Shown here: piece by piece, positions 1-64,000 of the stretch
Layout of the letters: each line of letters starts with the position of its first letter
How positions within the stretch are numbered: position 1 is the first letter of the stretch
DNA from: an uncultured Bacilli bacterium
GTDB taxonomy: Bacteria > Bacillota_I > Bacilli_A > RF39 > UBA660
DNA length: 64,000 bases
Reading direction: 5' to 3'
Assembly (NCBI GenBank): GCA_944372425.1
Contig: CALVZC010000001.1
Span: forward strand, 22,444 to 86,443
The notes under the pieces: model-generated
Told to the model about the DNA's origin: nothing
The model's database searches: none
What the model saw: only the letters and a program-made list of their open reading frames with translations
Position numbers and translations under genes: made by a program

Positions 1-344
1 ATTACCTGAATACTCATATTAGTAAGAAGTACATTCTTAATTATTAATGATAGATTTAATAAAACATAGATACTAATTCCTAAAGAACCTATTAATAATA
101 AGATTTTAATTATATTATTAAGTATTTTTATATTAGATAGATTTTTTAAATAATCATCACTGAAAAGTTTAACTATTATTTTCATAAAAATTAATCCTAA
201 AACAAAAGCAAGTAATATTGTTAAAATTACACTTATTGTATTAGTATTTTTAAAAAGTTGTATAGTTATTGTAGAAGTAAAACTATTTAAAAGAAAGAAA
301 ATTAAAATACCGATTTCTAATGATGTATATTTTTCTTTATTCAA
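1..344 (-). CDS. spore germination protein, GerAB/GerKB-type permease (N-terminal part, runs off window edge)
   Basis: Edge-truncated, so absent from the ORF track. The reverse frame is open for all 114 codons from a TTG at 344 that overlaps the stop of the upstream Ger(x)C gene. Translation LNKEKYTSLEIGILIFFLLNSFTSTITIQLFKNT... looks polytopic-membrane. It is the third gene of a gerA-type operon. Confidence 0.5.
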   Translation of the reverse strand, partial: MNKEKYTSLEIGILIFFLLNSFTSTITIQLFKNTNTISVILTILLAFVLGLIFMKIIVKLFSDDYLKNLSNIKILNNIIKILLLIGSLGISIYVLLNLSLIIKNVLLTNMSIQV

Positions 345-1266
345 AAATCTCACCACCTATATTTGGTTTATAATCAATATTAATATTAACGTTATATTTT
401 ATATTATTATTTCTTCCATATTTGTATAAAAGATATTCAAAGTAATTATTTTTATTATTTTGAGTAAAAGATGTTATAATTTTTGTTAGATAATTTTCAA
501 TATTATTTTTATCACTTTTATTATTTCCGTAGTATTTACAATAGAAATTAATTTCAATATTATCATTATGTACTTTATTGATAGTATAGCATTGTTCTAA
601 TTTATATACATTTTTATCTATTGTAATTTGAAAAGTTTTTATATTATTTTTTATTATATTTATAGCAAGTGATTCTTCATTAGTAAGTATTTTATTTTCA
701 TCATATATTGTTTTATAACCTTTTACATTAATTGTATTTTGTGTTTTAATAAATGGAACATAACTAATTTTATAATTTAGAATGTCTTTAATTATATCAG
801 TTAAAGTTATATCAGTTGTTATTCCATTTGTCGATAAAGATAGTGAAAGCATGTTTTTTATGTCAGTAGTATTTGTTTCGAGTATTTTATTGTCAATATG
901 TTCAACGATTATTGTAGTAAATGAACCACGTGAACTTTTTTCATTTAAAAAAAAGTTAAATATTTGATTGTAGTTATCTTTTACTAAATTATTGCTAAGG
1001 ATTAATAAATCCATATGGGTTAAATAAAGTCGTTTCATTAATTCGGTACTCAGATTATTAAAACATTCGTCTATTGTAGTACATGTTTTAATATAAATAT
1101 TTTCTTCATTTTCTTGATTGCTGGATAGTACTTTAACATATACATTATAATTATTTCCATTAACTGATATACCAATTGAAGATACTACTGCAATATTACT
1201 TATATCATTATAATTAGTACAACCAGTAAGAAAAATTATTAATATTATTAGATATATTTTTTTCAT
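337..1266 (-). CDS. spore germination lipoprotein, Ger(x)C family
   Basis: 309 aa. N-terminal lipobox MKKIYLIILIIFLTGC. Lies immediately downstream of a GerAA-type gene. Size fits the GerAC family. Confidence 0.7.
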   Translation of the reverse strand: MKKIYLIILIIFLTGCTNYNDISNIAVVSSIGISVNGNNYNVYVKVLSSNQENEENIYIKTCTTIDECFNNLSTELMKRLYLTHMDLLILSNNLVKDNYNQIFNFFLNEKSSRGSFTTIIVEHIDNKILETNTTDIKNMLSLSLSTNGITTDITLTDIIKDILNYKISYVPFIKTQNTINVKGYKTIYDENKILTNEESLAINIIKNNIKTFQITIDKNVYKLEQCYTINKVHNDNIEINFYCKYYGNNKSDKNNIENYLTKIITSFTQNNKNNYFEYLLYKYGRNNNIKYNVNINIDYKPNIGGEIFE

Positions 1267-1274
1267 ATAAACTC

Positions 1275-2684
1275 CTATCTGTTTCTATTTTTAGTTAAAA
1301 GTGGATTTCTTTTGTTTTGCCTACTTTTTACTTTTATAAAAGAATCTAAAATATCTGTTTTTATAAAAGGTACAAAAGGATAGGTATATGGAAAGCCAAA
1401 AGATGTAGTGCTAGCAATATTTATAACTAATATACCAAATCCAATAAATAATCCATATATTCCTAGTAGCATTCCAAGTATTAATATTAAATAACGATAA
1501 TATCTTATTAAGTTTACTATCGAGTTATAAGAAAAAACTAAAGCACTTATGGAACTTATAGCAACGACAATTATCATAATAGGAGAAATAATGCCTGCAC
1601 TAACTGCAGCATCTCCTAAAATTAGTCCTCCAAGAATAGATACTGAACTTCCGACTTTATTAGGAATTCTAATATCACTTTCTCTTAATATTTCAAAGGC
1701 AATTATCATTATTAAAATTTCAAAAAAAGCTGGAAATGGAACAATTGTATGTTGTTCTATTAAATTTAAAAGAAGATTAGTAGGAATAGCAGTTGGATTA
1801 AAAGATGTTACGCTTATATAATATCCTGGAAGAAATATTGCAATCAAAAATGCTAAAAAACGTAAAATTCTTGTAAATGTGGTATTAATATTTTTTTGAT
1901 AATAATCATCTGGCGTATGAAAAAAATCAATAAAGAATGTTGGAATAATTAGTACAGTAGGGGAGTTATCGACTATTATACAAACTTTTCCTTCTAGTAA
2001 TGCAAAAGAAGCTAAATCAGGACGTTCTGTTTGATTTACTTGCGGTAGAAAAGTAGATTTAGAAAGTTCTTCTGTTATATATCCACCATCGATAATAATA
2101 TCATTATTAATTTTTATTATTTTTTCCATTACTTTTTTAATTAGTGATTTTTCTGCAATACCATTTATATAACAAATCCCAATTTTAGTATGACTTTCAT
2201 TTCCTAAAGTAATTGATTTTACAAAAAGATTATTATTTCTTATTCTCTTTCTAATTAGTCCTAAATTTGTATTAAAGTTTTCAGTAAATGAATCTTTTGG
2301 TCCGGTTATAGAAACTTCTATGGAAGATGAATTTATTCCTCTATCTAAAGATGCTTTCGTTTCAATTGATAGTATATTTTTATTATTTATTATAATAATT
2401 GTATAACCAAGAAATATATTTTTAATAGCTTCATCTATTGATTTTAATTCGTTAATTGATGAACCAGTGAGCAAATTCTTTATTAAATTAATTATTGTAG
2501 TACTAGCAATATTTTTATTTTCTATTATTAATTCAGAGATAGGCTTTAATACATAGTTTGTTATAGCAGAAGAGCTGGATAAAGTTTCACTATATATACA
2601 ATCAATTACATTATTCTTTAAATTAATCGTTCTTATAATTATGTCTGTGCTATTACCACATCTATTTAAAATTTCTTCTTTCAT
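1275..2684 (-). CDS. spore germination protein, GerAA/GerKA family
   Basis: 469 aa. Soluble N-terminal half with a GerA-type motif ITGPKDSFTENFNTNLGLIRKRIRN, plus a C-terminal multi-TM block (FLAFLIAIFLPGYYISV..., IISPIMIIVVAISSISALVF). Confidence 0.85.
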   Translation of the reverse strand: MKEEILNRCGNSTDIIIRTINLKNNVIDCIYSETLSSSSAITNYVLKPISELIIENKNIASTTIINLIKNLLTGSSINELKSIDEAIKNIFLGYTIIIINNKNILSIETKASLDRGINSSSIEVSITGPKDSFTENFNTNLGLIRKRIRNNNLFVKSITLGNESHTKIGICYINGIAEKSLIKKVMEKIIKINNDIIIDGGYITEELSKSTFLPQVNQTERPDLASFALLEGKVCIIVDNSPTVLIIPTFFIDFFHTPDDYYQKNINTTFTRILRFLAFLIAIFLPGYYISVTSFNPTAIPTNLLLNLIEQHTIVPFPAFFEILIMIIAFEILRESDIRIPNKVGSSVSILGGLILGDAAVSAGIISPIMIIVVAISSISALVFSYNSIVNLIRYYRYLILILGMLLGIYGLFIGFGILVINIASTTSFGFPYTYPFVPFIKTDILDSFIKVKSRQNKRNPLLTKNRNR

Positions 2685-2780
2685 TAGAAATCACCATTAT
2701 TATTATTAATTTTTGAAGCATAAATATACAATTATATTTAAAAAAAGTAAAAAATTTGATAAAATTTAATTGGTGATAAT

Positions 2781-4004
2781 ATGAAAGAAATAATAAAAGT
2801 TTTTAAACTTGACCATTTTGGAAGAGGAATTGGTCATTACAATGGTAAAGTATTATTTATTGATGATGCTTTAGACAATGAAAGAGTAGAAGCAGAAATA
2901 ATCGATAATAACAAAAAAGTAATTAACGGACAGGCAATTAAAATTATAAAATCTAATCCAGAAAGGAAAACACCTGAATGTCCATTTTATAAAAATTGTG
3001 GTGGATGTAATATTATGCATATGAGTTATCCTAAACAATTAAATTTTAAGTTAAATAAAGTAGAAGAAATATTAAGTAAATTTGCTAATATTGATAAAAG
3101 TATTATAAGTAGAATTATACCAACTAATGAATTTAATTATCGCAATAAAGTTACTCTTAAAGTTAAAGATAAAGTGGGTTTTTATAAAAAGAAAACTTAT
3201 GAATTAGTATATATAGATAAATGTATAATAGCATTACCTGAAATAAATAAAATAATAAAAAGGCTAAATTCATTAAAATTAGATGGAATTGAAGAAATAA
3301 TTATTAGAAGTACATTAAAAAATGAAACAATGATAATAATTAAAGCAATATCTGATATTGATAATAATTATTATGAAAATAATTTAAAAGATTATACTGA
3401 TAGTTTAATTGTAATAAAAGATGGCATTTGTAATGTAATATTTGGTAAAGGTTATATTACTGAGAAAATAGGCGAATATCATTATAAAATAGCACCACTT
3501 TCATTTTTTCAAGTTAATATAAATGGTGCTGAGAAATTGTATAATGTAATTAAAGAATATGCACAATTAACTGGAGCAGAAAGTGTTTTAGATTTATATT
3601 GTGGAACTGGTACTATAGGAATTTATTTAAGTGGACAAGCAAAGAAAGTAATAGGAATAGAAATAAACCATAATGCTGTAGAATGTGCTTTAGACAATGT
3701 AAAATTAAACGGATTGAATAATGTAGATTTTATTTGTAAAGATGTTAGTAAGAACATAGATGATTATCAAAATATAGATTTAATAGTAGTTGATCCCCCT
3801 AGAGCAGGATTAAAAAGAAAAGCAATCGATAATATTTTGAAAATAAAACCTAATAAAATTATTTATGTTTCATGTAATCCTTCTACTTTAGCAAGAGATT
3901 TAAATACTTTAAAAAATGAATATAATGTAGCAAATATAACTTTAGTAGATATGTTTCCTAATACATATCACGTTGAATGTGTGTGCTTACTAAATTTGCG
4001 TTAA
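2781..4004 (+). CDS. 23S rRNA (uracil-5)-methyltransferase, RumA/RlmCD/TrmA family
   Basis: 407 aa. N-terminal TRAM-like region, 4-Cys cluster CPFYKNCGGCNIMH, SAM motif VLDLYCGTGTIG, and VDPPRAGL plus a catalytic Cys near the C-terminus (YVSCNPSTLARD). Confidence 0.85.
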   Translation: MKEIIKVFKLDHFGRGIGHYNGKVLFIDDALDNERVEAEIIDNNKKVINGQAIKIIKSNPERKTPECPFYKNCGGCNIMHMSYPKQLNFKLNKVEEILSKFANIDKSIISRIIPTNEFNYRNKVTLKVKDKVGFYKKKTYELVYIDKCIIALPEINKIIKRLNSLKLDGIEEIIIRSTLKNETMIIIKAISDIDNNYYENNLKDYTDSLIVIKDGICNVIFGKGYITEKIGEYHYKIAPLSFFQVNINGAEKLYNVIKEYAQLTGAESVLDLYCGTGTIGIYLSGQAKKVIGIEINHNAVECALDNVKLNGLNNVDFICKDVSKNIDDYQNIDLIVVDPPRAGLKRKAIDNILKIKPNKIIYVSCNPSTLARDLNTLKNEYNVANITLVDMFPNTYHVECVCLLNLR

Positions 4005-4047
4005 ATCTTAGCATTATAATATTTTTTTGTAAATAGGTGGTAGTCAA

Positions 4048-5172
4048 ATGAATATATTAGATATTTTTTATAAGAACATAGTCAAAGAAGCAATAGAAGG
4101 GCGCATTAATTCATTTTTTTACTATAATGTAGCATTTAGTACTTTCTTGTTTGAAGATAATGCTAAATATGAAGCTAAAATAGTACATGATGATTTAATA
4201 CTACCAACTTTATATATAAAAGATAAAAAGAAATTTAATGAGCTATTATTGAGATATGTTGATGCTTCTTTAAAATTTTATGATGATAGCAACTTTCCAG
4301 AAGAAATTTTAAATGGTAAAATGTATGATGAAAATTTAAGAATATCAAAAGAAAAAACAATATTAGCTCTTTTATTTTCAAATGCTACTATTGAGGATTT
4401 TAACAATCCAGTTGCTTTTTTGCAACGTCGCCTTTCTTTCTTTTATAATACTGAGGAATGCGAATATGAACTAGGATATTCTAATTTATTAAATTGCAAT
4501 TTACAAGTGAGAATTTGTAAAGATAGAATAAACAATGAAACACCATATCAGTTTGTTGTAAGTTGTATTTCTGAAAGCGGTGAAAAATATGATTTGCCAA
4601 AATTAAAATTTGGTGTTTGTGATAATAAAGCATATATTTATGCTATTCAAAATGATAATGATTCTAAAACAGAATTTTCAAAAAGAATAAAAAGAAACTT
4701 ATATAAAGTTGGTGAAGGCTTTTCAACTATTAATGACAATTTTGATATATATCAGGAAGGTAATCTAAATGATATTACGCCTAGTTTTTTAGTAGTTTCT
4801 AATATATTCGTTTCATATATGAATAGGTTAGGTATAAATGATTTAGTTGTTTCGTCTATGTTAATTGAAAGATGGAATGCAAAAGTAATATCAAATGATT
4901 TAAAAAGCAAATTGAAAATAAAATCTTATGAAGAATATTCTGATGAACAAAATAGAATTCAGTCTAATTTAACAGAAAAATTATTGCGAACTTTTTTAAG
5001 ATTAACTCATCATTGTAATAATTTAAATATAGTCTCTTATCCAACGGAGCAAGATTTTAATTTGCACATATTTAATGATGGTAATATTAGAGGAAACAAT
5101 AGTTTACTGAATAGTATAGCAAATATGATGTTAGAAGCAGATAAAATTATTGATAATAAACTTTTGAAATAG
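4048..5172 (+). CDS. hypothetical protein (no family recognised)
   Basis: 374-aa ORF with RBS-like aggtgg 8 nt upstream. No TM segment and no recognisable motif. Ends in TAG. Confidence 0.6.
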   Translation: MNILDIFYKNIVKEAIEGRINSFFYYNVAFSTFLFEDNAKYEAKIVHDDLILPTLYIKDKKKFNELLLRYVDASLKFYDDSNFPEEILNGKMYDENLRISKEKTILALLFSNATIEDFNNPVAFLQRRLSFFYNTEECEYELGYSNLLNCNLQVRICKDRINNETPYQFVVSCISESGEKYDLPKLKFGVCDNKAYIYAIQNDNDSKTEFSKRIKRNLYKVGEGFSTINDNFDIYQEGNLNDITPSFLVVSNIFVSYMNRLGINDLVVSSMLIERWNAKVISNDLKSKLKIKSYEEYSDEQNRIQSNLTEKLLRTFLRLTHHCNNLNIVSYPTEQDFNLHIFNDGNIRGNNSLLNSIANMMLEADKIIDNKLLK

Positions 5173-5311
5173 AAAATAAATTTTTTAAGTATTTTATCAA
5201 ATTTATTTTGTAGTATAAATAATTTATAGATTAAATGAAAAATAAAAGTAGTGATAATATTATGATAGATTATTTGAGAGAGTTAGAGCAAAAATTGCAG
5301 ATAACAATATA

Positions 5312-5521
5312 ATATTAGGAAGTTTTTTCTGTCAAGGTAAAATGCCAATATCTGTAAAGAATAAATATATTGATATGATAAAAGCAAATCCAAATGATAA
5401 AAATTTACAAGTTAGTATTGAAAATTTTAATAATGCATTATCTCACCCTGATAGTAAAGATTTAACTAATGCAAAAGAATGGATAAAAGAATTATTTAGT
5501 AAAGAAAATATTACTAAATAA
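5312..5521 (+). pseudogene. flavodoxin-family gene remnant (C-terminal ~69 codons only)
   Basis: The frame reads ILGSFFCQGKMPISVKNKYIDMIKANPNDKNLQVSIENFNNALSHPDSKDLTNAKEWIKELF, which resembles a flavodoxin C-terminus. The upstream frame is closed by stops. A short out-of-frame piece MIDYLRELEQKLQITI lies just upstream. No N-terminal FMN-binding half is present. Confidence 0.45.
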
Positions 5522-5557
5522 TTCTTTTTTAAAAATTATTATGAAAAATGTTAAAAT

Positions 5558-5590
5558 GTAACTTAGTAGTAACTTTACATATCATATAAT
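5558..5590 (+). promoter_or_regulatory. candidate response-regulator site (direct repeat gtaactt x2, 11 bp apart) plus -10 tataat upstream of the ABC operon
   Basis: gtaactt occurs at 5558-5564 and 5569-5575, one helical turn apart. tataat lies at 5585-5590. There is no good -35, which fits an activator-dependent promoter. An OmpR-family regulator is encoded downstream. Confidence 0.3.
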
Positions 5591-5613
5591 CTTTTTAGAA
5601 AAGGAGAAGTTTT

Positions 5614-6285
5614 ATGGAAATTTTAAAAGTAGAGGGATTAACAAAAATTTATGGGAAAAACACTACTAAAGTTATAGCTTTAGATAATGTATCTTTTTCT
5701 GTAGAAAAAGGGGAATTTGTTGCAATTGTAGGTGCATCAGGTAGTGGGAAGTCAACTTTGTTACATTTAATTGGAGGAGTTGATAGACCGACATCAGGAA
5801 AAGTTTATATTGAGGGGAAAGATATTTTTAATTTTGACGATGATAAACTAGCAATATTTAGAAGAAGACAAGTAGGTTTAATATATCAATTTTATAATTT
5901 AATTCCAATATTAAATGTCGAAGAAAATATTACTTTACCTTTAGCATTAGATAATCGAAAAATAGATAAGGAAATGTTAAATGATACTTTAAAACTTTTA
6001 AACTTAGAAAATAGAAGGAATCATTTACCTAATGAGTTATCTGGAGGACAACAACAAAGGACTAGTATTGGGCGTGCATTAATAACTAATCCAGCAATAA
6101 TTTTAGCGGATGAACCGACTGGTAATTTAGATTCAAAATCAAGTGATGAAATAGTTGCATTATTAAAAAAATCTAATAAAGATTTAAAACAAACAATTAT
6201 AATGATAACTCATAATATGGAAATTGCTAAAGTGGCGGATAGAATAATAAAAATTGAAGATGGAAAAATTGTTGAGGAGATATAA
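5614..6285 (+). CDS. ABC transporter ATP-binding protein (MacB/FtsE-like)
   Basis: Walker A GASGSGKST, signature LSGGQQQR, Walker B ILADEPT. RBS aaggag upstream. Confidence 0.9.
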   Translation: MEILKVEGLTKIYGKNTTKVIALDNVSFSVEKGEFVAIVGASGSGKSTLLHLIGGVDRPTSGKVYIEGKDIFNFDDDKLAIFRRRQVGLIYQFYNLIPILNVEENITLPLALDNRKIDKEMLNDTLKLLNLENRRNHLPNELSGGQQQRTSIGRALITNPAIILADEPTGNLDSKSSDEIVALLKKSNKDLKQTIIMITHNMEIAKVADRIIKIEDGKIVEEI

Positions 6286-6287
6286 TT

Positions 6288-8909
6288 ATGAATTTACTTA
6301 ACAAGTTAACAATAAAAAATTTAAAGTTAAATAAAAAAAGAACAATTGTTACGATTATTGGAATTATGCTTTCAGTAGCATTAATTACAGCAGTTTCTTC
6401 TATTTATGCTAGTGGAATAGAGTCATTAATTAAATTTGAAATCAATGAAAAAGGTAATTTTCATGTTGCATATTACGATGTGCCAGTGTCAGCGCTTTCT
6501 TTATTTGAAAATAATAGAAGTATAGATACTTTAAATTTGGTTGAAAACATTGGTTATGCTAAAATAGACTCAAAAAATGAGTATAAACCTTATGCAAACA
6601 TAAAAGCATTTAATAAAAATTCACTAGAAAATTTATCATTAAAATTAGTTGAAGGTCGTCTTCCACAAAATGATAGTGAAATTATTATACCTACGCATTT
6701 AAAAACAAATGGTAGATTAGAATTAAAAATTGGTGATACTATTACTTTAGATGTTGGAAAAAGAGTAGATAAAGATGGTAATGAATTAACTCAAAGTAAT
6801 CCTTATTTATCATATGATGATTCTTATATATTACAAGAAGATATAATTGATACTAATACTAAAACTTACAAGATCGTTGGTATTATTGAAAGACCAGCTT
6901 CAAATATTGAAAATTATTCTGCTCCTGGATATACATTTATAACGTATACCGATGGAAAAAATTTAAATGATAAAGTAGATTTATTTGCTAGATATACTAA
7001 AGAAGGAACTAAAAATGTTTTTAAAGTAACTGCTAATATATTAGGTGTAAATGAAAAACTTTTAGCTAAATCCTATTCTGAAAATGTGTTAACAGAAGAA
7101 GAATGGAATGAAATATTTAAAGAATTAGAAAAGGCAAAATATGAAATTAACATAAATACCTATCTAGTTGATTTAGAAACAAATCCTCTTAATAGTAGTA
7201 GTATAGGTGGTATGGGTGTAGTTGCTGCTATTATAATAGGAATTATTGTATTTACGTCTATATTTTGTATAAAAAATAGTTTTGATATTTCAATTACGGA
7301 AAAAATAAAACAATATGGTATGTTAAAAAGTATCGGCGCTACTAAAAAACAAATAAGAAAGAATGTTTTTTATGAAGCATCAATACTAGGTATAATAGGA
7401 ATACCTTTAGGTATATTATTAGGCTTTTTAGCATCATTTATTCTTATCATTATTAGTAACTATTACTTAAGTGATATGTTTACTACAGGTATAAAACTAG
7501 AGTTTTCATTTTCGTATATAGCAGCATTTATATCTATAATATTAGGAATAATTACAATTTATTTTTCAGCATTTAGAAGTGCTATAAAAGCTTCAAAAAC
7601 ATCACCAATTGATTCTATTAGAAATAGTGCAGATATTAAGATAAATTTAAAGAAGATTAAATCACCAAAAATAATAAAAAATATATTTGGTGTTGGTGGA
7701 GAAATATCTTTTAAAAATTTAAAAAGAAATAAGAAAAAATATCGTACTACGGTAATTTCTATTGTTGTTTCTATATTCGTTTTTATTGCATTATCTAGTT
7801 TTATGTCAATGGCTTTTGATGCAGTAGAAAATGAACTTAATATTTCAGAATATAATCTTTCATTACGTGCTGCAGATATCGATGAAGAAGATTATAAAAA
7901 GATTGTTGAAACGACAACTCTAAATAACATTAACAATTATACTATTCTTAGACAAGCAGATTTTAAAATTTATGGGAATAATTATAATCGAGAATATATT
8001 GAATGGCTTGAATTAGATGAAGATCATTTTGGAGAAGATTATTTGTATTTAACGGTTTTAGGGGAAGAACAATATAATAAATATATTAAATCTTTAGGTT
8101 TAAATTATGAAAATATAAAAGATAAAGGTATTTTATTAGATTACGAAGTTGTTTCTATTTATGATGATGAAAATGATAAATTTCAAAATAAATATATGAG
8201 AATTTTTAATTTTGATAAAAATGATATTATTGATGGTTACTTAATTAATGGTGAAGAATATGAAATTGAGGTTGGTTTTGTAACTGATGAAGATCCTTTT
8301 GGATTAAAACATTATTCTGGGACAAAACTAATAATAAGTGATGAATTATTTGATAGTATTACTACTACTGATAATGTAACAATTTTTTATGATTCAAGTA
8401 ATGTTGATAAATTACAATATGATATAGATAAATTGTTAGGTGAAAATAATTATTCAATTAACAATACTGAAGAAAATGTTAGAATGATGAATAACTTATT
8501 TACTTTAATAGGTATATTCTTATATGGCTTTATAATTGTTATTTCACTTATTGGTATTACTAATATATTTAATACAATAACAACGTGTATGGAATTAAGA
8601 CGACAAGAGTTTGCAATGTTAAAGTCAGTCGGTATGACAAACAAAGAATTTAATCGAATGATAAGATTAGAAAGTTTATTTATGGGAATAAAATCACTAT
8701 TATTAGGAATTCCTATTGGTATTATATTATCGTATTTGATTTACCATTTCTTAAGAGGAGAATCAGGAATGCCATATAAACTTCCGATTTTAGGAATTAT
8801 TATATCTATAGTAGTTGTTTTCCTTCTTATTTCTCTTATTATGAAATATTCTATAAATAGAATAAATAAGCAAAATATTATCGAAACGATTAGAAAAGAA
8901 AATATTTAA
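6288..8909 (+). CDS. ABC transporter permease, duplicated FtsX/MacB-type module with large extracytoplasmic domains
   Basis: 873 aa. Starts 3 nt after the ATPase stop. Two repeats of TM, long soluble loop and 3-TM FtsX block (KQYGMLKSIGATKKQI and EFAMLKSVGMTNKEF). Confidence 0.85.
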   Translation: MNLLNKLTIKNLKLNKKRTIVTIIGIMLSVALITAVSSIYASGIESLIKFEINEKGNFHVAYYDVPVSALSLFENNRSIDTLNLVENIGYAKIDSKNEYKPYANIKAFNKNSLENLSLKLVEGRLPQNDSEIIIPTHLKTNGRLELKIGDTITLDVGKRVDKDGNELTQSNPYLSYDDSYILQEDIIDTNTKTYKIVGIIERPASNIENYSAPGYTFITYTDGKNLNDKVDLFARYTKEGTKNVFKVTANILGVNEKLLAKSYSENVLTEEEWNEIFKELEKAKYEININTYLVDLETNPLNSSSIGGMGVVAAIIIGIIVFTSIFCIKNSFDISITEKIKQYGMLKSIGATKKQIRKNVFYEASILGIIGIPLGILLGFLASFILIIISNYYLSDMFTTGIKLEFSFSYIAAFISIILGIITIYFSAFRSAIKASKTSPIDSIRNSADIKINLKKIKSPKIIKNIFGVGGEISFKNLKRNKKKYRTTVISIVVSIFVFIALSSFMSMAFDAVENELNISEYNLSLRAADIDEEDYKKIVETTTLNNINNYTILRQADFKIYGNNYNREYIEWLELDEDHFGEDYLYLTVLGEEQYNKYIKSLGLNYENIKDKGILLDYEVVSIYDDENDKFQNKYMRIFNFDKNDIIDGYLINGEEYEIEVGFVTDEDPFGLKHYSGTKLIISDELFDSITTTDNVTIFYDSSNVDKLQYDIDKLLGENNYSINNTEENVRMMNNLFTLIGIFLYGFIIVISLIGITNIFNTITTCMELRRQEFAMLKSVGMTNKEFNRMIRLESLFMGIKSLLLGIPIGIILSYLIYHFLRGESGMPYKLPILGIIISIVVVFLLISLIMKYSINRINKQNIIETIRKENI

Positions 8910-8930
8910 AAGGGCATTTTGCCCTTTTTA
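8910..8930 (+). terminator. intrinsic terminator after the ABC permease
   Basis: Hairpin aagggc-atttt-gccctt followed by a T-run, directly after the stop at 8909. Confidence 0.7.
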
Positions 8931-8962
8931 TATTATGTTATAATTGATGTGGGAGGTTATTT

Positions 8963-9616
8963 ATGAATATTTTATTAGTAGAAGATAATTTATTAATTAT
9001 AAAAGGTCTTTCTTATGCTTTTGAGAAAAATAATTATAATTTAATTTCTAAGACAAGTGCCAAAGATACAATTGATTATTTGAACTATAATAATAATATT
9101 GATTTAATAATTCTTGATATTACTCTTTTAGATGGAAATGGTTTTGATTTGTTTGAAGAAAATATAAAAAGAAGAAAAATACCAACTATATTTTTAACAG
9201 CTAAAGACGATGAAAATGATATTGTAAAAGGATTAGAAATGGGTGCAGAAGACTATATTACAAAACCTTTTAGTACTAAAGAATTATTAGCTAGAATAAA
9301 TAAAATATTACTACGAACAAAAAGGAAAAATATAATAAAAAAAGATAATATAATTTTTGATATTGATAAATTATTACTATATAAAGATAATAAAAAGATA
9401 GAGTTAACTGCTTTAGAGTTAAAATTAGTGAATTTATTATTCTTAAATCTTAATAAAGTAGTAACAAGAAGTACTATACTTGATAAGATTTGGGAATGGA
9501 CAGGTAATGATGTTGATGATCATACAATTACAGTTTATTTTAAAAGAATAAGAGAAAAAATAGGAGATAATATTATTATAACAGTAAAGGGGATAGGTTA
9601 TATTATAAATGAATAA
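8963..9616 (+). CDS. OmpR-family response regulator
   Basis: Receiver domain (LVEDN, DLIILDITLLDGNG, TAKDD) plus a winged-helix output (LTALELKLVNLLF ... VKGIGYII). Confidence 0.9.
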   Translation: MNILLVEDNLLIIKGLSYAFEKNNYNLISKTSAKDTIDYLNYNNNIDLIILDITLLDGNGFDLFEENIKRRKIPTIFLTAKDDENDIVKGLEMGAEDYITKPFSTKELLARINKILLRTKRKNIIKKDNIIFDIDKLLLYKDNKKIELTALELKLVNLLFLNLNKVVTRSTILDKIWEWTGNDVDDHTITVYFKRIREKIGDNIIITVKGIGYIINE

Positions 9617-10820
9617 GAAAATTAATTTTAAAACTTATTTATTAAAAGCTGGAATTGTATCTTTTGTGTTATTAACAATTTTTATTTTTATTTGTAATTA
9701 TGAGTATCGAGTCTATACAAATAATTTTAATAACAAAATAGATCAAATAGTAACAAAAATTTTAGAAAAATATCCCAATGTTACTGAAAATGAAATTATA
9801 TTAATTTTAAATAATGATGAAAGTAATTCAGAATTATTTGAAAAATATGGAATAGATTTAGATACACAATCAATTTTAATTGAAAATGATAATTATTATA
9901 ATTGCTTTATATTATTGAAAGTTATATTTTTTGTAGTAATAATTTTCTTTTTTCTTTTTTTCTTTTTTATGTATAATAGAAGAAAAAATAAAAGTATTGA
10001 AAGTATTACTAAATATCTTGAACAAATTAATAGAAAAAATTATGATTTAAATATTGATTCTAATTCAGAAGGACAATTATCAATATTAAAAAATGAAATA
10101 TATAAAACTACTGTAATGTTAAAAGAAGTAGCAAATAATTCTAAAATTGATAAATTGAATTTAAAAAAATCTTTAGAAGATATATCACATCAGTTAAAAA
10201 CCCCTTTAACAAGTATTCTTATAATGTTAGACGATTTAATAGATGATGAAAACATGGATGTAGAATTACGAAATGACTTTTTAAAAAATATTAAAAGAGA
10301 AATAATGAATATTAATTTTTTAGTCCAAGAAATATTAAAATTGTCTAAATTTGAATCTAATACTATTAAATTTATAAAAAAAGATACAAAAGTAATAGAA
10401 ATAATTAAATCTTCTATGGATAATGTATTACTTTTATGTGATTTAAAAAATATAGAAATTATTGTAGAAAATAGTAATAGTTCTAAAATAAAATGTGATT
10501 ATAAGTGGGAAGTGGAAGCAATTACTAATATTTTAAAAAATTGCATTGAGTATTCTGAAAATGGACAAAAAATAATTATAACTTGTCAAGAAAATAATAT
10601 ATATTTTATGATTAAAATAAAAAGTTTTGGTAAAATTATAGATAAGAAAGATTTACCTCATATATTTGAACGTTTTTATCAAGGAAAAAATTCTAATTCT
10701 GATGGTATTGGAATAGGTCTTGCATTATCTAAAGCTATTATTAATGAAGATAATGGTACTATAGATGTTTTTTCTAATAAAAAAGAAACAACTTTTATAA
10801 TTAAATATTATCGAATATAA
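9609..10820 (+). CDS. sensor histidine kinase
   Basis: Overlaps the regulator stop by 8 nt. Two TM segments, H-box ISHQLKTPLTSI, N box ILKNCIEYS, G box DGIGIGLALSKAII. Confidence 0.85.
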   Translation: MNKKINFKTYLLKAGIVSFVLLTIFIFICNYEYRVYTNNFNNKIDQIVTKILEKYPNVTENEIILILNNDESNSELFEKYGIDLDTQSILIENDNYYNCFILLKVIFFVVIIFFFLFFFFMYNRRKNKSIESITKYLEQINRKNYDLNIDSNSEGQLSILKNEIYKTTVMLKEVANNSKIDKLNLKKSLEDISHQLKTPLTSILIMLDDLIDDENMDVELRNDFLKNIKREIMNINFLVQEILKLSKFESNTIKFIKKDTKVIEIIKSSMDNVLLLCDLKNIEIIVENSNSSKIKCDYKWEVEAITNILKNCIEYSENGQKIIITCQENNIYFMIKIKSFGKIIDKKDLPHIFERFYQGKNSNSDGIGIGLALSKAIINEDNGTIDVFSNKKETTFIIKYYRI

Positions 10821-10889
10821 TTTGTTTTATAGTTTAATTTTTTTACTATTAATGTTACAATTATAATAAATAATAGGTGATAAAAGAAA

Positions 10890-11144
10890 ATGAATTGGAA
10901 ATTAAAACTATTTTATGTGATAGATATATTTATAATGATATTAAGTTTAATTATTTTATTGTTATTGAATAATTCTAAAGCATATGGATTATCTGCATTA
11001 ACTAATGCTGGGTATTTTGCTTTAGTTTTATTAATTCTTTTATTAAGTATTATTGTTTGTTTTATTGTGACAGTAGTTAATATTTGTTTAAAAATTAAGG
11101 TTTCAAAAAATAAAAAAAACATAATAGTAAATAATATGTTATAA
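10890..11144 (+). CDS. small hypothetical membrane protein
   Basis: 84 aa with two hydrophobic segments. RBS-like aggtga upstream. No family recognised. Confidence 0.4.
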   Translation: MNWKLKLFYVIDIFIMILSLIILLLLNNSKAYGLSALTNAGYFALVLLILLLSIIVCFIVTVVNICLKIKVSKNKKNIIVNNML

Positions 11145-11174
11145 TAATTTTATTGTATAAATAGAGGTGTTTTA

Positions 11175-11768
11175 GTGAGAGTAATTGAAAAAGATCCTTT
11201 GTTCTATAAAATAGTAAGGCCAGTTATTAGCTTATTATTTAAGATATTGTATCGACCTATTATAATTGGGAAAGAAAACATTCCTAATAAAGGACGTATC
11301 GTAATTGCAGGTAATCATACAAATAATTTTGATTGTGTATTGCTAATTTGTTCTACTAATCGTTGTATTCATTTTTTAGCTAAAGATGAACTTTATCGAG
11401 GAATTAAAAAAATATTATTTAAACATATGGGAATAATACCAGTCAATAGAAGAACAAAAGATAACTTCGCTCTTGCTAAAGCAAAATCATTTTTAAATAA
11501 AGAGATGGCTATTGGTATTTTTCCAGAAGGAACTTTTAATAGAAGTGATAAAGTTATTTTACCTTTTAAAATTGGAGCAGTAAAAATGGCACATGATACT
11601 AATTCAAAGATTGTTCCATTTACTATTACTGGAAAATATAAATTATTTAAAAAAAGAGTTAAGATTACATTTTATAAACCAATAACTATAAAAGGTGATA
11701 ATTTAGACGAAGCAAATGAAGACTTAATGAAGTTTATTAGTAAAAAATTAACTAGTAGTGAGGTATAA
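11175..11768 (+). CDS. 1-acyl-sn-glycerol-3-phosphate acyltransferase family (PlsC-like) protein
   Basis: GTG start after gaggtg. HX4D motif GNHTNNFD, FPEGT motif, PFKIGAVKMA. Confidence 0.8.
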   Translation: MRVIEKDPLFYKIVRPVISLLFKILYRPIIIGKENIPNKGRIVIAGNHTNNFDCVLLICSTNRCIHFLAKDELYRGIKKILFKHMGIIPVNRRTKDNFALAKAKSFLNKEMAIGIFPEGTFNRSDKVILPFKIGAVKMAHDTNSKIVPFTITGKYKLFKKRVKITFYKPITIKGDNLDEANEDLMKFISKKLTSSEV

Positions 11769-11769
11769 T

Positions 11770-13497
11770 ATGAGTTTTTTAAATATTTTTGGAATTAAGA
11801 CAAAACCCAAAGCACCATGGAGTAAATATTATAAAAATAATGAAATGAAACTAAAGGTTCCAGAAGGATCACTTTATGATTTTATTAAGCAAAATTTACC
11901 AGAATGTAATAATGTAGTTGCATATAACTATTATGGACATTTAGTGACTTATAAAGAGTTTTTTAAACAAATAGATTTAGCTTCTCGTTCTTTTCGTAGT
12001 CAAGGAATAAGAAAAGGTGATGTAGTTACTATTTGTATGCCTAATACACCAGAAGGTATTATTAGCTTTTATGCTTTAAATAAAATTGGGGCTATTGCTA
12101 ATATGATTCATCCGTTATCTAGTGAACAAGAAATTAAAAATTATTTAATTTCTACTAATAGTGTTATGCTTGTTATGATTGATTTGTGTTATGAAAAAGT
12201 AGCTGAAATAATTAAAGAAACCGATGTTTATAAAACAATAATTGTATCTGCTGGTAATTCGATGTCAATGTTACTTAAACTAGGGTATATATTCACTAAA
12301 AGTTATAAGATAAAAAAGCCTTATTTTAAAGGCGAATACATGTATTGGAATGATTTCTTGCGTAAAGGTAGTAGTTATAATGGAAGGTGTAGTTTTGAAA
12401 CTGATAAAGATACACCTGCTGTGATTTTGCATAGTGGTGGGACAACCGGTACTCCTAAAGGAATTTTGTTATCTAATGGTAATTTTAATACATTAGCAGA
12501 ACAAGCAAAAATTGTTTTAAAAAATTTAGAAAAAGGTGATACGATATTAACAATAATGCCTATTTTTCATGGTTTTGGTATTGGCGTTTCAGTTCATACA
12601 CCTTTACATATAGGATGTACTATAAATTTAATTCCACAGTTTGATGCTAGACATTTTGATAAGTTATTAGCAAAAACAAATCCACAAGTTGTAGTAGGAG
12701 TTCCTACCCTTTATGAAGCACTTTTAAATACTAATAATAAGAAATTAGATTTAAAAAAATTGAAATATGCAATATGTGGTGGTGATACTCTTACAGTTAG
12801 TTTAGCAAGAAGAGTTAATGTTTTTTTGGAAGAACATAATTCAAAAGTAAAAATTATGCAAGGCTATGGAATGACCGAAAGTACAGCTGCAACTGCTCTA
12901 GCTTGTGATGATTATAATGTTGAAGGAAGCATTGGAATTCCATTTCCAGGTGATTATTTTAAAATAGTAAAGCCTAATACTCAAGAAGAAGCGCCTTATA
13001 TGGAAACAGGAGAAATTTGTGTTTGCGGTCCAACAGTTATGATGGGATACTTAGATAATGAAAAAGAAACTAATGAGGTTTTACAAATTCATGATGATGG
13101 TAATGTTTGGCTACATACTGGTGATATGGGATATATGAATAAGGATGGTATAATTTTTTATCAAAGTAGGTTAAAAAGAATGATTATATCTTCTGGATAC
13201 AACATATATCCACAACAGATAGAAACAGTTATTGAAGAACATGAAGCAGTATTAAAATGTACAGTAATTGGAATACCACATCCATATAAAGTTCAAGTTG
13301 CTAAAGCAATAATAGTTTTAAAAAACGGTTATAGTGATTCTTGGATAACTAGAAAGAGTATAAAAGAACATTGTGAAAAAAATTTATCAAAATTTTCTTT
13401 ACCTTATGAATATGAATATCGAAAATCACTTCCTAGAACTTTAATAGGAAAAGTTGATTTAAAGAAATTAAGTGAAGAATCATCTAATGGTGAATAA
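11770..13497 (+). CDS. AMP-dependent acyl-CoA/acyl-ACP ligase (long-chain fatty acid ligase family)
   Basis: AMP-binding motif LHSGGTTGTPKG, then GYGMTE, then TGDMGY ... RLKRMI. I prefer the ATG at 11770 (RBS gtgagg) over the track start at 11758. Confidence 0.85.
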   Translation: MSFLNIFGIKTKPKAPWSKYYKNNEMKLKVPEGSLYDFIKQNLPECNNVVAYNYYGHLVTYKEFFKQIDLASRSFRSQGIRKGDVVTICMPNTPEGIISFYALNKIGAIANMIHPLSSEQEIKNYLISTNSVMLVMIDLCYEKVAEIIKETDVYKTIIVSAGNSMSMLLKLGYIFTKSYKIKKPYFKGEYMYWNDFLRKGSSYNGRCSFETDKDTPAVILHSGGTTGTPKGILLSNGNFNTLAEQAKIVLKNLEKGDTILTIMPIFHGFGIGVSVHTPLHIGCTINLIPQFDARHFDKLLAKTNPQVVVGVPTLYEALLNTNNKKLDLKKLKYAICGGDTLTVSLARRVNVFLEEHNSKVKIMQGYGMTESTAATALACDDYNVEGSIGIPFPGDYFKIVKPNTQEEAPYMETGEICVCGPTVMMGYLDNEKETNEVLQIHDDGNVWLHTGDMGYMNKDGIIFYQSRLKRMIISSGYNIYPQQIETVIEEHEAVLKCTVIGIPHPYKVQVAKAIIVLKNGYSDSWITRKSIKEHCEKNLSKFSLPYEYEYRKSLPRTLIGKVDLKKLSEESSNGE

Positions 13498-13498
13498 T

Positions 13499-14104
13499 AT
13501 GAAAAAAATAAAAATATTTCAAGATTTTGGTTATAAAATAATAAAATTTATTTTAGGTCCAATTTTTAAATTATATTATAGACCTAAAATTATTAACAAA
13601 AAAGTAATTTCAAAGGATGGTCCAATAATAATATGTGGTAATCATAAACATGTATATGATCAGTGCCCAATAATTATTTCTACTAAAAGAGTTATTCATT
13701 ATATGGCAAAAAAAGAATATTTTGATTCAAAATTTGCTTGGTTTTTTAAAATGGCAGGTTGTATTTCTGTTAATAGACAAATAAAAGATAATGATGCAAC
13801 AGAAAAAGCACTCGAGATATTAAAAAATAATGGTGCAATTGGTATATTCCCAGAGGGAACAAGAAATAAAACAAAGGATAAATTTTTATTACCATTTAAA
13901 TTTGGTGCAGTGTCAATGGCAAAAAAAACAAATGCGACTATTGTACCATTTGGATTAACTGGCGATTATCATTTTAGAAGTAAAAATCTTACTGTTAGAT
14001 TTGGAACTCCATTTAAAGTTAATGATATGTCACTTGAAGAAGCTAATAATAAGTTATATAAAGAAATAGAAAAACTAATGAAAGAAAATTTAAATATAAA
14101 GTAG
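13499..14104 (+). CDS. second PlsC-like acyltransferase (paralog of 11175..11768)
   Basis: GNHKHVYD (HX4D), FPEGT, PFKFGAVSMA. The ATG at 13499 follows ggtga and lies 2 nt after the ligase stop. Confidence 0.8.
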   Translation: MKKIKIFQDFGYKIIKFILGPIFKLYYRPKIINKKVISKDGPIIICGNHKHVYDQCPIIISTKRVIHYMAKKEYFDSKFAWFFKMAGCISVNRQIKDNDATEKALEILKNNGAIGIFPEGTRNKTKDKFLLPFKFGAVSMAKKTNATIVPFGLTGDYHFRSKNLTVRFGTPFKVNDMSLEEANNKLYKEIEKLMKENLNIK

Positions 14105-14288
14105 AAAGAAGGTAAAAGAATGGAATTTAGGAATACAAACAAATATTCGAGTGGGGGCACTTTACTAAATTAGAAGCCTTTACCTTAAAAGATAAAATAG
14201 GTTTAATCATAATATTAAAAGAAATAATGACAAAATTCATATATGAAATAAGAAATAAATTAGTATATGAAAGATGTGAAGTAATATT

Positions 14289-15800
14289 ATGATAAAACCA
14301 AAAATAATGTTTTTAATAACAATAACAATTTTAGGATTATCGATAGGATATGGAGCTTTTAATGCAGAATTATCAATAAGTGGAGAAGCTTCAGTTAATC
14401 CACCAAAAGAATATAAAGAAGCAATATTAAATGGAACAGAACCAAAATTAGAAGAACCATTAATACCAGTAACAATAGAAGATGATGGAACAGTAAAGAA
14501 AGCAGATTTAACAAGTAAGTGGTATAGTTATGAAGAAAAAAGATGGGCAAATGCAGTAATATTAAAAAATGAAAATAAAGAATATGTTAGTGGAGAAATA
14601 ATACCAGAAGAAGAAATAGAGAGTTATTTTGTATGGATACCGAAGTATAGTTATAAGTTATGGGATTTAGGAAATTATAGTAGTAGTAATACAGGAATAG
14701 ATGCAAGTAAAGTACATTCAATAGATATAAAATTCGGAACAATAAATACTACTGATAGTATAGAAGGAGAATGTACAACACCTGGATTATCAGGAGAAAG
14801 TAGAAACTGTGAAGTAGGAGATTATATGACTCATCCAGCTTTCTTAGCATTCAATACAAATGGACTATGGGTAGGAAAGTTTGAGACAGGATATGATGGA
14901 GCAACAAGTATATCTGGAGCTCAAAAAAATACAACAGAAGTAGATAAAGTAATAATAAAACCAAACGTTTATAGTTGGAGGAATATACAAGTAGCCAATG
15001 CTTTCACAGTAAGTTATAATTACAAACGTGAATTAGAATCACATATGATGAAGAATACAGAATGGGGAGCAGTAGCTTATTTATCACATTCTATATATGG
15101 AATAAATAGTGAAGTAAGATTGAATAATAATTCTAGTCGTAAAACGGGATATTCAGCAGTATCAGAACCAACATTAGACTATCCAGAATATAAGGGTTAT
15201 GGAACAAGTAGTAGTGTAACTCAAGCCTATAATACAACGACAGGATATTTAGCAAGCACAACAGGAAATATAACGGGAGTATATGATATGTCAGGAGGAA
15301 GTCATGAATATGTAATGGGAGTCCAAGTAGATGAGAGTGGACTACCATTATCAGGAAGACATAATATCTATAATTCAGGGTTTAATGGAATATTAGGATG
15401 TCCGACATGTGATATAGGAACAGTAAGTGGAGTAGATAGCAGTATAACTAGTATAACAAATGGGATAAATTTACCTAGCAATAAATATTATGATAGTTAT
15501 AAAGTAAATAGTAATTGGAATAGAGCAAATAGGATATTAGGTGATGGAACAGGAGAGATGGGACCATTTGGAACTATTCAGACAACAGGAACAACAGAAC
15601 AATGTGGAGAAACTGGAATATGTAATAGACCAATAGGTTCATGGTATGGTGATACCTCTTCGTTTGTTTACTCTAGCGGCCCTTGGTTCAACCGTGGGGG
15701 CTACTATGGCGACGGTTCTGGAGCTGGTGCGTTCTATTTCGCCAGCTACGACGGGTATGCTACCGGCAACCTTTCTTTCCGTTTGATTTTGTGTATATGA
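14289..15800 (+). CDS. secreted or membrane-anchored protein with an FGE-sulfatase / C-type-lectin-like C-terminal domain
   Basis: 503 aa. N-terminal hydrophobic anchor MIKPKIMFLITITILGLSIGYGAF. Motifs WVGKFETG, GVYDMSGGSHEYV (compare the GxYDMxGNVWEW motif of FGE-like domains), and a C-terminal FNRGGYYGDGSGAGAFYF...SFRL. Confidence 0.8.
   Translation: MIKPKIMFLITITILGLSIGYGAFNAELSISGEASVNPPKEYKEAILNGTEPKLEEPLIPVTIEDDGTVKKADLTSKWYSYEEKRWANAVILKNENKEYVSGEIIPEEEIESYFVWIPKYSYKLWDLGNYSSSNTGIDASKVHSIDIKFGTINTTDSIEGECTTPGLSGESRNCEVGDYMTHPAFLAFNTNGLWVGKFETGYDGATSISGAQKNTTEVDKVIIKPNVYSWRNIQVANAFTVSYNYKRELESHMMKNTEWGAVAYLSHSIYGINSEVRLNNNSSRKTGYSAVSEPTLDYPEYKGYGTSSSVTQAYNTTTGYLASTTGNITGVYDMSGGSHEYVMGVQVDESGLPLSGRHNIYNSGFNGILGCPTCDIGTVSGVDSSITSITNGINLPSNKYYDSYKVNSNWNRANRILGDGTGEMGPFGTIQTTGTTEQCGETGICNRPIGSWYGDTSSFVYSSGPWFNRGGYYGDGSGAGAFYFASYDGYATGNLSFRLILCI
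15636..15797 (+). other. DGR variable-region-like segment (A-depleted, GC-rich, NNC-codon-rich 3' tail)
   Basis: Hand counts: 15661-15720 has 34/60 G+C and 7/60 A; 15721-15780 has 33/60 G+C and 9/60 A. 20 of the 45 codons from 15651 to 15785 end in C, against 0 of the first 45 codons of the same gene. No matching template repeat or RT is in the window. Confidence 0.45.
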
Positions 15801-15838
15801 CTTTGTTATTGAAATTATTTTAAATTAATATATATAAA

Positions 15839-15863
15839 AAGAATTGTTGTTTCAACAATTCTT
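15839..15863. terminator. bidirectional intrinsic terminator between convergent genes
   Basis: Hairpin aagaattgttg-tttc-aacaattctt, flanked by an A-run on the left and T-rich sequence on the right. Confidence 0.7.
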
Positions 15864-16812
15864 AATTATTATTTTGGTTATTGTTTTCATTGTTTTTGAT
15901 ATTAGGATTAGCTATTGGGCCGTTAGATGTAGGTATAGATTTATCTACGAAAGTAGTTTTTAATTTTGTTTTATCATCTATTTGTCCAACATTGCTATTT
16001 GCGCCTAATTGATTATTTATGTTCATTAAACCGGTTTTTTCTGAAATACTTCTATCAGGTATTATTTCTTTTGGTTTAGTTAAGTATATTGTATCAATTT
16101 GATTTTGGGTTATTGATTCAGCTTGTTTTTTTAGTTCGTCGTAATCTAAATTTTCAGCTTCTATTGTGTCAGTTTCAAATGCGTAATTTGTAATATAAGT
16201 TAATATTATGGAAAAGATTTCAACATAAAGTGAAATAGTTACAACTTTATAAGCTGCTTCTGATGTTTCCTTTAGTGATGAGAAATTAAATCCCTTATAT
16301 CCATATACGTTTGGAAGCGTTTCAATCATTTCAGCTTTAATTATTACCCATAACTGGACGATTATACTGGCAATTATAGCTATGTATGCAATTTTTTTAA
16401 TAAAATCACATATAGTATTGTTTGGTTTTACGACACATAAAAGAGAATAAGCTAAAAGGTATAGCTGTATTTGTGAAATAAAGTTATATATGTTTACTAT
16501 AATACTATACAAAGATTCATTTATATCTTTTAATGGTAAGAATAAGACTACTGCTGATAAAATTATTGAGAATAACATAAAAAAAAGTATTATTCTTACA
16601 AGATAGTTTTCATCTTTTCTTTGAAGACAAAAACTAGAAATTGCCATAATTATTATCGGAATTATATTCATTGTAAATAGTTCTGATAATTTAGAAGCAA
16701 AATCGGGAATATCATTTACTGGAAAAATAGAACTCGTGATAATTAAGGCAATTAGACATCCAACTAATAAAATAGAAAATAATTTCATTAAATTTTTCAT
16801 AGATATAATCAT
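15862..16812 (-). CDS. hypothetical polytopic membrane protein with an N/Q-rich C-terminal tail
   Basis: 316 aa. About 6 TM segments, then a soluble tail ending NIKNNENNNQNNN. The start is ambiguous (16812 or 16800). Confidence 0.6.
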   Translation of the reverse strand: MIISMKNLMKLFSILLVGCLIALIITSSIFPVNDIPDFASKLSELFTMNIIPIIIMAISSFCLQRKDENYLVRIILFFMLFSIILSAVVLFLPLKDINESLYSIIVNIYNFISQIQLYLLAYSLLCVVKPNNTICDFIKKIAYIAIIASIIVQLWVIIKAEMIETLPNVYGYKGFNFSSLKETSEAAYKVVTISLYVEIFSIILTYITNYAFETDTIEAENLDYDELKKQAESITQNQIDTIYLTKPKEIIPDRSISEKTGLMNINNQLGANSNVGQIDDKTKLKTTFVDKSIPTSNGPIANPNIKNNENNNQNNN

Positions 16813-16892
16813 TCCTCTCTACTATTATTACTATATAAATTTAACATATAATTAAAAGTTTTACAATATAGAAATGGTTGTGATATAATTAA

Positions 16893-18026
<1,134 letters not shown>

Positions 18027-18034
18027 GGTGTAAT

Positions 18035-18286
18035 ATGAAGAAGCATACATATATTCCAACTGGTATTTGTGCTACAAGAATAGTTATTTATATTAATGAA
18101 GATAATACAATTAATAGAATAGAAGTAGAAAATGGTTGCCCAGGAAATTCCCTTGGAATTTCTGCATTATGCCAAGGTAAAAATATAAATTATGTAATAG
18201 AAAAATTAGAAGGTATTAAATGTGATAATAAAATGACATCTTGTCCAGATCAAATAGCAAAGGCATTAAAAAAAATTAATCAATAG
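18035..18286 (+). CDS. TSCPD-type small 4-Cys protein (TIGR03905-like)
   Basis: ATG after gaggtg. GICATRIVIYIN...NGCPGNSLGISALCQG...GIKCDNKMTSCPDQIAKAL matches my memory of this family pattern. Confidence 0.7.
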   Translation: MKKHTYIPTGICATRIVIYINEDNTINRIEVENGCPGNSLGISALCQGKNINYVIEKLEGIKCDNKMTSCPDQIAKALKKINQ

Positions 18287-18297
18287 GAAAATAATTC

Positions 18298-18654
18298 CTA
18301 TTTTTTTTCTTTTTTATTAATACCAATAACACTACCAATAATAGTTACTAGTAATATTAAAAAGTAATAAAAAATTTTAATCATGTTAAAGTTGTCATTA
18401 AATCCTAAATAAGAAAGTAAAATTATAAATAGAATTGTTATTAATCCAACTTTAATTCCTTCTAAATATCCTTTATTATTACTTTTAATACCAATGTATA
18501 AACCACTTATAAAGCTAAGTACTAATATAGATAAAATTTTTAATACAGAATTAGTAGTATTTCCTATTATATTGAAATAACAAAGGCTACTAAATAGTAT
18601 ATTAACTAATATAGTGGTTAATAGAACAATAAGGAAAGCTTTTAGATATTTCAT
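18298..18654 (-). CDS. small integral membrane protein (YrzE/TIGR04086-like)
   Basis: 118 aa with four hydrophobic segments. The family assignment is tentative. Confidence 0.5.
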   Translation of the reverse strand: MKYLKAFLIVLLTTILVNILFSSLCYFNIIGNTTNSVLKILSILVLSFISGLYIGIKSNNKGYLEGIKVGLITILFIILLSYLGFNDNFNMIKIFYYFLILLVTIIGSVIGINKKEKK

Positions 18655-18727
18655 AAATTCACCCTAGTAAAGTATATTAAGATGAATAAAAAATAATACC
18701 AATTAACATAATAAAATAGGTGATATT

Positions 18728-19372
18728 ATGGACTATTTAATAGTATTGTTTAGAACTTTTATATTTTATATTTTAATAATAATTATATATAGATTTATGG
18801 GGAAAAGAGAAGTAGGACAATTAAGCATAATAGATTTAATAGTATCTATACTTATAGCAGAATTGGCAGCTATTTCAATAGATAATAGAGAAGAAAGTAT
18901 TTTTTTATCTATATTACCGATTTTCTTCCTTTTACTTATTCAAATATTATTATCGAAGATATCTATTAGATTTCCTAGATTTCGTAATATGGTAGATGGT
19001 GTTCCATCGATTATTATAAATAATGGTAAAGTAAATTTTAAAGAGATGATAAGACAACGTTATAATTTAGATGACTTACTTACTCAATTACGTGAGCAGA
19101 AAATTAAAACAATAGAAGATGTCGATTTTGCAATTTTAGAAAATAATGGTAATCTTTCTGTATTTTCGAAATATGATTCGAGAGTAGGTGAATATCCAAT
19201 TGCAATTATATTAGATGGAAAAATAAACTATCAAACGTTAAAAAAAATAAATAAGTCTCAAAAATGGCTAGAAGAAATGCTAATAAAGAAAAAAATTAAT
19301 TTATCACAAATTTTTTATGCTTTTTATTCTAATAATTCTTTATACATTATAAAAAATAGTGATTATTTATAA
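18728..19372 (+). CDS. DUF421 (YetF-like) membrane protein
   Basis: N-terminal TMs with the MGKREVGQLSIIDLIVSILIAELAA motif typical of DUF421, plus a soluble C-terminal domain. Confidence 0.8.
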   Translation: MDYLIVLFRTFIFYILIIIIYRFMGKREVGQLSIIDLIVSILIAELAAISIDNREESIFLSILPIFFLLLIQILLSKISIRFPRFRNMVDGVPSIIINNGKVNFKEMIRQRYNLDDLLTQLREQKIKTIEDVDFAILENNGNLSVFSKYDSRVGEYPIAIILDGKINYQTLKKINKSQKWLEEMLIKKKINLSQIFYAFYSNNSLYIIKNSDYL

Positions 19373-19397
19373 AAAAAACTACTAATATTTTTAGTAG

Positions 19398-20270
19398 TTA
19401 TTTATAAGTTTCTTTTTTTATTTGCTCTAAATTATATTGCATTAATTTAAAGTAATCATCATTATTATTTCGTTCTTCTGTAGTTATATTGTCAAGCTTT
19501 TTTAATTTAATTTCTGTTAGTGAAGAATTGTTTTCAAGCAATAATTTTACTGTTTCATTATCTTCAGTATTTTCTAAACTATAAATATATTTTATTGAGT
19601 TTGAATTAATCATATTATTGACTTCAATAACAGTTTTATCTAGTGCTGTATTGTCATCATCTAAAGATATAACATTAAATCCATATTTTTTTAGATAGCT
19701 AAGTGATTTATTAGCAACAACAATAGTATTTGAAGTAGAATTTTCGGCAGTTAATTTAATTTCTGCATCTAATTCTGATAATTTAAGTTTTAATTTTTCG
19801 TATTCTTCTTCAATTTCTTTAATTAAATATGTATTATCTACATATTCAATAAGTCCATTCTTAATATTTTGAGCAACCATTAATAAATTAGAAGGATTTA
19901 ACCATAATTCTTCTATATATTCAGGGCTCATTCCTAAGCTTCCATCAATTATTAGTAATTTTTTATTTTTATCCAATAACTTTACGGCGATGTCTTTATC
20001 ATTACCTGCACTTACATAAACAAATAAATCTTCTTTACTATAATTATCTAACATTTTATCATTTATTTCGTAAGTTGAATTATTAACTCCATCTGGATAA
20101 ATTGATTTTACTAAACAATGATCTCCATATAATTGTTTTATTATAAATTCTAAAGGATAACTAGTAGTTATAATATCTATTCCTTCCATTGTATCAATTT
20201 TAAAAAAATCACATCCTGATAATAATAATATGGAAATAATACTTAATATAAATAGTTTAAATTTTTTCAT
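19398..20270 (-). CDS. ZnuA/TroA-like solute-binding lipoprotein with degenerate metal site
   Basis: Lipobox LLLSGC. DIITTSYPLEFIIKQLYGD...VKSIYPDG resembles cluster-9 SBPs. The positions where I expect the liganding His read GVNNSTYE, EELWLNP and VVANKSLSYL. Confidence 0.6.
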   Translation of the reverse strand: MKKFKLFILSIISILLLSGCDFFKIDTMEGIDIITTSYPLEFIIKQLYGDHCLVKSIYPDGVNNSTYEINDKMLDNYSKEDLFVYVSAGNDKDIAVKLLDKNKKLLIIDGSLGMSPEYIEELWLNPSNLLMVAQNIKNGLIEYVDNTYLIKEIEEEYEKLKLKLSELDAEIKLTAENSTSNTIVVANKSLSYLKKYGFNVISLDDDNTALDKTVIEVNNMINSNSIKYIYSLENTEDNETVKLLLENNSSLTEIKLKKLDNITTEERNNNDDYFKLMQYNLEQIKKETYK

Positions 20271-20494
20271 TTTAATTTCTCCTTAATTGGTACAGGATCA
20301 TATCCATTTTCTTTATTAAATGGATTGCATCTTATTATACGTTTTATAGCTAAATAACAACCTTTAAAGCATCCATATTCATCAATTGCAATAATCGCAT
20401 AATTAGAGCAAGTTGGTTGAAATTTACACATAGAATGACTAGGTAATGGAATTTTTTGATATGTTCTTATTAAAAAAATTAATATTTTTCTCAT
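20267..20494 (-). CDS. yidD: membrane protein insertion efficiency factor YidD
   Basis: MRKILIFLIRTYQKIPLPSHSMCKFQPTCSNYAIIAIDEYG. I prefer the internal ATG at 20494 over the track start at 20509. Overlaps the downstream gene by 4 nt. Confidence 0.85.
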   Translation of the reverse strand: MRKILIFLIRTYQKIPLPSHSMCKFQPTCSNYAIIAIDEYGCFKGCYLAIKRIIRCNPFNKENGYDPVPIKEKLK

Positions 20495-20611
20495 GCTCTC
20501 ACCAGACATTCACTATTATTATTTTACTATTAAATATTCATTTAATCAATAAATATAATATTTTTGTTTAAATAAGTTTTATATTTTGTTATAATAATAT
20601 TGGTGATATAA

Positions 20612-21277
20612 GTGAATGAACTATATGATTTATTAAATATAAAACCTAATGATAATAAATATTATATTACGGCTTTTCAACATTCGTCATATGTTAATGA
20701 AAATCATTTAAAAAGTGATTATGAAAGATTAGAATTTTTAGGGGATGCAGTTTTAGAATTAGTAATTAGTGATTATCTTTTTCAAAATCTTGAAATAAAA
20801 GAGGGGGATATGACAAAGTTACGTGCTAGTTATGTTTGTGAAAATGCTCTTTTTGAATATTCTAAAGATTTACAATTAAGTAAATATATTAAAGTTGGGC
20901 ATGGGGAAGAAATTGATGGTGGAAGATATAAAAAAGTAATACTAGCAGATATTTTTGAAGCTTTAATGGGAGCTATATATTTGGATTTGGGGTTTGATAC
21001 TGTAAAAAGGGTAATTTTAGGAATAATAGTACCTTATATAGAAAATCCCAAAGTTATATTTTTTAATGACTATAAATCAGCTTTACAAGAATTTGTCCAA
21101 ACTGAGCAAAGAAGTCTAGTGTATGAAGTCGTTTCTGAAGACGGACCAGCTCATAATAAATCTTTTACGGTTAATGTCAAAGTAGATGATATAGTTTATG
21201 GAACAGGTACTGCACCAAGCAAAAAAGAAGCAGAACAAGAAGCAGCACATGATGCTATTAGAAAGTTAGCATTGTAA
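20612..21277 (+). CDS. rnc: ribonuclease III
   Basis: GTG start. RNase III signature ERLEFLGDAVLELVISDYLF, plus a C-terminal dsRBD (GPAHNKSFTVNVKV...GTGTAPSKKEAEQEAA). Confidence 0.9.
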   Translation: MNELYDLLNIKPNDNKYYITAFQHSSYVNENHLKSDYERLEFLGDAVLELVISDYLFQNLEIKEGDMTKLRASYVCENALFEYSKDLQLSKYIKVGHGEEIDGGRYKKVILADIFEALMGAIYLDLGFDTVKRVILGIIVPYIENPKVIFFNDYKSALQEFVQTEQRSLVYEVVSEDGPAHNKSFTVNVKVDDIVYGTGTAPSKKEAEQEAAHDAIRKLAL

Positions 21278-21344
21278 ACACTATTATTTTGTTATTGCAA
21301 ATATAAAACTTTATGTTATAATTGGTTATATATTTTTAATGCTG

Positions 21345-21548
21345 TGATTAGAAAGTAGTAATAAAGTTTTTATTTTAAAGAGAGCTATTGGATGGTGGAA
21401 AATAGTAAATAATCTTTATGAATTCGTTCTATAGCTGTTATTAATAGTAAACGGTTAATTCCCGTTATAGATTAGAGAGTAGTTTTCTACTAAAATAAGG
21501 TGGTACCACGAGCATTTCGTCCTTTGGATGAAATGCTTTTATTTTTGA
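21345..21548 (+). promoter_or_regulatory. T-box leader (tRNA-sensing riboswitch) upstream of pheS and pheT
   Basis: AGAGA box near 21378. A ttc (Phe) triplet lies in gaattcgttc near 21421-21430. Conserved T-box aataaggtggtaccacg at 21494-21510. Terminator agcatttc...gaaatgct plus T-run at 21511-21548. Confidence 0.8.
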
Positions 21549-21560
21549 AAGGAGATTTTT

Positions 21561-22613
21561 ATGGATATTGAAAAAAAAGTATGTGAAATAAGGGATAATT
21601 TAAATGAAGAAATTAAAAATGTTAATAACATGAATGATTTGTCTAATTTAAAAATTAAATATTTAGGTAAAAAAGGGGTTATTACTCTTTTAACAAGTGA
21701 TATGGCAAGTTTATCAATAGAAATTAAAAAGGAAGTTGGACGTGTTGCTAATGAATTAAAGAAAGAGGCTACTGATATTATTTCAAAAATTGAGCAGGAA
21801 ATTAAAGAAAAAGAGCTAAACGAAAAGTTAAAGAGTGAAAAAATTGATATTACTTTACCAAGTACTAAGATTAATGTTGGTAGTGCTAATATATTAGAAA
21901 ATCTTATTGAAGAAATAGAAGAATTATTTCTTTCAATGGGATATGATGTAGTTGAAGGACCAGAAGTAGAAAAAGATCTATATAATTTTGAGCTTTTAAA
22001 TTTACCTAAAGGACATCCAGCTAGAGATGCTCAAGATACTTTTTATACTTTTGAGGATAGTCTTTTATTAAGAAGTCAAACTTCACCTGTTCAAATAAGA
22101 ACTATGTTAGCTAATAAGGAGAAAACACCATTACGTGTAATTTGTCCTGGTAAAACTTATAGAAGAGATGATGATGATGCGACTCATTCCCATCAATTTA
22201 CACAAATTGAAGGATTATTAGTTGATAAAAATGTATCTCTTGCAGATTTAAAAGGTACATTCGATATAGTAGCTAAAAAATTATTTGGTAATGAGAGAGA
22301 AACAAGATTTAGACCTAGTTTTTATCCATTTACTGAACCTTCTGTTGAACTTGATATCTCATGTTTTAATTGTGGCGGTAAAGGATGCAATATTTGTAAA
22401 GGTACAGGGTGGATAACCGTTGGTGGAGCTGGTATAGTTCATCATAATGTTTTAGACAACTGTGGCTATGATTCTAACGTTTGGTCAGGTTTTGCTTTTG
22501 GGTTTGGAGCAGAACGTTTAGCAATGCTAAAATATGGAATTACAGATATTAGAACTTTTTATACTAATGATTTAAGAATAAAAGATATTTTTGATAGAAA
22601 GGAGGCTGAATAA
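21561..22613 (+). CDS. pheS: phenylalanine--tRNA ligase alpha subunit
   Basis: 350 aa. GHPARDAQDTFY, FRPSFYPFTEPS, GFAFGFGAERLAML. Confidence 0.95.
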   Translation: MDIEKKVCEIRDNLNEEIKNVNNMNDLSNLKIKYLGKKGVITLLTSDMASLSIEIKKEVGRVANELKKEATDIISKIEQEIKEKELNEKLKSEKIDITLPSTKINVGSANILENLIEEIEELFLSMGYDVVEGPEVEKDLYNFELLNLPKGHPARDAQDTFYTFEDSLLLRSQTSPVQIRTMLANKEKTPLRVICPGKTYRRDDDDATHSHQFTQIEGLLVDKNVSLADLKGTFDIVAKKLFGNERETRFRPSFYPFTEPSVELDISCFNCGGKGCNICKGTGWITVGGAGIVHHNVLDNCGYDSNVWSGFAFGFGAERLAMLKYGITDIRTFYTNDLRIKDIFDRKEAE

Positions 22614-22614
22614 T

Positions 22615-24993
22615 ATGGCAATAAGTATGAATTGGGTTAAAGATTATGTTAATCTTGATGGAGTTGATTTAAAAGAGTTAGCTATTAAAGTGACTAATGC
22701 TGGAGTTAATGTAGAAAAAGTAATTAATCATAATTTGAATAATTTAGTTGTTGGGAAAGTGTTAAAATGTAGCATGCATCCTGATTCTGATCATTTGCAT
22801 GTTTGTATTGTTGATACTAAAGATGAAAAAAGACAAATTGTTTGTGGTGCTTCTAATGTAAGAGAAAATATTAAAGTAATAGTTTCTCTTCCTGGTGCTA
22901 TTTTACCAGGTGGCATTGAAATTAAATCTAGTGTAATACGTGGAGTTGAATCTAATGGTATGATATGTGCTTTATCGGAACTAGGATTGGAAGAGGAAAC
23001 ACCAGAAAATAGAGCTAAGGGTATTTATATTTTGCCAGATGATGTAGAAGTAGGTAGTGATGCAGTTAAATATTTAGGTCTTGATGATACAATATATGAA
23101 CTTGACTTAAATCCAAATAGAAATATTGATTGTACTAATCATATTGGATTTGCTTATGAAGTTGCTAGTGTATTAGGAAAAAAAGTAAAACTTCCAGAAA
23201 TTGATTATAAAGCTATTAAAGATTCGGTTAAGAAACATTTTTCTATAGAAATAAAAACTCCAAATTGCACTATGTATAATGCAAAAATGGTAAAGAATGT
23301 TGTTATTAAGGAGTCTCCTAATTTTATTAAGAATAGACTTATTGCAGCAGGTATGAGACCAATTAATAATGTTGTCGATATTTCTAATTATGTTATGTTA
23401 GAGTTTGGACAGCCATTACATTTTTTTGATAAAGATAAATTAGGAGATAAAATTTTAGTTAGAATGGCTGGAGATAATGAGACAATTGTAACTCTCGATA
23501 AAAAAGAAAGACTTTTAACAAGTGATGATATTGTTATTACAGATGGTAAAAATCCAGTATGTATTGCAGGTGTTATGGGTGGTGAAAATACAGAAATAGA
23601 TGATTCAACTAAAAATATTTTAATTGAAAGTGCTATTTTTAATTCTTATAACGTTAGATATACTTCTTTAAGACTAGATTTACGAAGTGAAGCTTCTCTT
23701 AGATATGAAAGAGGACTTAATTACGAGTATTGTAGTCTTGCTATTGAAAGAGCTTGTTATTTGCTTCAGAAATATGCTGATGGTGAAGTATTAAGTGATA
23801 CGATAGTTTATGATAATATTGATAAAGTAAAAAAAGTTGCTAATGTTACAAAAGATGAAGTTAATAATGTTTTAGGACTTTCAATGACTAACGATGATAT
23901 TAAAAAAAGTCTTAATAATTTAGGATTCGATTATAAATGTGATAAAGATAGCTATGTTGTCGAAATACCTAATAGAAGGTTAGATGTTGAAGCACATAAA
24001 CAGGATTTAATAGAAGAAATTGGAAGACTTTATGGATACGATAAAATTATATCAAAACTTCCTGTTATAGAATCCACTGCTGGTAAATATGCTGATAATG
24101 TTAAATATAGAAAAGTTATATCTAAAAGACTTAGAAGTCTAGGACTTAATGAATGTAGAACTTATACTTTAGTTAGTGATGAGGATAATAATTTATTTAA
24201 ATATGAGAGAAAAGAAAGCATTGATTTGTTGCGTCCAATGAGTAGTGATAAAAAGACTATAAGGCAAACTATAATTCCATCATTATTAAAAGTTTATGAG
24301 TATAATAAAGCACGTAAAGTTAATGATATACTCCTTTATGAAATATCTAATGTTTACTATGATATGGATAAGGAAGACACTAAAATAGCAGTTTTAATGA
24401 GTGGGAATTATTTAAATAATAATTGGCAAAAAATAGAAAATAAAGTAGATTTTTATCTTATAAAAGGAGTATTAGAGAATTTACTTAATTATTTAGGATT
24501 TAAAAATAGATATCAATTAGTTGAAAAAATAGTTGATGATATTCATCCAGGAATTTCTTGTGTTATTACGGTTGATAAAGAAGAAATTGGATATATGGGA
24601 AAAATTCATCCTAATTTAGTTAAAGATGATATATATGTTTTTGAAATTAGTATGAATAAATTAATTGATAAGAAAATTAAACCAATAAAGTTTAAAGAGA
24701 TTTCTAAATATCCATCAGTTGAAAAAGATTTAGCGTTTATTGTTGATGATAGTGTAACTTCTTTGGAAATTATCGATACAATTAAAAAGTCAGCTGGTCA
24801 TATTTTAAGTAATATTGATGTTTTTGATTTGTATAAAGGAGAAAATGTACCTGCTGATAAAAAATCTATTGCATATAATTTAACGTTTACTGATTATAAT
24901 AAAACTTTAAATGATGATGAAGTAATGAAAATATTTAATAAGATTATTAGTGATGTTGAAAGAAAACATTCGGCAATTTTAAGAGATAAGTAA
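22615..24993 (+). CDS. pheT: phenylalanine--tRNA ligase beta subunit
   Basis: ATG at 22615 after aggagg (the track start at 22591 is a TTG inside pheS). MAISMNWVKDYV, and tRNA-binding, B3/4, B5 and FDX-ACB regions of the right size. Confidence 0.95.
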   Translation: MAISMNWVKDYVNLDGVDLKELAIKVTNAGVNVEKVINHNLNNLVVGKVLKCSMHPDSDHLHVCIVDTKDEKRQIVCGASNVRENIKVIVSLPGAILPGGIEIKSSVIRGVESNGMICALSELGLEEETPENRAKGIYILPDDVEVGSDAVKYLGLDDTIYELDLNPNRNIDCTNHIGFAYEVASVLGKKVKLPEIDYKAIKDSVKKHFSIEIKTPNCTMYNAKMVKNVVIKESPNFIKNRLIAAGMRPINNVVDISNYVMLEFGQPLHFFDKDKLGDKILVRMAGDNETIVTLDKKERLLTSDDIVITDGKNPVCIAGVMGGENTEIDDSTKNILIESAIFNSYNVRYTSLRLDLRSEASLRYERGLNYEYCSLAIERACYLLQKYADGEVLSDTIVYDNIDKVKKVANVTKDEVNNVLGLSMTNDDIKKSLNNLGFDYKCDKDSYVVEIPNRRLDVEAHKQDLIEEIGRLYGYDKIISKLPVIESTAGKYADNVKYRKVISKRLRSLGLNECRTYTLVSDEDNNLFKYERKESIDLLRPMSSDKKTIRQTIIPSLLKVYEYNKARKVNDILLYEISNVYYDMDKEDTKIAVLMSGNYLNNNWQKIENKVDFYLIKGVLENLLNYLGFKNRYQLVEKIVDDIHPGISCVITVDKEEIGYMGKIHPNLVKDDIYVFEISMNKLIDKKIKPIKFKEISKYPSVEKDLAFIVDDSVTSLEIIDTIKKSAGHILSNIDVFDLYKGENVPADKKSIAYNLTFTDYNKTLNDDEVMKIFNKIISDVERKHSAILRDK

Positions 24994-25242
24994 ATGTTAT
25001 TAAGTTAAACAAATAACTATTATCCTAATTTTCAAAATAAAAAAACGGATATTATATCGAGAATTAATTTAAAAATGAATTAATCATTTAGAGTGTTGAC
25101 AAAATTCAATACTCTTTTATTTTGTAAAAAAAGTATTAAAATTAATATACGATAAAAATTTCTATTTTAACCAAAAAAATTATAAAATGTATATTTGTAA
25201 ATGATGTGAGATTAAAAAGATAAGAAAAATAAAATAAATTGC

Positions 25243-25271
25243 TTGCAACATAAAAAAAAATATGTTAATAT
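25243..25271 (+). promoter_or_regulatory. sigma-A-type promoter for the tRNA pair
   Basis: -35 ttgcaa (25243-25248), 17-nt spacer, -10 taatat (25266-25271), about 17 nt before the first tRNA. Confidence 0.45.
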
Positions 25272-25287
25272 TAATTAGTCAGTTGAT

Positions 25288-25364
25288 GGACCCTTAGCTC
25301 AGTTGGTTAGAGCATCCGGCTCATAACCGGGCGGTCATAGGTTCGAGTCCTATAGGGTCCACCA
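25288..25364 (+). tRNA. tRNA with CAT anticodon (Met or lysidine-modified Ile2; the acceptor and D arms look Ile-like)
   Basis: The cloverleaf folds by hand: acceptor ggaccct/agggtcc, D arm gctc..gagc, anticodon stem tccgg/ccggg with loop ctCATaa, T arm atagg-ttcgagt-cctat, and an encoded CCA. Confidence 0.9.
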
Positions 25365-25370
25365 TTATGT

Positions 25371-25455
25371 GCGGGTGTGGCGGAATTGGCAGACGCACTA
25401 GACTTAGGATCTAGCGCCGTAAGGTTTGCAGGTTCAACTCCTGTCACCCGCACCA
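25371..25455 (+). tRNA. tRNA-Leu (anticodon TAG), class II with long variable arm
   Basis: Acceptor gcgggtg/cacccgc, anticodon stem ctaga/tctag with loop ctTAGga, long variable arm, T arm gcagg-ttcaact-cctgt, and an encoded CCA. Confidence 0.9.
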
Positions 25456-25498
25456 TTAAAGAATCTAGTTGAAATTTAGTTCAACTTACTAATAAATA

Positions 25499-25526
25499 TC
25501 AATTCTAGAAATGGAATTGATTTTTT
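25499..25526 (+). terminator. intrinsic terminator after the tRNA pair
   Basis: Hairpin tcaattc-tagaaatg-gaattga followed by tttttt. Confidence 0.5.
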
Positions 25527-25552
25527 GTTGTGTAAAAGAAAGGGAGGATTTA

Positions 25553-25825
25553 ATGGTAAATATTATTAAACAAGATTTAGATATTAAAGAAGCACTTAAA
25601 AAGAAACTAGAATTTTTATGTAGTTTTTGTAATACTAAATGTGAAATACAAAAAGGATCAATAAGAACAATAGAAAGAACAAATCTATCTTATGTTGAAC
25701 CACATAGAATAATTATTAAAGGTATTACATTTCTCGCATTTAATTATGAAACAAATATCTATATAGAAAATTTAAGTAATAAGATATTAATTAAAGATTT
25801 AGAAGAATACATTAAAAGTATTTAA
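25553..25825 (+). CDS. hypothetical small protein (first ORF of the island)
   Basis: I prefer the ATG at 25553 after gggagg, because the track start at 25511 lies inside the terminator hairpin. 90 aa, no family recognised. Confidence 0.45.
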   Translation: MVNIIKQDLDIKEALKKKLEFLCSFCNTKCEIQKGSIRTIERTNLSYVEPHRIIIKGITFLAFNYETNIYIENLSNKILIKDLEEYIKSI

Positions 25826-25870
25826 AAAGATTATCAATTCCATTTTAAATAACGATTTTAAGCCAAATAT

Positions 25871-25898
25871 TTGACATTTTATTAAAAAGTGATAGAAT
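25871..25898 (+). promoter_or_regulatory. strong sigma-A-type promoter upstream of the recombinase leader
   Basis: -35 ttgaca (25871-25876), 16-nt spacer, extended -10 tgatagaat (25890-25898). Confidence 0.5.
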
Positions 25899-25958
25899 AT
25901 AAGCCAATCAGAGATAACTATCTATTTAAGGGGGTAAATAGATGAGGTGGAAAGATAA

Positions 25959-27938
<1,980 letters not shown>

Positions 27939-28028
27939 TTATAAAATCATTAATCTAAATGTTCAATTTTATGATAGAATAAATAATTAATTAAGAAGTT
28001 TTATTCAATGATAGAAAGGATGTGGATA

Positions 28029-28656
28029 ATGAATAAAGATAATATTAAAACTGAAATAATAGTAAAAGAACAAAAAATTAGTGTTTTAAGAATTGATAAT
28101 AAAGAATTTATATCACTTACCGATTTAGCTAGATACGCAAATCCAGAAGAACCTAAAATACCTATTTATGCTTGGATGAGAAATAAAGATGTCTTAGCAT
28201 ATTTAGGATTATGGGAACAACTTAATAACGAAAACTTCAAAGGTCACGAATTCGAGACCTTTGAGAATGAGACTGGTAAAAATAATTTCTATATGTCTCC
28301 ACAAAAATGGATTAAAGAGACAAATGCTGTAGGTATTATTTCTAAATCTGGTAATAATGGTGGAACTTATGCTAGAATTTGCTAGTTGGTTATCTCCAGA
28401 GTTTAAATTATATGTAATTCAAGAATTTGAAAGATTAAAGAAAAATGAAGCATATCAAAATAAAATTGATTGGCATGCTAATAGACTTTTAGCAAAAGTT
28501 AGTTATGTAGTTCATACTGATGCTATTGAAAGTATAATAGTTTCTACTTTAACCGAAAAGCAAACGAAATTTGTATATGCTGAAGAAGCTGATGTTTTAA
28601 ATGTTGCTTTATTTGGTATGACTGCTAAAGAATGGAGAGAAAAAATGGACTACTAG
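28029..28656 (+). pseudogene. KilA-N domain protein gene, frameshifted and 3'-truncated
   Basis: ISLTDLARYANPEEPKIPIYAWMRNKDVLAYLGLWEQLNN...KSGNNGGTYA in one frame continues as LEFASWLSPEFKLYVIQEFERLKK in the +1 frame (track ORFs 28008 and 28357). The junction near 28370-28385 lacks the segment that normally lies between GGTYA and EFASW. Confidence 0.75.
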
Positions 28657-28872
28657 ATACCCTAATTGGGATATGATTTATAATGAACTTAATATTTTAT
28701 ATCCTGAACGATTAAATTGATCTTTGAAAATTATTTAATTTTATGTTATTATTAAGGTAACAAAAATGGACTGATATAATCAATCTCAAATATCTTTATT
28801 ACCATGGATTGGTAACTTTACACAAAGTTTTTTACACTCTCTAAAAATGGCTCACATTGAAGTGAGTCATTT

Positions 28873-29127
28873 TTACTTATTAATAGAAAAAACAGTAATT
28901 AATTCTTTTTGAATATTATATATATCTTCATAAAGAAAATCTAACATTTCTGATTCTGTCATATTACTATTGCTAATATAGTTTTTAACACACAAAACAC
29001 TTGGCAATTTAAGAGAGTCTTCTTTTAATTTTATTAATTCGGAAATCATAATTAATTCATTACTTATTTGATTTCTTTTTTCATCTAAAGACAAATTGGA
29101 AAAAGCTTTTTTAAATTCTTCTGTCAT
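28873..29127 (-). CDS. hypothetical 84-aa protein, translationally coupled to the upstream gene
   Basis: TAATG overlap with the stop of the 29127..30338 gene. Acidic and helical-looking. No family recognised. Confidence 0.5.
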   Translation of the reverse strand: MTEEFKKAFSNLSLDEKRNQISNELIMISELIKLKEDSLKLPSVLCVKNYISNSNMTESEMLDFLYEDIYNIQKELITVFSINK

Positions 29128-30338
29128 TATCTACTCATACCTCCGATAGAATTATCTTCAGTTGCTTCAGAAATCATTTGTTGCATTTCTTGAATATTTA
29201 AATTTGCTTGTTGCATAGCATTAATTTGTTGTACTCTAACTGAGGCATCTAATTGTCTTTGCTTATCTCTTTCTACAGTAAATGTTTTTATTGGTTCTTC
29301 ATCAGTTTTAGTTTCTGTAATTGACTGTGCTTCTTGTTTTTCTTGTAATTTCTTTTTATGTTCCTCCCAGTTTTTTTTGTATGCTTCAACGATCTGTTCA
29401 GGATTTGTATATTTTGTGCCATCTATTTCAAAATCATTAAATTTACCTATATATTTTTTTCCACATATTTCTTTTGCTACTTGCTCAATACTCATTCCAG
29501 GCAACACTTCAACTATTGTCGTGTTATTTTTTCTAGCGTAGTCATTTTCACGAGATGCTTGAGCATTTGCAACTATAGCAACAGGTTCTTCTTCGATAAT
29601 AGTATCACTTGTTTTGTCTTGTTCAATTTGTGATGAATTAGGAATTTGGTTACCAATTCTCCTCTGTGTTTCAACATAATCGCTATATACTATTGGTGCT
29701 TTTTTAGAAATATCATTTATAATTGGAATTATATTTTCTGGTGAATCTTCAATACTAACACTATTTTCAACCCAAGGTTTAGCTTTTTCGTTATTCCAAT
29801 ACAAATCAGAATAATTAGGATTAGTTGTAGCAACAAATAATTTTTTCTCACCATTATTTTTAGAATATTGAATTTCTAAATAATCATTAGGTATCTTATG
29901 TTTTAACATTGCATCTAAAGTGCTTTTCATTTCTAATGGGAGTGATTCAGGTTGTATATTTAACCCACTTGAAAGTTGGATTAACATATCTTTAAAAAAT
30001 TGTTCACCAATATTTTTAGGAACCCGTATATCGAATTTAGATATAATCCCAGGCTGATTAACAAATGTCATATTTATTCCATCAAGATTATAATATCGAT
30101 TAATTATTTTAATAATTGAACCAATATTTCTTTCACTTAACTCAAATTGCAGAAATGACATATCAGTATCTTTGTGTCCAACACAACAAGATTGAGTTAT
30201 TATATTATTTTTTAAGCAATATAGTAACAATTCTTCTAAAGCTTTGCTTCCTTCAGACCATTCTCGTGCAGCTGATTCATAATCTGTTGTTGGTATTTTG
30301 TTGACATCCACGACATGCCCATTATTGTAATCTTTCAT
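29127..30338 (-). CDS. hypothetical 403-aa protein (island cargo)
   Basis: ATG at 30338 after aggtga (the track start at 30347 is the GTG inside that RBS). N-terminal region with QSCCVGHKD, and a Q-rich coiled C-terminus. No family recognised. Confidence 0.65.
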   Translation of the reverse strand: MKDYNNGHVVDVNKIPTTDYESAAREWSEGSKALEELLLYCLKNNIITQSCCVGHKDTDMSFLQFELSERNIGSIIKIINRYYNLDGINMTFVNQPGIISKFDIRVPKNIGEQFFKDMLIQLSSGLNIQPESLPLEMKSTLDAMLKHKIPNDYLEIQYSKNNGEKKLFVATTNPNYSDLYWNNEKAKPWVENSVSIEDSPENIIPIINDISKKAPIVYSDYVETQRRIGNQIPNSSQIEQDKTSDTIIEEEPVAIVANAQASRENDYARKNNTTIVEVLPGMSIEQVAKEICGKKYIGKFNDFEIDGTKYTNPEQIVEAYKKNWEEHKKKLQEKQEAQSITETKTDEEPIKTFTVERDKQRQLDASVRVQQINAMQQANLNIQEMQQMISEATEDNSIGGMSR

Positions 30339-30413
30339 TATTATCACCTATTATATAAATTATAACATATTATTAATTAATTTTATCAATTTTATGTACA
30401 ATTGTTGATTTTA

Positions 30414-30444
30414 TTGACACTTTTTTATAAATTCATGGTATATT
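30414..30444 (+). promoter_or_regulatory. candidate promoter facing the right island edge
   Basis: -35 ttgaca (30414-30419), extended -10 tggtatatt (30436-30444). The 19-nt spacer is long. Confidence 0.3.
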
Positions 30445-30529
30445 ATATATAGAACTGATATTTATTAGTTTGTTCTTTATAGATATAAGTGTTCAAAATA
30501 GGCTCTTGTATCGCACCAGATTGATACCA

Positions 30530-30560
30530 AACTCTAACTTTTGTAGTTGGAGTTTTTTTT
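30530..30560 (+). terminator. intrinsic terminator after the tRNA-3'-like remnant
   Basis: 9-bp stem aactctaac / gttggagtt with one G-U pair, loop ttttgta, then tttttt. Confidence 0.55.
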
Positions 30561-31008
30561 GCATAAAATTACGGTGGATAATTTATTTTATACATATGAA
30601 ATTGATAGTCACTTTAACTTTTAATAATTTAAGAGTGATAAATATTAATTAAAAGTATTGTAAAAATATAAAATAAAGTAATCGAAAAACTATTTTATTT
30701 AATGTGTTGATATATTTATTAATAATTTGTAATCAAAAAAATATATAATTATATTTTTTAATACAAATAATAAATTTTAAAGTTAAATTTTATAAAAAAT
30801 TTTAGTTGGAAAATTAGTTATAAAAATATTTTATATAACGCATGAATAATATTTAATATTTTTCTATTAAGTTAGTTATCTAATTTGAAACATTTATTTA
30901 TGATTGTTTTTATCGTTAGTAAAATTTTTGATATAAAAAGCGACAAATTATTTGCTTTTTTAACAATGATTTATATTAAATTTATAGTTAATAGGAGGTC
31001 TAAGACAT

Positions 31009-31227
31009 TTGGTTACAGTAGTAGGATTTAAAGAAGATGTAAATAGTTATAGTCAATTGAATTCAGAAAATATTTTGGTCCTTGATAACGTGGATGGTAA
31101 AATACAGACTTTGTCTGAAAGAAATCGTGATCTTTATAATCAAGGTGGAAACGGCTATTATGCATTAGGACCAACAGAAAACTTTCTTGCAAAAGAAGTT
31201 TACAATATTACATATAGTAATGCTTAA
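31009..31227 (+). CDS. hypothetical 72-aa protein
   Basis: TTG start 9 nt after aggagg. No family recognised. Confidence 0.35.
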   Translation: MVTVVGFKEDVNSYSQLNSENILVLDNVDGKIQTLSERNRDLYNQGGNGYYALGPTENFLAKEVYNITYSNA

Positions 31228-31426
31228 TTTTTGAATATTGCATTTAATAATACTGATAAAATAAATTAGAAATATTGTCTATTAAAATATTTTAACTATG
31301 AATTAAAAAATATTGCACATTGTTTGTGCATTTTTTATTATATGTTTGTATAAATAGAAATTCCAACATTTTTAATCTTTAATTTTTCTTTTAAACTTGT
31401 TATAATAACATTTAGCAGGTGGTAGT

Positions 31427-33973
31427 ATGAAGCGTAGTGAAGTAGATAAAAGTAAAATTAGTCCTATGATGTTGAAGTATCTTGAAATAAAAGAAAAATA
31501 TAATGATACAATAATTTTTTATAGATTAGGCGATTTTTACGAAATGTTTTTTGAAGATGCAATTTTATGTTCTAGAGAATTAGAACTTACATTAACTGGA
31601 AGAAATGCTGGTTTAGATGAAAGAGTACCAATGTGTGGGATTCCTCATCATGCTTATTTATCTTATTTGGAAAAATTAATTGATAAGGGATATAAAGTAG
31701 CTATTTGTGAACAGCTAACTGATCCTAAGGAAACTAAGGGAATGGTTGAAAGAGATGTAATTCAAGTTGTAACTAAAGGTACAATAATCGATAATACGTT
31801 AAGTGAAAAAGATAACAATTACATTGGTAATATTTATGACTTCGATTATTGTTATGGAATAAGCTATACGGATATTACTACTGGTGATTTTTATGTATTG
31901 ATCATTGAACATGATAAAAATAAGTTAATAAAAGAAATTTGTAATAGAAATATAAAAGAGATTATAGCCAATGATAAAATTGATCGTGAAATAATAACTA
32001 TTTTTAAAGATAGTTATCATATTTTAGTTACTATTTCAGAATCTTTATATACTGGAGATAAATATAAATATATTACAAAAGAAATACAAGATATTAGAAT
32101 GGTTACGACAATTAATCATTTGTTATATTATATTTTAGATACAAAAAAGGGTGATATGTCTCATTTGCAAAAAGCCGAAATAATAAATTTAGATAAATTT
32201 TTATTATTTGATAGTCATACTAAAAGAAATTTAGAATTGACAGAAACTTTAAGACAAAAAGAGAGAACCTATTCATTATTATGGTTAATGGACAAAACAA
32301 AAACTGCTATGGGAAGTAGATTTTTAAAGTATAATATCGAAAATCCACTTACTAATGTAAGTGAAATTAATAGAAGATACGATACTGTAGAAACATTGCT
32401 TACTGAGTTTATTTTAAAAAGTGATTTACAAAATGCTTTAGATCAAGTATATGATTTAGAAAGATTAGCAAGTAGAATTAGTTATGGAAATTTGAATGCT
32501 AGAGATTTATTACAATTGAAAAAATCGTTGAAGGTATTGCCAACAATAAAGAAAATTTTAGAAGAAATAAAATTTTATAAATCAATAAATACATTTGATG
32601 ACTTGTGTGAATTATTAGAAATTTCTATATGTGAGGATCCTCCTTTTTCTATTAAAGAAGGTGGAATAATAAAAAATGGATATAATAATGAATTAGATGA
32701 ACTTCGAAGTATAAGAAGTGGTTCTAAAGATTTTATATTAAAAATAGAGCAAGAGGAAAGAGAAAAGACTGGAATAAAAAATTTAAAGTTAGGATATAAT
32801 AAAGTTTTTGGATACTATATTGAAGTTAGCAAGAGTAATATTCCTCTTATAAAAGAAGAATTTAATTATGAAAGAAAGCAAACTTTGGCAAATTGTGAAA
32901 GATTTATTACACCACTTTTAAAAGAAAAAGAAAATATAATTTTGGGTGCTGAAGAAAAAATAATAAATCTTGAATATAAAATATTTATGGATATAAGAGA
33001 AAAAGTTAAAGAATATATTAGTGATATTCAAAATACTTCAAAAGTTATTGCTTTGATTGATATGCTGGTTTCATTTGCTACTATTAGTGAAGAAAATAAT
33101 TATATAAGGCCAATAATTTCAAAAGAAAAGAAAATTGATATAAAAGAAGCTAGGCATCCTGTCGTTGAAAAAGTAATTAAAGATGGATTTGTACCTAATG
33201 ATATAATTATGAATAGTGGGGTAGATATTTTGCTTATAACAGGTCCTAATATGGCTGGAAAGTCTACTTATATGAGAACTTTAGCAATAATTATCATAAT
33301 GGCACAAATAGGAGCATTTGTTCCAGCTAAAAGTTGTACAATTTCTATTTTTGACAAAATATTTACTAGAATAGGTGCAAGTGATGATTTAGTAAGTGGA
33401 GATTCTACATTTATGGTAGAAATGAAGGAAGCTAACAATGCAATTAGTGAAGCAACTCCTAATAGTTTAATTTTATTTGATGAACTTGGTAGAGGTACAG
33501 CAACATATGATGGAATGAGTTTGGCTCAATCAATATTAGAATATATTCATAATAAAATAAAAGCAAAGACACTTTTTTCGACACATTATCATGAATTAAC
33601 TTCATTATCTGCCGATTTAAAAAGATTAAGAAATGTTCATGTTAGTGCAATAGAAGAAGAAGGAAAAATTACATTTCTTCATAAAGTAAAAATGGGAGCT
33701 ATTGATAAAAGTTATGGGATTCATGTAGCATCTTTGGCTCAGTTACCAAAAGAAGTAATAGATAGAGCAAATGAAATATTAGATATGTATGAAAAAAAGA
33801 ATAAAAAAGAAAGACCATATAAGCAAATAGAACTTTTTACAGAAATAGAGGAAACTAATGATAATAAAAACTCTGTTATCGAAAAGATAAGTAAAATAAA
33901 TCCACTTGAAATTACTCCAATACAAGCGATTAATATTCTCTATGAGCTAAAGCAGGATATTAATAAAAATTGA
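31427..33973 (+). CDS. mutS: DNA mismatch repair protein MutS
   Basis: 848 aa. SPMMLKYLEIKEKY, FYRLGDFYEMF, Walker A GPNMAGKSTYMR, LFDELGRGT, FSTHYHEL. Confidence 0.95.
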   Translation: MKRSEVDKSKISPMMLKYLEIKEKYNDTIIFYRLGDFYEMFFEDAILCSRELELTLTGRNAGLDERVPMCGIPHHAYLSYLEKLIDKGYKVAICEQLTDPKETKGMVERDVIQVVTKGTIIDNTLSEKDNNYIGNIYDFDYCYGISYTDITTGDFYVLIIEHDKNKLIKEICNRNIKEIIANDKIDREIITIFKDSYHILVTISESLYTGDKYKYITKEIQDIRMVTTINHLLYYILDTKKGDMSHLQKAEIINLDKFLLFDSHTKRNLELTETLRQKERTYSLLWLMDKTKTAMGSRFLKYNIENPLTNVSEINRRYDTVETLLTEFILKSDLQNALDQVYDLERLASRISYGNLNARDLLQLKKSLKVLPTIKKILEEIKFYKSINTFDDLCELLEISICEDPPFSIKEGGIIKNGYNNELDELRSIRSGSKDFILKIEQEEREKTGIKNLKLGYNKVFGYYIEVSKSNIPLIKEEFNYERKQTLANCERFITPLLKEKENIILGAEEKIINLEYKIFMDIREKVKEYISDIQNTSKVIALIDMLVSFATISEENNYIRPIISKEKKIDIKEARHPVVEKVIKDGFVPNDIIMNSGVDILLITGPNMAGKSTYMRTLAIIIIMAQIGAFVPAKSCTISIFDKIFTRIGASDDLVSGDSTFMVEMKEANNAISEATPNSLILFDELGRGTATYDGMSLAQSILEYIHNKIKAKTLFSTHYHELTSLSADLKRLRNVHVSAIEEEGKITFLHKVKMGAIDKSYGIHVASLAQLPKEVIDRANEILDMYEKKNKKERPYKQIELFTEIEETNDNKNSVIEKISKINPLEITPIQAINILYELKQDINKN

Positions 33974-34022
33974 CTAATGACATAAAATAAAATATAATAA
34001 TATATATAGTAGGAGTTAGGAT

Positions 34023-34733
34023 ATGAACATAATTGACATAGTAATTATTTTATTTATATTACTTATAGGTGTAATTGGATGGCATAATGGTGTTATTAAG
34101 ACAACTGTTTCTGCTGTTGGTATTTTAATTGTATTTGTTTTATCATTTTATTTAAAAAATCCAATAGCAGAATGGCTAAGTTTAAATTTACCATTCTTTA
34201 ATTTTTGGGGCGATTTTAAAAATGTGACCATACTTAATGTTATTATTTACCAACTATTATCATTTATAATTGTTTTTTCTATATTGATGATAATTTATGG
34301 TATTGTAGTTAAAATATCAAGCATTATTGAAAAAATATTAAAATGTACAATTATTTTAGGGATTCCATCTAAAATATTAGGATTTATAGTTGGATTAATT
34401 GAAGGACAGATTATTGTTGCTGTAATACTTATGTTTTTATCCTTACCAATATTTGAAGTAGATTTAGTTCATGAATCAACATTAAAAAAATTTATATTAG
34501 AGTCAACACCAATTGTTGGGAATTTATCTAAAAACACTTCTATTGCAACAAACGAAATAATGTTACTTCGTGATAAATTTAGTAGTGATTCAACAAAAGA
34601 TGAGTTTAATAGAAATTGTCTTGATATAATGTTAAAATATAATATAATTGAAGTTGATTATGCAAATAAACTATTAAGTTCTGGGAAATTGAAAATTAGC
34701 AATTATGAAGAAATTATAAATAAATACAAATAA
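34023..34733 (+). CDS. cvpA: CvpA-family membrane protein
   Basis: The start MNIIDIVIILFILLIGVIGWHNGVIK is typical of CvpA. 4-5 TMs plus a soluble tail. Confidence 0.8.
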   Translation: MNIIDIVIILFILLIGVIGWHNGVIKTTVSAVGILIVFVLSFYLKNPIAEWLSLNLPFFNFWGDFKNVTILNVIIYQLLSFIIVFSILMIIYGIVVKISSIIEKILKCTIILGIPSKILGFIVGLIEGQIIVAVILMFLSLPIFEVDLVHESTLKKFILESTPIVGNLSKNTSIATNEIMLLRDKFSSDSTKDEFNRNCLDIMLKYNIIEVDYANKLLSSGKLKISNYEEIINKYK

Positions 34734-34761
34734 TAATGAAAAAAGAAAGGAAATATGTAAT

Positions 34762-35061
34762 ATGATAATACATTTAAAAGATGAAAGCATAGATGAATTA
34801 ATTAAAAATAAAAAAGTGATAATTGATTTTTATGCCGATTGGTGTATGCCATGTAATATGCTAGGAGAAAATTTAGAAGAAATAGTTGAGGAAAATAAAA
34901 CAATAAATATTATTAAAGTGAATGTAGATGAACATCCTGATTTAGCTAGACAATATGGTGTAATGTCTATTCCATTATTGTGTCTTTATAACGATAATAA
35001 GTTGGAAAAGAAACATGTAGGCTTTATGGAAAAAGAAGATATTATTGAATGGTTAAAATAA
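34762..35061 (+). CDS. thioredoxin-family protein with CMPC active site
   Basis: 99 aa. FYADWCMPCNML in place of the canonical WCGPC. cis-Pro context MSIPLL. Confidence 0.85.
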   Translation: MIIHLKDESIDELIKNKKVIIDFYADWCMPCNMLGENLEEIVEENKTINIIKVNVDEHPDLARQYGVMSIPLLCLYNDNKLEKKHVGFMEKEDIIEWLK

Positions 35062-35611
35062 AAAATTTTATGATTTAATATTTAACATATTTATAATTGA
35101 ATATATTAATTTTTTACTATTTATAAAAATTATTTTATAGATAGTTTTTTTATGAAATAATAATATTGTAATTATTACTTAATAGTAAAAATCTAATAGC
35201 AGTAAAGTAGAAGTTAGTATGAAATGTCATAACATTTTTATCATCAAAATATTTATTTTATATAATATAAAAAAACTTCCAATCTTTAGAAGTTTTAAAT
35301 AATAATAATAGTATATAAAACTGCTTACCCTACATATTTATAGTATAATTATAAAAAAATTATTATTTATTTAGTGGCTCAAATAATTCTCTAATATCAA
35401 TATTTAACACTTCAGCAAATTTCCATATTGTACCTAAACTAAAGGTTTGCTTATAGTTTGGACTTTCTATATTCATTATGAACAAATACGGCAACAAATT
35501 ACTTATAAATATTGATAATAATTTTTATTTACTAAAGTTTATTATCAATTTGTAAAATGTATACTTAAAAGTCAGTTAAAATGGAAAATATAACAAATAT
35601 ATGCTTAAACA

Positions 35612-35640
35612 TTGACTTTTGTCACTAAAAGTGATATAAT
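35612..35640 (+). promoter_or_regulatory. near-consensus sigma-A promoter with an embedded palindrome
   Basis: -35 ttgact (35612-35617), 17-nt spacer containing tcactaaaagtga, -10 tataat (35635-35640) with an upstream TG. Confidence 0.55.
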
Positions 35641-35692
35641 CTAAAAACTATTTACGGAGTATTATATTATAAAATGATAGGTGAGTTTAAAT

Positions 35693-36583
35693 ATGAAAAT
35701 AACAAATTTTAATTTTGGAATGGTAAAAGATGGCAAGAGATTAGATCAGGGAAAAAACCCATATACATTAGTTTACTTATTAAATTCTTCAAAAGTATTT
35801 AAATTATTAAAAAGACCATATAGTAATAATATGGCTGTTTTAAGTTCATATCATAGGTTTAGAGTTAATTTTAATTCAAAATTAGCGTTAGCAGAAAAAT
35901 TAAGACATAATCAATCTTTGATATTACCAGATGAAATATGTGTTGATAAAAATAATCAAATTAATGGATTTAGTTACGAATATGTTGATTTACCTGACTT
36001 AACTTCTTTTTTTAATGAAAGTCAGGATATTGAAAGTATTACTGAATTGTATATTTTAATTGCATCATTAGTTGAAAAATTATACAGTGATGGAGTCATT
36101 GCACCTGATTTAATTAACAAAGGAAACATTTTATATAATCCCAAAAGTAAAGCTGTAAAATTTATTGATTATGATGGTTTACAAATTGATAGTGTACAAT
36201 CCAATTCAATTAGTAAAACCTTGATGTATAGACAAAATCCAGTACTGTCACAGCCTAAATACAGAAATCATCATAATTTATTTACGAAAGAAATTAATAC
36301 AATGTCATTGTTAATTGGATATCTTGAAGCAGTTACTGGAATTAATGTTGCTTCATTAGCAATTTTTCAAAAAATAATGTATTATGAGCAAAATGGAAAA
36401 ATGGATGAAAAAAGAAAACAATTTATAGGTGAAGTCTTCCATAATGTTGGAATATTTGATGAAGAAGTAATAAATGGTTATACAAATCTTTTTTCTGCAG
36501 TTGAACCTAATCCAGCTCCACTACCTATTATAAAGAAAATTTCTTTAGAGCCTTCTTTAAAACAAAAATCATTTACAAAATAA
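35693..36583 (+). CDS. protein-kinase-like fold protein (paralog A), family not recognised
   Basis: ATG at 35693 after aggtga. VFKLLK (candidate beta3 Lys), GVIAPDLINKGNILYN (catalytic-loop-like D..N), FIDYDGLQI (DFG-like). Confidence 0.7.
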   Translation: MKITNFNFGMVKDGKRLDQGKNPYTLVYLLNSSKVFKLLKRPYSNNMAVLSSYHRFRVNFNSKLALAEKLRHNQSLILPDEICVDKNNQINGFSYEYVDLPDLTSFFNESQDIESITELYILIASLVEKLYSDGVIAPDLINKGNILYNPKSKAVKFIDYDGLQIDSVQSNSISKTLMYRQNPVLSQPKYRNHHNLFTKEINTMSLLIGYLEAVTGINVASLAIFQKIMYYEQNGKMDEKRKQFIGEVFHNVGIFDEEVINGYTNLFSAVEPNPAPLPIIKKISLEPSLKQKSFTK

Positions 36584-36584
36584 T

Positions 36585-37163
36585 CTAAGCTTTTTCAATT
36601 TTTTGAGTTTTTAATATATCTATTTTATATTTTTTTTCTAATATTTCTTTTTGATAGTTACTACATTCTATAGTGTAATTAACCATTTCATCATAAGTTT
36701 TACAGTAACTACAATCTAAAAGCTTTTCCAATTTTTTTTGCTGATTATAAGGTATAGATATTCTTAATATACATCCATCAATCAATTCAATGATTTTTTC
36801 TTTATTGGAATTTAATACATTAGAAACTGATTTTCTATATGCTCTAATTAATCCTCCAGCACCAAGTTTAATTCCACCAAAATAACGGATTACTACGCAT
36901 AAAACATAATTGAGTTTAAATTTATCTAAAGTCTCCATGATTGGTATTCCAGCAGTTCCTTTAGGTTCTCCATCGTCAGATTCTTTTTTATAATTATCTA
37001 TTATATATGCATAACAATAATGTGTTGCATATTTATATTCATTTTTTATTTCTTTCATTTTCTCATTAAAATCATTAACATTTTTTATTTTAATCAATTT
37101 TGTAATAAATATTGATTTATTAATTATGATTTTATTCTCTAAGTTTTCTTTTATAGTAAACAT
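36585..37163 (-). CDS. yigZ: YigZ / IMPACT-family (UPF0029) protein
   Basis: KSIFITKLIKI...ATHYCYAYII...GEPKGTAGIPIMETL...VVIRYFGGIKLGAGGLIRAY, plus a C-terminal DUF1949-like region. I prefer the ATG at 37163. Confidence 0.85.
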   Translation of the reverse strand: MFTIKENLENKIIINKSIFITKLIKIKNVNDFNEKMKEIKNEYKYATHYCYAYIIDNYKKESDDGEPKGTAGIPIMETLDKFKLNYVLCVVIRYFGGIKLGAGGLIRAYRKSVSNVLNSNKEKIIELIDGCILRISIPYNQQKKLEKLLDCSYCKTYDEMVNYTIECSNYQKEILEKKYKIDILKTQKIEKA

Positions 37164-37236
37164 TAATATCACCAACTAAATTATATATAATTTTAACAAA
37201 ATAGTATATAATATACAATAAAAATGAGGTCGACAA

Positions 37237-38121
37237 ATGAATAATGTATTAAATAATAATTGGAATAGTCAAGTTTTGAATAATGCTACCTTAATTAGAA
37301 GTGGAGCTGGATTTATGGAAACATATGATCTTCACAACGGCAATATACTAAAAGTTGTTAAAGGTATTGAACAATTAGAACGTGACGATTTAATAAGATA
37401 CTATCGAATGTTTCAAGAAGAATTAAATAGTAAAATAAATTTAAGTAAATACATAGATATTCCTGATATAGTACTTCCAAACAATGCTTATTATTCTGAA
37501 GAAGGAATAAAGGCTTATACTGTACCAAAAGTTATAAATGGTTTGCAATTAGAGCAAATTTTACCAAAAATAAATTCTTTAAGATTATATGGAGCTATTT
37601 TATCTAAACTAACAAAAAGAATTAGAACCCTTAACGAAAATGGTATAATTTTACCTGATTTAATTACTGCTAGTAACATTTTTTATGATTATAAAAGTGA
37701 TAGTTTTAATTTTATTGATTATGATGGAATGCAAATATGGTATTCAAAATCATTTTCGATAAGTAATTGTTTATTTGTTATCGATGGACCAATTAATAAT
37801 ACAGAAAAATATGGAAATTATGAACAATATACTTCAAATTTGGATAAACTCTCACTATTAATACTGTTTTTTTGCTTTACAAATGGAATTAATATTATAG
37901 ATAGAATTAATGAACAATTGGCAGTTGTTCCTGAATTAGATTTGGCTATCGAAATGACATTGAATAAATTAGGAATTGAAAAATGTGATTATTTACATAT
38001 AGCAATATCACAGCTTTATAGTAGTGATGAAAATTGTTATCCGGATCAGGTGTTTGACAGATTTTCCAACGAATATCAAATGTATAAAGAAAAGAAAAAA
38101 GTTAGACGTTTTTTTAAATAA
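37237..38121 (+). CDS. protein-kinase-like fold protein (paralog B)
   Basis: ILKVVK, GIILPDLITASNIFYD and FIDYDGMQI are collinear with 35693..36583. Confidence 0.7.
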   Translation: MNNVLNNNWNSQVLNNATLIRSGAGFMETYDLHNGNILKVVKGIEQLERDDLIRYYRMFQEELNSKINLSKYIDIPDIVLPNNAYYSEEGIKAYTVPKVINGLQLEQILPKINSLRLYGAILSKLTKRIRTLNENGIILPDLITASNIFYDYKSDSFNFIDYDGMQIWYSKSFSISNCLFVIDGPINNTEKYGNYEQYTSNLDKLSLLILFFCFTNGINIIDRINEQLAVVPELDLAIEMTLNKLGIEKCDYLHIAISQLYSSDENCYPDQVFDRFSNEYQMYKEKKKVRRFFK

Positions 38122-38165
38122 TTTTCTTTTTTTCTTTTTTTTGCTATAATTTAATTGGTGATTTT

Positions 38166-39971
38166 ATGGATGAAAATATTAAAAACCACATAAAACAAAA
38201 ACTATCTTTAGTACCAGAATTACCAGGTAGTTATCAAATGAAAAACAAAGACAACGTGATTATTTACGTAGGAAAGGCAAAAAATTTAAAAAACAGGTTA
38301 AAAAGTTACTTTACTGGTACAGTTACTGGAAAAACATTAATGCTAGTCAACGATATAGTAGATTTTGAATATATTGTTACTAATAGTGAATTAGAATCAT
38401 TAATTTTAGAAATAACACTAATAAAAAAATACAACCCTAAATATAACATTTTGTTAAAGGATGATAAGAGTTATCCTTATATTGAATTAACTGATGAGAT
38501 TTATCCTACTATAAAGGTTGTACGTAATTTGAATAAGAAAAAAAATAAAAATAAAAGTAAAAGTAAAAGTAAATATTTTGGACCTTATCCTAATGTAATG
38601 GCAGCGCGTAAAACAGTTAATATAATAAATAGAGTATATCCTTTACGAAAATGTAATCGTATGGGAAAGGATGTATGTTTGTATTATCATATAGGTGAAT
38701 GCCTTGGATATTGTAAGAAAGAAAATATAGATATAGAAAAGTTATCTAGTATGAAAAATGAAATAATTTCTTTTTTGAATGGTAATAAAGAAATTATTTC
38801 TAAAAAGATAAAAAATGAAATGGAAATAGCTAGTCAAAATTTGAATTTTGAAAGAGCCATTGAATTAAAATCAATGCTAGAAGATATTAATATAACGTTG
38901 AAAAAGCAAACAATAATTTTAAATAAAAATTATACATGTGATATATTTGGTTATTATAAACATAATAATTATTTGTCAGTCCAAGTGTTTTTTATACGTG
39001 ATGGTGTATTGTTTGGTCATCATTCTGATATTTTTACAATAGTAGAAGAAAAAGAGGAAGCTATTATTGAATATATAATAAAATTTTATGAAAAAGGAAA
39101 TTTATTACCTAAGGAGATATTTGTTAATGAATTAGTTGATTGCGATATTTTAAACTCTTATTTAAATATTAAAGTCTCTATACCAAAAAAGGGAAATATT
39201 AAAAAATTATTAATATTAGCAAATGAAAATGCAAGAAATTTATTGAATGAAAAAGAAGAAATTATAAGTAAAGATGATAAAACAAGGTTAATTGCTTTAA
39301 ATGAATTAAAAGATATTTTAAAATTAAAAAAACTTTATCGAATTGAAGCATTTGATAATTCACATTTATTTGGAACATTTTATGTTGGTGGCATGGTAGT
39401 TTTTGATAATTTTATTCCAAATAAGTCTCTTTATCGAAAGTTTAAAATTAGTATTGAAGTAAAAGACGATCTTTCTGCAATGAAAGAAGTTATATATAGA
39501 AGATATTATAGAATTATTATGGAAAATTTAGAACAACCAGATTTAATTATTGTTGATGGTGGTATACAGCAAGTAAAAGTGGCTTACGAAGTTATTAAAT
39601 CGTTAAATCTTGATATACCTATTATAGGATTAAAAAAAGATGATAAACATAGAACAAATACGGTTATAGATTGGAATTTTAATGAAATAAGTTTAAATTC
39701 TAAAAGTAATTTATTTTTATTTTTAACTAAGATACAGGATGAAGTCCATAATTATGCAATAAGTTATCATCGAAATATTAAAACAAAAGGAATGCTTTCT
39801 AGTATTTTATCTATGGTTAGTGGAATAGGTGAAGTTAGAAAAAAAGAACTTTTAAAAAAATATGGATCATTAAAGAAAATAAAAATGGCACCTTTAAATG
39901 AATTAGAAAAAATTTTAGGAGAAAATATTGCTAAAAATTTGCAAGAATATCTAAATAATATTAAAATGTAA
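38166..39971 (+). CDS. uvrC: excinuclease ABC subunit C
   Basis: GIY-YIG (PGSYQMKNKDNVIIYVGKAKNLKNRLKSYF), UVR domain, endonuclease V-like domain and (HhH)2. Contains a low-complexity insert NKKKNKNKSKSKSKY. Confidence 0.95.
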   Translation: MDENIKNHIKQKLSLVPELPGSYQMKNKDNVIIYVGKAKNLKNRLKSYFTGTVTGKTLMLVNDIVDFEYIVTNSELESLILEITLIKKYNPKYNILLKDDKSYPYIELTDEIYPTIKVVRNLNKKKNKNKSKSKSKYFGPYPNVMAARKTVNIINRVYPLRKCNRMGKDVCLYYHIGECLGYCKKENIDIEKLSSMKNEIISFLNGNKEIISKKIKNEMEIASQNLNFERAIELKSMLEDINITLKKQTIILNKNYTCDIFGYYKHNNYLSVQVFFIRDGVLFGHHSDIFTIVEEKEEAIIEYIIKFYEKGNLLPKEIFVNELVDCDILNSYLNIKVSIPKKGNIKKLLILANENARNLLNEKEEIISKDDKTRLIALNELKDILKLKKLYRIEAFDNSHLFGTFYVGGMVVFDNFIPNKSLYRKFKISIEVKDDLSAMKEVIYRRYYRIIMENLEQPDLIIVDGGIQQVKVAYEVIKSLNLDIPIIGLKKDDKHRTNTVIDWNFNEISLNSKSNLFLFLTKIQDEVHNYAISYHRNIKTKGMLSSILSMVSGIGEVRKKELLKKYGSLKKIKMAPLNELEKILGENIAKNLQEYLNNIKM

Positions 39972-40024
39972 ATTTACATTTTAAACGTTATAATATATAA
40001 TTATTATAGAAGGGTAGGATAAAT

Positions 40025-40423
40025 ATGAAAAAGAAGAAAAAAACTGAAAATAAGAAAAAGACATTATTGTATTTTATTAAAAAAAATAAAATAATAATTG
40101 CAAGTATTATATTTTTAATTATTATTTTAACAATTACTTTTTTAATTATTAATAATAATAAAAATGAAAGTAATAATGAAGTTAATAATAATGATAATAC
40201 TACAATTGATGAAATAACAGAAAATGACATAGTAGATACATATAATTTTACTAAAGAAGATGCTAAGAATTTAGTTATGCAGTTATTCAATAGTGATAAT
40301 TTTGAATTTAATGTTACTATAAGCTCAAATGCTAAATATATCGTGGAAGTAAAAAATACAATTAATGATAATGTATATAAATATGAAGTTGATCCAATAA
40401 CTAAAACATATGTCGAAATATAA
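40025..40423 (+). CDS. hypothetical membrane-anchored protein (PepSY-like C-terminus, tentative)
   Basis: Lys-rich N-terminus, one TM, N-rich linker, small beta-rich C-terminal domain. Confidence 0.5.
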   Translation: MKKKKKTENKKKTLLYFIKKNKIIIASIIFLIIILTITFLIINNNKNESNNEVNNNDNTTIDEITENDIVDTYNFTKEDAKNLVMQLFNSDNFEFNVTISSNAKYIVEVKNTINDNVYKYEVDPITKTYVEI

Positions 40424-40440
40424 ATATTAACTGGTGAATT

Positions 40441-42252
40441 ATGGGGAAAATTGAATTAATGAGTGAAGATCTCGCTAATAAAATAGCGGCTGGTGAAGTA
40501 GTAGAGAAGACAATGAATGTCGTTAAAGAATTAGTTGAGAATTCTATTGATGCAAAAAGTAATGAAATTAAAATTGAGTTAATAGATAGTGGAATTAAAG
40601 AAATAATAGTAACCGATAATGGGATAGGAATGGATAAAGAAGACGCTATTTTGGCTTTTTCTAGACATGCAACTAGTAAGTTAAAAACTTTAGAAGATTT
40701 ATTCTATATTAACAGTTTAGGTTTTCGTGGAGAAGCATTACCATCAATAGCAGCAGTAAGCAATGTAAATTTAAAAACATCTAATGGTGAATTTGGAACA
40801 GAAGTAGAAATAGATGGTGGAACTATTAAAGAAGTTAAAAGTAGTGATTTAAAAAAAGGAACAAAAATAATCGTAAAAAATTTATTTTATAATACACCTG
40901 TTAGGCTAAAATACTTAAAAAGTCCATATACAGAATTGGCTAATATTGTAGATTATGTTAATAAAATGGCATTATCATTTCCTAATATTAGATTTTTGCT
41001 AGTAAATAATGAAAAAATATTACTTAATACCGATGGTAAAGGTAATCTTTTAAAGGTTATAAGTAATATATATGGGATTGATTTAGCAAAAAAAATGATA
41101 CCTATAGTAGGTGAAAATGAAGATTATGAAATAACCGGTTATGTTTCTTATCCTGAATGTGCGCGAACAACAAAAAATAATATTATTATTCTAGTAAATG
41201 GAAGAGCAATTAAAAATTCTGAAATTTTAAAAGTTATAATAGATACTTATCATACATATATACCAGAGAGTAAATATCCCATTATAATTTTAAATATAAA
41301 TGTTGATCCAATATTAATAGATGTTAACATTCATCCAACAAAAATGGATATAAAATTCTCAAAAATTGATACATTAAAAGATTTAATAAATACCACTATA
41401 AAGAATAAATTAGAGTCTATTAATTTAATACCAGAAATTAAAAGTAATCTATCTATTCATAATTATCATGATGATAGTTTTCAAAAACAAAATTTAAATG
41501 CTAATATTAATGAAGATAATATTGATAATAAACAGAGTGAAAATAATTTATTAGAATATCCGTTAGATATAGACTCAACATATAATATTAATGATAATGA
41601 TATTAATATAAGTAAACTTTCTAAAAATCAGCAAAATATGAATTATTTAGAAACAAAAAACGAAAATAGAATAAAGAAAATGTACCCTGTTGGCGTTGTC
41701 CATGCTACTTATATAATAGCTGAAAATGAAGATGGTATGTTTATTATTGATCAACATGCTGCTGCAGAAAGAATAAACTATGAAAAATATTTAGAAAAAT
41801 TAGGTAGTAATGATAATACAAACATTGAATTATTAGTACCAATAAAATTAGAATTTTCGAATAAAGATTTTATTATTTTAAAAGAGAATATGTATATTCT
41901 ATTAAATATGGGATTTGTAACAGAAGAATTTGGTATTAATACAGTTTTAATACGAAACCATCCATATTGGTTACCTAATTATGCTATCGAAGAATCTATT
42001 AGAAAAATAATAGATATTGTAATTTTAACAGAAAATTTTGACAAATATAAATTTATTGAAAAAGTTGCAGCGACATTAGCTTGCAAACTAAGTATAAAGG
42101 CTAATGATAGAATAACTATAAATGATATGGAAGATTTATTAGAAAGATTGCGAAATACAAAAAATCCTTTTACTTGCCCACATGGAAGACCAACTATTAT
42201 TACTTATTCGAATTATGAATTAGAAAAGTTATTTAAAAGAGTAATGAATTAA
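40441..42252 (+). CDS. mutL: DNA mismatch repair protein MutL
   Basis: LANKIAAGEVVEKTMNVVKELVENSIDA, GFRGEALPSIA, and a C-terminal endonuclease region with CPHGRP. Confidence 0.95.
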   Translation: MGKIELMSEDLANKIAAGEVVEKTMNVVKELVENSIDAKSNEIKIELIDSGIKEIIVTDNGIGMDKEDAILAFSRHATSKLKTLEDLFYINSLGFRGEALPSIAAVSNVNLKTSNGEFGTEVEIDGGTIKEVKSSDLKKGTKIIVKNLFYNTPVRLKYLKSPYTELANIVDYVNKMALSFPNIRFLLVNNEKILLNTDGKGNLLKVISNIYGIDLAKKMIPIVGENEDYEITGYVSYPECARTTKNNIIILVNGRAIKNSEILKVIIDTYHTYIPESKYPIIILNINVDPILIDVNIHPTKMDIKFSKIDTLKDLINTTIKNKLESINLIPEIKSNLSIHNYHDDSFQKQNLNANINEDNIDNKQSENNLLEYPLDIDSTYNINDNDINISKLSKNQQNMNYLETKNENRIKKMYPVGVVHATYIIAENEDGMFIIDQHAAAERINYEKYLEKLGSNDNTNIELLVPIKLEFSNKDFIILKENMYILLNMGFVTEEFGINTVLIRNHPYWLPNYAIEESIRKIIDIVILTENFDKYKFIEKVAATLACKLSIKANDRITINDMEDLLERLRNTKNPFTCPHGRPTIITYSNYELEKLFKRVMN

Positions 42253-42329
42253 AATTTATAAAGACTTTTACTTTTTAATTTACTTTTATTATATATTGTG
42301 GTATAATCTACACCTAAGGGGATGATAGT

Positions 42330-42836
42330 ATGGAAAAAAACATTTTAATCAAAAGTAAAAATGTTAGTAATTTAAAAGTAGCTAATGGGATTTTGGCAAA
42401 ATTTTTAATAAGTGAAAGATTAGTTTTGCCATCTGATATTCTAATTGAGTCTACAAGAGATATAGCTAGCTCAATATTAATAAACGAAGAATTCCATAAA
42501 AACAGAAAAAGTATTATTTTGTCAGAAATTGATCCAACAAAAATATTTTTTTCTGAGTTAATGGAACTTGAAGATGGACATGGTGAAATCAATTTTTTAT
42601 CTAATGGTACCTTTCCTAATTCTAAAAACTTTATTGCACAAGTTCTTAACAATGGAGCATTTAATGTTGGAGTATGTACTTCTGATAACCATGAATATGC
42701 TAGAAATAATAGATTTTTGCAAAGATTTAAAGGCAATTTATTGGCAATTGGTATTCCAGTTACTGAACATCAAGAGACTTTGTCCAATTATCAGTTATAT
42801 TTATTATCATATAGATACAAAAATGGAAGAAAGTAA
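42330..42836 (+). CDS. hypothetical protein
   Basis: 168 aa between mutL and miaA, overlapping the miaA start by 1 nt. No family recognised. The competing overlapping ORFs (42314 on the minus strand, 42568 on the plus strand) look like shadow ORFs. Confidence 0.5.
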   Translation: MEKNILIKSKNVSNLKVANGILAKFLISERLVLPSDILIESTRDIASSILINEEFHKNRKSIILSEIDPTKIFFSELMELEDGHGEINFLSNGTFPNSKNFIAQVLNNGAFNVGVCTSDNHEYARNNRFLQRFKGNLLAIGIPVTEHQETLSNYQLYLLSYRYKNGRK

Positions 42837-43705
42837 TGAAAAACATTATTGTTATTGCTGGCCCAACCGGAGTTGGAAAAACTAAATTAAGTGTTCAACT
42901 AGCTAAACTTATTGATGCTGAAATAATTAATGCTGATTCTATGCAGGTATATAAAAATTTAAATATTGGTACTGCAAAAATAAAAGATGATGAAAAAGAA
43001 AATATAGTTCATCACCTTTTTGATATTGTAGATATCAATGATATTTATACAATATTTGATTATCAAAAAGATTGTCGAAAAGAAATAGAAAAGATTCTTA
43101 AAAAAGGAAAAAAAGTTATTTTAGTTGGTGGTAGTGGTCTATATATACGCTCAGCATTATATGATTATAAATTTGAAAAAGAAAATATCAAAAATTCTTA
43201 TGATGATAAAACTAATGCTGAATTGTTGGAAATAGTTAAAAAAATAGAGCCCAATACTACTATTCATATTAATAATCGTAAAAGATTGATTAGATTTTTA
43301 CAAAAAAAAGATAATAACCAAGAAATAAGAATTTTTGCAGAACCAATATATGATTTTGATATAATTGGATTAACTACTGATAGAGAAAAATTATATGATA
43401 TAATTGATAATCGCGTTGATAAAATGATTGATGATGGTTTAATTGAGGAAGTTAAAAGATTATATGATAAAAAAATAAATTCGAAAGCAATAAATACTGG
43501 AATAGGATATAAAGAATTATATAAATATTTTGATGGTGATGTAAGTTTAACTGAGGCAATTTCACTAATAAAAAGAAATTCTAGAAGATATGCTAAAAGA
43601 CAATATACTTTTTTTAATCATCAATTTTCTATAAAGTGGTTTGAAACTGATTATCAAAATTTTTCTAATACAATAAATGAGGTATACGATTATTTAATGA
43701 GGTGA
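42836..43705 (+). CDS. miaA: tRNA dimethylallyltransferase
   Basis: P-loop IAGPTGVGKTKLS, then INADSMQVYKNLNIGTAK. Confidence 0.9.
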   Translation: MKNIIVIAGPTGVGKTKLSVQLAKLIDAEIINADSMQVYKNLNIGTAKIKDDEKENIVHHLFDIVDINDIYTIFDYQKDCRKEIEKILKKGKKVILVGGSGLYIRSALYDYKFEKENIKNSYDDKTNAELLEIVKKIEPNTTIHINNRKRLIRFLQKKDNNQEIRIFAEPIYDFDIIGLTTDREKLYDIIDNRVDKMIDDGLIEEVKRLYDKKINSKAINTGIGYKELYKYFDGDVSLTEAISLIKRNSRRYAKRQYTFFNHQFSIKWFETDYQNFSNTINEVYDYLMR

Positions 43706-43709
43706 GGTT

Positions 43710-44423
43710 ATGCAAAGATATTTTGTCAATGAAAAACTTGGCAATTCTTTTTTTATTGATAATGATGATAGTTATCATATTACTAAAGTTATGAGAATGC
43801 AGTTAAAAGATAAAATAGAAATTGTTTTTCAAGACAAACTATTTTTGTGTGAAATCATTGAATTAAGTCCAAATGTAAAATGCAATATAATAAAAGAGTT
43901 TAATGATAAAAGTTTGTTTTTACCAAAAGTATCAATTGCACAGAGTTTAGTAAAAGAACAAAAAATGGATTATATTTTACAAAAGTCAACCGAGTTAGGT
44001 GTTTATGAGATAATACCTATATATACTGAAAGATCAATTATTAAAGTAAAAGATAAGTATGATCAAAAAATTGAAAGATGGAAAAAAGTTGTAAAAGAAG
44101 CAAGTGAACAATCAAAAAGATTTACACTTCCTTATTTAAATAGAATAATTAATTTAAATGAGCTTATTAAAGAAAAGTATGATTTTAAATTTGTATGCAG
44201 TGTAAATGAGAAAACAAAAACTATAAAAAATGTATTATCAAATGTTAATATTAATGATACAATATTATTTGTAATAGGACCTGAAGGAGGTTTTTCTGAG
44301 AAAGAAGAAAAATTACTTGTTGATAATGGATTTCAACCTATAACATTAGGTGAAAATGTTTTAAGAACAGAAACTTCTTCAACGTTCGTATTAAGTGTAA
44401 TAAACTATCATTTTATGAGGTGA
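43710..44423 (+). CDS. rsmE: 16S rRNA (uracil1498-N3)-methyltransferase
   Basis: The start MQRYFV, a PUA-like N-terminus, and a SPOUT C-terminus (IGPEGGFSEKE, LGENVLRTETS). Confidence 0.85.
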   Translation: MQRYFVNEKLGNSFFIDNDDSYHITKVMRMQLKDKIEIVFQDKLFLCEIIELSPNVKCNIIKEFNDKSLFLPKVSIAQSLVKEQKMDYILQKSTELGVYEIIPIYTERSIIKVKDKYDQKIERWKKVVKEASEQSKRFTLPYLNRIINLNELIKEKYDFKFVCSVNEKTKTIKNVLSNVNINDTILFVIGPEGGFSEKEEKLLVDNGFQPITLGENVLRTETSSTFVLSVINYHFMR

Positions 44424-44429
44424 TAATAA

Positions 44430-45248
44430 ATGACTGAGCTTTTGAATAAAATTTCATCAGATAATTTGGTTATTCTTTGTATTGTAATGAGCATAATTGC
44501 ATTATTTTTAGCTATAGCTATTTCTATAGAATTTTTTAATAACTATCAAAGAAAAAAAACTAATATGAAAGATGAAGATAAGAGTGTTAATAATAATCAA
44601 AATATTAATACAATTGAAGATTCAAATATAAAATACGTTGAAGAAGACGAGGAACTAGAAAGAACAAAGGCTAAGTTAGAGCTTGCTAAACTTAAAGAAA
44701 GATTAGCAAAGGAAGAGGAAGAAAAGAAAAAGCTTTTAGAATTAAATTTAGCATTAGCAAACAATGAAAAGAAAACAACAAATAATCAAAAAGAAGAAAC
44801 AAATATTGAGGTATTAGAAGAAGATGAAGAACCATCTAGCAATTTGACTTATGAACAATTAGAAGAAGAAAATGCTATTATAAGTTATGATGAATTAAAA
44901 AATGCAACATCTTTCGGTTATACTGATGAAGAAATGAATAAATATGTAGATGAAAAAGATGCTATTATCAGTATTGATGAATTAGAAAAATTATATAAAG
45001 AATCAAATATGATTTATGAAGAAAAGAAAGAGCCAGTTGCTATAAAGAAAGTTGAAGATTTGCCTGAAATATCTAGTACTAAAAAGTTTCAAAGTTCTCC
45101 ATTTATTTCACCAGTATATGGTATAGGAGTTAATGAAGATAAACTTCAACTTGAACAGACTGCTAATCTTGAGAAACTAAATGAGGAAATAAGAAAAACA
45201 AACGAGTTTTTAAAAGCTCTTAAAGAATTAAAAAAGAACTTACAATAG
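44430..45248 (+). CDS. hypothetical membrane-anchored coiled-coil protein
   Basis: One N-terminal TM, an E/K-rich coiled coil, and a conserved-looking SSPFISPVYGI near the C-terminus. Confidence 0.55.
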   Translation: MTELLNKISSDNLVILCIVMSIIALFLAIAISIEFFNNYQRKKTNMKDEDKSVNNNQNINTIEDSNIKYVEEDEELERTKAKLELAKLKERLAKEEEEKKKLLELNLALANNEKKTTNNQKEETNIEVLEEDEEPSSNLTYEQLEEENAIISYDELKNATSFGYTDEEMNKYVDEKDAIISIDELEKLYKESNMIYEEKKEPVAIKKVEDLPEISSTKKFQSSPFISPVYGIGVNEDKLQLEQTANLEKLNEEIRKTNEFLKALKELKKNLQ

Positions 45249-45279
45249 TTCTTTTCTTTTGAAATATAGGAGTGGTTTT

Positions 45280-46566
45280 ATGAAAGTGGGAATATATACT
45301 TTAGGATGTAAAGTAAATACTTATGAAAGTGAATATGTTATTAATTTATTAAAAAAAAATAATTATGAAATTAAAGATTTTAATGATATATGTGATATAT
45401 ATATAATAAATACTTGTACAGTTACTAATAATAGTGATGCTAAAAGTAGAAAAATGATCCGTCATGCAAAAAAATTAAATCATAATGCTTGTATTGTCGC
45501 AATGGGATGTTTTATTGAATCAAATAAAAATAGTATTATGGAAAGCTTACCTGAAATTGATATATTAATTGGAAATAAAGATAAAAGTAATATTGTATAT
45601 TTATTAAATGAATATTTTGAAAATAAGAAAAAAATAAATGATACATATTTAATTTTTGATGATGTTTTTGAAAATATGGTAATTGATAGTTATAATGAGC
45701 ATACTAGAGCATTTGTAAAAGTACAAGATGGATGTGAAAATTTTTGTAGTTATTGTATTATACCCAAAGTACGTGGCAAATGTCGTAGTAAAAAATTAGC
45801 TGATGCTTTAGAAGAAATTACCATGCTTGTAAAAAATGGATATAAAGAAATAGTTTTAACAGGAATTCATACTGGTAATTATGGTGTCGATTTAGGAATT
45901 AATTTTGCTACTTTGCTAAGAGAAATTTTAAAAATAAAAGGGCTTGTTAGACTTAGAATATCTTCTATTGAAATAACTGAATTAACTGATGAAGTTTTAG
46001 AAATAATTGCTAGTAGTGATATAATTGTTAATCATTTTCATATTCCTATTCAATCTGGAAGTGATAAAGTATTAAAACTTATGAATAGAAAGTATAATAT
46101 TGATTATTTTATGAAAAAAGTTGATGAAATTAGAAAAATAAAAAAAGATGTTTCTATTACTACAGATATTATAGCAGGGCATCCTGGTGAAACAGAAGAA
46201 GAATTTTTGAAGGTTATCGATAATGTAAAAAAAATTGGCTTTTCTAAATTGCACGTTTTTCCATATTCAATAAGAAAAGGAACACCTTCAGCAAAACTTG
46301 AGCAAATTAATGACAATGAAAAAAAGAAACATACTAGAATATTGTTGGATTTATCAAAACATTTGGAAATAAATTATATGAAACAGTTTATAAACAGAAC
46401 ACTACCTGTTTTAATTGAACGCTATAAAGATAATTATTCTTATGGTCATACAACTAATTATTTAGAAGTTATAATTAATTCAAAATTAGAACCATCGAAA
46501 ATTTATAATGTTGAGATAAAAGAAATTTCTTATCCATATTGTATTGCTGAGGTAAAAAATGATTAG
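45280..46566 (+). CDS. mtaB: tRNA t6A37 methylthiotransferase (radical SAM, MtaB type)
   Basis: ATG at 45280 after aggag. MKVGIYTLGCKVN, radical SAM CENFCSYCIIP, and a TRAM-like C-terminus. Confidence 0.85.
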   Translation: MKVGIYTLGCKVNTYESEYVINLLKKNNYEIKDFNDICDIYIINTCTVTNNSDAKSRKMIRHAKKLNHNACIVAMGCFIESNKNSIMESLPEIDILIGNKDKSNIVYLLNEYFENKKKINDTYLIFDDVFENMVIDSYNEHTRAFVKVQDGCENFCSYCIIPKVRGKCRSKKLADALEEITMLVKNGYKEIVLTGIHTGNYGVDLGINFATLLREILKIKGLVRLRISSIEITELTDEVLEIIASSDIIVNHFHIPIQSGSDKVLKLMNRKYNIDYFMKKVDEIRKIKKDVSITTDIIAGHPGETEEEFLKVIDNVKKIGFSKLHVFPYSIRKGTPSAKLEQINDNEKKKHTRILLDLSKHLEINYMKQFINRTLPVLIERYKDNYSYGHTTNYLEVIINSKLEPSKIYNVEIKEISYPYCIAEVKND

Positions 46567-47269
46567 AGATTTTAATTTTCAAGTATGGGATAAGGAAAAA
46601 TATAATGAATATATTGAATATCTTATAAGTTTAAGAGATGAAAAATTAGAAAAATTTAATAAAAAAATAATTCCAACAAAGTATAAAATATTAGGAATTA
46701 AAATACCAATTTTAAAAAAAATTGCTAAAAAAATTTCTAGTACAGATATTCAAACTTTTTTTGATAATAGTTTAATGATATATTTTGAAGAAGTAATGAT
46801 ATTAGGCTTTGTTATTGGAAATTTAAAAAAAGAAGAAACTTTTTTAAAGTATTTTTATAAATTTCTTTTTTATATTGATAATTGGGCAATATGTGATTCG
46901 TTTGTAAGCAATTTAAAAATTTTAAAAAAAATAGTTTTTTTTGATAAGACTTTAAATTTAATTTTATCTAATAATGAGTTTACGAGAAGAGTAGGTATTG
47001 TTATATTGTTAAATTATTATATTGATGATGAACATATAGATATTTGCTTAAATGCTATAAAAGATTTAAATGATGATTCTTTTTATGTAAATATGGCTAT
47101 TTCATGGCTTATAAGCTTATCTTTTATAAGGTTTAGGAGTAAGACACTTACTTTGTTAAAAAGTAAAGCATTGCCTGCTTTTGTGCAAAATAAAGCTATA
47201 TCTAAAATTAGAGATTCATATCGTGTAACAGAAAAAGATAAAGAACTTGTTAAAAATTTAAGATTATAA
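46559..47269 (+). CDS. DNA alkylation repair protein (AlkD-like HEAT-repeat family)
   Basis: 236 aa. YIEYLISLRDEKLEKFNKKIIPTKYKILGIKIPILKKIAK and IDNWAICDSF fit the family pattern from memory. Confidence 0.7.
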   Translation: MIRDFNFQVWDKEKYNEYIEYLISLRDEKLEKFNKKIIPTKYKILGIKIPILKKIAKKISSTDIQTFFDNSLMIYFEEVMILGFVIGNLKKEETFLKYFYKFLFYIDNWAICDSFVSNLKILKKIVFFDKTLNLILSNNEFTRRVGIVILLNYYIDDEHIDICLNAIKDLNDDSFYVNMAISWLISLSFIRFRSKTLTLLKSKALPAFVQNKAISKIRDSYRVTEKDKELVKNLRL

Positions 47270-47271
47270 GT

Positions 47272-48564
47272 TTAGTAAAGTTCTTTTTTTATTGTTTTAA
47301 AATGTAAGAAAGTAACAAGTAAAATATTAGCAATCATAGCAATAAGAAAACTATATAAACCAATTTTAAACATACTACATATAAAGATTAAAATGATTTT
47401 AGTTATTGTACCTACAAGATTATCATACATAATATTTTTAGATTTATTTATAGCTTGTAAAACACTAGCAAATGGTGCTTGAATATAAAGTATTATAAAA
47501 AATGGTGCTATTATTTTTAAATAGTTTCCTCCTTTAGTTGTCTTATAAATGATATTTAAAAAAAATGTAGGATTAAGCATTAATATTAAAGTAGAAGGTA
47601 TACCAATTAATAATGATATCAATATTACTTGTTTTAATTTTTTTCTAATTTCTTTTTTATTACCTAATACATAGTTTCTTGAAATAATAGGCATAAGTGC
47701 ACTACTTAATGCATTAGTAAAAAAATTAGGTAGCATTAGAAGAGGTAATACATAACCTTCAATTATTCCGTATTCTGTTACTATGTAATTATTACTATAT
47801 CCAATTGCACTTAAAGACAATGTTAAAATAATAGGTTCAAAAAAATAACAAATAGAACCAATTAATCTAGAACCAGTAGTAGGTAAAGCAATAGAAAGAA
47901 CATTTTTTACATTAGATAAATCAGGAATAATTTCTTTTTTTCGAATATTTTTTTTATTAGGAATAAAAAATAGTAATATAATAATGGAAGATAATTCACT
48001 TATCATATTTACTAAAATTAATCCAGTCACTGCATAAATTATACTTTTTTCTAAAAGAGTGGGTATTATTAGTATAAAAAGACTTAATCTTACTAATTGT
48101 TCAATTATTAAAGAAATCATATGTGGGAACATTCTTTGTTTTCCAAAGAAATACCCTCTTAATATTGACGATAAACTATCGAATGGTAAGACTAAAGCAA
48201 TAGCTAATATAGGATATAGTACTCTAGGTTCTTTTAATAAATCATTAGCTAAATAAGGAGCTATTATTATAATTATTAACATTAGAATAAAGTTTAATAA
48301 TAGTGAAAAAGGAATTATTGAAAACACTAATTTTTTATTATTATATGTTTCTTCAGAAACAAGTTTACTAATAGCAATTGGGAACCCTAATTGAGATATA
48401 GTCATAAACAAAGAAAAAGTAGGAAAAACTAACATATAAAGACTAATTCCTTCCATCCCAACAATTCTAGTCATTATAATTTTTATCAGCATTCCTAAAG
48501 CTTTAGTAATAGCTCCTCCAAGTATTAAAATTAATGTTGATTTTATAAATGTTTCTTTTTTCAT
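47272..48564 (-). CDS. MOP-superfamily flippase, SpoVB / polysaccharide biosynthesis protein-like
   Basis: 430 aa, about 12-14 TMs. The N-terminus FIKSTLILILGGAITKALGMLIKIIMTRIVGMEGISLY is typical of SpoVB/MurJ-like proteins. Confidence 0.75.
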   Translation of the reverse strand: MKKETFIKSTLILILGGAITKALGMLIKIIMTRIVGMEGISLYMLVFPTFSLFMTISQLGFPIAISKLVSEETYNNKKLVFSIIPFSLLLNFILMLIIIIIAPYLANDLLKEPRVLYPILAIALVLPFDSLSSILRGYFFGKQRMFPHMISLIIEQLVRLSLFILIIPTLLEKSIIYAVTGLILVNMISELSSIIILLFFIPNKKNIRKKEIIPDLSNVKNVLSIALPTTGSRLIGSICYFFEPIILTLSLSAIGYSNNYIVTEYGIIEGYVLPLLMLPNFFTNALSSALMPIISRNYVLGNKKEIRKKLKQVILISLLIGIPSTLILMLNPTFFLNIIYKTTKGGNYLKIIAPFFIILYIQAPFASVLQAINKSKNIMYDNLVGTITKIILIFICSMFKIGLYSFLIAMIANILLVTFLHFKTIKKELY

Positions 48565-48589
48565 GACTCACCTAATTAATTGTATGAAA

Positions 48590-48621
48590 AAAGCAAAGTG
48601 CATTATGCAAGACTTTGCTTT
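48590..48621 (-). terminator. hairpin between the micro-ORF and the spoVB-like start (weak terminator, attenuator or processing site)
   Basis: 9-bp stem aagcaaagt / actttgctt. Only about 25 nt separate it from the spoVB-like ATG, which leaves no room for a separate promoter. Confidence 0.4.
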
Positions 48622-48653
48622 ATTTTATTAATAAATATTAAAAATAATATTAA

Positions 48654-48740
48654 TTACATAAACATCAAACTAGCAACAAAAGAGAATATCATAACAAGTA
48701 CTAAAATAAATGACACAACTTTAATAGTTTTTTTACTCAT
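48654..48740 (-). CDS. 28-aa hydrophobic micro-protein
   Basis: Below the ORF-track cutoff. MSKKTIKVVSFILVLVMIFSFVASLMFM, preceded by a good RBS gaggtga with a 6-nt spacer. Confidence 0.4.
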   Translation of the reverse strand: MSKKTIKVVSFILVLVMIFSFVASLMFM

Positions 48741-48858
48741 AGTAATCACCTCGTTATCAATTATAATAAATTATTTAAAATTTGTAAATAAAATATATTT
48801 ATTAAATAATATGTATAATTTTATTTTTTTATAATATATTTTACTAGGTGAAATAAAA

Positions 48859-49467
48859 ATGAAAGCAATATTTAAATCAAAAAATAGCATTGAAAAGCAA
48901 AAATCAATATACGTAATACTAATTGGACTAGCTGTAATATCATTAATTTTTGGAATTATTTTTATATTTTTAATTTCAGATGATAATCTTATTTATATAA
49001 AAGAAAATATAACTTTATTTTTTTCAAATATTCCAGATAACAATAAGTTTAATATTTTTTTAAATTCTTTATTAAACAATTATATTTATTTATTTTTAAT
49101 ATGGTTATTGGGAATATCAATAATTGGATTACCTATAATAATAATAATTTTATTGTTTAAATTCTTTATTTTTGGTTTTTCTATTTCTTCAATAATATAT
49201 ACATTTAAATGGAATGGAATATTAAAAATAATAATAAACTTTTTTCCTCACCAAGTTTTATATTTGATTGTCTTAATATTAATATCTTTTTATGCAGTAT
49301 CGTTTTGTTTGAAGCTTTTTAAATATCTTTTTTTTAAAAAAGTGATTAATTTTAAAGAAGTTATGCATAGATACATTAAAATTTTATTTTTATGCTTATT
49401 AATTACTTTATTTATATCTTTTTATGAATCTTATATAACAAGTTATTTACTTAATTTATTTAATTAA
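48859..49467 (+). CDS. spoIIM: stage II sporulation protein M-like membrane protein
   Basis: 202 aa, 5-6 TMs, FPHQVLYLIV (PH motif). Size and topology fit SpoIIM. Confidence 0.6.
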   Translation: MKAIFKSKNSIEKQKSIYVILIGLAVISLIFGIIFIFLISDDNLIYIKENITLFFSNIPDNNKFNIFLNSLLNNYIYLFLIWLLGISIIGLPIIIIILLFKFFIFGFSISSIIYTFKWNGILKIIINFFPHQVLYLIVLILISFYAVSFCLKLFKYLFFKKVINFKEVMHRYIKILFLCLLITLFISFYESYITSYLLNLFN

Positions 49468-49512
49468 TAGATAAATGTTTTCAAATGTTGTATAATTGTT
49501 TTGGTGATATAT

Positions 49513-50619
49513 ATGACAAAAGTAATTATAGGTATAAGTGGAGGAGTTGATTCTTCAGTAGCAGCTTTACTTTTAAAAAAACAAGGATATGAAGTAGAAG
49601 GGTTATTTATGCGTAATTGGGATTCAACTATTAACAATGATTTTTTAGGTAATCCTAATTTAGAAAATGATATATGTCCTCAGGAAAAAGACTACAATGA
49701 TGCTATAGAAGTATGCAAAAAACTAGATATACCATTACATAGAATTGATTTTGTAAAAGAATATTGGGATTATGTTTTTGAATATTTTTTAAGTGAATTA
49801 AAAAAAGGAAGAACGCCTAATCCAGATATTATGTGTAACAAATATATAAAATTTGATTATTTTGTAAAAGAAGCTAAAAGATTAGGTGCTGATTATATTG
49901 CTACTGGGCATTATGCAAAAATACAAGATGGTTTTTTAATGAAAGCAAAAGATAGTAATAAAGATCAAACTTATTTTTTATCACAACTAACTAAAGAACA
50001 ATTAAATAAAGTTTTATTCCCTTTAGGAGATATTACAAAAGAAGAAGTTCGAAAAATTGCTAATGATAATAATTTAATAACTGCAAACAAAAAGGATTCT
50101 ACTGGAATTTGTTTTATTGGAGAAAGGCATTTTAAAGAATTTTTAGAGAATTATTTTAAAAAAGAAAAAGGCGATATAATAGATATTGTCACTAATAAAA
50201 AAATTGGAGAACATGATGGTCTTATGTATTATACAATTGGTCAAAGAAAGGGATTAGATATTGGAGGCAATAAAGAAAGACTATTTGTTGTAGGGAAAAA
50301 TTTAGAGAAAAATATACTATATGTTTCTCTAGGAGATGACAATAGTTATTTAATATCTGATAGTTGCATTATTACACAAGTTAATTTTAATTGTGATATT
50401 AGACCACAAAAATGTACTGCTAAATTTCGATATCGTGCACAAGAGTATCCAGTTGAATTAGATTATATAAATAATGATTGTATTTTAGTTAAATATGACG
50501 CAATTAAAGCTGTTACACCAGGACAAGCTTGTGTTTTATACTTAAAAGATAAATGTATTGGTGGAGGTATAATTGACGAAGTAAGAAAAAATAATGAAAA
50601 ATTATGGTATTTATTGTAG
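49513..50619 (+). CDS. mnmA: tRNA 2-thiouridine(34) synthase
   Basis: PP-loop [36 protein letters not shown] prefer the ATG at 49513. Confidence 0.95.
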
Positions 50620-50697
50620 CATAAATAATTAATTATTTACATTATACTTGACATTATAAATTGATTTGATAAAATTAGAAGTAGGGAGTGATTATCT

Positions 50698-51465
50698 ATG
50701 AAAAAATTAAATGACATCTTAAATGAATTAGGAATATCAAAAGTAAGATTAGCTAAATATCTAGGTGTTTCTAGGCAAATGTTATACAATTATCTTGCTA
50801 TGGATAATTTAAAAAAATGGCCTAAAGAGAAATCCACTAAGTTATTTGGTCTTTTAAATATAAAATCAGAAGAAGAATTAAATGAGATTTTTATTGATAG
50901 TAATTATATTATGGAAGTAGAAAATAGATTAAATGATGGTGTTAAGGATTCTTCAAATCGAGAACTGCTTGCAGATTTAAAGAATTTTAGTAAAAAAGAG
51001 CAAGAACTTTTAAGTGATATAATAAATTTGTTAAAAGAAAGATTGACAGAAGATAAAACAAAAGAAACTTTTAATGCCTTTACTTATTTATATCATTATT
51101 TGCAATCTATGGAAACATCAAAAGAATTAGAATATATACTAGCTTATATGTCTAAATCTATGGGATTTACTGATCCAATGGAATTTGCTTTTAATCAAAA
51201 TCAGCAATTTATTTTTGAAAGTATACTATTTTCAGCAATGACATTGTATAATAGTGGCAACGCTTCTAAAGTAAGATTAGCAGAATCACATAAAAAATTT
51301 GTTAAAGATATAGAACACAAAAATGAAGAAAAATTAAGTAGGACTCAAGAACTTAATACTGCAAAAATTCAAGCGTTAAGAGAATTGGGATATACAGAAA
51401 TAAATGAAGAAAATGCAAGAGAAGTATTAGACAAAATAGCCGAAATACAATCTAGGAAAGTATAA
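50698..51465 (+). CDS. HTH-domain protein, function unknown
   Basis: N-terminal HTH LGISKVRLAKYLGVSRQMLYNYL. The remaining 200 aa are not recognised. Confidence 0.6.
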   Translation: MKKLNDILNELGISKVRLAKYLGVSRQMLYNYLAMDNLKKWPKEKSTKLFGLLNIKSEEELNEIFIDSNYIMEVENRLNDGVKDSSNRELLADLKNFSKKEQELLSDIINLLKERLTEDKTKETFNAFTYLYHYLQSMETSKELEYILAYMSKSMGFTDPMEFAFNQNQQFIFESILFSAMTLYNSGNASKVRLAESHKKFVKDIEHKNEEKLSRTQELNTAKIQALRELGYTEINEENAREVLDKIAEIQSRKV

Positions 51466-51491
51466 AAATTATATTTTAGGAATTAAAAATG

Positions 51492-51524
51492 CCCCCTACC
51501 TTTTATTTAAAATAGAGTAGGGGG
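51492..51524. terminator. hairpin terminator between convergent genes
   Basis: Stem ccccctac / gtaggggg with an inner tattt/aaata stem. The T-run is on the minus-strand side (cattttt). Confidence 0.5.
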
Positions 51525-51542
51525 TATTAATTTGTATAAATT

Positions 51543-52022
51543 TTAATTCGTTATATTAGTATTATTTTGCTGATCTAACTCTTCTTTTATTCTTTTTAAT
51601 ACATATTCTTTTTCATTAGGATATTTTGTATAAAATGTTATTAGTTTTATATTGCAATCATTACATATTTTTTTTACTTTTAAATCTCTATCTTTTCGAT
51701 TAATTTTATTATGCGTACTATCGTTAATCTCAATTAATAATAATACATTTTTATAATCTTTATCAAATATTGCAAAGTCTATATTTTTAAATAGTTCGTT
51801 TATATATCCTCTATTTATTTTTTTTACAATTGTAGCTAAATTAACTTGTGGGACAATTTTATATTCATTTTCTAAATCTTTTATTTTTTCATAAAATAGT
51901 AATTCATAAGTACTCATAAACTCTTTTCTCTCGTATATCTTGATTTCACTTTTTTCTTCATCTTCAATTAAACCAAATAATCTTTTTATCCATAGTATTA
52001 TTTTTTGTATCATATTTATCAA
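51543..52022 (-). CDS. DUF2726-like (restriction-endonuclease-fold) protein
   Basis: ELLFYEKI...IVPQVNLATIV...IDFAIFDKDYKNVLLLIEINDSTH...RDLKVKKIC matches the D-x(n)-E-x-K-type DUF2726 pattern from memory. Confidence 0.65.
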   Translation of the reverse strand: MINMIQKIILWIKRLFGLIEDEEKSEIKIYERKEFMSTYELLFYEKIKDLENEYKIVPQVNLATIVKKINRGYINELFKNIDFAIFDKDYKNVLLLIEINDSTHNKINRKDRDLKVKKICNDCNIKLITFYTKYPNEKEYVLKRIKEELDQQNNTNITN

Positions 52023-52496
52023 TCCTTTCTATCTATAAAATGGTTATTATTATTCTATTTAATTTTAACATATTTGGTATTAAAATATTAACGGGAAAAA
52101 AATATTACCTTTTGCTTTACGTAAAGCAAAAATAGGGGATAAATAATATAAAATATAAATCTTATTACATACTTTTCCTATTAAGCTTTTGTTGAAAATT
52201 AATATATATAAAAGTTATTCTTTAACAAACTATTTTATTTTATATATTTCAATTGATATAAATTATAAAGAATGAATTTAATATAAAATAATATTAAATA
52301 ATATTAAATTTAAATATGTTAGCTGATAATGATTTGAAAGAATTATGGGATGTTGCAAGAAATCATACAATTTTATTAGATAAATATATAAGTTCTAGAC
52401 GATACAAAACTAAGCAAGAACGCATATCTAATACAAAAAATGCAACTTCCGATAATATATATTATGTTGCCTTTTATAAAATAAGAGCTTTTTTTA

Positions 52497-53726
52497 TTAT
52501 TCATAAAGCTCTTCTAATACTATTATATAATCATTTATGTTTTTAGACTTCAAATATATTTTTATTTCATTAATATATAATTCTGGATCATATAAAACTA
52601 ATTCTGATTTATAAACAATGTCATTATTATCAATATATATAAGTTCATAGAAATTATTTTTATCAGAAAACAAATTAAAAGCTTTTTTAATATATGTTAT
52701 TTTTTTTGTTTGTTTTATATTATATTCTTTTTTATCAATAAAATTTTCATCTAAAGATGGTAATAATTTAATTAATTTCTTTTTGCTAATAAATATTTCA
52801 TAAATTAATAATATATATAATTGAATAGTAATATAGCTAAAAATAGTTTCCCCTGCTACATAAAAAGTAACTAATGATAATGCAATAAACAAGGTAGCAT
52901 TAAATATATTTTTTACAAATTCAATTTCTCTATAAAATATGAATGCATATATAATTCCAGGTTTATTTTTTAAAAAAGTGATATTCTTATATATTTTTTC
53001 TTGTTCTAGTCTTATTTTCACTATTTTATTTTTAATTATAATTAAAAGAATCACAAGTACTAAAATATAAAATAAGTACGCAAATGGTAAATCACAATAT
53101 ATTAAAATAATATACATTGATATATATATTATATAATTATAAAAATTACTAAATTCAATTTTGGAATTGAAATTAATATTTTCAATATAATCTTTTTCTT
53201 TATTTATGCTAAAACAGACAATTTTTTTATTTTTAATCAAAAATTTTATTAAAAATATTATATCGATAACTATCAAAATTAAAAAAATTAATAATGAATT
53301 ATTTACTATTAAAAGATTATTAATATCCCCTACTCTTTTATATAATATTAATGTTAAAATTATATTATATATATATATTAATTTGTATTTATATTCGTAT
53401 TCATTTAATACTATATAATTAAAATTATGTTTTTTATTCTTAATTAGTCTATTTAATCGCAAACAATAAATAATGGATGTAATAATTAACAATATGTTTA
53501 TTACACAATATGTTAAATTTATATCATTTTTTAATAAAAATAATACAAAATAATAAATAAAATCAATTATTATAATGCTAATATTTAAAAATTTAATAAA
53601 TTTATATAATTTAATTAAATTATTTGCTCTTTCTAGAACTAAAAAGTCATTTTTCTTTTCTTTTTTCTTCAACAAATTAATTAAGATTATATAAATAATA
53701 ATAATGAAAAAATATATTATAAGCAT
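52497..53726 (-). CDS. hypothetical, extremely hydrophobic polytopic membrane protein
   Basis: 409 aa, I/L/Y/N/K-rich, about 8-9 TM segments. No family recognised. Confidence 0.55.
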   Translation of the reverse strand: MLIIYFFIIIIYIILINLLKKKEKKNDFLVLERANNLIKLYKFIKFLNISIIIIDFIYYFVLFLLKNDINLTYCVINILLIITSIIYCLRLNRLIKNKKHNFNYIVLNEYEYKYKLIYIYNIILTLILYKRVGDINNLLIVNNSLLIFLILIVIDIIFLIKFLIKNKKIVCFSINKEKDYIENINFNSKIEFSNFYNYIIYISMYIILIYCDLPFAYLFYILVLVILLIIIKNKIVKIRLEQEKIYKNITFLKNKPGIIYAFIFYREIEFVKNIFNATLFIALSLVTFYVAGETIFSYITIQLYILLIYEIFISKKKLIKLLPSLDENFIDKKEYNIKQTKKITYIKKAFNLFSDKNNFYELIYIDNNDIVYKSELVLYDPELYINEIKIYLKSKNINDYIIVLEELYE

Positions 53727-53828
53727 TTATTAGATCACTTCCTAATTATTTACAATTAAATTTTAACATATTTTTAAAAATAATAAATAATAAATTAATA
53801 TTTGTTAATAATAAAATTGGAGGTATTT

Positions 53829-54020
53829 ATGAATAAAAATAAAGAAAAAACAACTTCTAAAATAAAATGTGATGTAACAACGTGTGCTAATAATGACAAT
53901 GATTCAAATTCATGTAAGTTAAAAGAAATAAAAATTAGTTGTTGTTGTTGTGGCGATGAAGTTAGTAACAAAGATGACACTATATGTAATAGTTATAAAA
54001 ATATTGACGATGAAAAGTAA
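53829..54020 (+). CDS. DUF1540-like small Cys-rich protein
   Basis: ATG at 53829 after ggagg. IKCDVTTCANNDNDSNSCKLKEIKIS resembles the DUF1540 repeat. Also contains CCCCGDE. Confidence 0.65.
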   Translation: MNKNKEKTTSKIKCDVTTCANNDNDSNSCKLKEIKISCCCCGDEVSNKDDTICNSYKNIDDEK

Positions 54021-54040
54021 TAGGTTTATTAAAAATAAAC

Positions 54041-55210
54041 CTATTTTAATTTGTCTAAAAAACTTGTTCCGATTTCTGGCTTTTCAATATCAAAATTTTC
54101 AGAAATTGTAGCTGCAATATCAGCCATACTATTTAGAATATCCATTTTTTTTGGTTCTTTAAACATTCTACTGAATACTATTACAGGAACATTTTCACGT
54201 GTATGGGCATTCCCTGAAAAAGTAGGATCATTACCATGATCAGCAGTTATAATTAATAAATCATCATTTTCTAATTTATTTAATATCATTGGAATTTCTA
54301 CATCAAATTCTTCTATTGCTTTTGCATATCCCTCGGTATCCCTATTATGTCCATATAATGCATCAAAATCACTAAGATTTGTTACACAAAGACCTATAAA
54401 TTTTTTATTCATAATATCAGTAAGTTTATTTAATGTATCCATATTATTAAAAGAAGATTTTACTATTTTAGTTATTCCTTGTCCATCAAAAATATCACTT
54501 ATTTTTCCTATAGAAATAACACTATAATCATTATCTTTTAGATAATCCATTACACTTTTTTTAGGTGGTTTTATAGCATAATCCCTCCTATCAGCCGTAA
54601 ATTTGAATTTTCCTGGTTTACCGCTAAAAGGTCTTGCAATAACTCTAGCAATTCTCCATTCATCCGATAATGTTATTTTCCTAATTTTTTCACAATAACT
54701 ATATAATTTAGGAATAGGTATTATATCTTCATGGGCAGCAACCTGCAATGTCGAATCAGATGAAGTATATACTATAAGACTACCATATGATAAATGTCTT
54801 TCGCCTAATTCATTTATAATAGTGTCACCATTAACGACTTTATTACCAATAACTCTTTTACCGGTTACCTTTTCTATTTGTTCTAATAATTCCCTTGGAA
54901 AAGCTTTTTCCGTAAAAGTTTTAAAAGGGGTTGTGCTTCTTATTCCTAATAGTTCATAATGTGAAGTTAAACTATCTTTTCCCACATTAGTTGGTCTTGC
55001 AATAGTATAATATGAATCAACATCATTATTATCGTTCATGTTTATAGTATCGACAAATCCTAATCTTCTTAAATTTGGAATAAAAATATCATAATTGTCC
55101 ATAATATGTTTTAATGTATTTGAACCATTATCACCATAATTATTGGCATCCATCGCTTCCCCTACTCCTAATGAATCGAGTATTAATAAAAAAATTCGTT
55201 TAAATTTCAT
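54041..55210 (-). CDS. deoB: phosphopentomutase
   Basis: The start MKFKRIFLLILDSLGVGE, then TADHGNDPT and GHNRD. Confidence 0.95.
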   Translation of the reverse strand: MKFKRIFLLILDSLGVGEAMDANNYGDNGSNTLKHIMDNYDIFIPNLRRLGFVDTINMNDNNDVDSYYTIARPTNVGKDSLTSHYELLGIRSTTPFKTFTEKAFPRELLEQIEKVTGKRVIGNKVVNGDTIINELGERHLSYGSLIVYTSSDSTLQVAAHEDIIPIPKLYSYCEKIRKITLSDEWRIARVIARPFSGKPGKFKFTADRRDYAIKPPKKSVMDYLKDNDYSVISIGKISDIFDGQGITKIVKSSFNNMDTLNKLTDIMNKKFIGLCVTNLSDFDALYGHNRDTEGYAKAIEEFDVEIPMILNKLENDDLLIITADHGNDPTFSGNAHTRENVPVIVFSRMFKEPKKMDILNSMADIAATISENFDIEKPEIGTSFLDKLK

Positions 55211-55221
55211 GTTTTCATCTC

Positions 55222-56109
55222 CTATTTTTTACTTCTTGGATGATATTCAATATAATCTTTCTTAATTTTATTATTTGAAATATGTGTATATATTCTAGTT
55301 GTTGAAATATCACTATGACCTAAAAGTTCTTGGATACTTCTTAAATCTGCACCGCATTCTAACATATGTGTCGCAAAACTATGTCTAATACTATGAGGTG
55401 ATATATTTTTATTTATATTTTTATCTTTCAAAAGTTTCTTTAATATTTTAAAAAAACTAAAACGACTTAATTTAGTACCTAAATTATTTAAAAATAAATA
55501 GTCATTATTTTTCTTTTTTAATAATAACTTTCGATAATTAAGGTATTCTTGTAAATATTTAATAACATATTCACCAATTGGAACAATTCTTTCTTTATTT
55601 CCTTTCCCTATACATCTGATAATACAATTTTCAAAGTCAATATCAAAAATTTTTAAATTTAATAATTCTGAAATTCTAAGACCTGTTCCATACAATAATT
55701 CTAACATAGCTTTATTGCGATAGTCAAATGGAGTGTTAAGATCAATATCTAACAAAGAGTCTACTTCTTCAATAGTTAATACATTTGGTAGTTTTTTCTC
55801 TAGTCTAGGCCTTTCGACTGTTAATGCAACATCATCTTTAACTTTTCCAATAGCGTATAGATATTTATGAAAATTTTTTATTGAAGTCAGTTTTCTAGCT
55901 ATTGATGTTGTTTTTAAATTTTCTTTTTTCAGTAATTCTAAATACTGAACTATATTTTTCTTTGAAATTTCTTTTACTAAATTAATATTTTGTTGGTTTA
56001 AAAATAACATATAATCAATTAAATCTCTTTCATACGATATACAAGTATTTTGAGTTAATCTTCGCTCATACTCTAAATAATTTATATATTCATTAATATT
56101 TTCATTCAT
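55222..56109 (-). CDS. xerD: site-specific tyrosine recombinase XerD
   Basis: LTQNTCISYERDL, ARKLTSIKNFHKYL, R..HxxR..Y catalytic set (LRISEL, HSIRHSFATHM, GHSDISTTRIYTH). xerD-deoB synteny as in Bacillus. Confidence 0.85.
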   Translation of the reverse strand: MNENINEYINYLEYERRLTQNTCISYERDLIDYMLFLNQQNINLVKEISKKNIVQYLELLKKENLKTTSIARKLTSIKNFHKYLYAIGKVKDDVALTVERPRLEKKLPNVLTIEEVDSLLDIDLNTPFDYRNKAMLELLYGTGLRISELLNLKIFDIDFENCIIRCIGKGNKERIVPIGEYVIKYLQEYLNYRKLLLKKKNNDYLFLNNLGTKLSRFSFFKILKKLLKDKNINKNISPHSIRHSFATHMLECGADLRSIQELLGHSDISTTRIYTHISNNKIKKDYIEYHPRSKK

Positions 56110-56225
56110 ATAACACCTTTACTAATATATATAAATATCATATAATTTGTAAGTAATTTTGTCAAATATATATATTGAAAGCTAAACTAATGTTTGATAT
56201 AATTTTTTATGAAAGAGTGATTTTT

Positions 56226-57449
56226 ATGGAAAAACCTTTAGCACTAAAATTAGCACCTAACTCAATAGATGAAGTAATTGGTCAAAAACATTTATTAGGA
56301 GAAAATAAAATATTAAGAAACTTAATAAAAAACAAAAAGCTACCATCAATGATTTTATATGGTAGGCCAGGAATTGGAAAAACTTCAATTGCTAATGCAA
56401 TAGTTAAAGATTTAAATGTTAGATATCGATTTTTAAATGCAACTATAAATAATAAAAAAGATTTTGATATTGTAGTTGAAGAAGCAAAAATGTATGATGG
56501 TATTGTATTAATAATGGATGAAATTCATAGATTAAATAAAGATAAACAAGATCTTTTATTACCACAAATTGAAAGTGGATTAATAACTTTAATTGGTCTA
56601 ACAACAAGTAATCCATATCATAAAATAAATCCTGCAATTAGAAGTAGATGCCATTTATTTGAATTATTACCCCTAGAAGAAAAAGACATTATTGAAGGAT
56701 TAAAAAGAGCAATTAAACATCCTGACTTGGAAGGAATAGTAATAGATGACGATGCATTGAAATACATAGCAGCTATTTCTGGTAATGATTTAAGATATGC
56801 CTATAATTTATTAGAAATTTCTTTTTTTTCTACTAATGATAAAATAGTTACTATCGATACAATAAAAAAGATTAATAATAAGCCGGCTTTTTTTCATGAT
56901 AAAAATGAAGATGGCCATTATGATGTTTTAAGTGCTTTTCAAAAATCTATAAGAGGAAGCGACGTAAATGCATCTTTGCATTATTTAGCTAGATTGTTAG
57001 AAGCTGGAGATTTGGATAGTATATATAGAAGACTTAGTGTTATCTGCTATGAAGATATTGGACTAGCAAATCCAAATATAGGTCCAAGACTAAATGCTGC
57101 TATTAATGCATCCGAATTAGTAGGTCTTCCAGAAGCTGTAATACCAATGGGAGAAATAGTAATTGAAATGGCGCTGTCCCCTAAATCAAATTCAGCTAAT
57201 TTAGCGATAAATAAAGCTTTAGAAGATGTTAGAACTGGAAAATGTGACAAAGTTCCAACCCATATTAATTCTACTGCTATTGGCTATTTATATCCACATG
57301 ACTATCCAAACGACTTTGTAGTACAAGAATATTTACCTAATAATTTAAGAAAAAAGAATTATTATGAACCTAAAACTACATCTCAATATGAAAGAAATTT
57401 AAAACAAATTAAAGAATCAATAGATAAAATAAAAAATGAATCAAAATAG
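56226..57449 (+). CDS. rarA: replication-associated recombination protein A (AAA+)
   Basis: PLALKLAPNSIDEVIGQKHL, Walker A GRPGIGKTS, Walker B IMDEIHR, MgsA C-terminal domain (HYDVLSAFQKSIRGSD). I prefer the ATG at 56226. Confidence 0.9.
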   Translation: MEKPLALKLAPNSIDEVIGQKHLLGENKILRNLIKNKKLPSMILYGRPGIGKTSIANAIVKDLNVRYRFLNATINNKKDFDIVVEEAKMYDGIVLIMDEIHRLNKDKQDLLLPQIESGLITLIGLTTSNPYHKINPAIRSRCHLFELLPLEEKDIIEGLKRAIKHPDLEGIVIDDDALKYIAAISGNDLRYAYNLLEISFFSTNDKIVTIDTIKKINNKPAFFHDKNEDGHYDVLSAFQKSIRGSDVNASLHYLARLLEAGDLDSIYRRLSVICYEDIGLANPNIGPRLNAAINASELVGLPEAVIPMGEIVIEMALSPKSNSANLAINKALEDVRTGKCDKVPTHINSTAIGYLYPHDYPNDFVVQEYLPNNLRKKNYYEPKTTSQYERNLKQIKESIDKIKNESK

Positions 57450-57564
57450 TGAGTTTTATTAATTTATTTTTTTCCAATTCTTGCTAATGCTTTTATTAAA
57501 GAATAAAGATATAATAAAATATAATGCAAATTAACATTCCCCCTTAAACAGATTAATATGATAT

Positions 57565-58245
57565 TTATAATCTAAATTTAATTAATTTCTCTATTATTTT
57601 TTCTTTTGGTGTAAAAAATGTATATACTAACACTTCTTTTTGTCTTAGATTAAAAAAATAATTTAATAAAGGTATATCTTTAATACGAAATTTTATTCTA
57701 TTTCTTTTTAATGCTGGGCAAGTAAATAATTTACAACTTATACATTTAATAGTACAATGATCATTTTCTAAATATTCACATAGGTTGTTATTGTTTTCAC
57801 AGCAACACCCACAGCTTTTTTTAAATTTTTTATTACGATCACTTAAGCATTGATTATTTATAAATTCACATAGATTTCCTTTTTGAAATGATTCATCTAA
57901 ATAATTACAAACGACATCATATATATATTCGTAACGTTGTTTTTTATCTTTTATATTAATAGCTTTTTCAATATGATATATATTAATAATTCGTTGATCT
58001 TTTTCTTTAGCTATATTTATTTTTTTATTATTTAAAGTTATACATAGTTTTTTATTTTTACATAAAAAGCGTAATATATAAATTTTTTTTAAAAAATTAT
58101 AATAAATCTTATCTGTTAAAGGTTTATTAAAATTAATTTTTATTACTTTTTCATTAATATTTTTATTTGCTTTTTTAAATTTCATAATTATCATCCAATT
58201 TATAATATTTAATATAAGTATAAAATTATAAAAATAATTTGTCAA
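57565..58245 (-). CDS. hypothetical Cys-rich protein
   Basis: 14 Cys lie within about 75 residues (CNYLDESFQKGNLCEFINNQCLSD...SCGCCCENNNNLCEYLENDHCTIKCISCKLFTCP). The start is uncertain; internal ATGs at 58194 and 58185 are plausible. Confidence 0.5.
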   Translation of the reverse strand: MTNYFYNFILILNIINWMIIMKFKKANKNINEKVIKINFNKPLTDKIYYNFLKKIYILRFLCKNKKLCITLNNKKINIAKEKDQRIINIYHIEKAINIKDKKQRYEYIYDVVCNYLDESFQKGNLCEFINNQCLSDRNKKFKKSCGCCCENNNNLCEYLENDHCTIKCISCKLFTCPALKRNRIKFRIKDIPLLNYFFNLRQKEVLVYTFFTPKEKIIEKLIKFRL

Positions 58246-58281
58246 ATAAAAAGCATATACTAAATAAGTATATACTTATAA

Positions 58282-59400
58282 TTAATCATTATATCTCGTA
58301 AATTTATCAAAGGAATCAATTCTGTTATCACTTAAATCAGTATCATCTAGTGATTCAAACAGACGTTTTTGATCTCTAGATAATTTTTTAGGAATTCTAA
58401 CATCTAATATAATATACATATCACCTTTAGTTCTAGCCGATTCGTTATCTATTCCTTTACCTTTTATTCTTTGCTTATCTCCACTATTACTTCCGGCTGG
58501 AATAGATAATTTGATATTACCATATATTGTTGGAATTTCTTTTTTACATCCTAAAACAGCTTCTGTAATTGTAATTGGCACTTTTAAATAAAGATCATCT
58601 CCATCGCGTTGATAAAAATCATGTTCGGAAACAACAAATTCTAAATACAAATCTCCATTAGCGCCACCATTAATACCAGCTTCACCTTTTCCAGATAATC
58701 TTAACCTATTACCAGTATCTACACCTTTAGGAATGCTAACAGTAATTGTTTTATTTTTACTAATGGTGCCACTTCCATGACAACTAGAACAAGTTTCTTT
58801 ATAGGTTTTACCTTTTCCATGACACTTACTACAAGTTGTTTTTGACATAAAAGTTCCAAATAAAGTTCTTTGTTCCGTTGTTACTGATCCACTACCATGA
58901 CAGTTAGAACAAGTTACTTCTTCAAAGCCACCTTTTCCATGACATTCATCGCAAACTTCTGTTACATTCAATTTTAAATCTTTTTCACAACCAAATACCG
59001 CTTCTTCAAAAGACAAATTTATACGCATTAAACGGTCACTACCATCTCTTGCTCTGGTTGCAGAACTGGTTCTAGTTGAACTACCAAAACCAAATCCAGA
59101 TCCAAAAATACTATCAAAAATATCACTAAAATCAAATCCTGAAGCATCAAAGCCTCCACCATAACCACCAGCAGCATTTTCAAAAGCAGCATGCCCAAAT
59201 TGATCATATTGCTTACGTTTTGTATCATCAGATAAAACAGCATAAGCTTCTTGAATTTCTTTAAATTTTTCTTCTGCATTAGCTTCTTTTGAAACATCTG
59301 GATGATATTGTTTAGCTAATTTTCTAAAAGCACTTTTAATTTCTGCCTCAGTTGCATCTTTCGATACCCCTAAGACTTCATAATAATCTTTTTTACTCAT
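58282..59400 (-). CDS. dnaJ: molecular chaperone DnaJ
   Basis: J domain [12 protein letters not shown]...HPD, G/F region, four CxxCxGxG repeats. The ATG at 59400 follows ggagga; the track start at 59448 lies inside pepF. Confidence 0.95.
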
Positions 59401-61219
59401 TTCCTCCACCACTTCTTTTATACTCATTATAAGTTTTTTCAAACTCATCTACTAAATCAGAAAACATTTTAATTGCATTATCACATACTTCTTTTTTCGT
59501 TAAATCAACACCAGTAATTTTCAATTGCTCGTTTGGAGCTATTCTTCCACCTTGTTTTAAAAATTCAATATAATTTTTAACAGCATCTTTTTTACCTGAC
59601 AAAATAGAATTAACAATATAACAAGCTGATGATAAACCAGTCGCATACTTATACATATAAAAATTATAATATAAATGAGGCATTCTCTCCCATTCATATC
59701 TAATTTCATCATCTATAATTACATCATTGCCAAAATATTTCTGATTTAATTTATAGAATTCATCACACATAATATCTGAAGTAAGACTTTCTTCTTTTTC
59801 TACTTTTTCATATAAAAATCTTTCAAATTCTTCATACATAGTTTGTCTATAAATAGTAGATTTAAATAAGCTCATAAGCCTATCCATTACATAAAGTTTT
59901 TCTTCAATATCTTTTGAATTATCAATTATATATCTTGCAAGTAATAATTCGTTAACAGTTGATGCAACTTCTGCTACTATAATTGAATATTGACTATATA
60001 CATAAGGGTTATTATTTCTTGAATAATAACTATGTATAGAATGTCCTATTTCATGAATTAAAGTAGACACATCATTAAATTCTTCTTGAAAATTAGTTAA
60101 AATGTATGGATTAGTATCATATCCACCGCCAGAAAAAGCACCACCTGTTTTCCCTTTATTTGGCATAACATCTATCCAATGCTCAGAAAAAGCTTTATCA
60201 ACATATGAAGAATATTCTTTACCAAAAACCTTTAAAACATCTTTAATAATTTTTTGAGCATCTTCGTAACTATATTTTCTATCGTATTTTTCAATTAAAT
60301 TTGCATAAGTATCATAAATATGAAAATCTTTAATATTTAAAATTTCTTTTTTTAAACGAAAATATTTATAAAGTGGATCTAAACCATTACTAACACTTTC
60401 TATTAAAGAATCAAATACTTTAATAGGTAATTCATTAGAATACATTGCAGCATCTAAACTGCTTTGATATCCCCTTATTTTTTCTAATGTTGCAATAGTT
60501 TTAACTTCTTTTTCTAAGCAATTAGAAAGAGTTGTTTTGTATTGTTTATAAACTCTATAAAGAGTTGTAAATGCTTCTTTTCTTACACGCCTATCTTTAG
60601 ATTTTATAAATAAGGAAAAATTTGTATTAGTAAGTTCAACTTTATTACTATCTTCATCTGTAATGTAACCAAAGTCAATATCTGAATCAGTTAAGTTGGA
60701 AAAAATTATTTCATTATCTGCAATAGCTTTTTGCATTTTTGCTAATAATTTTTCTTCTACTTCACTTAACATATATTTTTTATAGCGGAAACTTTTTTCA
60801 AAATAAGTTTTATATTCCTTTAGTTTTGGATATTCTTCATACATAGCTTCAATCTTTTTATAATCTAAACTTAATAGTTTTGAATCATAATATGAAACGA
60901 TTTGGCTAAATTTAATATTTAAATTCTCTATTCTATTCAAAAGTTCAATTGAAGAAGATTTGGTAATATCTTCGTTATACATAAGATGGGCATAGACATA
61001 CAATTTTTCGATAGTTCTAGAATTTTTTAATATCTCCGTTGTAGTAGTATATAAATTTTTAGCACTTTTTAACATCGTATTTTCATAACTAGCTAATTTT
61101 TTCAACTTACTTTCAACTTCTTTATAATCATTATTAAATTCATCTAAACTACTATATATTTGAGATAAATCCCATTTATATTTATTATCTACTTCACTTC
61201 TAGCTTTTATTTTATTCAT
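59393..61219 (-). CDS. pepF: oligoendopeptidase F (M3B)
   Basis: 608 aa. Zn motif HEIGHSIH. The N-terminus [16 protein letters not shown] is typical of PepF. Confidence 0.9.
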
Positions 61220-61234
61220 ATTTTCTCCTTTATA

Positions 61235-61268
61235 GAAGTAAAGTTCTAGATAAAACTAGAACTTCTTC
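61235..61268 (-). promoter_or_regulatory. imperfect hairpin in the dnaK-pepF intergenic region (partial terminator or processing site)
   Basis: gaagtaaagttctag-ataaaa-ctagaacttcttc. No clear T-run on the minus strand. Confidence 0.35.
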
Positions 61269-61272
61269 CTAA

Positions 61273-63710
<2,438 letters not shown>

Positions 63711-63719
63711 ATTATCTCC

Positions 63720-64000
63720 TTATTTATTTTCAATATTATTCTTAATAAACTCTAATAAATTAACAACTCTATCGTATTCCATACGTTTTGGACCAATAAT
63801 AGCAATCGTACCTTCTTCTTTATCAGTTTTATATTTTGTTTTTATCATTGTCATATCATCATCAATATTACTTTCTTTACCAATATAAATTTTAATATTA
63901 TTATCATCATCATTTTCTACAATATTTTCAATATTACTATCATCTAATTTATCCATTATATTTCTTACTTTTTCAACATTGCTAAACTCTGGAAGTTTTA
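63720..64000 (-). CDS. hrcA: heat-inducible repressor HrcA (C-terminal part; the gene continues beyond the window)
   Basis: GTIAIIGPKRMEYDRVVNLLEFI is a typical HrcA C-terminus. The reverse frame stays open to the window edge. Position upstream of grpE-dnaK. Confidence 0.8.
   Translation of the reverse strand, partial: KLPEFSNVEKVRNIMDKLDDSNIENIVENDDDNNIKIYIGKESNIDDDMTMIKTKYKTDKEEGTIAIIGPKRMEYDRVVNLLEFIKNNIENK

Follow-up and report, generated by a model that had tools for sequence, protein, structure and literature searches.

The target gene and its G+C-rich tail

The window, i.e., the whole 64-kb stretch of DNA that was analysed, has an overall G+C content of 24.3% and carries, among housekeeping genes, an intact ORF on the plus strand (14289-15800) that encodes a protein of 503 aa. 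The 3' end of this gene has a base composition of its own, with approximately 52–55% G+C: positions 15661-15720 contain 34 G+C and 7 A in 60 nt, and positions 15721-15780 contain 33 and 9, respectively. Codons ending in C (NNC) make up 20 of the 45 codons across 15651-15785 and 15 of the 454 codons of the gene body (Fisher p = 2e-14), and none is present in the initial 45 codons of the ORF. The tail counts, as well as the lack of C-ending codons at the gene start, had been obtained by hand in an earlier note on this DNA, and a recount reproduced them exactly. Only 0.1% of the 150-nt windows in the 64 kb are as rich in G+C as the tail patch. The sole other stretch above 45% G+C is a tRNA-Met/tRNA-Leu pair (25288-25455); therefore, no protein-coding patch of the 64 kb other than the tail is rich in G+C. 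The G+C-rich segment 25241-25496, considered as a candidate template repeat (TR), was discarded because it consists of these two tRNA genes. The features relevant to the interpretation, in which the gene is very probably the target of a diversity-generating retroelement (DGR), are the following:

14289..15800, plus strand: probable DGR target gene, 503 aa, comprising, from the N-terminus, a hydrophobic leader, a conserved body and the variable region
14289..14390, plus strand: N-terminal hydrophobic leader MIKPKIMFLITITILGLSIGYGAFNAELSISGEA, read from the translation
15036..15320, plus strand: weakly FGE-sulfatase / C-type-lectin-like region (HMMKNTEWGAVAYL ... TGNITGVYDMSGGSHEYV), from a family-profile search
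15656..15782, plus strand: core of the probable variable region (VR), 127 nt, homologous to the TR and apparently rewritten at TR adenines
15669, 15678-79, 15702, 15708-09, 15711, 15741-42, 15745, 15747, 15750, 15763, 15765 and 15771, plus strand: substituted TR-adenine positions, by comparison with the TR of the related locus L127
15756 and 15782, plus strand: non-adenine differences to the L127 TR, from the VR-TR alignment
15783..15797, plus strand: TR homology continuing to the stop codon, at the IMH position, with non-adenine mismatches to the TR
15839..15863, strand not assigned: hairpin with an 11-bp stem and a 3-nt loop (AAGAATTGTTG TTT CAACAATTCTT), from DNA folding

A complete DGR cassette in related Bacilli

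Closely related uncultured Bacilli possess a full cassette in which a target gene ending in a VR is followed by a spacer, the TR, a MutS-like gene, an Avd gene and a reverse transcriptase (RT) gene. In locus L114 the target occupies 10001-11851 and the TR starts at 12060, followed by the MutS_I-like gene, bAvd and a gene with the RVT_1 domain; the spacer between VR and TR is approximately 210 nt long, and the TR has 141 nt. The L114 VR differs from its own TR at 13 of 141 positions, and all 13 are TR adenines. The same cassette, 99.2% identical to that of L114, is present in the closed 1.31 Mb MAG OZ006981.1, and it is also found in L127-L134. The marks of the cassette are the sequence TTCTATTTCAACAACAACAACGGG and the RT motif IGNYTSQ...YMDD, the latter carried, together with a match to RVT_1, by the RT that adjoins the TR in L114, L116 and L127-L134. 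The bAvd protein of these cassettes matches PF22296 (E = 1.4e-17) and, under the curated cutoff of that model, NF033474 (E = 4.5e-19), and the MutS_I-like (MSL) gene matches PF01624 (E = 4.9e-9); MSL proteins are a described class of DGR accessory protein (PMC5758913). The TR core is invariant across seven loci but for two polymorphic sites, and in the L127 TR, 12 of 42 codons are AAC and 30 of the 31 adenines lie at codon positions 1–2. In one related cassette the RT is split (42 + 293 aa). A second RT subfamily, in L076, has its VR and TR 347 nt apart and mismatches exclusively at adenines (14/14); the VR of this locus reaches 57% G+C in surroundings of 26% G+C.

Comparison of the window tail with these templates revealed 17 mismatches to the L127 TR over 127 nt, 15 of which affect adenines of the TR (9 A>G, 3 A>T and 3 A>C), while the other two are C>T changes. 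The near-identical L114 TR, on which the statistic was computed, gave over 125 nt 15 changed adenines out of 31 and 2 changed positions out of the 94 other bases (Fisher p = 3e-9). A CTCTTCG variant in the L127 TR abolishes one of the non-adenine mismatches seen with L114, and the window VR agrees with the L127 variant at this polymorphic site.

From the letters alone, the earlier note had proposed that this tail is a DGR variable region, for which one would expect elsewhere a near-copy differing almost only at adenines, with an RT of DGR type and a small accessory gene next to it. This is what the relatives carry: the 141-nt TR, from which the tail departs almost only at TR adenines, is adjoined by bAvd, the MutS-like gene and an RT with DGR signatures. 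The template match, the cassettes and the strain alleles described below all support the proposal. The boundary of the patch had to be moved, as it was placed at 15636 and the TR homology begins some 20 nt later, at 15656, and extends in its core to 15782; the stop codon follows 15 nt beyond.

Searches around the window and beyond

The window itself yielded no RT, Avd or template, as the earlier note had stated. An ungapped scan for a template-like copy in which A was treated as a wildcard gave at best 29 matches in 50 positions, a repeat finder detected no second copy of the tail region within the 64 kb, and a six-frame search of the window gave no RT motifs. When the window was queried by tblastn with three DGR RTs and accessory proteins, the only match fell in the housekeeping MutS, at its C-terminal tail; this MSL match (33824-33967) was considered as a cassette remnant and rejected, given that it lies within mutS (31427-33973). 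On contigs from other strains the locus could be followed further, by approximately 10 kb on its left side and 2.7 kb on its right, and no RT, TR, Avd or MSL was detected in these flanks.

Exact-protein look-ups returned no copy of the target protein or of the acyltransferase encoded upstream of it, and did not match the exact Tgt, GrpE and YidD proteins of the window in the closed cassette-bearing genomes; judged from these sequences, the window organism may belong to a lineage other than that of the closed genomes. A scan of the GTDB species representatives with the TR pattern gave OZ006981.1 as its sole match. A first guess of the TR deduced from two VRs (CCTTGGTTCAACCGTGGGRACAACWAT) had no match in genome contigs; the actual TR has GGC AAC TAT at that point. 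In addition, sample ERZ24773263 contains both the RT cassette and the locus of the window species, a co-occurrence judged too weak to serve as evidence.

Among viral contigs, two VR-scaffold patterns gave chance matches only, in unrelated G+C-rich or phage sequences, and the true TR pattern gave no match; the nearest RTs in IMG/VR are at most 44% identical to the cassette RT. A phage origin of the cassette was rejected because of these last two results.

The target protein and its family

The N-terminal leader of the window protein is read from its sequence as a putative secretion signal or membrane anchor. Paralogues such as P0073 have at this position a type IV prepilin leader (GFTLIELL) together with an extra domain, and P0073 matches TIGR02532 and PF07963 (E = 2e-8 for the latter). 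The prepilin N_methyl leader is common among the paralogues (11 of 74 aligned members); the window protein, which starts with MIKPKIMFLITITILGLSIGYGAFNAE, lacks the G|FxxxE motif and gave no match in the family search, having neither a Pfam nor an NCBIfam match anywhere along its length. The window copy is therefore not classified as a pilin.

More than 7,900 homologues were found, chiefly from uncultured gut Bacilli. These share a constant C-terminal scaffold, SSWY.D...FV.S..PWF.RGG.Y..GSGAGAF.F....G.A....SFRLVL, in which the variable positions are interspersed, and a paralogue with 66% identity has the same invariant nucleotides, synonymous sites included. When the family profile was compared with the PDB, the sole match was 5vf4_A, with an E value of 1.4 that is below significance; the alignment covers residues 250–344 and spans the ...TEW.AVA... 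and ...DM.G...E.V... motifs. In this structure TaqVP, the variable protein of a DGR, adopts the FGE-type CLec fold (PMC6328139). Of the 74 family members, 14 match the PF03781 model below its threshold (best E = 4.4e-4), and this model also matches related targets weakly, at profile positions ~128–199. AlphaFold2 produced poor models of both the full protein and residues 201–503, with a mean pLDDT of approximately 49 in each case. These similarities hint weakly at an FGE/CLec fold for the target protein.

Strain alleles at the tgt-adjacent locus

The same locus, adjacent to tgt, was compared in other strains. Downstream of the VR, strains show 0–5 differences over 1,100 nt; upstream, the neighbouring gene varies, being the acyltransferase in the window and Bax1-I in L117. 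The VR allele designated B, present in L119, L122, L125 and L140, differs from the window VR at 23 positions, 22 of which are TR adenines, and the body of the L119 gene is 9% divergent from that of the window gene. Given that the VR differences fall at adenine sites despite this divergence of the bodies, the window allele and allele B both appear to have been rewritten from one template since their divergence. These 22 sites correspond to positions 1–2 of AAC codons, in accordance with the polymorphism that the earlier note had expected among strains; the opposite outcome, a G+C-rich block unchanged in orthologues, was looked for and not seen, as the alleles differ.

Not all the VRs of this family are so close to the template. 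Allele D has 27 non-adenine mismatches, 16 of which are C>T, and its G+C content is 37%; a paralogue adjacent to hrcA has 42 such mismatches and 36% G+C. These two VRs seem to have decayed, and the window VR shows only 1–2 non-adenine changes, which suggests that homing at the window VR was recent. On the other hand, the window VR allele is found identical in L120 and L123, and the L120 gene body differs at 10 positions, so there is no sign of very rapid ongoing turnover; every VR allele found was present unchanged in several samples.

In L121 the tgt locus is arranged as a gene ending in VR1, a full spacer and VR2. Over the 90 alignment columns that run from the spacer into VR2, this sequence is identical to L127 and has 8 differences to both L114 and L131; in this strain, the tgt locus is thus linked on one DNA molecule to the spacer variant that the best-matching cassette carries. 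The nearest homologue of the window gene by identity (85%, in L115) is not syntenic with it.

The 3' end of the variable region

Beyond the core, positions 15783-15797 read TTGATTTTGTGTATA in the window and TTGGTCTTGTGCATA in the L127 TR, the differences being G>A, C>T and C>T, so that the IMH-like end carries 3–4 non-adenine mismatches to the TR. The G>A change is private to the window lineage, and the other strains have otherwise the same flank at this locus. A canonical hairpin, TTTTTCC-N6-GGAAAAA, begins 2 nt past the stop codon in L114 and L115, and a weaker version is present in L001. DNA folding did not reveal this hairpin after the VR of the window target, where the structure at 15839-15863 is a different one; located where the target gene and ORF 15862-16812 converge, it is read as a predicted bidirectional terminator. 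A conserved downstream element of approximately 140 nt, shared by the cognate target and by the remote targets of L115 and L001, is also absent at the window target.

Origin of the variable region

The evidence is best accounted for if 15656-15782 is the VR of a non-adjacent, remote DGR target whose RT and TR lie outside the window, an interpretation that we hold with high confidence. That the tail has nothing to do with a DGR, and represents a horizontally acquired or selectively maintained block such as a family handle or a codon-usage island, is very improbable. The conservation of its invariant nucleotides across paralogues and species would fit such a block; it would leave unexplained why the mismatches to an RT-linked template are adenine-specific, why strains vary at TR-adenine sites (22/23), why relatives carry complete cassettes and why the block is not kept unchanged in orthologues.

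More serious is the idea that the VR was written by a DGR recently and then orphaned, its cassette having been lost or inactivated and the VR frozen as a fossil. The lack of a cassette in the window and in the flanks known from other strains, the missing canonical hairpin and the recovery of one VR allele from three samples would all agree with it, as would two changes that are private to the window lineage and directed towards A+T (15756, C>T; 15786, G>A); furthermore, decayed VRs are known at this very locus (allele D) and in the neighbouring paralogue, and a related cassette has a split RT (42 + 293 aa). Nevertheless, only 1–2 of 96 non-adenine positions are changed in the window VR versus 27 in allele D, with allele bodies that are 9–16% divergent, so that any loss of the cassette would have to be very recent. 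The link of the tgt locus to an L127-type spacer in L121, and the agreement of the L127 TR variant with the window VR, also speak against such a loss, and we consider the orphan state unlikely. The window organism probably still carries an active cassette, and the VR would accordingly be remote rather than orphan.

It is somewhat less likely still that the VR was diversified elsewhere, at a cassette-adjacent target or another paralogue and possibly in another strain, and then entered the locus through homologous recombination or replacement of the gene. In favour of this idea, the locus is a hotspot of recombination in which bodies that are 1%, 9% and 16% divergent sit on near-identical downstream DNA, the upstream neighbour depends on the strain, a cassette-derived segment (gene, VR1 and spacer) is fused to the locus in L121, and the closest homologue is non-syntenic; the absence of the canonical hairpin points in the same direction. 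Yet alleles A, B and C retain the locus-specific 3' end (CGT TTG GTT TTG TGT ATA TGA) with different adenine-site patterns, so the exchanged tracts would need to have ended again and again within the final ~20 nt of the VR. The non-adenine positions are homogenised to the TR in spite of the diverged bodies, and even then a DGR would be needed as the source of the variation. Homing directly at the window locus is therefore the reading that we favour.

Proposed mechanism

According to the remote-target interpretation, a cassette elsewhere in the genome would contain a target with its VR, a spacer of ~210 nt, the 141-nt TR, the MutS-like gene, bAvd and the RT. The TR would be transcribed from this cassette, and the RT would produce a cDNA with misincorporations opposite the template adenines, which would replace the homologous 3' end of target genes. 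As a result of this replacement, the non-adenine positions would be reset to the template sequence, and the 31 adenine positions, mostly in the 12 AAC codons, would be randomised, which may alter ~19 residues in the putative ligand-binding tail of a protein that is secreted or located at the surface. The scaffold codons of the template would avoid A and the variable codons would be AAC, and this is presumably why the tail is A-poor, rich in NNC codons and close to 50% G+C; once homing ceases, it would drift towards A+T.

A broader and rather speculative proposal is that the DGR acts in trans on scattered, secreted and often pilin-led adhesin-like paralogues of gut Bacilli, including targets that lack the hairpin, and that the 140-nt homology between TR and VR also drives recombination that moves or replaces whole target genes, as the L121 junction would illustrate. 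If true, the retroelement would yield both point diversification and shuffling of paralogues, and it would represent a Gram-positive counterpart of the DGR-diversified pili of Bacteroides, with relaxed target recognition.

Relation to known systems and significance

Remote targets have precedents, as the DGR of Treponema denticola has seven non-adjacent ones. In the archetypal DGR of the Bordetella phage BPP-1 (Mtd, TR, Avd and bRT) the target is phage-encoded and adjoins the cassette, and a GC-rich IMH with a downstream hairpin/cruciform is needed for efficient homing. The system described here shares with BPP-1 the adenine-specific mutagenesis, the AAC codons, the Avd protein, a VR formed by the last ~130 nt of the target and a TR/VR homology that does not stop at the final variable site but reaches an IMH-like end. 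It differs in that the window target, located amid housekeeping genes, is at least 14 kb (left) and at least 48 kb (right) from any RT, and in that no hairpin lies directly past its VR.

A closer resemblance is found with the chromosomal DGRs that have remote targets and an MSL gene plus avd, named 'Architecture D' by Wu et al. 2018 and exemplified by the Legionella DGR (PMC5758913). Common to both are a cellular, non-phage cassette with a MutS-domain-I gene and Avd upstream of the RT, an AAC-rich TR, several target paralogues, some of them distant from the RT, and a VR at the extreme C-terminus. In contrast, the host here is an uncultured gut Bacilli bacterium with ~24–26% G+C and a genome of ~1.3 Mb, the target family has no Pfam model and many of its members have a type IV prepilin leader, and the window target lacks the hairpin that is kept at other targets of the same TR.

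A preprint describes DGRs of Bacteroides by which the adhesins of type V pili are diversified (bioRxiv 10.1101/2024.11.15.621889). The two cases are alike in that gut bacteria vary pilus-associated or surface adhesins, the paralogues of the window protein having pilin-type leaders; they differ in phylum, in the leader, which here is of type IV / Com-like prepilin and not type V, and in that the present system is known from sequence alone, and the leader of the window copy itself is of a different, unclassified type. With regard to TaqVP (5VF4), the likeness consists of the weak family-profile alignment (E = 1.4, below significance), and the PF03781 matches, under the gathering threshold, map to the profile segment that this alignment covers.

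Large metagenome surveys miss remote targets because they require the VR to adjoin the RT (Roux et al. 2021, PMC8144416). The present case indicates that base composition is enough to recognise such a target when neither its RT nor its TR is at hand, given that the VR is conspicuous in a very A+T-rich genome as the sole coding patch rich in G+C; the drift of a VR towards A+T may also provide a rough gauge of the time since it was last rewritten. The freshly written VR alleles at a hairpin-less locus would constitute a natural test case for target recognition by DGRs. Systems of this kind are known; the present one is seen in an uncultured gut bacterium with very AT-rich DNA, and it brings to light a large family of targets (>7,900 matches, no Pfam model) whose members, from uncultured gut Bacilli, are surface or pilin-like proteins. 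The presence of several target paralogues per small genome, set among housekeeping genes, suggests that variation of surface ligands is important for these gut Bacilli.

Base composition of the target gene tail

The window has an overall G+C content of 24.3%, and the body of the target gene contains ~30% G+C and 40–50% A; from ~15640 onwards, the gene shifts to 52–54% G+C and 13–18% A. The earlier note had proposed that 15636–15800 is the variable region (VR) of a diversity-generating retroelement (DGR), lying without its reverse transcriptase (RT) or template repeat (TR). Its hand counts were reproduced exactly (34/60 G+C and 7/60 A in 15661–15720; 33/60 G+C and 9/60 A in 15721–15780), as were its codon counts, i.e., 20 of the 45 codons of 15651–15785 are NNC, and none of the first 45 codons of the gene ends in C. 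Codons ending in C represent 15/454 in the gene body versus 20/45 in the tail (p = 2e-14). When the whole window was scanned, only 0.1% of the 150-nt windows reached a G+C content as high as that of the tail, and the only other patch above 45% (25288–25455) corresponds to two tRNA genes. The surroundings are indeed of a housekeeping type, with acyltransferases, an AMP-binding enzyme, tgt, RNase III, and pheST preceded by a T-box leader; likewise, no template-like copy of the VR, no RT and no Avd gene was found within the 64 kb, as had been stated, nor was a MutS-like accessory (MSL) gene.

Features of the window
14289–15800, + strand: target gene, 503 aa
15656–15782, + strand: VR core
15839–15863: hairpin common to the target gene and the convergent ORF
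15862–16812, − strand: ORF of 316 aa, convergent to the target gene and without a Pfam or NCBIfam match; in all strain contigs extending this far, its counterpart is called with a length of 312 aa
21335–21527, + strand: T-box leader (Rfam RF00230, 115 bits) upstream of pheS/pheT

Cassettes carrying the RT and the template in relatives

The first complete cassettes came from metagenome loci of more distant homologues, 44–63% identical to the target protein. In one of these, L076, the VR shows the same G+C anomaly as the window tail, and it differs from the TR at 14 positions, 14/14 of them at TR adenines; the TR is followed by two small ORFs and then by an RT with the motifs GNYTSQ...RYMDD.

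VR and TR of the L076 cassette
11054–11203: VR, 57% G+C in a locus of 26% G+C
11401–11550: TR, 347 nt from the VR

The subfamily of the window itself was found in locus L114; its target, P0015, and the window protein share 74% identity. Here the order is target, VR, a spacer of ~210 nt, a 141-nt TR, a MutS_I-like gene, bAvd and RT; the TR and its own VR show 13 differences, 13/13 at TR adenines. The RT of this type carries the motifs IGNYTSQ and YMDD and falls, at 90% identity, into a cluster of 79 sequences, and the Avd and MutS-like genes are supported by Pfam and NCBIfam. A TR-specific pattern, searched among the GTDB genome set, matched one species representative, OZ006981.1, a circular MAG of 1.31 Mb named 'uncultured Bacilli bacterium' whose cassette is 99.2% identical to L114. 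In the further cassette loci L127–L134 the TR core is identical save for two polymorphic sites. IMG/VR yielded neither a TR copy nor a close relative of the RT (≤44% identity), and in the relatives the cassette is placed between recD2 and a two-component system; the L114-type cassette is therefore cellular rather than phage-borne.

The RT of locus L129 (2818–3846) was called as two ORFs of 42 and 293 aa, so the DGR may be inactivated, or the assembly may be in error. The extreme C-terminal tail (...INPLEITPIQAINILYELKQ) of the housekeeping MutS gene of the window (31427–33973, + strand), especially 33824–33967, resembles the C-terminus of the MSL protein; from this likeness, MSL looks like a fusion of MutS domain I with a C-terminal tail of the MutS type. 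In another RT subfamily the cassette adjoins spoIVA (L039, 905–3663; L102, 3–2361), with the target directly downstream of the RT in L039 and ~9 kb away in L102. The presence of spoIVA beside these cassettes, together with gerA-type germination genes in the window (337–2684), suggests that the small-genome Bacilli of this group are spore formers.

Comparison of the window tail with the template

Against the L114 TR, the window VR is changed at 15/31 adenines and at 2/94 other bases (Fisher p = 3e-9). The window VR and the TR of L127 have the variant CTCTTCG in common, and the 15 adenine mismatches between this TR and the 127-nt window core (15656–15782) comprise nine A>G, three A>T and three A>C; the non-adenine changes are two C>T, one at 15756 and the other at the boundary (15782). 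The homology runs on to 15797, with three more non-adenine differences at the position of the IMH-like end, i.e., the element at the 3' end of the VR. In the TR, 12/42 codons are AAC and 30/31 adenines occupy codon positions 1–2.

Strain variation at the tgt locus

Exact look-ups of the window Tgt and YidD proteins retrieved the same tgt-adjacent locus from ~15 samples. Over the 1,100 nt that follow the VR, these strains show 0–5 differences, and their VRs fall into four alleles.

VR alleles at the tgt locus, with mismatches to the L127 TR
Allele A (window, L120, L123): 15 at A, 2 at non-A
Allele B (L119, L122, L125, L140): 11 at A, 1 at non-A
Allele C (L121): 14 at A, 4 at non-A
Allele D (L117, L118, L126, L141, L143): 16 at A, 27 at non-A; decayed

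Between allele B and the window there are 23 differences, 22 of them at TR adenines; within allele A, 10 positions separate the gene body of L120 from that of the window. Although 9% apart in the gene body, alleles A and B disagree at 1/96 non-adenine VR positions, so both were overwritten by the same template after diverging. The adenine-specific mismatches to the RT-linked TR of relatives and the strain differences at TR adenines thus bear out the proposed VR: the tail was almost certainly written by a DGR. It is a real VR, and at least 14 kb to the left and at least 48 kb to the right of the target gene are free of RT and TR.

In allele D, 16 of the 27 non-A changes are C>T and the G+C content is 37%. 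A second target paralogue (460 aa, 68% identical) lies just past window position 64000, adjoining hrcA (L032, 172–1554; L033; L034); decay has gone further in its VR, where 42 non-adenine positions mismatch the TR and the G+C content is 36%, and its post-VR hairpin is reduced to a degenerate remnant. The decay and lower G+C of these two copies indicate that the G+C-rich state is a mark of recent homing, and on that measure the window copy is fresh. The contigs of three samples end within the hrcA-side gene.

Apparent recombination at the target gene

In L121 (ENA ERZ16268232 scaffold_4828), positions 1–1015 represent the same tgt locus as window 15656–16907, with 3 differences in 1,100 downstream nt.

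VR-like copies in L121
519–658: VR1, end of the target gene
659–865: complete VR-to-TR spacer
870–1011: VR2, a second VR-like copy joined to the window-type 3' flank

VR2 is mutated at adenine sites and so is not a TR. The 3' part of the spacer is identical to the L127 cassette, and over 90 alignment columns from the spacer into VR2, L121 is identical to L127 and shows 8 differences from L114 and L131; hence an L127-type cassette apparently recombined with the tgt locus in the lineage of the window. The tandem looks like the product of recombination between the TR region of a cassette and the remote VR. VR alleles may in part have come to this locus by recombination.

The target gene is also a synteny and assembly breakpoint: contigs of many samples (L117–L126, L135–L144) break inside or just upstream of it, and its upstream neighbour varies, being an acyltransferase in the window and Bax1-I/SpoIVB in L117 and L136. 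Downstream of pheT, a region that corresponds to the window beyond ~25 kb, strain-variable mobile genes occur (resolvase/recombinase, KilA-N and Mob_Pre in L135, L137, L139 and L140), and L144 has an IS1595-type transposase near the pheST / tRNA-Met-Leu region, which we regard as an integration hotspot next to tRNA genes.

Presence and activity of the cassette in the window lineage

The RT and TR probably still reside elsewhere in the genome of the window organism; that the window VR is a recent orphan seems unlikely, although several observations counsel caution about present activity. Two features present at the cognate target and at the remote targets L115 and L001, the TTTTTCC-N6-GGAAAAA hairpin and a conserved element downstream, are missing from the window target; its IMH-like end shows A+T-ward changes, and every VR allele at the tgt locus recurs unchanged in several samples. 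No cassette was found in the flanks beyond the window on contigs of other strains (~10 kb to the left, 2.7 kb to the right). The closed cassette-bearing genomes contain no Tgt, GrpE or YidD identical to those of the window, and therefore would represent a related but distinct lineage.

The target protein family

The target protein has >7,900 homologues, most of them in gut assemblies of uncultured 'Bacilli bacterium', and many carry a prepilin N_methyl leader. Their C-termini have a common scaffold, SSWY.D...FV.S..PWF.RGG.Y..GSGAGAF.F....G.A....SFRLVL, with variable residues interspersed, so that the family displays a DGR-type pattern of constant scaffold and variable residues between. The G+C-rich tail recurs in a paralogue with just 66% identity to the window protein (L001), located between rpoC and rpsL on a contig of ~1 Mb, and the scaffold nucleotides of this paralogue equal those of the window even at synonymous sites. 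The 90%-identity clusters are mixed, some varying mainly at the variable tail codons and others having a frozen tail. The target-protein clusters (P0205, P0206, P0197, P0121) include several members of 43–46 aa, two of them named 'hypothetical protein [Burkholderia cepacia]', which have no visible similarity to the cluster proteins and look like clustering artefacts.

The lectin fold assigned in the earlier note is plausible and unproven. Neither Pfam nor NCBIfam gives a match to the window protein; PF03781 (FGE-sulfatase) appears below threshold in 14/74 family members and also matches related targets, the matched stretch being in every case ...TGNITGIYDMSGG..EYV.... The sole match of the family profile in PDB was 5vf4_A (E = 1.4); the entry 5VF4 is the structure of TaqVP, a DGR variable protein that adopts an FGE-type CLec fold (PMC6328139). 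Two AlphaFold2 runs gave a mean pLDDT of ~49, too low to judge the fold.

Relation to described DGRs

Cassettes with MSL and avd, as well as remote targets, are described DGR classes (Wu et al. 2018, PMC5758913). The cassettes of the relatives have the same accessory genes and remote targets, and the present system falls within the described group of cellular DGRs with MSL and Avd and with multiple or remote targets. New elements are the lineage of the host, a target family that is unannotated and in part pilin-led, and a freshly written target that has no canonical hairpin. Remote DGR targets escape large surveys (PMC8144416), and it is for this reason that the detection of one purely by its composition matters.
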